Counted from the stretch's first letter, positions 1-32,000 are shown. The stretch: 32,000 nt of DNA from Clostridiales bacterium (GCA_004556155.1 SFIM01000005.1:5705-37704), one strand, 5' to 3'. Numbers and translations are program-made. The notes: generated by a model not told the origin, from the sequence alone.

Positions 1-1085
1 TATTCCGTCTTGGGCGTGAAGACCTTCAGCTTTTTGGTTTCCACATAGCCCTGGATCAGCTCGTCCGTTGTGCCGTAGCCGCGTCGATTGGAGTTGTTGG
101 GGCCATAGCTGGAATTATAGGCTTCCACCAGCGTCCAGCCGTCGTCGCGCGTTTCCAGTACATGCACGCCCTGCGTTTCACAGGTGATTTCGCCCACGAT
201 ATTGCTGCGCGCGGTGGACTTATCCGGCGTTGCGCGCAGGCGATAGACCTGTTTTTCGGCTTCCTTGCCCGTGCCGGAGATCACCGTCATAGGCGAAATC
301 ATCACGTCCCATATGGCTGCCCAATCATAATTGCCAATTTCCATAGACCAGAAATCACCGGGAATCGTTTCCGTGGCGGATTTGGATACTCGATAGACCG
401 GCGCGGGCGTGGCCGTGGGCTGCGGCGTGGGGGTAACGGGCGCGGAGAAACGCAGCGTGACGGCGCTTGCGCTGCTGGAAAGCCCGGCATGACTTGTCAG
501 TACCGCGTTCAGCGTATACTCGCCCGCGGGCAGATTGCCGGGCAGGGAGATATTCAAGGCGCTGCTGCCTGCCTGTATTTGCGTGTCTTCCAGCGGATAC
601 AGGCCGTTGTTGTCGATGCCTGTCAGCGTCAGGGAGAGCGTGCCGTCCGCAGTAACAATGATGGAAAGCGGCAGCGGTTCATCAATGTAAAGCGCGTCGT
701 TTTGAACGGCGATATAGCGAATCTGCGGAGCGACTTCGCCGATGGTCAGCGTACGCAGTACGGTTTGATCGCCAGCTTGCAGGCGCAAGGTGTATTCGCC
801 TGCTGGCAGCGCCTCGCCTTGTGCGTTCAGGCCGTTATAGGTTAGGTTCAGCATGCCTGTTCCAATTTGCAAATTGCTGCGCAGGGTATGCGCGATATTG
901 CCTTGGCTGTCCAGCAGCTCCAGCGTAATGGCGCAATCTGTATCCACACTGATGCAGATGCGCTCCGCCTTGCCGGGAGAGAGCGACTCAGGGGCGTAAA
1001 CAAAGCCTGCTTCCAGCGCAAAGGCGGGAACGATGGCGAATATACAGACGATCAGCGCCGTCAGCGCGAGAACTTTCAACCGCAT
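1..1085 (-). CDS. Secreted protein with signal peptide, two Ig-like (FlgD-Ig-type) repeats, Pro/Thr linker and SH3-like domain; C-terminus lies outside the window
   Basis: Absent from the ORF track because it has no stop in the window. The reverse complement of 1083-1085 is ATG, preceded by GGAG (complement of 1092-1095, 6-nt spacer). Hand translation gives MRLKVLALTALIVCIFAIVPAFALEAGFVYAPESLSPGKAERICISVDTDCAITLELLDSQGN... The motif LPAGEYTL occurs twice. A PVTPTPQPTATPAP linker follows, then ...YRLRATPDKSTARSNIVGEITCETQGVHVLETRDDGWTLVEAY. The frame stays open to position 1. Confidence 0.7.
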   Translation of the reverse strand, partial: MRLKVLALTALIVCIFAIVPAFALEAGFVYAPESLSPGKAERICISVDTDCAITLELLDSQGNIAHTLRSNLQIGTGMLNLTYNGLNAQGEALPAGEYTLRLQAGDQTVLRTLTIGEVAPQIRYIAVQNDALYIDEPLPLSIIVTADGTLSLTLTGIDNNGLYPLEDTQIQAGSSALNISLPGNLPAGEYTLNAVLTSHAGLSSSASAVTLRFSAPVTPTPQPTATPAPVYRVSKSATETIPGDFWSMEIGNYDWAAIWDVMISPMTVISGTGKEAEKQVYRLRATPDKSTARSNIVGEITCETQGVHVLETRDDGWTLVEAYNSSYGPNNSNRRGYGTTDELIQGYVETKKLKVFTPKTE

Positions 1086-1172
1086 GGGGTACTCCTTTGT
1101 GAAAATAAAATCAACCATTCTTATCATAACAACTGCACGCCCCAAATGCAAGCAATTCGCCCCGGAAAATAA

Positions 1173-1201
1173 TTGTAAAACTTTTCATTTTGCCGTATAC
1201 T
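1173..1201 (+). promoter_or_regulatory. Candidate sigma-70-type promoter for the SNF2 gene
   Basis: TTGTAA (1173-1178), a 17-nt spacer, then TATACT (1196-1201), about 40 nt upstream of the ATG at 1240. Confidence 0.35.
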
Positions 1202-1239
1202 GTAGGCAATGTCGATTGAAGGGGCGGTGAGCGCAAGCG

Positions 1240-3423
1240 ATGCTGGAGCAGGTACTGACGGCGCTAAAGAGCATCCGTGCGCCCGTCGCCACAGACGAAT
1301 ACGATCTGCATCAGCTGGCCTGCCAGGCATTGGCACAGGTGGGCATCGGCTGCGTGCATGAGGCGCAGCTTGCGCCCCGCTACCGCATCGACGTGCTGTG
1401 CGGGCGTGTCGGCATTGAGATCAAGCGCGGCCGGCCGACGGCCTCAGCGTTGACGCGGCAATTGACGCGCTATGCGCAAAGCGGCGCGCTGGATGCGCTG
1501 GTAGTGCTCAGTGAGCAAAGCGTCAGCCTGCCAGAGCAGATTGCGGGCGTGCCGGTGCGGCTGGTTTGCCTGTATAAGCTGTGGGGGCTGAGCGACGCGG
1601 GCGGCGGAATGGAGCATCCGCAGGATGAAACGCTGATCAAGGCTGGTGTGGCTATGCGCTTGGCGCAGGACGCGCTGGCGTTGCCCAGGCTCGAAAGCAG
1701 CGATTATCAGGATGCGGACGTGCCGGCGTATTTACAGGATGCGCCGCCTGCCGGGCATTATTACGGCACGCTTTCCTATAATAATCGCCGCAAAAGCTGG
1801 ACGGTGCGCGGCGAGCCCTGCGTGATTGAACTGTGCAAGCGCCTGTTCCCGGGCACGGACGGCGGCAAGCGCGGCGAGGCGCGTTTTACCGATCACCGCC
1901 GCATTGTGGGTGATCTGAACTGGCTGATGCTGCGCTATCCGCTGCAAATCGCCCCGCGCAATCGGGAGCGCTGGGAAAAGGCCATCAGCGCCGCACGGGA
2001 TTATGCCGCCGCGCGGCAGCGCATACAGGACGCGCCACCGCAGATGGAGCCGCGCGCGGGCAGCTTTATTGGCACGCTGATGCCCTTCCAGAAGGCCGGG
2101 CTTTCCTGGCTGTGCGCCACACCTCGCGCTCTGCTGGCCGATGAAATGGGCCTTGGCAAAACGCTACAGGCGCTGTGCTGCCTATGTAATACGCAGGCGT
2201 TTCCGGCCATTCTGGTGGTGCCGCCGCACCTGGTGCGCAACTGGCAGGCAGAAATCGAGCGCTTTATTCGCATTGAAGGTCGAACACCGCGCGTGCATGT
2301 GCTGCGCGGGCTGACACCCTACGCCCTGCCCGAGGCGGATATTTATATCGTGCATTATCTGCTGCTGCGCGGCTGGAAGGACGTGCTGCCCAATCTGCGC
2401 TTCCGCGCGGCCGTGTTTGACGAGGCGCAGGAGCTTCGCCGCGCTGGCAGCGAAAAGTACAGCGCTGCCAGCCTTTTATCCGAAAGCTGCGAGCGTGTGA
2501 TCGGTCTGTCCGGCACGCCGATCTACAATCAGGGCGGCGAAATATGGAATGTGGTCAACATTCTGGATTACCACTTCCTGGGGGATTGGGAGTCCTTTAC
2601 CCGCGAATGGTGCTATGGCTATGGCAATAACGTGGTCATCAAGCCTGACCTGCTGGGCGAGCATCTGCGCCGAGAGGGGCTGATGCTGCGCCGCACCAAG
2701 GCCGAGGTGCTGCCCGAGCTTCCCGAAAAACGCCGGCTGGTGCAGCAGATTGACGCGGACGATATGGTTTACCGCCGGTTGATGCAGCCTGTGCTTGAAA
2801 AGCTGCGCCTGCTGCGCGCAGACGGCGACATGCCGCCCTCGGCGCGCGCGCTGCTGATGGATCAGATTTCGCTGGAAGAACGCCAGGCCACGGGCATTGC
2901 CAAAGCGCCTTTTGTGTGCCAGTTTGTGCGGGCGCTGCTGGAAAACGGCGAGCGCGTGCTGCTGTTTGCGCATCATCATGCGGTGATGGATATTTATCGG
3001 CAGGAACTGCATGCCTTTTCGCCCGCCTTCATTACAGGCCGTGAATCGGGCGCACAGAAGGAGGAGGCCGCCGCGCGCTTTATGCAGGGGCGAACGAACC
3101 TGTGCTGCGTATCGCTGCGCGCCGCGTCGGGGCTGAACCTTCAGCGCGCCAGTTGCGTGGTGTTTGGCGAGCTGGATTGGTCGCCCGCCGTACATTCGCA
3201 GGCGGAGGATCGCGCGCACCGCATCGGCCAGCGGGATTCGCTGCTGTGCTACTATCTGGTCAGCCCGCAGGGGAGCGACGCGGATATTCAGGAGGCGCTG
3301 GGCCTGAAGGTCAGCCAGTTCCTGGGGCTGATGGGCGAGCGTGCGCCCACGCCCGATCTGATGCAGTCCGACGCCGATTACGCGCGACGCTATGTAGAAA
3401 AACTGCTGTCGCGCGAGGTTTGA
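1240..3423 (+). CDS. SNF2-family (SF2) DNA-dependent ATPase/helicase with an N-terminal PD-(D/E)xK-like module
   Basis: 727-aa ORF. Motifs: LADEMGLGKT (I), ILVVPPHLVRNW (Ia), FDEAQELR (II), GLSGTPIYN (III), LNLQRASCVVFGELDWSPAVHSQAEDRAHRIGQ (V-VI). The N-terminal ~120 aa contain TDEYDLHQ...YRIDVLCGRVGIEIKRG, a D-x8-E-x-K pattern. Confidence 0.9.
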   Translation: MLEQVLTALKSIRAPVATDEYDLHQLACQALAQVGIGCVHEAQLAPRYRIDVLCGRVGIEIKRGRPTASALTRQLTRYAQSGALDALVVLSEQSVSLPEQIAGVPVRLVCLYKLWGLSDAGGGMEHPQDETLIKAGVAMRLAQDALALPRLESSDYQDADVPAYLQDAPPAGHYYGTLSYNNRRKSWTVRGEPCVIELCKRLFPGTDGGKRGEARFTDHRRIVGDLNWLMLRYPLQIAPRNRERWEKAISAARDYAAARQRIQDAPPQMEPRAGSFIGTLMPFQKAGLSWLCATPRALLADEMGLGKTLQALCCLCNTQAFPAILVVPPHLVRNWQAEIERFIRIEGRTPRVHVLRGLTPYALPEADIYIVHYLLLRGWKDVLPNLRFRAAVFDEAQELRRAGSEKYSAASLLSESCERVIGLSGTPIYNQGGEIWNVVNILDYHFLGDWESFTREWCYGYGNNVVIKPDLLGEHLRREGLMLRRTKAEVLPELPEKRRLVQQIDADDMVYRRLMQPVLEKLRLLRADGDMPPSARALLMDQISLEERQATGIAKAPFVCQFVRALLENGERVLLFAHHHAVMDIYRQELHAFSPAFITGRESGAQKEEAAARFMQGRTNLCCVSLRAASGLNLQRASCVVFGELDWSPAVHSQAEDRAHRIGQRDSLLCYYLVSPQGSDADIQEALGLKVSQFLGLMGERAPTPDLMQSDADYARRYVEKLLSREV

Positions 3424-3448
3424 CAAACGCGCACATTTGTTCTATGAT
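3420..3448 (+). promoter_or_regulatory. Candidate sigma-70-type promoter of ruvCAB
   Basis: TTGACA (3420-3425, overlapping the SNF2 stop codon TGA at 3421-3423), a 17-nt spacer, then TATGAT (3443-3448). The ruvC ATG lies 31 nt downstream. Confidence 0.5.
3430..3443 (+). promoter_or_regulatory. Weak LexA (Cheo-box-like) operator candidate in the ruvC promoter spacer
   Basis: CGCACATTTGTTCT against the Gram-positive consensus CGAACRNRYGTTYC gives 11/14 matches by hand. It lies between the -35 and -10 hexamers. Confidence 0.25.
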
Positions 3449-3478
3449 ATTAGCGCATTACATGTCGGGAGGCAAAGC

Positions 3479-3973
3479 ATGCGCATTTTGGGCATTGATC
3501 CAGGCTTGGCCACGCTGGGCTATGGGGTGATCGACACTCAGGGCAGCAAAATCACCCTGATTACCGCAGGTGCGGTGATTACCCCGCCGGATATGATCAC
3601 GCCCGATCGCCTGGTCAAAATTCGCTGCGATATCCGCGAGCTGCTGACGGTTTATCAACCGCAGGAAATCGCCTTTGAGGAGCTGTTCTTTTCAAAGAAT
3701 ATCACCACCGGCATGAATGTTTCGGCAGCGCGCGGGGTTACGCTGTGCGCCTGCGCCGAATATACAAAAGAGCTGTTTGAATACACGCCGATGCAGATCA
3801 AGCAGGCTATTGTCGGCTACGGCAAGGCCGATAAGCACCAGATTCAGGAAATGGTGCGCATGATCCTGCATCAGGAAAAGATCATCAGGCCCGACGACGC
3901 GGCGGACGCCGTGGCCGTGGCCATCACCCATGCCAACACGGGAATGCTGCGCGAGCAGTTCCGCATGAAATAA
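3479..3973 (+). CDS. ruvC: Crossover junction endodeoxyribonuclease RuvC
   Basis: MRILGIDPGLATLGYGVID..., FEELFF, DDAADAVAVAITH. The ATG at 3479 follows GGGAGG (3467-3472, 6-nt spacer). The track start at 3437 (TTG) sits inside the promoter. Confidence 0.9.
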   Translation: MRILGIDPGLATLGYGVIDTQGSKITLITAGAVITPPDMITPDRLVKIRCDIRELLTVYQPQEIAFEELFFSKNITTGMNVSAARGVTLCACAEYTKELFEYTPMQIKQAIVGYGKADKHQIQEMVRMILHQEKIIRPDDAADAVAVAITHANTGMLREQFRMK

Positions 3974-3984
3974 GGAGCATCAGC

Positions 3985-4590
3985 ATGTTTGCATACATGA
4001 CAGGCATCGTGGCGGAAAAGGGCCACAACGAGCTGGTGATCGAGACCGGTGGTATCGGCTATCAGCTGATTTGCAGTATGAACACGGTGCAAAACGCCGG
4101 GTCCGTGGGCGAAAGCATGCGCGTATATACCTATCTGAATGTGCGGCAGGATGGGCTGGATCTCTTTGGCTTTGAATCGCGCGAGGAGCGCGAGATGTTT
4201 CTGCGCCTGACCGGGGTGAGCGGCATCGGCCCGCGCACAGCCATCGCGATACTGGGCAGCATGCCGCTGCGGGATTTGACGCTGGCCATCCTGATGGGCG
4301 ATACAACGGCCCTGTGCCGCGCGCCGGGCATTGGCAAAAAGACAGCGCAGCGCATCGCGCTGGAACTGAAGGAAAAGATTACCGACGACGAGGTGAACGC
4401 CCTGCCGCAGGGCATGGCCGCCACCGCGCAGGCGGCGCACCGCCGGGACGATCCCGTGGCCGAGGCCATGATCGCTCTGCAATCTCTGGGCTACAGCCAG
4501 GGAGAAGCCATGCATGCGCTCAGCGCCGTCAAGGATAAAAGCGATCAAAGCGACGAGCTGGTGCGGCTGGCGCTGCGCGGCATGATGTAA
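3985..4590 (+). CDS. ruvA: Holliday junction branch migration complex subunit RuvA
   Basis: [28 protein letters not shown]..., helix-hairpin-helix segments ([24 protein letters not shown]). AAGGAG RBS upstream. Position between ruvC and ruvB. Confidence 0.92.
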
Positions 4591-4606
4591 GGGCGGGAGG
4601 GCGCTT

Positions 4607-5662
4607 ATGGAAGAAGAACGCTTGATAGCCGGCGAAATGCAAAGCGAGGATATGGAAATTGAAACCTCGCTGCGTCCGCGCTCGCTGCGCGAGTATTTCG
4701 GCCAGCAAAAGGTAAAGGACAGCCTGTCCATCTATATCAGCGCGGCGCTTCGGCGGCATGATTCGCTGGATCATATTCTGCTCTACGGCCCGCCCGGCCT
4801 TGGCAAAACCTGCCTGGCCGGTATTGTTGCGGCCGAAATGGGGCAGAACATCCGCATCACCTCCGGTCCGGCCATCGACCGCGCGGGCGATCTGGCTTCC
4901 ATTCTGGTCAAGCTGGAACCGGGCGACGTGCTGTTTATCGATGAGATTCATCGCCTTTCCCATGCGGTAGAAGAAGTGCTCTACTCCGCCATGGAGGATT
5001 ATGAAATCGACCTGATGACGGGCAAGGGCCCCACGGCGCGCTCCATGCGCATCGCCCTGCCCAAGTTTACGCTGGTGGGGGCGACCACCCGCGCGGGTCA
5101 GCTTTCCGCCCCGCTGCGCGACCGCTTCGGCATCATCTTCCGACTGGAAATGTACTCGCCCGAGGAGCTTTCCCAGATCGTCAGCCGCAGCGCGCGCATC
5201 CTGAATGTGAAAAGCGATCCGGAGGGTCTGCTGGAAATCGCCCGCCGCAGCCGCGGCACGCCGCGTATCGCCAACCGCATGCTCAAGCGCGTGCGCGATT
5301 ATGCCCAGGTGCGCGGCGATGGCAAGATCACCCGCGAAATCGCCAGCGAGGGGCTGAGCATGCTGGATGTGGACGAGTTGGGGTTGGATCGTGTGGATCG
5401 TACGCTGCTGACCACGATGATCGATAAGTTCGGCGGTGGCCCGGTGGGGCTGGATACATTGGCCGCGTCTACGGGTGAGGATGCCAACACCATTGAGGAT
5501 GTGTACGAGCCGTATCTTTTACAGTTAGGCTTTATCCAGCGAACGCCGCGCGGCCGCATCTGCACTGCGGCGGCCTATGAACATCTGGGAAGAGTAAAGC
5601 CCGCTTCGCTGGCCGAAATGGTGGAGCAGGGATCGCTTCTGGATCCGTCAGACGAGGATTAG
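4607..5662 (+). CDS. ruvB: Holliday junction branch migration DNA helicase RuvB
   Basis: [19 protein letters not shown], Walker [15 protein letters not shown], Walker [35 protein letters not shown]. Confidence 0.95.
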
Positions 5663-5705
5663 GCGGCCTTTAAGAAATACAGCATAAAAGGAAATGAGCT
5701 TTGGC

Positions 5706-6746
5706 ATGAAAACAAGCGATTTTGATTATCATCTTCCGGAAGAGCTGATTGCCCAAACGCCGGTAGAGCCGCGCGATTCCAGTCGCATGATGGTTTGCAA
5801 CCGTAATAACGAGCGGCGCGAGGATCATATTTTCCGCGAGCTGCCGCAGTTCCTGCGTCCGGGCGATGTGATGGTGCTCAATGAAACGCGCGTGATTCCC
5901 GCGCGTCTGCTGGGCGTTAAGGAAAGCACGGGCGTGCCCACCGAGGTGCTGCTGCTGCGCCGACTGGATATGAATACCTGGGAAACGCTGGTAAAGCCGG
6001 GCCGCCGCCTGCATCAGGGCGATACGGTATCCTTTGGCGATGGGCTGCTGCGTGCGGAAATTATGGATACAACGGACGCGGGCGGGCGCGTGGTGCGCTT
6101 TATTTATGAGGGCGTATTTGAAAGCCTGCTGGATAAGCTGGGGGAGATGCCCCTGCCGCCCTATATCCATGAAAAACTGGACGATCCTACGCGCTATCAG
6201 ACGGTTTACGCGCGCCTGGATGGCAGCGCCGCCGCGCCTACCGCTGGCCTGCATTTTACGCCCGAGCTATTGCAAAAGGTGCGCGATATGGGCGTGGATG
6301 TGGTGCCGGTGCTGCTGCATGTGGGACTTGGCACCTTCCGCCCTGTCAAGGAAGAAGATGTGGATCGTCATATCATGCACAGCGAATACTATGAGGTGTC
6401 GCAGGATGCGGCGGATCGCATCAACCGCGCGCGTCAAAACGGTGGACGGCTGCTGTGCATTGGCACCACCTCCATGCGCACCATTGAAACCGTGGCGGAC
6501 GCGGATGGCGTGGTGCATCCCGGCAGCGGCATGACGGATATCTTTATCAAGCCCGGCGTGCCCATCAAGGCGGTTGATATGCTGCTGACCAACTTCCACC
6601 TGCCGCAAAGCACGCTGCTGATGCTGGTTTCGGCCATGATGGGACGTGAAAACGCGCTGGCCGCCTATGCTGAGGCGGTGGAAAAGCGGTATCGCTTCTT
6701 CAGCTTCGGCGACTGCATGCTGCTGGGCAATGATTTGCTGAAATAA
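5706..6746 (+). CDS. queA: S-adenosylmethionine:tRNA ribosyltransferase-isomerase QueA
   Basis: [17 protein letters not shown] matches the canonical QueA N-terminus. Also [30 protein letters not shown]. The track start at 5694 directly abuts the AAAGGAA RBS, so the ATG at 5706 is preferred. Confidence 0.9.
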
Positions 6747-6755
6747 GGAAAAACC

Positions 6756-7604
6756 ATGAAAATAGCGGTATTTGGCGGCATGAACATGGATATCTGCGGG
6801 CGTACGGATCATCCGCTGCGTCTGCGGGATTCCAACATCGGCCATATTCAGATGCAGCCCGGCGGGGTAGGGCGTAACATCGCCGCACGCTTGGCGGAGA
6901 ACGGCGCGAAATGTGAGTTGTTTACCGTGCTTGGCAGCGACGCGATGTCCGATACCTTGCGTGCAGATTGTCAAAAACGCGGCATTTCGCTGCAGCATGC
7001 GCTTTGTTGTGAGGGCGGCGCGTGCGTGTATCTGTGCATGCATGACCTCGACGGCGATATGCTGTTGGCCATGAACGATATGGCCTTGACTGAGCGGTTG
7101 GACTGCGGTTATGCGCGGTCTATACTGCCTATTCTGGCGGGCTTTGATCTGTGCGTGCTGGATGCAAACGCCCCGGCTGATACGCTGACATTCCTGGCGC
7201 AGGATCTGAAAATTCCTACGCTGCTGGATCCTGTCAGCTGCGCCAAGGCGGAGCGCGTCCGCGCGGCGCTGCCGCATCTGACGGCCATTAAGCCCAATAT
7301 CTACGAAGCCCGCGCGCTGACCGGCTGCGATGCGCCCGAGGATTGCGCCCATGCCTTGCTTGCGCAGGGTGTGCAGCGGGTGTTTATTTCTCTTGGAGCG
7401 GAGGGCGTGATGTACGCGGACGCGGAGGGAAGCGGTATCGTACCGGTTCTCCAATCCACCGACGCTCCCAAAACCGGCGCGGGGGATGCCATGTGCGCAG
7501 GAATCGCCATGGCCTTGGCAAGCGGTAAAAACACACCACAGTGCGCCCAGGAGGGCATGTGCTGTGCGCGGCGTTTTTTGCTCGATATAGATCAAAAGGA
7601 GTGA
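6756..7604 (+). CDS. psuK: PfkB-family carbohydrate kinase, probable pseudouridine kinase
   Basis: GGMNMDI...QPGGVGRNIA N-terminal motif and C-terminal KTGAGDAMCAGIA motif of the ribokinase/PfkB family. It lies immediately upstream of psuG. Confidence 0.75.
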   Translation: MKIAVFGGMNMDICGRTDHPLRLRDSNIGHIQMQPGGVGRNIAARLAENGAKCELFTVLGSDAMSDTLRADCQKRGISLQHALCCEGGACVYLCMHDLDGDMLLAMNDMALTERLDCGYARSILPILAGFDLCVLDANAPADTLTFLAQDLKIPTLLDPVSCAKAERVRAALPHLTAIKPNIYEARALTGCDAPEDCAHALLAQGVQRVFISLGAEGVMYADAEGSGIVPVLQSTDAPKTGAGDAMCAGIAMALASGKNTPQCAQEGMCCARRFLLDIDQKE

Positions 7605-7610
7605 TTTGCA

Positions 7611-8528
7611 ATGAAAAATCTGCATGAGTATCTCAAAATTTCGCCTGCTGTGCAAAAAGCGCTGGACGAGGGTCGTCCTGTGCTGGCGCTGGAAAGCACC
7701 ATTATCAGCCACGGCATGCCGTATCCCCAGAACCTGGAAACCGCCCGCCTGTGCGAGGCGGAAGCCCGCAAGCACGGCGTGGAGCCCGCTACGGTGGCCA
7801 TCATCCACGGCAAGCTCTGCGCGGGCCTGACCGATGAAGAACTGGAATACCTGGCCAAGGCCGGCCCCAAGGTGGCCAAGGCTAGCCGCCGCGATCTGCC
7901 TATCCTGGCTGCGCGCGGCGCGGACGGTGCCACCACCGTTGCCGCCACCATGATTGTGGCCGCCATGGCGGGCATCCGCGTGTTTGCCACGGGCGGCATC
8001 GGCGGCGTGCATCGCGGCGCTGAGGTAACGATGGACATTTCCGCCGACCTGGAGGAGCTGGCGCGCACGCCTGTGGCCGTGGTCTGCGCGGGCGCTAAGA
8101 GCATTCTGGATCTGGGCCTGACGCTGGAATACCTGGAGACCAAGGGCGTGCCCGTGCTGGGCTACCGCACCGAAACGCTGCCCGCCTTCTATACTGATGA
8201 AAGCGATTTCAAGGTTGATTACCGCATGGATTCTCCCGAGGAGATCGCCGCTGCCGTCACCGCTCAGCGCGATATGGGCTATCCCGGCGGCATGCTGATC
8301 ACCAATCCCATCCCGCATCAGTATGCCATGCCCAAGGATGTGATCGACGCGGCTATTAACCAGGCGCTGGCCGAGGCCAAGGAGCAGGGCGTCAAGGGCA
8401 AGGCGACAACGCCCTTCCTGCTGGCGCGCGTGTGCGAGCTGACGGGCGGCGAGAGCCTGAAGAGCAATATTAAACTGGTGCTCAACAACGTCGCCCTGGG
8501 CGCGCAGATCGCCGCCGCGATGCATTGA
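7611..8528 (+). CDS. psuG: Pseudouridine-5'-phosphate glycosidase (IndA/YeiN family)
   Basis: LKISPAVQKALDEGRPVLALESTIISHGMPYPQNLETA..., VFATGGIGGVHRGAE, VVCAGAKSILD. AAGGAG RBS. Confidence 0.88.
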   Translation: MKNLHEYLKISPAVQKALDEGRPVLALESTIISHGMPYPQNLETARLCEAEARKHGVEPATVAIIHGKLCAGLTDEELEYLAKAGPKVAKASRRDLPILAARGADGATTVAATMIVAAMAGIRVFATGGIGGVHRGAEVTMDISADLEELARTPVAVVCAGAKSILDLGLTLEYLETKGVPVLGYRTETLPAFYTDESDFKVDYRMDSPEEIAAAVTAQRDMGYPGGMLITNPIPHQYAMPKDVIDAAINQALAEAKEQGVKGKATTPFLLARVCELTGGESLKSNIKLVLNNVALGAQIAAAMH

Positions 8529-8558
8529 CAAAAATTTGAATTATTTTGTAAAAAACCC

Positions 8559-8587
8559 TTGACACCAGGAAGACTTGCTGATATAAT
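8559..8587 (+). promoter_or_regulatory. Consensus sigma-70-type promoter for tRNA-Pro
   Basis: TTGACA (8559-8564), a 17-nt spacer, then TATAAT (8582-8587). Both hexamers are perfect. The tRNA starts 35 nt downstream. Confidence 0.65.
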
Positions 8588-8621
8588 ACATCCTGCGCCT
8601 GAGAGATGGCGCGGGACGTAT

Positions 8622-8698
8622 CTGGGTGTAGCGCAGCTTGGTAGCGTGCTTGAATGGGGTTCAAGAGGTCGAGAGTTCAAATCTCTCCACCCAGACCA
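8622..8698 (+). tRNA. tRNA-Pro (anticodon GGG)
   Basis: Hand-folded 77-nt cloverleaf. Acceptor CTGGGTG/CACCCAG with C1:G72 and A73-CCA. D arm GCGC-AGCTTGGTA-GCGT. Anticodon arm CTTGA-ATGGGGT-TCAAG (T33, GGG at 34-36, G37). T arm GAGAG-TTCAAAT-CTCTC. Confidence 0.9.
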
Positions 8699-8699
8699 A

Positions 8700-8733
8700 A
8701 ACGTTGGAAGGTTCATTCTTCCAACGTTTTTTT
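8700..8733 (+). terminator. Rho-independent terminator after tRNA-Pro
   Basis: AACGTTGGAAG (8700-8710), loop GTTCATT, CTTCCAACGTT (8718-8728), followed by a T-run to 8733. Confidence 0.8.
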
Positions 8734-8843
8734 ATGCTATTTTCCACCTTGATATTTATCCGGCTGAAAACGACGGCCATCATGGATATAACTATATTCC
8801 GCGGGATAACTACATAAAATTTTACATAAACCGCAAATAACCC

Positions 8844-8872
8844 TTGCGCGTGGCGTGCGGGCAGGGTACAAT
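8844..8872 (+). promoter_or_regulatory. Candidate promoter of tilS (possibly giving a near-leaderless mRNA)
   Basis: TTGCGC (8844-8849), a 17-nt spacer, then TACAAT (8867-8872). The ATG at 8882 is only 9 nt past the -10 hexamer and has no Shine-Dalgarno sequence. Confidence 0.3.
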
Positions 8873-8881
8873 AATAAAGCT

Positions 8882-10195
8882 ATGGACGAATTTACCTTGA
8901 TTTGCGCCGCTGTGCGCGCAAGCTACGCTCGCGTCGGGAGGCCGGGCTGTGTGATCGCCGCCCTGTCCGGCGGCGCGGATTCCGTGCTGCTGCTGCGGGC
9001 GCTGCGGACGCTGCGCGAAGAAACGCCATTTGAGCTGCGGGTCGTGCACGTCAATCACGGCCTGCGCGAAAACGCGGCGCTGGACGAGACCTTCTGCCGC
9101 GAGCTATGCGCCAAGTGGCATATTCCGCTTGCGGTGTTTCATGTACAGGTAGATTCCCATGGCAGCACGGAGGATGCTGCGCGCCGTGCGCGCTATGCGG
9201 CCTTTGAGCAGGCGATGCCTGCGGGTCAAGCCGCCGTGCTGGCGCTGGCACATCATATGGATGATCAGGCTGAAACGGTGCTGATGCATCTGATCTATGG
9301 CAGCGGCATGGCCGGGTTATCTGGCATGCGGGAGCTGAGCGGCGCTTTCTGGCGGCCGCTGCTTAGCGTCCGCCGCACGCAGATTCGAGACGCTTTGACG
9401 GCACTCCATCAGCCCTGGCGTGAGGACGAAAGCAATCAGGATACAGCCTATACGCGCAATCATCTGCGCGCGCGGGCTTTGCCTGCCTTGGAGCAGGCAA
9501 ATGCGTCTGCCGTGCCTGCCATTTGCCGCGCGGCTGATATCCTGCGGCAGGAGGACGGCTTGCTCAATCACCTGGCGCAGGATGCGCTTTCGGGTGCGTG
9601 CGGCAGAGGAATGCATCGCTTTATCTTGCTGACGGCGCTGACGGATCAGGAGCCTGCCATGCAGCGCAGAATGCTGCGCGTTTATGCAGCGGAGGCCGGC
9701 CTTGCGCTGGATTATGAACAGACCGAGCGCCTGCGCGCGCTGCTGGATAGAGCAGATGGCAGTTATGCGAATGTGCCCGGCGAGTGGCGCGCTTTACGAA
9801 CAAGAACGCGCCTTCATCTGCTGCCGCCCAAGGCCGACGCCTGCACGCTGGATGCGAATGCGCTGTGTATACTGCCTTTTGCAGGCAAGCGCGGCGATGG
9901 ACGGCTGACGCAGGTTGCTCCGGAGAACGTACTTGCGCGCGGAATTGAGCTTCGCACACGTCAAACGGGCGATTTTATCCGGCCGTTTGGCATGCAGGGT
10001 TCAAAAAAACTAAAGGACTACCTGATTGACCGGCAGATCGACCTGCCATTTCGTGACGACTGGCCGCTGGTGTGCCAGGGCAGCGAGGTGCTGTGGGTAA
10101 TCGGCGTGGGCGCGTCTGAAACGCTGCGCACGGCGCCGGGGGATCAGGCAGCCAAATTGCTGGCGTATACGGGCATCCTGCCCGACGCAATATAG
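8882..10195 (+). CDS. tilS: tRNA(Ile)-lysidine synthetase TilS
   Basis: PP-loop ALSGGADSVLLL, HVNHGLR, and the C-terminal TilS substrate domain ([25 protein letters not shown]). The canonical tilS-hpt-ftsH order supports the call. The alternative GTG start at 8855 has no RBS. Confidence 0.85.
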   Translation: MDEFTLICAAVRASYARVGRPGCVIAALSGGADSVLLLRALRTLREETPFELRVVHVNHGLRENAALDETFCRELCAKWHIPLAVFHVQVDSHGSTEDAARRARYAAFEQAMPAGQAAVLALAHHMDDQAETVLMHLIYGSGMAGLSGMRELSGAFWRPLLSVRRTQIRDALTALHQPWREDESNQDTAYTRNHLRARALPALEQANASAVPAICRAADILRQEDGLLNHLAQDALSGACGRGMHRFILLTALTDQEPAMQRRMLRVYAAEAGLALDYEQTERLRALLDRADGSYANVPGEWRALRTRTRLHLLPPKADACTLDANALCILPFAGKRGDGRLTQVAPENVLARGIELRTRQTGDFIRPFGMQGSKKLKDYLIDRQIDLPFRDDWPLVCQGSEVLWVIGVGASETLRTAPGDQAAKLLAYTGILPDAI

Positions 10196-10209
10196 GGAGG
10201 GGAATACCA

Positions 10210-10767
10210 ATGGAAAATCAGTTTTCGCAGTATCAGGATCTGGAAAAAATAATGATTACCAGAGATGAAATTCAGACGCAAGTGAAAGAAGTTGCAAAGC
10301 GGATCAGCGCCGATTATCAGGGAAAAACGCCTGTGGTTGTGTGCATTCTCAAGGGCGCGGTGATGTTTTTTGCCGATTTGCTGCGTGAGCTGGATTTCCC
10401 GCTGGTTACGGATTTCATGGCCATTTCCAGCTATGGCAGCAGCACCAAATCCACCGGCGTTGTAAAGCTGGTGAAGGATCTGGATCGTGACATCTGCGGC
10501 CGTGATGTGCTGGTGGTAGAGGATATCGTGGACAGCGGCATGACCCTTTCTTATATAAAAAAGGAATTTGCCCAGCGCGGCGCGGCCAGCGTGCGCATTG
10601 CGACGCTGCTGGATAAGCCGGCCCGCCGCCGGGTGGAGCTGGATGTGGACTATTCCTGCTTTGTCATTCCCGATGCTTTTGTGGTGGGTTACGGCCTGGA
10701 CTATGATGAAAAGTATCGCAACCTGCCCGATATCGGCGTGCTGCATCCGAGAATTTACACCAAATAA
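10210..10767 (+). CDS. hpt: Hypoxanthine phosphoribosyltransferase
   Basis: [24 protein letters not shown]-binding [42 protein letters not shown]. Confidence 0.92.
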
Positions 10768-10780
10768 GCCCATCGGCGGT

Positions 10781-10810
10781 TTGCAATATCTCCCACCGAT
10801 GTGGTATAAT
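10781..10810 (+). promoter_or_regulatory. Candidate promoter of ftsH with extended -10
   Basis: TTGCAA (10781-10786), an 18-nt spacer, then TGgTATAAT (10802-10810). Confidence 0.5.
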
Positions 10811-10847
10811 AGATTTGTACTGTATTTTTTTAAGGAGGATTTGTCCT

Positions 10848-12818
10848 TTGAAAAAGCCCTCTCGCGGCCTAATCGGCTATATCGTACTGATTGCCGCGTT
10901 CATCCTCATGGCCGTGCTGCTCTCCGGAGGCAAAAGCACGGGCGGCGAAATTACCTATCCTGATCTGCTTAAAAATGTGCAGGACGGTAAGGTAGAATAC
11001 GTCGCCGTTCGCGGGCAGAACCTGTACGGCCTGTACTACGATTCCGTGCGTTCCTATGCGGAATTCCCGGACAGCTACGATTTTTACTGCGTTATTGGCT
11101 CTGATTTTCTGGATACCCTGCGCACCATGGCCGCGGCGGACGCGGGTGTGGATCGCGCCATGATCAGCGAGGGCAACCTTGTTTTCTCCGGGAAATCGCT
11201 GGATATCATCTATCTTGCGCCTCTGACTACGCCCTGGATTCTGGAATGGCTGCCCTTCATCCTGATGATCGGGCTGATGCTGTTCTTCTGGTGGTTCCTG
11301 ATGCGTCAGCAGATGGGCGGCAACGGCAAGGTGATGAACTTTGGCCGCAGCCGTGCCCAAATGAGCGATCCGAGCAAAAACAAGATTCGCTTTGCGGACG
11401 TTGCCGGTGCTGTTGAGGAAAAGGAAGAGCTCAAGGAGCTGGTGGATTTCCTGCGCAATCCGCGCACCTATCTGGCCCTCGGCGCTCGCATTCCCAAGGG
11501 CGTGCTGCTGGTGGGCCCTCCCGGCACGGGTAAAACGCTGCTGGCCAAGGCTGTGGCTGGCGAGGCGGACGTGCCTTTCTTCTCCATCAGCGGTTCCGAC
11601 TTTGTTGAAATGTTCGTGGGCGTGGGCGCAAGCCGCGTGCGCGATTTGTTTGAGCAGGCCAAGCGCAATTCGCCCAGCATCGTTTTTATTGATGAAATCG
11701 ACGCGGTGGGCCGCCATCGCGGCGCGGGCCTGGGCGGCGGACACGACGAGCGCGAGCAGACCCTGAATCAGCTGCTGGTGGAAATGGACGGCTTTGCCGC
11801 CAACGAGGGTGTCATTGTCATGGCGGCCACCAACCGCCGCGATATTCTGGATCCTGCCCTGCTGCGTCCCGGCCGCTTTGACCGCCAGATTACGGTAAAC
11901 TATCCCGATGTGGACGGCCGCGTTGAAATTCTGAAGGTGCATTCCCGCGGAAAGCCCCTGGCGGCGGACGTCGATCTTGAAAACATCGCCAAGCGCACGC
12001 CCTTTGCCACCGGCGCGGATCTGGAAAACATCATGAACGAAGCTGCCATCCGTGCAGCGCGTGCGCGCAAAACGCAGATCGACCAGTCCATGCTGATCGA
12101 AGCGGTAGAGCGCGTGCAGATGGGTCCTGAGAAGAAGAGCCACAAGGTGCTTGAGGAAGACCGCAAGCTGGTTGCCTATCATGAGGCGGGTCACGCCATC
12201 GTGGGGCATTTCCTGCCGTTGTGCGATGAAGTACACACCGTTACCATCGTGCCCCGCGGCGGCGCAGGCGGCTTTACGCTGTCCCTGCCCTCCAAGGAGC
12301 TGGACAACATGAGCCGCAATCAGCTGTTGCAGCGCACGTCCATGATGCTGGGCGGCCACGCGGCGGAGCGGCTGATCTTCCATGACGTTTATACTGGCGC
12401 GCAGAGCGATTTGCAGCATGCCACCAGCACCTGCCGCGCGATGGTCACGCGCTTTGGCATGAGCGATAAGATCGGCACCATCTATCTGGATAGCGACCAG
12501 GAGGTCTTTGTAGGTGCGTCCTTTGGCCACTCTCGCGAATACAGCGAGGAGCTGGCCGCCAAGGTGGACGCCGAGGTGAGCGAGCTGCTTAAATCCTGCT
12601 ATCAGACGGCGATGGATACGCTGACCCAGCATCAGGACAAGCTCAACGGCCTGGCCGAGCTGCTGATTGAGCGTGAAACGCTGTCCCGCGGGGAGTTTGT
12701 GGCCTTTATGGAGGGTCGCCCGCTGCCTGAGAAGAGCAAGGGTGAGCCTGCCCAGGAACAGACCCAGCAGGCTGAAACTGCCGAACCTGCTGCCGCTGAA
12801 AATACGCCCAATGAATAA
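10848..12818 (+). CDS. ftsH: ATP-dependent zinc metalloprotease FtsH
   Basis: Walker [19 protein letters not shown], Walker [12 protein letters not shown], zinc site HEAGHA. The TTG at 10848 is 9 nt after AAGGAGG (10832-10838). The track start at 10815 (TTG) lies upstream of the RBS. Confidence 0.93.
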
Positions 12819-13683
12819 CTGGCATATGGAAGAGCATCAAGCAGATCTCCATATCCATACAACGGCCTCCGATGGCGTGCTTGCGCCATCGCAGGTCGTT
12901 TTCCGCGCAAGGGAACGCGGGCTTACCTGCCTGGCCATCAGCGATCACGATACCGTCGCCGGCATTGTTGAGGCGCAACGGGCCGCCGCGCAGGTTGAGA
13001 TAAGACTAATCCCGGCGGTTGAGCTCAGCACGGGCGGCGAGCAGGAGATTCACATTTTAGGTTATGGCGTGCCGCTAAACGATATGCGCCTGGAGGCATT
13101 TTTAAGCCGCATGGCACAGGAACGCATGGATCGTGCCGAGCGTATGCTTGCAAAGCTGTCCGCGCTGGGCATGCCGCTGGATAAGAATGAAATTCCCGTC
13201 AAAAACGGCGGCGTAATCGGCCGTCCGCAGATTGCCCGCGCCATGATTGCGCGCGGATACGCGGCAAGCGTGCAGGATGCATTTGAGCGTTATCTTGGCA
13301 AAGGGTGCCCAGCCTATGTGCCGCGAGAAATGCTGGATCCATCCCAGGCAATCGCGCTTTTGCGCGGCCTGCGCGCAGTGCCGGTGCTGGCGCATCCCGG
13401 CTTACTTGTTTGGCCGGACGATGTGCTGGCGCAGACACTGCCGGCATGGAGCGAAGCCGGGCTTCTGGGCATGGAGGTATACCACCCTGCCCATCTGCCT
13501 GATCAATTTGACAAATGGGCGGAATGCGCCCAGCGAAATCATTTACTTGTCACCGGCGGCAGCGATTTTCATGCCGAAGGGGATAAGCATGCGGATTTGG
13601 GCGCGATGTGCGCCTATTGGCCTGCGATGCATGCAGATGTGCAGCGCTTATTGGATACGATTGAAACATTGAAAGGAAACTGA
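12811..13683 (+). CDS. PHP-domain phosphoesterase (TrpH/YciV-like)
   Basis: [21 protein letters not shown]..., GGSDFH motifs of the PHP family. The ATG at 12811 overlaps the ftsH 3' end. ATG 12826 is an alternative start, and the track start at 12667 lies inside ftsH. Confidence 0.8.
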
Positions 13684-13691
13684 TTTTCCGG

Positions 13692-15215
13692 ATGCAGAAC
13701 CAGGGATATCGCCCCGCGCCTCAAAAAGCACCCGCTGAACCGCCGCGTCCCCATAAGCGCCGTGAGCGGTTAATCCAGAAAAAGCGGATTTTCTTAGTTT
13801 GCTCGCTGACAGCCGTTGTCATCATCGTTGCGGCGGCTGTGGCAGCGATGACGCGAGGCGGCAACGAAGAGCGCCGCGCCTATAACGCCAGCCGTCAGAC
13901 GTTTCTGGACGGTATCTACGTGGACGGTATTTCGCTGGGCGGGCTAACCTACAATGAAGCCTGGGACGCAGTTTCAAAGCGCGTGCAGGAGTGGGAAAAC
14001 GCCTGGTCGCTGCAGATTGCCTGCAACGGTTTTGTCTATTCTACCGTTAACTACGCCGCGGCGGGCATCCATTTCGATTATGAGCAGATCGATAGCCTGC
14101 TGCAATCGGCCTGGGCCATCGGCCATACAGGCGGTTATGAGCAGTATCTTTCCGATGCGCAGCGGCTTGCGCAGGAAGCCTATCAGGGCTATATTGAACC
14201 GGCCGAGGGCTCGTCTGGACAAATCGAATATATCCTGCAGGTCATTGCAGAAAATGTATATCGTGCCCCGCAGGATGCGGCGGTTGCAGCCTTTGATCCT
14301 GCTAATGCCGAAGAACCTTTCACCTTTACCAATCCTGTTTATGGGCGCACGATTGATCAGGAAGCCGCGAAAGCAGAAATTCTGCGCCGCGCCGCAACGG
14401 GAGAAAGCGGCCGGTATGATATTCCCTTGGTCAGCATTGAACCGGAAGTTACCCTGGCGGATGCAAAGCAGAACGTGTCGCTTCTGGCCATGGCCTCTAC
14501 GGCCATAGACCGCGCATCTACCGAGATCAGAAACGCTAACATCGCCGTTGCTTTTGCCAAGATCAATGGCCTTGTTTTGGAAAACAATGCGCGCTTCAGC
14601 TTTAATAAAACGGTGGGCAAGCGCAGCGTTGAAAATGGCTATCAAGTGGCGCTTGGGTATGTGTCCGGGCAGCTGGTCGATGTGGTGGGCGGCGGCGTAT
14701 GCCAGGTAAGCACCACACTGTACAGCGCGGCTCTGTGCGCAGGCATGGCCATCACCAGCCGCACGCCGCATTCCATGCCGGTATCTTATATTTCTCTGGG
14801 GCAGGATGCGACGGTTAATGATATGCGCGGCCACGAAATTGATCTGGCTTTTACCAACAAGACTGGCGGGCGGGTATATATCACCGCAGGCATTGAGCCA
14901 ACGCCCTCGGGGCGCAAGCAGTGCGTGGTGCGCTTCTTTGGTCAGGCGATGCCGGATAACGCTACCTATAAGCTGGAATCCACCATCGTGGAAAAGCTGG
15001 AAATTCCAGAGGACATTATCAAAAAGGATAAGGACGCTAAATACGTTACCTATGAGGATCAAAAGCACAAAGTATCCAGCGGTTCCGAAGGGTATGTGGT
15101 AAAAACCTATCTGCAATATTGCAAGAATGGCGTGGTACAATCGCAAACGCTGATTTCTACCGATACGTACCGTGCACGAGCGGCCGTCTACTATGTGGGC
15201 GTAACACCGCGATAA
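13692..15215 (+). CDS. VanW-family protein with N-terminal membrane anchor
   Basis: Basic N-terminus plus TM helix (IFLVCSLTAVVIIVAAAVAAM). VanW core FSFNKTVGKRSVENGYQVALGYVSGQLVDVVGGGVCQVSTTLYSAALCAG...HSMPVSYISLGQDATV. G5-like C-terminus. Confidence 0.85.
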   Translation: MQNQGYRPAPQKAPAEPPRPHKRRERLIQKKRIFLVCSLTAVVIIVAAAVAAMTRGGNEERRAYNASRQTFLDGIYVDGISLGGLTYNEAWDAVSKRVQEWENAWSLQIACNGFVYSTVNYAAAGIHFDYEQIDSLLQSAWAIGHTGGYEQYLSDAQRLAQEAYQGYIEPAEGSSGQIEYILQVIAENVYRAPQDAAVAAFDPANAEEPFTFTNPVYGRTIDQEAAKAEILRRAATGESGRYDIPLVSIEPEVTLADAKQNVSLLAMASTAIDRASTEIRNANIAVAFAKINGLVLENNARFSFNKTVGKRSVENGYQVALGYVSGQLVDVVGGGVCQVSTTLYSAALCAGMAITSRTPHSMPVSYISLGQDATVNDMRGHEIDLAFTNKTGGRVYITAGIEPTPSGRKQCVVRFFGQAMPDNATYKLESTIVEKLEIPEDIIKKDKDAKYVTYEDQKHKVSSGSEGYVVKTYLQYCKNGVVQSQTLISTDTYRARAAVYYVGVTPR

Positions 15216-15261
15216 TTCTGCATAAATGCTGTTTAATGCGAAAAAATATGCATGCACTTTG

Positions 15262-15290
15262 TTGCATTGAACGCTACGCTATGCTATAAT
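15262..15290 (+). promoter_or_regulatory. Candidate promoter of argR-recN
   Basis: TTGCAT (15262-15267), a 17-nt spacer, then TATAAT (15285-15290). Confidence 0.5.
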
Positions 15291-15329
15291 GACTGCGTGT
15301 CACAAAATGTGGTGCGTAAGGAGAATGAA

Positions 15330-15779
15330 ATGAAAAACGCAAGACAAACTGCGATTTTAAGTATTATCGAGCATAACGACATCGAGACGCAGGAGGATTT
15401 GGCGGCGCGCCTGCGCGATATGGGTATTATGGTTACACAGGCTACCGTCAGCCGTGATATCAAGGAGCTGCGCCTGCTGAAGGTTCTTACGCCCAGCGGC
15501 GTCTATAAATATGCTACTGCCGCCAAGGCGGAACATGGCGTTTCCGAGCGCCTGGTGCGCATGTTTATTGATTCCGTCCTGTCCATCACCTATGCCGAAA
15601 ACCTGGTGGTCATTCATACCCTGGCTGGCAGCGCTAATGCCGCCGCCGAAGCCATCGACAGCATGCGATGGCCTGAAATTCTGGGCACCATGGCGGGCGA
15701 CAACACCATCTTTGTCGCTGTCCGCAGCGCAGCGGAAGCGCCGGTGGTGGTAGATAAGTTTCACGAAATTCTTCAATAA
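15330..15779 (+). CDS. argR: Arginine repressor ArgR/AhrC
   Basis: MKNARQTAILSIIEHNDIETQEDLAARLRDMGIMVTQATVSRDIKELRL (winged HTH) and C-terminal GTMAGDNTIFV. The ATG at 15330 is 6 nt after AAGGAG (15318-15323). The argR-recN pairing is conserved. Confidence 0.9.
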   Translation: MKNARQTAILSIIEHNDIETQEDLAARLRDMGIMVTQATVSRDIKELRLLKVLTPSGVYKYATAAKAEHGVSERLVRMFIDSVLSITYAENLVVIHTLAGSANAAAEAIDSMRWPEILGTMAGDNTIFVAVRSAAEAPVVVDKFHEILQ

Positions 15780-15818
15780 CGCAGGCGCAGAGCGCTGACG
15801 CACCAAGGAAGGGATGCT

Positions 15819-17519
15819 ATGCTGCTGCAGCTGTTTATCAAAAATATCGCGCTGATCGATCAAATTGAATTGTCCTTTGGCAAGGGCCTACATGTGATGA
15901 CGGGTGAAACGGGCGCTGGCAAGTCCATCGTGGTGGACGCCATGAGCCTGATCCTGGGCGGCCGTGCGGATCGCGATCTGATCCGCACCGGCTGTGACAA
16001 GGCCTATGCTGAGGGGCTTTTTGACATTTCGGATTGCCCGGCGGCGGCGCGCTGGTTGCAGGCACATGAGATCGACGCGGACGAAGGCACGGTTACGCTT
16101 TCGCGTGAGATCAATCAAAGCGGCCGCAGCATATGCCGCATCCAGGGCGTGGGTATGCCGCTGACGATGCTGCGCGAGCTGGCCGGCACATTGATGGATC
16201 TGCACGGGCAGCACGAGCATCAATCCCTGCTGGAAGATAAGAATCACCTTTCCTGCCTGGATGCCATGGGCGATGAGGCGCACGCTGCCCTGATGCGTGC
16301 GGCAGGGCAGGCTTATCAGGAATATCATGACGCTGCCCTTGCCTACAAGCGGCTCAAGCAGGAAAGCGCGCACCGTGAGGAGCGCTTGCAGGAGCTGCAG
16401 GAGCAGGAGCAGGAGCTTTCCGCCGCTAATCTGATCGAGGGCGAGGAGGAACAGCTGACGCAGGAGCGCGATCGTTTCCGCGCCAGCGAGAAGATTGCTC
16501 AAGGCCTGCGCGAGGCTTATACCGCCCTGTATGATCTGGCTGGCGGCCGCGCGGCCATCGAGCAGGCGCGCACCGCCATGCGCGCGCTGGCGCCTGTCGC
16601 GCGATACGGCAAGGAGTATGAGCGCCTTTCTCAGCGCGCGGAATCGCTTTACTATGATACCGAGGATTTGGGTCTCAGCATTCGCCAGGAGCTGGATACG
16701 CTGGATGATAATCCTGAGCGTGCCCAGCAGGTGGAGGAACGGCTGGATATGATCCGCAAGCTATCCCGCCGCTACGGCGCGACCATCCCTGAAATGCTGT
16801 CGGCGCTCGATCGTATCCGCGAAGAATTGTCTAAGTACGAAAGCATCGAGGATTCGCTTGAAAAGCTACACAAGCGGGCCGTGGAATCTGCTGCTGCCTA
16901 TGATGCCCAGGCAGCAAAACTGTCTCAATCCCGCAGGCAGCTGGCGCAGCGCTTTGCCCAACGCATGGAGGAGCAGCTGAGCGATCTGAACATGCGCGGC
17001 ACGCGGTTCTATGTGGATTTCGCGGCTGAAAACGCGCCGCGCAGCCCGCTGGGTACGGATAACGTGCGCTTCTTGATCGCGCCGAACGCGGGCGAGGAGA
17101 AAAAGCCGTTGTCCAAGATCGCATCCGGCGGCGAGCTTTCCCGTGTGATGCTGTCGCTCAAGGCGCTATCCGCCGAGCGCGCCGCCATTCCGTCCATGGT
17201 GTTTGATGAAATCGACACCGGCATTTCGGGACGCACAGCCCAGGTGGTGGCGCAGAAAATGTGGGATATCGCCCGCTATCGCCAGGTGATCTGCGTGACG
17301 CATTTGCAGCAGATTGCCGCCATGGCGACGCGCCATTATCTGATTCAGAAGGCCGAAAACAACGGCCGCACCAATACAAGTGTGACGGAGCTTACAGGCG
17401 AGGCGCGCGTGCGGGAGCTCGCGCGGATGCTCAGCGGCGTGAGTGAAAACAGTGAAAGCGGCCTGGCTCACGCGCGTACCATGCTCAGCGAGGCGCAGGC
17501 GTATCGCGAAAAACAATAA
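15819..17519 (+). CDS. recN: DNA repair protein RecN
   Basis: N-terminal Walker A MTGETGAGKSI, a long coiled-coil middle, and C-terminal SGGELSRVMLSLK signature with Walker B MVFDEIDTGISG. Confidence 0.93.
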   Translation: MLLQLFIKNIALIDQIELSFGKGLHVMTGETGAGKSIVVDAMSLILGGRADRDLIRTGCDKAYAEGLFDISDCPAAARWLQAHEIDADEGTVTLSREINQSGRSICRIQGVGMPLTMLRELAGTLMDLHGQHEHQSLLEDKNHLSCLDAMGDEAHAALMRAAGQAYQEYHDAALAYKRLKQESAHREERLQELQEQEQELSAANLIEGEEEQLTQERDRFRASEKIAQGLREAYTALYDLAGGRAAIEQARTAMRALAPVARYGKEYERLSQRAESLYYDTEDLGLSIRQELDTLDDNPERAQQVEERLDMIRKLSRRYGATIPEMLSALDRIREELSKYESIEDSLEKLHKRAVESAAAYDAQAAKLSQSRRQLAQRFAQRMEEQLSDLNMRGTRFYVDFAAENAPRSPLGTDNVRFLIAPNAGEEKKPLSKIASGGELSRVMLSLKALSAERAAIPSMVFDEIDTGISGRTAQVVAQKMWDIARYRQVICVTHLQQIAAMATRHYLIQKAENNGRTNTSVTELTGEARVRELARMLSGVSENSESGLAHARTMLSEAQAYREKQ

Positions 17520-17540
17520 ATGTCAATTCTGCCATGATCT

Positions 17541-17570
17541 GCGGCTTCTGGAAAATGAAGCCGCTTTTTA
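17541..17570 (+). terminator. Rho-independent terminator after recN
   Basis: GCGGCTTC (17541-17548), loop TGGAAAAT, GAAGCCGC (17557-17564), then TTTTTA. Confidence 0.8.
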
Positions 17571-17635
17571 TGTGATTTATTTTACAAAATTGTTTCGTTT
17601 GCATGTAATTCCTCTGTACGCGCAGGGGGAATTTG

Positions 17636-17644
17636 TGCTATAAT
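17636..17644 (+). promoter_or_regulatory. Extended -10 element upstream of maf
   Basis: TGcTATAAT at 17636-17644. I see no good -35 hexamer at 17-nt spacing. Confidence 0.3.
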
Positions 17645-17690
17645 ATGTTGTGCATCTTTTGGCATAGATGCGGAAAAGGAAAGCTTTGCA

Positions 17691-18260
17691 ATGCAGAATT
17701 CATTGATATTAGCATCCGGCTCGCCGCGCCGCAGGGAACTGCTTTCGCTGATGGGCATCACCTATCAAATATGCCCGGCGGATGTGGACGAGCATATGAA
17801 CGGCGCGCCGGACGAGGTTGTCATGGCGCTGTCTCGCCGCAAGGCGCTGGCAGTAGCTGAGCGGCATTCCGGCTGCACAGTGCTTGGCGCGGATACGCTG
17901 GTTGCCTGTCGGGGCGAAATCATGGGAAAGCCCCAGGATCAGCAGGACGCTATGCGCATGCTCATGCTGCTTTCGGGCGGCGAAAACAACGTCTATACCG
18001 GCGTAACCGTGATTGACGGCAAAACGGGCCGTGTCGATACGCGCTGCGATCAGACACGGGTGCACTTTGTTCCGATTACTCCCGAGGCCGCTCAGCGCTA
18101 CATTGACAGCGGTGAGCCTATGGACAAGGCTGGAGCTTACGGTGCGCAGGGGATGGGCGGCATGTTCGTATCCGCCATCGAGGGCAGCCCATCCAACGTG
18201 ATCGGGCTTCCTATACACCTGGTGCGGCAAATGCTGATGGAGATTGGTTGGCAACTATAA
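17691..18260 (+). CDS. maf: Maf-family nucleoside triphosphate pyrophosphatase (septum formation protein Maf)
   Basis: LILASGSPRRRELL, GADTLV, KAGAYGAQG motifs. It lies immediately upstream of mreB, as in many Firmicutes. Confidence 0.9.
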   Translation: MQNSLILASGSPRRRELLSLMGITYQICPADVDEHMNGAPDEVVMALSRRKALAVAERHSGCTVLGADTLVACRGEIMGKPQDQQDAMRMLMLLSGGENNVYTGVTVIDGKTGRVDTRCDQTRVHFVPITPEAAQRYIDSGEPMDKAGAYGAQGMGGMFVSAIEGSPSNVIGLPIHLVRQMLMEIGWQL

Positions 18261-18277
18261 TATAAGGATGTGCAGAT

Positions 18278-19330
18278 ATGGCAATTATCGCCCCCGATAT
18301 CGGTATTGATCTGGGCACTTCAAATACACTGGTCTATGTAAAGCACAAGGGCGTGGTGCTTAACGAGCCTACGCTGATGGTAGTAACCGGCGGCCAGAAG
18401 AAAAGCGTAAAGGCCTTTGGCGAGGACGCGCGCCTGATGCTGGGCCGCACCACGGGTGAATATCAATCAGTTCGCCCGCTTGAGGACGGCGTGATCAAAG
18501 ATTACGATATGACCGAGTATATGCTGGAGTTCTTCATCCGCAAGGCCATTGGCATGTCTCGGCTTGTTCGCCCGCGCGGGCTGATTACCATCCCCAGCCG
18601 CGTCACGGCAATCGAACGCCGCGCCGTGCGTGAGGCTGCCGAGAATGCAGGAATCCGCAAGGGCGCGCTGCACCTGATTGAAAAGCCCTTTGCTGCGGCG
18701 CTGGGCTCCGGGCTGCCGGTGTTTGAGCCGCGCGGCAGCATGGTGGTGGATATCGGCGGCGGCACCACCGAGGTGGCGGTCATATCGCTGGGCGGTATCG
18801 TGGTATCGCGCTCCGTGCGCGTGGGCGGCATTCGCATGGATGCGGCGATTATCAATTTTATCAAGCGTGAATTTAACATGCTGATCGGCGACCGCACGGC
18901 CGAGGATGTAAAGTTTGACTTGGGTGCGGCTCTGCCCATGAACGATGTGCGCCGTGCATTTGTACGCGGCCGTGACCTGGTGACTAACCTACCGCAGACG
19001 GCGGAAATCACCTCTACCATGGTTTATGAGGCGCTCAAAGCGCCATGTCAGGCCATTCTGGCCGCCATCCAGTATGTGCTGGAGCGCACGCCGCCCGAGC
19101 TTGCAGGCGATGTGATGCGCAGCGGCATCCACCTGACCGGCGGCGGCGCGCTGCTGTGTGGCATGGATCGCTTTATCGCCACCGAGCTGGATATGCCTGT
19201 GCTGCTGGCTAAGGAGCCCATGGATTGCGCGGCGCTGGGCATTGGCCAGCTTGCTGAGGATTTGGAGCTATTGCAGCGCATGTGCCAGAGCGCCCCGCAG
19301 CGCGATGACGAGGAGGAAACCACCTTCTAA
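18278..19330 (+). CDS. mreB: Rod shape-determining protein MreB
   Basis: DIGIDLGTSNTLVY, VVDIGGGTTEVAVISLGG, GIHLTGGGALL actin-fold motifs. Confidence 0.95.
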   Translation: MAIIAPDIGIDLGTSNTLVYVKHKGVVLNEPTLMVVTGGQKKSVKAFGEDARLMLGRTTGEYQSVRPLEDGVIKDYDMTEYMLEFFIRKAIGMSRLVRPRGLITIPSRVTAIERRAVREAAENAGIRKGALHLIEKPFAAALGSGLPVFEPRGSMVVDIGGGTTEVAVISLGGIVVSRSVRVGGIRMDAAIINFIKREFNMLIGDRTAEDVKFDLGAALPMNDVRRAFVRGRDLVTNLPQTAEITSTMVYEALKAPCQAILAAIQYVLERTPPELAGDVMRSGIHLTGGGALLCGMDRFIATELDMPVLLAKEPMDCAALGIGQLAEDLELLQRMCQSAPQRDDEEETTF

Positions 19331-19356
19331 TTCTTTAGCATTTTCGGAGGAAACGC

Positions 19357-20667
19357 ATGCCCCTTAAATTGCCTCATAAAAAGAAAAAGGATAACGCCCC
19401 GCAGCAGGAAGCTGAAGCCACGGAGCAGCAAAGCGTAAAGCGCGGTGCCGGCAAAAAGAAGGATCATACCGAGGCCAAGCATCGCCTGCGCAACACGGCT
19501 TTTGCGCTGATTGTGGTGGTGCTGCTGGGCGTAATCGGCTGCATGATCGCATCGCAGTTTTTCCCGGAAATCTCGGTGCTGGATCTGCCGCGCCGCGTGG
19601 TCGCCAATGTGATGCGCCCCGTGGAGGAGGCTTTTTCCTCCGGCACGGGCTGGTTCTTTGATTATGTAAAGCGGCTGAAGCTGCGCAGCAATATCGAGTA
19701 TGAGTATGAAAAGCTCTATGAGCAGTATGACGATATGCTCAGCCAGGTTATGCGCGTGAACGAGCTGGAAAACCAGCTCAACGAGTATCAGGATCTGATG
19801 GACGAAATGCAGACCCACTCGCAGTTTGACGGCGTGCCCGCGCGCGTGATCGCCAGCGACAGCACCAACTATTTCTCCACCTTTACCATCAACGTCGGCA
19901 CCAAGCAGGGCATTCAGAACTATATGGCTGTGGTTAAGTCCGGCGGTCTGGTAGGGTATACCTACGATGTAACCGAGACCACCGCCAAGGTGCAGTCTAT
20001 CATCAGCAGCGATACCAGCATTTCCGCGCTGATTGAATCCACCCGCTACCAGGGCACCGTTAAAGGCACCCTGGGCGTAAATGGCGAGGCTATGTGCCGC
20101 ATGTATTACCTGCGCGATAACCACCTGCCCCGCCAGGGTGATACGGTGGTTACCTCGGGTGTTGGCATGGAGTTCCCCAAGGGCATTCCCATCGGCGTGG
20201 TGCGCGAGAGCACGCGTGGCATGGAGGAGGGCAAGTCCTATGTAGTCATCGAGCCGATTGTGGACTTTGAGCGCATCGAGCATGTAATCGTCTACCGCTA
20301 TACACCTTCCTATGCCGAGCAGGCGGAACAGCGCGATGGCAGCGACGGCCTGGTATCCTCCAGCCTGCCCACGGCGCGTCCTGTGCCTACCTTTACGTTG
20401 GATGGCATCGGCGACTTTAACATAAGCGATACGCCCACGCCCAATCCCAATCAGGATGCGCAGCAAACGCCGACCCCTGATGAAACGCCTGCGCCGGGCG
20501 AAACTACCTTGCAGCCCGGTCAGACGCAGACCCCGCGGCCCACGGGCAACCTGTCCTATCAGGATGTTCCCGGTACGCCCACGCCTGAGCCTACGCCCAC
20601 TCCCGAGCCCACGCCTTCGCCTACGCCCACCTTCTCGCTCAGCGATATGACCCAGGAGGCGGATTGA
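19357..20667 (+). CDS. mreC: Rod shape-determining protein MreC with Lys-rich N-terminal and Pro/Thr-rich C-terminal extensions
   Basis: TM helix FALIVVVLLGVIGCMIA, coiled-coil ENQLNEYQDL, MreC core VVTSGVGMEFPKGIPIGVV. GGAGG RBS 6 nt before the ATG. The tail ends ...PGTPTPEPTPTPEPTPSPTPT. Confidence 0.88.
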   Translation: MPLKLPHKKKKDNAPQQEAEATEQQSVKRGAGKKKDHTEAKHRLRNTAFALIVVVLLGVIGCMIASQFFPEISVLDLPRRVVANVMRPVEEAFSSGTGWFFDYVKRLKLRSNIEYEYEKLYEQYDDMLSQVMRVNELENQLNEYQDLMDEMQTHSQFDGVPARVIASDSTNYFSTFTINVGTKQGIQNYMAVVKSGGLVGYTYDVTETTAKVQSIISSDTSISALIESTRYQGTVKGTLGVNGEAMCRMYYLRDNHLPRQGDTVVTSGVGMEFPKGIPIGVVRESTRGMEEGKSYVVIEPIVDFERIEHVIVYRYTPSYAEQAEQRDGSDGLVSSSLPTARPVPTFTLDGIGDFNISDTPTPNPNQDAQQTPTPDETPAPGETTLQPGQTQTPRPTGNLSYQDVPGTPTPEPTPTPEPTPSPTPTFSLSDMTQEAD

Positions 20668-20668
20668 T

Positions 20669-21235
20669 ATGCGCAAGGTGCTCAAGGCGCTGCTGCTGAC
20701 GATCCTGGCCTATCTGTTTCAGGTGTGCGCCATGAATCAACTCAAAATCGGCGGCGTGGTTGCCAATCTTCTGGCGGTCAATATCGCCATATTGACCGTA
20801 TCCCTGGGCAAAAAATATGCCTTTGGTGCGTCCTGCGTCACCGGCATTCTGCTTGAGGTGATGACCTCAACTGTCGGCGGCTTTTATGCGGTGATCTATC
20901 CGGCGGTCAGCATGCTCTTTGCCCAGCTTTTCTCGGATATGAGCGATGAAAAGCGCGAAATACGCCGCAATCGCGAAAAGAACACCCGCGACGTCAACCC
21001 GCACATCCGCATTCCGCTGGACGCCATGTGCATCTCCGCCGGAATCGAAACCATTCTGCTTACCTATCTTACGCTGTCGGGCGCGGAGCTTTCCGTGCGC
21101 CTGATTGCCCGCGCGCTGCTGTCTGTGGTCTATACCGGCGCGCTGGCCGTAGTATTGATGCTGCCCGTGCGCGCATTCCTGCGCATGTACGGCGGGCGCG
21201 TAAAACGCGCTCTGGTTGAAGGAGAACAGGAATAA
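20669..21235 (+). CDS. mreD: Rod shape-determining protein MreD (polytopic membrane protein)
   Basis: Multi-TM hydrophobic 188-aa ORF that starts 1 nt after the mreC stop. The call rests on position between mreC and PBP2. Confidence 0.7.
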   Translation: MRKVLKALLLTILAYLFQVCAMNQLKIGGVVANLLAVNIAILTVSLGKKYAFGASCVTGILLEVMTSTVGGFYAVIYPAVSMLFAQLFSDMSDEKREIRRNREKNTRDVNPHIRIPLDAMCISAGIETILLTYLTLSGAELSVRLIARALLSVVYTGALAVVLMLPVRAFLRMYGGRVKRALVEGEQE

Positions 21236-21241
21236 ACAATC

Positions 21242-23755
21242 ATGAAGAAATCACACACCCTGCGCATTTTGCTGGCGCTGCTGGTCATCTTCGGCGCCTT
21301 CGCCTATATCGTTTACGGGCTTGCCCAGCTTCAGCTGGTCAAGGGCGAGGGCTACTCCGATTCCGCCGGCAGAAAGAGCATCAAAACCATCCGCACCACC
21401 GGCAAGCGCGGTATGATTACCGACGCCGATTCCGTCATCCTGGCTATGACGGAGGACGTTTATAACGTCACCTTTTATCGCGATGCTTCCAAGAGCAAAA
21501 AGGCCGATTATCTCAATTATACCAAGTCCATCATCGAGGCCATTCAAATCATCGAAAAGTACGGCGGCGAGCTGTGCGTGGATTTTGTAATCGGCCGCGA
21601 TGAAAACGGCATGTGGCAGTACCAGTTTGGCGACGGTATTTCCGAAGCTGCCTGGAACACCCGCAGCCAGCAGTGGCGCAGCAACCACTATATCACCGAG
21701 ACCAAATACGACGATCCCGAGGTCGCCTATCAATTCTTGTACGGCCGCTATCAGTTTGCGCAGCTGAATCAGGTTCCCGACGAGGAAACGGTGCTCAAGG
21801 TGATGGCCATCTACAATGAAATGCAGATGAACCTGTACAATTCTCTGCCTGTGGTCATCGCCAAGGACGTCAGCTACGCCACGGTATCGGAGATCGAAGG
21901 CCGCAGCATGATGCTGGATGGCTTTGCCATCGAGATCGGCTCCAAGCGCGTTTATCCGCGCGGCTCCCTGGCCTCGCAGGTCATCGGCTATGTCGGCCCC
22001 ATCTCTTCCTATGAAACCTATTACAGCGAGCTGGAGCCGCAGGGCTACAAGCTGACCGATACCATCGGCAAGGACGGCATCGAGGCCAGCATGGAAAGCT
22101 GGCTGACAGAGAACATCTCCTCCCGTTCCGGCACCCGCATTATGGAAAAGGACAGCAACGGCAAGCTGACCCGCGAGATTTCTTCTTCCGAGCCGCAGGA
22201 CGGCAACAACGTCAAGCTGACCATCATCGCCAGCTATCAGCAGGCTGCTGAGCGTGCCATTGAGGATAACGTCCGCACCGTGCGCTCCGATCAGGAATCC
22301 AAGATGGCCGAAGCTAACTGGCTGGAGACCAACAAGGAAAAGCTGAACGAGCGCGATTGGGACAAGTATCCGCTGCAATTAGCCGATACGGGCGTATTTC
22401 TGGTATTGGATGTTGACAATGGTAACGTGCTGGCCATGGCGCAGTATCCCACCTACGATCTGAACGCGCTGATCGCCGGCGGCGAGGAGGCTGCCTCCAT
22501 CCTGACCGACGAGCGCAACGTGATGATGAACTACGCCATCCAGCAGCGCGCCGAGCCTGGCTCCGTATTCAAAATGGTGACGGCGCTTGCCGCGCTGGTC
22601 AACAATAAAATCACCCCGATTACCACCATCAGCGATATGGGCCCCTATACAGCATATACCAAGAACAAAAGCGAAGCGCCCACCTGCTGGGCTAATAAAG
22701 CCGTTCGTAACAGCAGGCACAAGAACCTGACTATCATCGGCGGCCTTTCCAACTCCTGCAACTATTTCTTCTATGAGCTTGGACATCGCCTGTATGGCGA
22801 CAGCGGCAGTACGCTGCTGTATCAGTACTCGGTCGATATTGGCCTGACCAGCAAAACCGGCATCGATCTGCCCGGCGAAAAGCGCGGCATCGTGGGCAAC
22901 CAGACCATGCTGTACGATTCCACGGTTTCCCTGGATGAGCAGCGCACCTGGCAGCCCATGCTGGTGGCGGCCAAGGTGAAGCAGCATTTGCAGAATGTTG
23001 GCGCCAAATATGGCGTTTCCTATGATGAAACGCGCCTGAACAAGTGCGTGAAGCGCCTAATGGATATGGCTGTATCCACCGGTCAGGATAAGTGGGTTAG
23101 CTCCATTCAGCCCATTCTGATGGAAGAATTGAACATGACCCGCGATATCGTTATCCTGAGCGCCACGGTAAGCGATATCTTCATTTACCTGAACGATATC
23201 AAATGGGGCGGCAGCATGGAAATTCAGACCGCCATCGGACAGGGCATCACGATGGTTACGCCCGTCGCCATGTCCCGCTATATCGCGGCTCTTGCCAACG
23301 GCGGCGTCGTGTGGAACGTAAACATCATTGATTCCATCATTTCGCCTGAGGGCGAGGTTATCTCCAAGCGCAAGGCCAGCCGCTTCAACACCCTGGAGGG
23401 CGTGGCGGAATATCTGCCCTACATCAAGGAAGGTATGAAGGGCGTGGTAGACGATTCCGGTACTGCTGGCAGACAGTTTAATGGCTGGAAATATGAAAAA
23501 CAGATTTGGGCTAAAACCGGTACGTCTCAGGTGACGATCGGTAAGATCAAGCTGGATCTGGAGAACAACGCATGGTTCTGCGCGCTGACGCCCTATGAGC
23601 AAGCCGAAATCGCCATCGTGTGCTTTATCCCGAATGGCTACGCCGGCGGCCGAGCGGCAACGGCTGTAAAGGAATTTATCACCTGGTGGATGGACGAGCA
23701 AACCAAGGATACCGGCGAGATGGCTGTTGTATCGGGCAACGAATTGATGCCCTAA
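21242..23755 (+). CDS. mrdA: Penicillin-binding protein 2 (class B transpeptidase, elongasome)
   Basis: N-terminal TM anchor. Transpeptidase motifs SVFK (EPGSVFKMVTA), SNS (LSNSCNYFF) and KTGT (AKTGTSQ). It lies between mreD and rodA. Confidence 0.9.
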   Translation: MKKSHTLRILLALLVIFGAFAYIVYGLAQLQLVKGEGYSDSAGRKSIKTIRTTGKRGMITDADSVILAMTEDVYNVTFYRDASKSKKADYLNYTKSIIEAIQIIEKYGGELCVDFVIGRDENGMWQYQFGDGISEAAWNTRSQQWRSNHYITETKYDDPEVAYQFLYGRYQFAQLNQVPDEETVLKVMAIYNEMQMNLYNSLPVVIAKDVSYATVSEIEGRSMMLDGFAIEIGSKRVYPRGSLASQVIGYVGPISSYETYYSELEPQGYKLTDTIGKDGIEASMESWLTENISSRSGTRIMEKDSNGKLTREISSSEPQDGNNVKLTIIASYQQAAERAIEDNVRTVRSDQESKMAEANWLETNKEKLNERDWDKYPLQLADTGVFLVLDVDNGNVLAMAQYPTYDLNALIAGGEEAASILTDERNVMMNYAIQQRAEPGSVFKMVTALAALVNNKITPITTISDMGPYTAYTKNKSEAPTCWANKAVRNSRHKNLTIIGGLSNSCNYFFYELGHRLYGDSGSTLLYQYSVDIGLTSKTGIDLPGEKRGIVGNQTMLYDSTVSLDEQRTWQPMLVAAKVKQHLQNVGAKYGVSYDETRLNKCVKRLMDMAVSTGQDKWVSSIQPILMEELNMTRDIVILSATVSDIFIYLNDIKWGGSMEIQTAIGQGITMVTPVAMSRYIAALANGGVVWNVNIIDSIISPEGEVISKRKASRFNTLEGVAEYLPYIKEGMKGVVDDSGTAGRQFNGWKYEKQIWAKTGTSQVTIGKIKLDLENNAWFCALTPYEQAEIAIVCFIPNGYAGGRAATAVKEFITWWMDEQTKDTGEMAVVSGNELMP

Positions 23756-23773
23756 CGCTATAAAGGAAAGAAA

Positions 23774-24562
23774 ATGGGAAAAATCATAGCGCTTGCCGCC
23801 GGAAAAGGCGGCACCGGAAAAACGCTGCTGACGGCGGCGCTGGGGGAAAGGCTGGCCGCGCGCGGAGAGCAGGTGTGCCTGCTGGACGCCTGCGCCGGCC
23901 TGCGCGGATTGGATCTTAGCCTGGGACTCCAGGATCAGATGGTCTTTGACTGGCTGGATTTATCGCGTGAGGACTGCGCCATGGAGCAGGCGCTGCTGCG
24001 CGGCGTGGGGGAAGGGCAGCCATATCTTCTGGCTGCGCCGCAGGATCTGCTGCCGGAGGATGTCGATATTGCCCAGCTTCAAAAGCTGCTGACCCGACTG
24101 CAAAAGCGCTTTGATTATGTGCTGATTGACACGCCCAGCGGCATCGGCAGCCTGACGCGCAGCCTGTGCGCCATGGCGGATGAAACGGTGCTGATTACCA
24201 CGATGGACGACGCCTCGCAGCGCGGCACAGAGCGCCTTTCCGCCCTGCTGCGCGAGGCGCAGCCCGAGGCCATCATCAGCCTGATTATCAATCGGCTGCT
24301 GCCTGCCAAACGCAGACAGGATGACCCGGAGGCTGCTGCGGCGGCGCTGTCCGGCTACCTGGATTTACCACTCTACGCTGCGATACGCTTAGACGATACC
24401 ATCGGCAGCGTTGACGCGCGCAAAGCCGCCGCCCAGGCTGCGCGCAGTCCGCAATGGCTGACCGCGCTGGAGCAGGCGGCAGATCGACTTTGCGGCAGCG
24501 ATACGCCGCTTAAGCAAGATCGCGTAAGGAGGAAACTGTGGCTTTCTCGCATAAAAGGATGA
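23774..24562 (+). CDS. minD: MinD-like ParA/MinD-family ATPase (divergent)
   Basis: Deviant Walker A AAGKGGTGKT, LLDACAGLRGLDLSLGL (compare MinD DADIGLRNLD), Walker B YVLIDTPSG, and a basic/amphipathic C-terminus RRKLWLSRIKG. No minC or minE flanks it. Confidence 0.7.
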   Translation: MGKIIALAAGKGGTGKTLLTAALGERLAARGEQVCLLDACAGLRGLDLSLGLQDQMVFDWLDLSREDCAMEQALLRGVGEGQPYLLAAPQDLLPEDVDIAQLQKLLTRLQKRFDYVLIDTPSGIGSLTRSLCAMADETVLITTMDDASQRGTERLSALLREAQPEAIISLIINRLLPAKRRQDDPEAAAAALSGYLDLPLYAAIRLDDTIGSVDARKAAAQAARSPQWLTALEQAADRLCGSDTPLKQDRVRRKLWLSRIKG

Positions 24563-25821
24563 GCTTTCACCAAGGCTCGGGCGCGATAACCTCCACGGAG
24601 GATCGCCGTACGCGGGCGCATTTGGATATCCCGCTGCTGATTATCACCTACGCGCTGGCCGTTTTCGGCGTGTACTGCATCGCCATTGCCACCTTTAATC
24701 CCGATAAGGGCACGGATTTGTCGGTACTGAATTACATTCTTAATTCCAGCTCCGCCTCTTGGCAGGCCATTTTCTGCCTTGTTTCGCCCATCGTTCTGGG
24801 CTTTCTGGTGGCCATTCCATATGAGCTGCTGCGCATTCAGGGCCGGCTGGTTTACTATGGCATTGTAGGCCTGCTGATTCTGGCGCTGTTTTCTCAGGCC
24901 ATTTCGGGCGTAACGGCGTGGATTCCCATCGGTAAGGGTCGTACCATTCAGCCGGCCGAGTTTATCAAAATCGGCATCATCCTGATGATGGCGCGCAGCC
25001 TGTCCAACACCGATAAGCCCTTTGGCACCATGCGCAATGCGGCGTATAACCTGGGCATCTTCCTGCTGCCTGCTGGTTTGACGCTGCTGCAGGGTGAGTT
25101 GGGCTCCGTGCTGGTCATGTGCGTAATCTTCTATGTGATGCTCTACTTTGCCGATACCGAGACGTGGGTGCTGATCACCATTCTGGTACTGGCTGTGGTA
25201 GGCATCGGCGCAATCCTGGGGTATATGATGGTTAGCGGTTCGGAAAGCTACCGTCTCAAGCGCATTCTTTCCTTCCTGGATCCGCAGGCCTATTACAACA
25301 GCGCAGGCTATCAGATTCTCAATTCCCAATTGGCCATTGGCTCGGGCGGCAAGACGGGCATCGGCACCTTTGTGGTGGGTTCGCTGAGCCAGCTGAACTA
25401 CGTGCCCGAGGACTGGACGGACTTTATTTTTTCCGCTGTGGGCGAAGCCTTCGGATTTGTCGGCTGCATCGGTGTGATCATTGCATATCTTTTGCTGATG
25501 CTGCGCATGCTGTATTTGGCACACTTCACCATGGATCGCTTTGGCAGGCTGATTATCGTGGGGGTTATGGCCATGTTCTTTTCTCACGTAATCGAGAATA
25601 TCGGCATGACCATCGGCGTGCTGCCCATCACCGGCATCCCGCTGCCGTTTATCAGCTACGGCGGCTCCAACTTTGTTACCAACATGGCGGGCATCGGCCT
25701 GGTGCTGAATGTGGTCAAGAATCGTTCCAGCGCGACGGCAATCAACACGCCGCTTATGCTGCGCAATCAGCGCGGTTCCTGGTGGCGGCGCGGTAAGCAT
25801 GCCAAACAGAGCACCCTGTAA
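24538..25821 (+). CDS. rodA: SEDS-family peptidoglycan polymerase RodA
   Basis: The GTG at 24538 is 5 nt after AAGGAGG (24526-24532) and overlaps minD-like by 25 nt. Motifs: QPAEFIKI, PEDWTDFIFSAVGEAFGFVG, GIPLPFISYGGSN. Confidence 0.9.
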   Translation: MAFSHKRMSFHQGSGAITSTEDRRTRAHLDIPLLIITYALAVFGVYCIAIATFNPDKGTDLSVLNYILNSSSASWQAIFCLVSPIVLGFLVAIPYELLRIQGRLVYYGIVGLLILALFSQAISGVTAWIPIGKGRTIQPAEFIKIGIILMMARSLSNTDKPFGTMRNAAYNLGIFLLPAGLTLLQGELGSVLVMCVIFYVMLYFADTETWVLITILVLAVVGIGAILGYMMVSGSESYRLKRILSFLDPQAYYNSAGYQILNSQLAIGSGGKTGIGTFVVGSLSQLNYVPEDWTDFIFSAVGEAFGFVGCIGVIIAYLLLMLRMLYLAHFTMDRFGRLIIVGVMAMFFSHVIENIGMTIGVLPITGIPLPFISYGGSNFVTNMAGIGLVLNVVKNRSSATAINTPLMLRNQRGSWWRRGKHAKQSTL

Positions 25822-25850
25822 AAGGGGAAATCCTTTCTGAAAAATAGATC

Positions 25851-25899
25851 TCCAACTATTCGCAAAAGGCATCTTTTACGAATAGTTGGATTACTTTTT
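25851..25899 (+). terminator. Strong hairpin / rho-independent terminator after rodA; both arms are copies of the CTTTTRCGAATAGTTG repeat
   Basis: TCCAACTATTCGCAAAAG (25851-25868), loop GCAT, CTTTTACGAATAGTTGGA (25873-25890). 17 of 18 positions pair, and TTACTTTTT follows. Confidence 0.8.
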
Positions 25900-26210
25900 G
25901 GGTGTTTTAAAGGGGGTGGAGTGCTTGCGCTGATGTAGCGTCCTTGCCTGGCACAATGCACGGCGAAACGTAATGGTTGTGCTGCTTTATGATGGATATC
26001 GTGCTGTGTTCCGGTAAAGCTTTTTAATTTGTATTAAACCCCCAATGATCCTTATTCTTGTTTGCCTAAACCATCTATCTGCTTAGTTAACGTTATATAT
26101 CGTGGAGGTTTGCTTTTTTACTTCAATTCAAGTGCAACAGCTTCCTGGATGGCCCTGGGCTATCAATGTGCTGTTCGAGCTGCGCTTGCTTTTCGGCTTT
26201 CTCTATCCAT

Positions 26211-26230
26211 TTCCATACAGTTCCATACAG
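26211..26230. repeat. Perfect 10-bp tandem duplication TTCCATACAG x2
   Basis: TTCCATACAG at 26211-26220 and again at 26221-26230, flanked by CCAT on both sides. Confidence 0.95.
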
Positions 26231-26253
26231 CCATTTTCCCTGCCGCTTGTGGG

Positions 26254-26282
26254 TTGACAATCGTAATGGATCGTAGTATCAT
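26254..26282 (+). promoter_or_regulatory. Candidate sigma-70-type promoter facing the recombinase gene
   Basis: TTGACA (26254-26259), a 17-nt spacer, then TATCAT (26277-26282). It ends 2 nt before the right repeat copy. Confidence 0.5.
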
Positions 26283-26284
26283 GT

Positions 26285-26300
26285 CTTTTGCGAATAGTTG
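26285..26300. repeat. Right copy of the 16-bp inverted repeat (partner at 25853-25868)
   Basis: CTTTTGCGAATAGTTG is the exact reverse complement of CAACTATTCGCAAAAG (25853-25868). It also matches 25873-25888 as a direct repeat at 15/16. Confidence 0.95.
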
Positions 26301-26316
26301 AATGGAGGAAAATGCT

Positions 26317-27420
26317 GTGCCTGCACCGGATTATCATCAAAGCATCGAAATTTCCCGCAATCGCCGCATCCGCGAATTACAGGCAGAGCTGCCCGACGTT
26401 TGCGCGGATTTTTTTAGCGCCATATCGCAAACTACCAGTTCCCTCACCCGGCTGGCTTATGCCTATGATCTTCGGTTATTCTTTCAGTATCTATGCGCCG
26501 AGCAGCCGCAGTTTGCCGATACGGATATGCGCCTGATCACCACCGAGCAGATCGGCCAGATCACAGCGCGCCAGCTACGCGGTTTTCAGGATTATCTGAC
26601 GCAGTATATCAAGCCTGCTGATGATGAAGGCGGCGAGTTGATTGTCAATAATCACGAGTTGGGCATTATGCGCAAGCTCTGCGCACTGCGCTCGTTTTTT
26701 GAATACCTATTCAAAAATGAGCTGATTCCCGGCAATGTCGCCACCCTTGTCCCCCTGCCTAAGCGCCACAGCAAACCCATTCTGTATCTGGAGCCCAACG
26801 AGGTGGAGCGGCTGTTGACAATTGCAGACCAGGGCGAGGGACTTTCCAAGCATCAGCAAAGCTATCAAAAGATGACCCGCAAGCGCGACGTCGCCATCCT
26901 CTCGCTGTTTCTTGGCACTGGCATCCGCGTCAGTGAGCTGGTAGGCATTGATTTGGAGGACCTGGATTTCACCATGAATGGTTTTCTGGTCACGCGCAAG
27001 GGCGGCAACCAGACGATCCTGTATTTCCCCGAAAGCGTGGCGGATGCGCTCAAGGCATATTTACAGGAGCGCATGGCCATCGAGCCATTGCCTGGCCATG
27101 AAAAAGCGCTTTTTTTGTCCATGCAGCGGCGCAGGATCACGCAGCGCGCCGTCGAAAACCTGGTCAAAAAATATGCTTCGCTGGCCGCGCCGCTGAAAAA
27201 AAAGATCAGCCCGCATAAGCTGCGCAGCACCTTTGGCACCAGTTTGTACCGTGAGACTGGCGATATTTACCTGGTTGCGGATGTTCTTGGCCATGCGGAC
27301 GTGAACACCACCAAGCGTCATTACGCCTCAATGAGCGATCAGCGCAAGCGCGAAGCTGTGAAAAGCGTTGTGCTGCCTGTGATAGAAAACGAAAGCAAAG
27401 AGGAGCCTGAAGAATCATGA
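26317..27420 (+). CDS. Tyrosine site-specific recombinase, Xer/phage-integrase family (long, XerS-like architecture)
   Basis: Core-binding domain LTRLAYAYDLRLFFQYL. Catalytic residues in GTGIRVSEL (R), VTRKGG (K), SPHKLRSTF (HxxR) and LGHADVNTTKRHY (H...Y). The GTG at 26317 is 8 nt after GGAGG (26304-26308). The track ATG at 26302 has no RBS. Confidence 0.88.
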   Translation: MPAPDYHQSIEISRNRRIRELQAELPDVCADFFSAISQTTSSLTRLAYAYDLRLFFQYLCAEQPQFADTDMRLITTEQIGQITARQLRGFQDYLTQYIKPADDEGGELIVNNHELGIMRKLCALRSFFEYLFKNELIPGNVATLVPLPKRHSKPILYLEPNEVERLLTIADQGEGLSKHQQSYQKMTRKRDVAILSLFLGTGIRVSELVGIDLEDLDFTMNGFLVTRKGGNQTILYFPESVADALKAYLQERMAIEPLPGHEKALFLSMQRRRITQRAVENLVKKYASLAAPLKKKISPHKLRSTFGTSLYRETGDIYLVADVLGHADVNTTKRHYASMSDQRKREAVKSVVLPVIENESKEEPEES

Positions 27421-27605
27421 AAATGTGCGTTCTATATGATCGAGAATGCATCGACTGCGGCGAATGCGATCAGTGTGAGCTGGATCCAACTAAGCGCTGC
27501 AATAACTGCATGAAATGCGTATCCGGCGACGCTGAATACCGCGCTATTCTGATTGATGAAGTTGTCAAACCGGCCCAGGAGCCCAAACGCAAGCCGCAAA
27601 AATAA
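27417..27605 (+). CDS. Small (62 aa) eight-cysteine protein with a basic tail, function unknown
   Basis: ATGA overlap with the recombinase stop (27417-27420). GAGGAG sits 10 nt upstream. Cys at residues 4, 11, 14, 17, 20, 28, 31 and 34 (CIDCGECDQC ... CNNCMKC). Tail KPAQEPKRKPQK. Confidence 0.55.
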   Translation: MKMCVLYDRECIDCGECDQCELDPTKRCNNCMKCVSGDAEYRAILIDEVVKPAQEPKRKPQK

Positions 27606-27607
27606 AG

Positions 27608-27621
27608 CAAACAGACGTTTC
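27608..27621. promoter_or_regulatory. Candidate LexA operator 1 (CAAAC-N4-GTTTC)
   Basis: CAAACAGACGTTTC resembles the Gram-positive SOS box CGAAC-N4-GTTCG. It is 13/14 identical to the inverted copy at 27636-27649. Confidence 0.45.
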
Positions 27622-27630
27622 ATTTTATAC

Positions 27631-27659
27631 TTGCCAAACGTTTGTTTGCATGTTATAAT
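27631..27659 (+). promoter_or_regulatory. Candidate lexA promoter
   Basis: TTGCCA (27631-27636), a 17-nt spacer, then TATAAT (27654-27659). Confidence 0.6.
27635..27648. promoter_or_regulatory. Candidate LexA operator 2 (CAAAC-N4-GTTTG), inside the lexA promoter spacer
   Basis: CAAACGTTTGTTTG lies between the -35 and -10 hexamers. It contains the perfect palindrome CAAACGTTTG. Confidence 0.5.
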
Positions 27660-27687
27660 ATGAATAGCGAGTAAATGAGGTGAGCGA

Positions 27688-28323
27688 ATGGCGGCAACAA
27701 GACGCGCACGTGGCGATACGCAGCAACGCATTTTGGAATTTATCGAAAGCGAAGTGGCTTCTAAAGGCTATCCCCCTTCGGTTCGCGAGATTGGAGACGC
27801 CGTTGGGCTGAAATCCACCTCCACGGTTCACGGCCATCTCCGGCGGCTGGAAGCACGCGGATTGCTGCGTCGTGACGCTATGAAGCCACGTGCCATGGAG
27901 GTGCGCACGGAGCGCACCGCGCCTGAAGCATCGCCTGAAGCATCGGACGCTTTCCGCATGGTGCCGATTGTGGGCAACGTTGCTGCGGGTTCCCCCATCC
28001 TGGCGGAGGAATATGTAGAGGATCAAATTCCTCTCCCCGAGGTTATGCTGGGCGATGGCGAGCACTTTATCCTGCGTGTGCATGGCGATAGTATGATTAA
28101 CGCCGGCATCATGGATGGCGATTATGTAGTGGTTCGTCAGCAGAACACCGCCGTAAATGGCGAGATTATCGTTGCTTTGATCGACGACAACGCTACCGTC
28201 AAGCGCTTCTATCGAGAAAACGGCCGTTTCCGTCTACAACCGGAAAACCCAGCCATGGCACCTATTTATGCACGCGCGATCGATATCGCAGGCAAGGTTG
28301 TATCGGTCTATCGTCTATATTGA
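27688..28323 (+). CDS. lexA: SOS transcriptional repressor LexA
   Basis: RILEFIESEVASKGYPPSVREIGDAVGLKSTSTVHGHLRRLEARGLLRRD (wHTH), cleavage site VAAG, catalytic GDSM and VKRF. Confidence 0.93.
   Translation: MAATRRARGDTQQRILEFIESEVASKGYPPSVREIGDAVGLKSTSTVHGHLRRLEARGLLRRDAMKPRAMEVRTERTAPEASPEASDAFRMVPIVGNVAAGSPILAEEYVEDQIPLPEVMLGDGEHFILRVHGDSMINAGIMDGDYVVVRQQNTAVNGEIIVALIDDNATVKRFYRENGRFRLQPENPAMAPIYARAIDIAGKVVSVYRLY
27922..27945 (+). repeat. Perfect in-frame 12-bp tandem duplication (PEAS-PEAS) in the lexA hinge
   Basis: CCTGAAGCATCG at 27922-27933 and again at 27934-27945. Confidence 0.95.
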
Positions 28324-28329
28324 ATAAGC

Positions 28330-28365
28330 AGCCCTTTCGCATTTACTTGCGAATGGGCTTTTTTT
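28330..28365 (+). terminator. Rho-independent terminator after lexA
   Basis: AGCCCTTTCGCA (28330-28341), loop TTTACT, TGCGAATGGGCT (28348-28359), 11/12 paired, followed by a T-run to 28365. Confidence 0.8.
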
Positions 28366-28411
28366 AAAAGCGTTTATGGGCATGCGCATATCCGTCCCCC
28401 ACGTTTACAAT

Positions 28412-28443
28412 AGAAAAAGAGGCTATCCCTTGCGGGACAGCCC
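28412..28443 (-). terminator. Rho-independent terminator after rnpB (minus strand)
   Basis: The minus strand reads GGCTGTCCC-GCAA-GGGATAGCC followed by TCTTTTTCT (complement of 28412-28442). Confidence 0.75.
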
Positions 28444-28449
28444 TTATGT

Positions 28450-28780
28450 AAATGAGCGCAGACTGTAAGCCGAGTTCTGTCGTGAATAGTCATCTATCTA
28501 CGCGACCTGTCGCCAGGCCGCTCAAGCGATTTCGAAGACGGGCGAGCCACCCATAGCCTTCATCAATCTTGCACCGGATGGGGTTTACATGACGGACGAG
28601 TTGCCAGGCCGCCGGTGCGCTCTTACCGCACCTTTCCACCCTTACCGGCATTGCTGCCGGCGGTATATCTCTGTTGCACTTGCCTTGGAGTCGCCTCCAC
28701 CAGCCGTTAACTGGCATCCTGCTCTGTGGTGCTCGGACTTTCCTCATGCCTTGCGGCACGCGACTATTCATCTGCCTCAA
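28450..28780 (-). ncRNA. rnpB: RNase P RNA (M1 RNA), bacterial type
   Basis: The minus strand contains universal P4 GAGGAAAGTCCGAGC (complement of 28733-28747), GTGCAACAGAGA, GGTAAGGGTGAAAGGTGCGGTAAGAGCGCACC-like CR-II/III segments, and the 3' element ACGACAGAACTCGGCTTACAG. P2 is GAATAGTC/GACTATTC and P1 is GAGGCAGA/TCTGCGCTC. The ends are approximate, within about 5 nt. Confidence 0.85.
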
Positions 28781-28794
28781 TTACGACGATTAAA

Positions 28795-29499
28795 TTACAG
28801 CTGGATCAACAGCCTGCCGCAGCTTTCGCATTCCACCGGCGTGCCAGCGCGCACGGAACGTACCACGGCGGAAGGCAGCGACATGCGGCAGCCGCCGCAC
28901 TGATCGCCGCTCAACTGGGCCAGCGGCGGCATGCTATGCTGCTTAATGGCCTTATATTTTTCCAGATAGGAGGGCTCGATGCCCTTGGCCTTTTCCGCCA
29001 CAGTGGCGCGCAGTTCTTCCAGCTTTTTCAGATTTTCTTTGTATTCCACATCATATTCGGCCTTCAGGCGATCGTAATCACCACGAACCTTGGCCGCGCG
29101 CTGCACGATATCGCGCTGCTGGCTGTCGCGGTCGGCAGCATCCTTGCGGATGCGGCGCACTTCCTGCTCATAGCCGGATACGTTTTGCAGCAAACGCTGC
29201 GTCTCCTGGATATAATTCTGCATGCCGTCGCTATCCTCGGGGCGTTTGGCCTCGAAGCGATCATGCAGGGCGCGAAGCTGCTCCTCGGTGTGGACGATGG
29301 CGTCCTTCAGGGCGTCCATGCGGTCGCCCATGGCATGCACTTCCTCCTCCAGACGGGCGTTGGCAGCCTTTTGCTCACGCAGATATTCCTGATATTTGAG
29401 CAGACGCTGACGAGTAGGCGAGCGCTTCATGGCGTTTTCCTGACGCTCAGCCTCCACATCGGCCTGTTGATAATCCCAAAGCAGTTCCAGTTGACTCAT
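28795..29499 (-). CDS. Coiled-coil protein with C-terminal C4 zinc ribbon (COG1579/zf-RING_7-type)
   Basis: A long coiled-coil followed by CGGCRMSLPSAVVRSVRAGTPVECESCGRLL. GGAGG RBS. ATGA overlap with the NIF3 stop. The typical NIF3 neighbour. Confidence 0.85.
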   Translation of the reverse strand: MSQLELLWDYQQADVEAERQENAMKRSPTRQRLLKYQEYLREQKAANARLEEEVHAMGDRMDALKDAIVHTEEQLRALHDRFEAKRPEDSDGMQNYIQETQRLLQNVSGYEQEVRRIRKDAADRDSQQRDIVQRAAKVRGDYDRLKAEYDVEYKENLKKLEELRATVAEKAKGIEPSYLEKYKAIKQHSMPPLAQLSGDQCGGCRMSLPSAVVRSVRAGTPVECESCGRLLIQL

Positions 29500-30296
29500 G
29501 TGGTACCTCCTTCAATATCCGCTCGTCCGCCGTAAGGCCGGTAAACGGATGGGTAAACATAGACATAATATTGTAACGCATTTAACGCGTTTTGTAAAGC
29601 CCCGGCCAGCTTAGGCACCAGCACCGCCTCAGTGCCAAAGTGCCCGCCGCCAAAGAGCACAAAACCGCTTCCAACGGCTGCAATGGCGTTGTGATGGCGA
29701 ATTTCGCCTGTCAGATACGCCTGCGCGCCCAGCTGACGCGCTTGCAGATAGCCCTCGTCAAACGCGCCGCCGCAGATGGCCAGCGTACGGATGGGCTTGC
29801 TGGCATCGCCATACAGATAAATATATTCATCTTCTACTTGTGCGATGCATTGACGCAGTTTATCCGCCGTGGTTTCGCCCTCAGGCACGTCGCCAAGAAA
29901 GATGAACCCCTCCTGGCGGACATTTTGCAGGTGCAACAGCTCTGCCAGCACGGCGCTGCCGCTGTAAACCGGGGATTGATCCAGGTTGGTATGCGCGGCG
30001 ATCAGGCTGATGTTATGCTGGATCAGCGTGCGGATCACATGTCCCTCGTAATCGTCCTCCAAGAGATTCTTGGCGGCATGAAACATGAGCGGATGATGGG
30101 TCACAATCAGCTGCGCCTGATGGGCAATCGCTTCGTCAATCACGGCGGGTGTTGCGTCCAGCGCTACCAGGATGCGCTCCGCCGGAGCAGACATGCTGCC
30201 CAGCAGAAGCCCTGCGTTATCATAGGCTTCCGCCATATCAAAGGGTGCGATCTGATTCAGCCAGTCGTATACGTCGCGAACGGATGCGGTTTTCAT
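29496..30296 (-). CDS. NIF3-family dinuclear metal centre protein (YqfO-like)
   Basis: MKTASVRDVYDWLNQIAPFDMAEAYDNAGLLLG, LIVTHHPLMF, IAAHTNLD, GGGHFGTE. The ATG at 30296 forms an ATGA overlap with the trmK stop. The track start at 30320 lies inside trmK. Confidence 0.88.
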   Translation of the reverse strand: MKTASVRDVYDWLNQIAPFDMAEAYDNAGLLLGSMSAPAERILVALDATPAVIDEAIAHQAQLIVTHHPLMFHAAKNLLEDDYEGHVIRTLIQHNISLIAAHTNLDQSPVYSGSAVLAELLHLQNVRQEGFIFLGDVPEGETTADKLRQCIAQVEDEYIYLYGDASKPIRTLAICGGAFDEGYLQARQLGAQAYLTGEIRHHNAIAAVGSGFVLFGGGHFGTEAVLVPKLAGALQNALNALQYYVYVYPSVYRPYGGRADIEGGTT

Positions 30297-30937
30297 TTTG
30301 CCAGTTCCTCTCTGATCCATGCAAGCTGTCGTTCATGCCCGGCTTCGCAGGCGACCACGCCTTCGCGCCAGCGCAGATAATTCTGCCACAAGGGTGGCGG
30401 ATTATCCAGCAGCGCAGGGCCAAGATATAACTCCCGCTCGGTATAGTGAGCATTGCCCGGTTCTGCACGCATCAGCACATAAAACCGACCCTTAGCGCGC
30501 ACAATACGCTCCGCCGTGATGGCATAGCCGATTTGCATCAGCGTTTGCCGCACCAGCGGGATGTCCGTATGCGAGGACAGCACCAGCGCCGCGCCCTGCA
30601 GCAGGCCGCAGCCATCGCGCAGGATCTGCGATATCAGCCGCCCGCCCATGCCGCACATTACCGCGCACTGCACATTGGGACGGCCGCGCAGGGCGTTTAG
30701 CCCATCAGCCACGCAAAAATCAGCGCGATCCGCCAGTTCATGCAGCGCTAAAAGCGCCTGCGCCTTGGCAAGCGATTCTGCGCTGATATCGCTTACGATC
30801 ATGCGGGCACACTTGCCGCTATGCAGAAGATGGCAGGATAGCCGTCCATGATCCGCGCCGATATCAGCCCCGTATGCACAGACGGGAAAAAGATCGGCCG
30901 CTGCCTGCAGCCGATCGTCTAATTGCGGATAACGCAC
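30293..30937 (-). CDS. trmK: tRNA (adenine(22)-N(1))-methyltransferase TrmK (YqfN-like)
   Basis: LDDRLQAAADL...GADIGADHGRLSCHLL...MIVSDISAESL...CGMGG. GTG start 4 nt after the rpoD stop. The sigA-trmK-nif3 order matches Bacillus. Confidence 0.85.
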   Translation of the reverse strand: MRYPQLDDRLQAAADLFPVCAYGADIGADHGRLSCHLLHSGKCARMIVSDISAESLAKAQALLALHELADRADFCVADGLNALRGRPNVQCAVMCGMGGRLISQILRDGCGLLQGAALVLSSHTDIPLVRQTLMQIGYAITAERIVRAKGRFYVLMRAEPGNAHYTERELYLGPALLDNPPPLWQNYLRWREGVVACEAGHERQLAWIREELAK

Positions 30938-30940
30938 GGC

Positions 30941-32000
30941 TTATTCCAGATAATCCTTCAGTTTTTTGCTGCGGCTGGGATGACGCAGCTTGCGCAGGGC
31001 CTTGGCCTCAATCTGGCGGATACGCTCACGCGTAACCTTAAATTCACGGCCTACCTCTTCCAGCGTACGCTGGTTGCCGTCGTCCAGGCCAAAGCGCAGG
31101 CGCAGCACCTTTTCCTCCCGCGGGGTCAGGGTGTTGAGCACGTCCCACAGCTGCTCGCGCATCAGGGCGTGCGAGGCAGCCTCAGCCGGAGCGGGCGCGT
31201 CGTCATCAGGAATGAAATCGCCCAAGTGGCTGTCTTCTTCTTCACCGATAGGCGTTTCAAGAGAAACGGGCTCCTGCGCGATCTTGATGATTTCGCGCAC
31301 CTTGGCCTCGCTGATGCCCATGGCCTTGGCAATTTCTTCAGGCGTGGGCTCGCGGCCGTATTCCTGCAAAAGCTGACGGGATACGCGAATCAGCTTGTTG
31401 ATGGTTTCAACCATGTGAACAGGAATGCGGATGGTGCGCGCCTGATCGGCGATGGCGCGGGTGATAGCCTGACGAATCCACCAGGTGGCATAGGTAGAAA
31501 ACTTGTAGCCCTTGCGGTAATCAAATTTTTCTACGGCCTTGATCAGGCCCAGGTTGCCCTCCTGAATGAGATCCAGGAACAGCATGCCACGGCCCACATA
31601 GCGCTTGGCGATAGATACGACCAGGCGCAGGTTGGCCTCGGCCAGCAGGCGCTTGGCCTGCGTGCCGTCATCGATAGCGGCCTGGCACTGCTTCTTTTCC
31701 TCGTCGGTCAAGGGCTTGCCATCGGCGTTGATGCCGCTTTCAAGCATTTGCTTGGCCTCGTCGCCCTTTTCCATGCGCATGGCGATGTTGATTTCCTCGT
31801 CCGCACTGAGGAGCGGCACCTTGCCGATTTCCTTCAGATACATGCGCACAGGGTCGTCAATGCTGATGCCCTCGGGCATGGAAAGATCGATATCGTCGAT
31901 TTCGGGAGCAGCCTCGGGCGTTTGCGGGCCTTCGGCGGAATTGGCGTCGCGGATGACCTCCACGCCCATGGCTTCCAGCGTTTCCAGCACCGTATCAAAC
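30941..32000 (-). CDS. rpoD: Primary RNA polymerase sigma factor RpoD/SigA (N-terminus outside the window)
   Basis: [16 protein letters not shown] (region 1.2), [58 protein letters not shown] (region 2), and [30 protein letters not shown] (region 4.2). The frame stays open past 31990 to the window edge. Confidence 0.93.

Follow-up and report, generated by a model that had tools for sequence, protein, structure and literature searches.

A candidate dif-like site with an extra promoter-proximal arm beside a Xer-type tyrosine recombinase gene of Clostridia

Xer systems that work with a single tyrosine recombinase are known from streptococci and lactococci (XerS), epsilon-proteobacteria (XerH), archaea (XerA) and Legionellales; in the literature searched, no description of a single-recombinase Xer system in Clostridia was found. 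In the TnpI systems of Tn4430 and Tn5401, the site lies upstream of the gene and is composed of two inverted core motifs plus single accessory copies. This internal resolution site holds the recombinase promoter, which is repressed by TnpI, and the system serves transposon cointegrate resolution, with all of its motifs within about 120 bp. XerS is a protein of 356 aa, XerH of 354-362 aa and XerC/D of 298 aa, and having the dif site next to the gene may be a hallmark of systems with a single Xer recombinase (PMC5357621). The arms of the respective sites are TTTCCGAAAA in difSL and AGTTATGAAAA in difH (PMC5357621). Isolated half-sites are bound by XerS (PMC2965235), and autoregulation of xerS via difSL was proposed in 2007 (PMC1914069).

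The locus described here lies in the window, a stretch of 32,000 nucleotides from a Clostridiales bacterium, on whose + strand PBP2, a MinD-like ATPase, RodA, an intergenic region, a tyrosine recombinase, a 62-aa Cys-rich protein and LexA follow one another; RNase P RNA comes next, on the - strand. An earlier note on the same DNA had taken the intergenic region for a candidate invertible switch or recombinase target site, and the second half of that description is the correct one. The reading favoured here is a dif-like module of the neighbouring Xer-type recombinase combined with a third arm through which the recombinase would regulate itself, and not a switch; the probability of this combined reading is put at roughly 0.6. 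The features concerned are as follows.

25842..25899, + strand: hairpin (27-nt inverted repeat, 4-nt loop) and T-run
25854..25887, no strand: candidate dif-like core site, 34 bp, formed by the left and middle repeat copies
25854-25867: left arm of the core site, AACTATTCGCAAAA, 14 bp
25868-25873: centre of the core site, GGCATC, 6 bp
25874-25887: right arm of the core site, TTTTACGAATAGTT, 14 bp
25888..26253, no strand: AT-rich spacer without conserved content
26254..26282, + strand: putative recombinase promoter, TTGACA, 17 nt, TATCAT (consensus match only, 11/12)
26285..26300, + strand: third arm, a proposed operator, starting 3 nt past the -10 box
26317..27420, + strand: Xer-type tyrosine recombinase, 367 aa, with ribosome-binding site GGAGG at 26304-26308
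27417..27605, + strand: 62-aa Cys-rich protein, its start overlapping the recombinase stop
27631..28323, + strand: lexA, including its promoter (TIGR00498, 237.7 bits)
27631-27659: lexA's own promoter, TTGCCA-17-TATAAT
27636-27647: palindromic AAAC-N4-GTTT box at the lexA promoter

The motif CTTTTGCGAATAGTTG occurs three times in the 32-kb window and no more. The copy at 25853-25868 (CAACTATTCGCAAAAG) is the exact reverse complement of the copy at 26285-26300, an inverted match that stretches to 20 nt with 19 identities, and the middle copy (25873-25888) differs from the other two at a single base. When up to three mismatches were allowed across the 32 kb, three copies were returned; shuffled sequences gave a mean of 0.3, and three copies were reached in 0 of 100 shuffles. 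A weight matrix trained on 76 homologous arms detected no further site of at least 10 bits in the window, and a full site (two 14-bp arms around a 6-bp centre, 14-6-14) is present there once. The repeats are real and very probably functional. The segment enclosed by the outer copies is AT-rich, with 35-45% GC per 100-nt window between 25950 and 26150 where the flanks have 53-62%, and its ORFs are of 45-79 aa only, with DNA that is unalignable with that of relatives. The earlier note had described these same elements, namely a perfect 16-bp inverted repeat, a third copy matching at 15 of 16 positions, an AT-rich segment free of convincing ORFs and the promoter TTGACA-17-TATCAT, and its account of them was accurate.

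Relatives with recombinases of 73-88% identity have spacers that do not align with one another and that measure 272-408 nt; within the window's species the spacer is 95% identical, with scattered SNPs and one 10-bp indel. An Rfam scan of the whole window at the gathering threshold matched no structured RNA in the spacer, a search of 25750-26400 at E <= 10 gave only chance microRNA-like matches to the hairpin, and the intergenic region contains no tRNA or tmRNA.

Relatives of the recombinase were collected by four routes. Exact-protein look-ups were one of these, and the window's 367-aa protein is on record, exact, in 871 blocks of the assembly collection. A scan of species-representative genomes gave 80 loci at 49-64% protein identity, under names including Christensenellales, Candidatus Limiplasma, Blautia, Fusicatenibacter and Enterocloster. 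One metagenome scan with the pattern TTCGYAAAAGATGCCTTTTGCGAA, the reverse complement of the normal palindrome, gave 21 loci, and in every one of these that has the recombinase gene the centre is oriented alike relative to it. A protein search returned more than 8000 relatives at E < 1e-30.

In about 60 species-level lineages of Clostridia, the palindrome formed by the left and middle copies precedes the recombinase gene, in most cases with 25-100 bp between it and the start codon. Most of the 80 species-level genomes have it, and it recurs at metagenome loci. The 14-6-14 layout is common to all 45 distinct homologous sites in an alignment, over which the 14-bp arm has the consensus AACTATTCG[C/T]nAAA. 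Positions 1-9 and 12-14 of the arm are conserved across these 45 versions, and the 6-bp centre varies freely (GGCATC, CCACAG, CTTGTC, GAATAC and others). Position 10 is C on the left in 35 of the 45 sites and the equivalent of T on the right in 36, so systematically that the one-base ‘mismatch’ of the middle copy is best taken as the conserved right-arm form and not as a random mutation. The two arms are complementary at this position in just 16% of sites. Since position 10 differs between the arms without compensation, the DNA sequence rather than base pairing appears to be selected. In one clade both arms have been altered in concert (AGACTTCGCAAAA ... TTTTACGAAGTCT), as is expected if one protein reads both. 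Scans of the 32-kb window for a canonical dif, using those of B. subtilis and E. coli and difSL, performed no better than shuffles.

As judged from these patterns of conservation, the arms are a protein-binding site rather than an RNA hairpin, and the left and middle copies are very probably the two arms of a dif-like recombination site used by the adjacent recombinase. Two recombinase monomers would bind the arms of the core and exchange strands across its 6-bp centre. The outcome would be the resolution of chromosome dimers at division, as by XerS at difSL and XerH at difH.

The recombinase most likely starts at GTG 26317 and not at ATG 26302, the start of the called ORF, because GGAGG stands at 26304-26308, homologues begin M-P-x-x-D-Y-H and the 367-aa form is on record. 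The protein matches Pfam Phage_integrase (4.7e-32) and, weakly, a SAM-like N-terminal domain. XerS is its top NCBIfam model (NF003462, equivalog), followed by XerA, XerC and XerD; as the XerS score of 194.7 bits is below the curated cut-off of 267, the protein is XerS-like but no XerS orthologue. Models of tyrosine-type DNA invertases reached 43.9 and 33.5 bits, where their cut-offs stand at 222 and 221. R209, K233, H305, R308, H331 and Y341 (residue numbers counted from ATG 26302) do not vary among 16 homologues, and by sequence and predicted fold the closest solved structures are XerA, XerD and XerH. The predicted structure is of moderate quality (pLDDT 72, pTM 0.50) and was used as a basis for the Xer-like fold only. 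By sequence, the protein is a simple two-domain Xer-group tyrosine recombinase with the R-K-H-R-H-Y residues, and at 367 aa it is of the size of XerS and XerH.

The 62-aa Cys-rich protein has no Pfam or NCBIfam match. Its homologues adjoin lexA in many relatives, and it may stand outside the module. The recombinase gene itself is linked to lexA in 43 of 80 related genomes. Control of the recombinase by LexA was considered and rejected, as GAAC-N4-GTTC has no match near the recombinase promoter.

Of 61 species-level loci that extend at least 2.5 kb to either side of the gene, 43 have positive GC skew upstream of it and negative skew downstream; the other patterns are +/+ (10), -/- (7) and -/+ (1). 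Averaged over 80 loci, the skew lies between +0.045 and +0.079 in each 500-bp bin of the 3.5 kb that lead up to the gene start, changes sign at the gene start, and lies between -0.03 and -0.06 in each bin from 1 kb downstream of it. Cumulative skew in the window has its maximum at 25-28 kb, and long ORFs are all on the + strand through 28323 and all on the - strand beyond. In a 21-kb stretch from the same species, 11 + genes meet 11 - genes, and over the roughly 9 kb that remain of the stretch beyond lexA, skew stays negative or close to zero. At a random locus, such a skew switch would be expected in well under 1% of genomes. Site and gene are located where the two replichores meet, as judged from local skew and gene orientation; the lines of evidence are not fully independent, because GC skew and gene orientation are correlated. 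The palindrome also occurs between convergent genes at one locus in which the recombinase gene was not found (L111), and is present without a recombinase gene at another (L116). Two G-rich octamers are polarised toward the site (GGGGAGGG, 21:2; CGGGGGAG, 25:0), a bias that is confounded with skew and coding strand and was for that reason not counted as evidence for guiding by FtsK.

XerS/difSL of streptococci and lactococci resembles the locus in having one Xer-type recombinase, of about 360 aa, whose gene adjoins the site it uses where GC skew switches (PMC1914069, PMC5357621), in arms that end ...CGAAAA / TTTTC...., and in a site lying between or on the gene's promoter, for which autoregulation has been proposed (PMC1914069, PMC5357621). 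The two differ in that the site described here has near-symmetric 14-bp arms and a 6-bp centre, whereas difSL has unequal arms and an 11-bp centre; in the NCBIfam XerS score given above; in the host group, here Clostridia, and the frequent linkage to lexA; and in the extra single arm of some clades, none being described for difSL in the literature searched. XerH/difH of Helicobacter and Campylobacter likewise joins a single recombinase of 354-362 aa to a nearly palindromic site near the gene, with the arm AGTTATGAAAA and a centre of 6-10 bp, and XerH is among the top fold matches; however, sequence identity to XerH is only about 20%, the phylum is different, and no counterpart of the extra promoter arm has been described for XerH/difH. 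The arms found here, TTCGCAAAA, resemble those of both difSL and difH. Unlike the TnpI system, the locus is chromosomal and at the terminus, and its extra arm is 280-530 bp away. The conserved core site, the terminus position and the Xer-type protein together argue for a module like XerS/difSL or XerH/difH, in which a single recombinase sits beside its own site; this had been listed in the earlier note among the alternatives and is now supported.

The third copy is confined to particular clades, and most relatives keep the palindrome and the recombinase without it. In clade A, which comprises the window and relatives at 71-100% recombinase identity, the upstream gene is rodA or RNase H, the palindrome is 300-540 bp from the recombinase gene, and a single arm (CTTTTGCGAATAGTT) is found 12-31 nt before the start codon, right after the -10 box. 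The repeat trio is conserved within clade A; elsewhere, the palindrome alone is the rule. The third arm (15 nt) is identical in every clade-A locus scored, and the 270-500 bp between palindrome and promoter are unalignable between lineages; this invariance, in a region that has otherwise diverged past alignment, implies selection on the arm. Three relatives (L088, L090 and L094) share the -35 box, the promoter spacing and the placement of the promoter with respect to the third arm. As it begins 3 nt past the -10 box, the third arm covers the expected transcription start. It has the left-arm sequence type in the right-arm orientation, with G where right arms mostly have A, and all extra arms are of the left-arm type.

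Clade B consists of 7 loci from 6 lineages (61-64% identity) with a 14-nt arm inside the coding region, at +208. The arm encodes S-F-A-N-S and is invariant in the 6 lineages, the DNA around it being 48-58% identical; its last base agrees with the palindrome arms of its own lineage in 5 of the 6. At 208 nt inside the gene, the arm is compatible with looping or with a roadblock but not with simple occlusion of the promoter. Two clade-B loci (L008 and L113) have a -35-like TTGAC directly after the right arm, which suggests that a transcript containing the coding-region arm would exclude the palindrome there. Independently, L070 and L073 carry an extra arm in the opposite orientation, over the -35 box and spacer of a TGnTATACT promoter.

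Contact with a promoter is also seen where there is no extra arm. In several distant lineages (L048 and L045, each with a 12/12 match, and also L064, L042, L031, L041 and L036), the full site is preceded by a consensus promoter that stops 2-14 nt short of it. The -35 box lies inside the centre of the site in L074, L079 and L085, and abuts the right arm in L011, L013, L016, L035 and L108. Because the full site touches the promoter in lineages that lack an extra arm, promoter contact appears to be the common theme. No extra arm, nor any weaker one at 7 bits or above, was found in L011, L013, L018 and L019, whose palindromes are distant from the gene; the third arm is therefore not essential.

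The third copy was read as an operator because promoter contact is shared among lineages, XerS binds half-sites and autoregulation of xerS had already been proposed. On this comparative evidence, an autoregulatory operator is the likeliest role of the third arm, with about even odds of being the right one. The third copy would not be a recombination partner and would act as an extra single arm between the -10 box and the ribosome-binding site. A monomer bound to it would block transcription of the recombinase's own gene, and the block might be reinforced if this monomer were bridged to the two recombinases on the core site, which lies 412 bp upstream. Looping reinforcement of this kind would work like that of auxiliary operators.

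The core site probably has a second use in the window's lineage, as the intrinsic terminator of rodA. As RNA, the left and middle copies fold with an MFE of -26.6 kcal/mol (z = -4.3) and are followed by a T-run; of the 8 distinct clade-A tails listed, 7 have such a run after the right arm, and in this clade the palindrome is preceded by a gene and not by a promoter. The hairpin reported in the earlier note is thus confirmed, and the terminator role assigned to it is plausible. Transcription of rodA would then end at the core site.

An alternative is that the core is dif-like and the third arm an accessory site that steers recombination, through synapsis, resolution selectivity or a topological filter, and has no part in transcription. 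The accessory TnpI motifs of Tn4430 provide a model for such control. The arms of clades A and B are alike in orientation and in distance from the palindrome (280-530 bp) although their position relative to the start codon differs (-12 to -31 in A, +208 in B), and the left-arm type of every extra arm would also suit this explanation. However, the arm of L070 and L073 is in the opposite orientation and is again placed over a promoter, most lineages have no extra arm, and where it is lacking the core overlaps the promoter, which points to promoter contact. A purely recombinational role was therefore judged unlikely.

It was also considered that a small element integrated into the centre of an ancestral promoter-proximal site, leaving a third arm that now has no function; Xer-type recombination would leave a complete, hybrid site to the left of the element and half a site to its right. 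A full site, a segment and a direct half-site are the layout to be expected from such an integration, and the full site is 25-100 bp from the gene in most relatives, compared with an AT-rich spacer of 270-500 bp in the window's clade. However, a retained right arm would be of the right-arm type and the third arm is of the left-arm type (G), its invariance across clade A while the spacer decayed indicates selection, and the clade-B arm lies within an intact coding region. A blastn search of the spacer (25891-26253) against phages and plasmids gave no match. An integration scar is accordingly very unlikely.

That the arms are operators of another protein, either LexA or the Cys-rich microprotein, or that they act as RNA only, as a terminator hairpin with long-range pairing to the 5' UTR, is highly improbable. 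The lexA and microprotein genes are often nearby and the hairpin folds well as RNA, but a 14-6-14 arrangement whose centre is variable and asymmetric is how the core sites of tyrosine recombinases are built, and the site tracks the recombinase gene and not lexA. The box at the lexA promoter is another one, AAAC-N4-GTTT, and the recombinase promoter lacks it. A role as RNA is further opposed by the uncompensated difference at position 10 and by the TTGAC after the right arm in L008 and L113, which suggests that the palindrome is outside the transcript with the coding-region arm.

An invertible promoter switch is scarcely credible. The layout does recall the invertons of fimS (with FimB/FimE), Bacteroides and C. 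difficile, with a perfect 16-bp inverted repeat, an enclosed promoter (again a consensus match only) just inside the right repeat and an adjoining tyrosine recombinase gene, and two clades have an extra arm 280-530 bp from the palindrome; yet the region is in a single orientation in 21 independent assemblies of the window's species from different samples (0 of 21 flipped, a count made on assemblies, which could miss rare flipping), no clade-A or clade-B locus is flipped, one orientation was found in every related lineage when homologous regions were checked for both, one of the ‘repeats’ makes up one half of the palindromic core, the third arm stands alone, with no second arm next to it, and is hence a half-site, the would-be crossover bases differ between lineages (ATG in the window, TTA in L094), the invertase-family scores are far under their cut-offs, and the recombinase is of the Xer type and conserved at the terminus across a bacterial class. 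As the core is palindromic, a third arm in either orientation is bound to be inverted with respect to one arm of the core, so the inverted repeat adds no information. The switch thus fails on the two grounds that the earlier note itself had named for abandoning it, the flipped orientation being absent from the assemblies and the repeat trio from most relatives that retain the recombinase.

A dif-like module with a self-regulating third arm, the preferred reading, can be extended beyond the window, at less than even odds. In this tentative extension, a single-recombinase dimer-resolution system would span the Clostridia, including Christensenellales, Lachnospiraceae and relatives, and would often be linked to lexA; its 14-6-14 site would double as an operator, and where promoters had drifted away a looping arm would have been gained repeatedly under selection, on the promoter or in the coding region. 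The recombinase synapse would thereby be reused as a gene-regulatory device, the loop being closed with the core site.

For screens of invertons the locus is a caution, since a palindromic core with one extra arm mimics the layout of repeat, promoter and recombinase. The promoter arm makes it possible to test directly what was proposed in 2007, namely that a lone Xer recombinase controls its own gene by way of its site. If the preferred reading holds, the dimer-resolution site and enzyme would be named for a large share of the gut Firmicutes; in metagenome-assembled genomes the site would mark the replication terminus precisely, and it is predicted to be an integration hotspot for elements that exploit Xer sites.

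The 34-bp dif-like palindrome upstream of the recombinase gene (25854-25887) is variable within the species. Most assemblies have A at right-arm position 10 (window 25878); L006 and L118 have G instead, and the G makes the palindrome perfect. The spacer is also polymorphic: TTCCATACAG (window 26211-26230) is tandemly duplicated in the window and in same-species assemblies L001, L002, L005, L006 and L119, and is present as a single copy in L003, L004, L007, L118, L120 and L122-L124. The palindrome also occurs in L111 (4272-4305, between convergent genes) and L116 (299-332), and no recombinase gene was found beside either of them within the 6.4 kb and 3.9 kb, respectively, of these loci. In clade B, the recombinase gene contains a 14-nt site arm within its own coding sequence at +208 (L008 4167-4180; also L010, L099, L101, L113, L114 and L115), where the arm encodes S-F-A-N-S. 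This arm is invariant across six lineages, while most synonymous sites nearby differ among the same lineages.

The genes around the palindrome differ between loci. In relatives, its immediate upstream neighbor is often an RNase H gene (L008 3132-3614, L029 2365-2865, L094 4085-4570); it may be the ancestral neighbor, replaced in the window's lineage by the rodA operon. In the window, this PBP2-MinD-RodA operon (21242-25821) lies upstream of, and is co-directional with, the recombinase-lexA block, whereas in L013, L018, L019, L020 and L032 it follows lexA and is transcribed convergently toward it from the other strand. These differences in position and strand indicate that the rod-shape operon and the recombinase-lexA block were inverted relative to one another at the terminus during evolution. 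A local run of negative GC skew spans PBP2 and the genes just upstream of it (window 19000-23000; L126 3000-7000) in an otherwise positive left flank. On either side of the site in the 80 related genomes (L008-L087), G-rich octamers are strongly polarized and point to it: CGGGGGAG 25:0, GGGGAGGG 21:2 and ATGGGGGA 45:3. An FtsK-guiding motif might be among them, but skew and coding strand are confounding factors for this signal.

The following features were also located in the window:

8622-8698, + strand: tRNA-Pro(GGG)
27417-27605: gene for the 62-aa Cys-rich protein, no family match
27631-27659: lexA promoter, TTGCCA-17-TATAAT
27636-27647: palindromic AAAC-N4-GTTT box, AAACGTTTGTTT, overlapping the lexA promoter
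28449-28779, - strand: class A RNase P RNA (267 bits)

The box AAACGTTTGTTT is probably the LexA box of the window's lineage, a variant of the Firmicutes GAAC-N4-GTTC box. Homologs of the Cys-rich protein adjoin lexA in many relatives (e.g., L015 5079-5237 and L028 3434-3583), usually encoded on the opposite strand to form a divergent pair, an arrangement that suggests SOS control of the Cys-rich protein gene. In the window's clade the gene runs in the same direction as lexA, with its ATG overlapping the stop codon of the recombinase gene (ATGA). The recombinase gene itself adjoins lexA, in several arrangements, in 43 of the 80 related genomes (window 26317-28323), and by this recurrent adjacency a putative dimer-resolution gene is tied to the gene for the SOS repressor.
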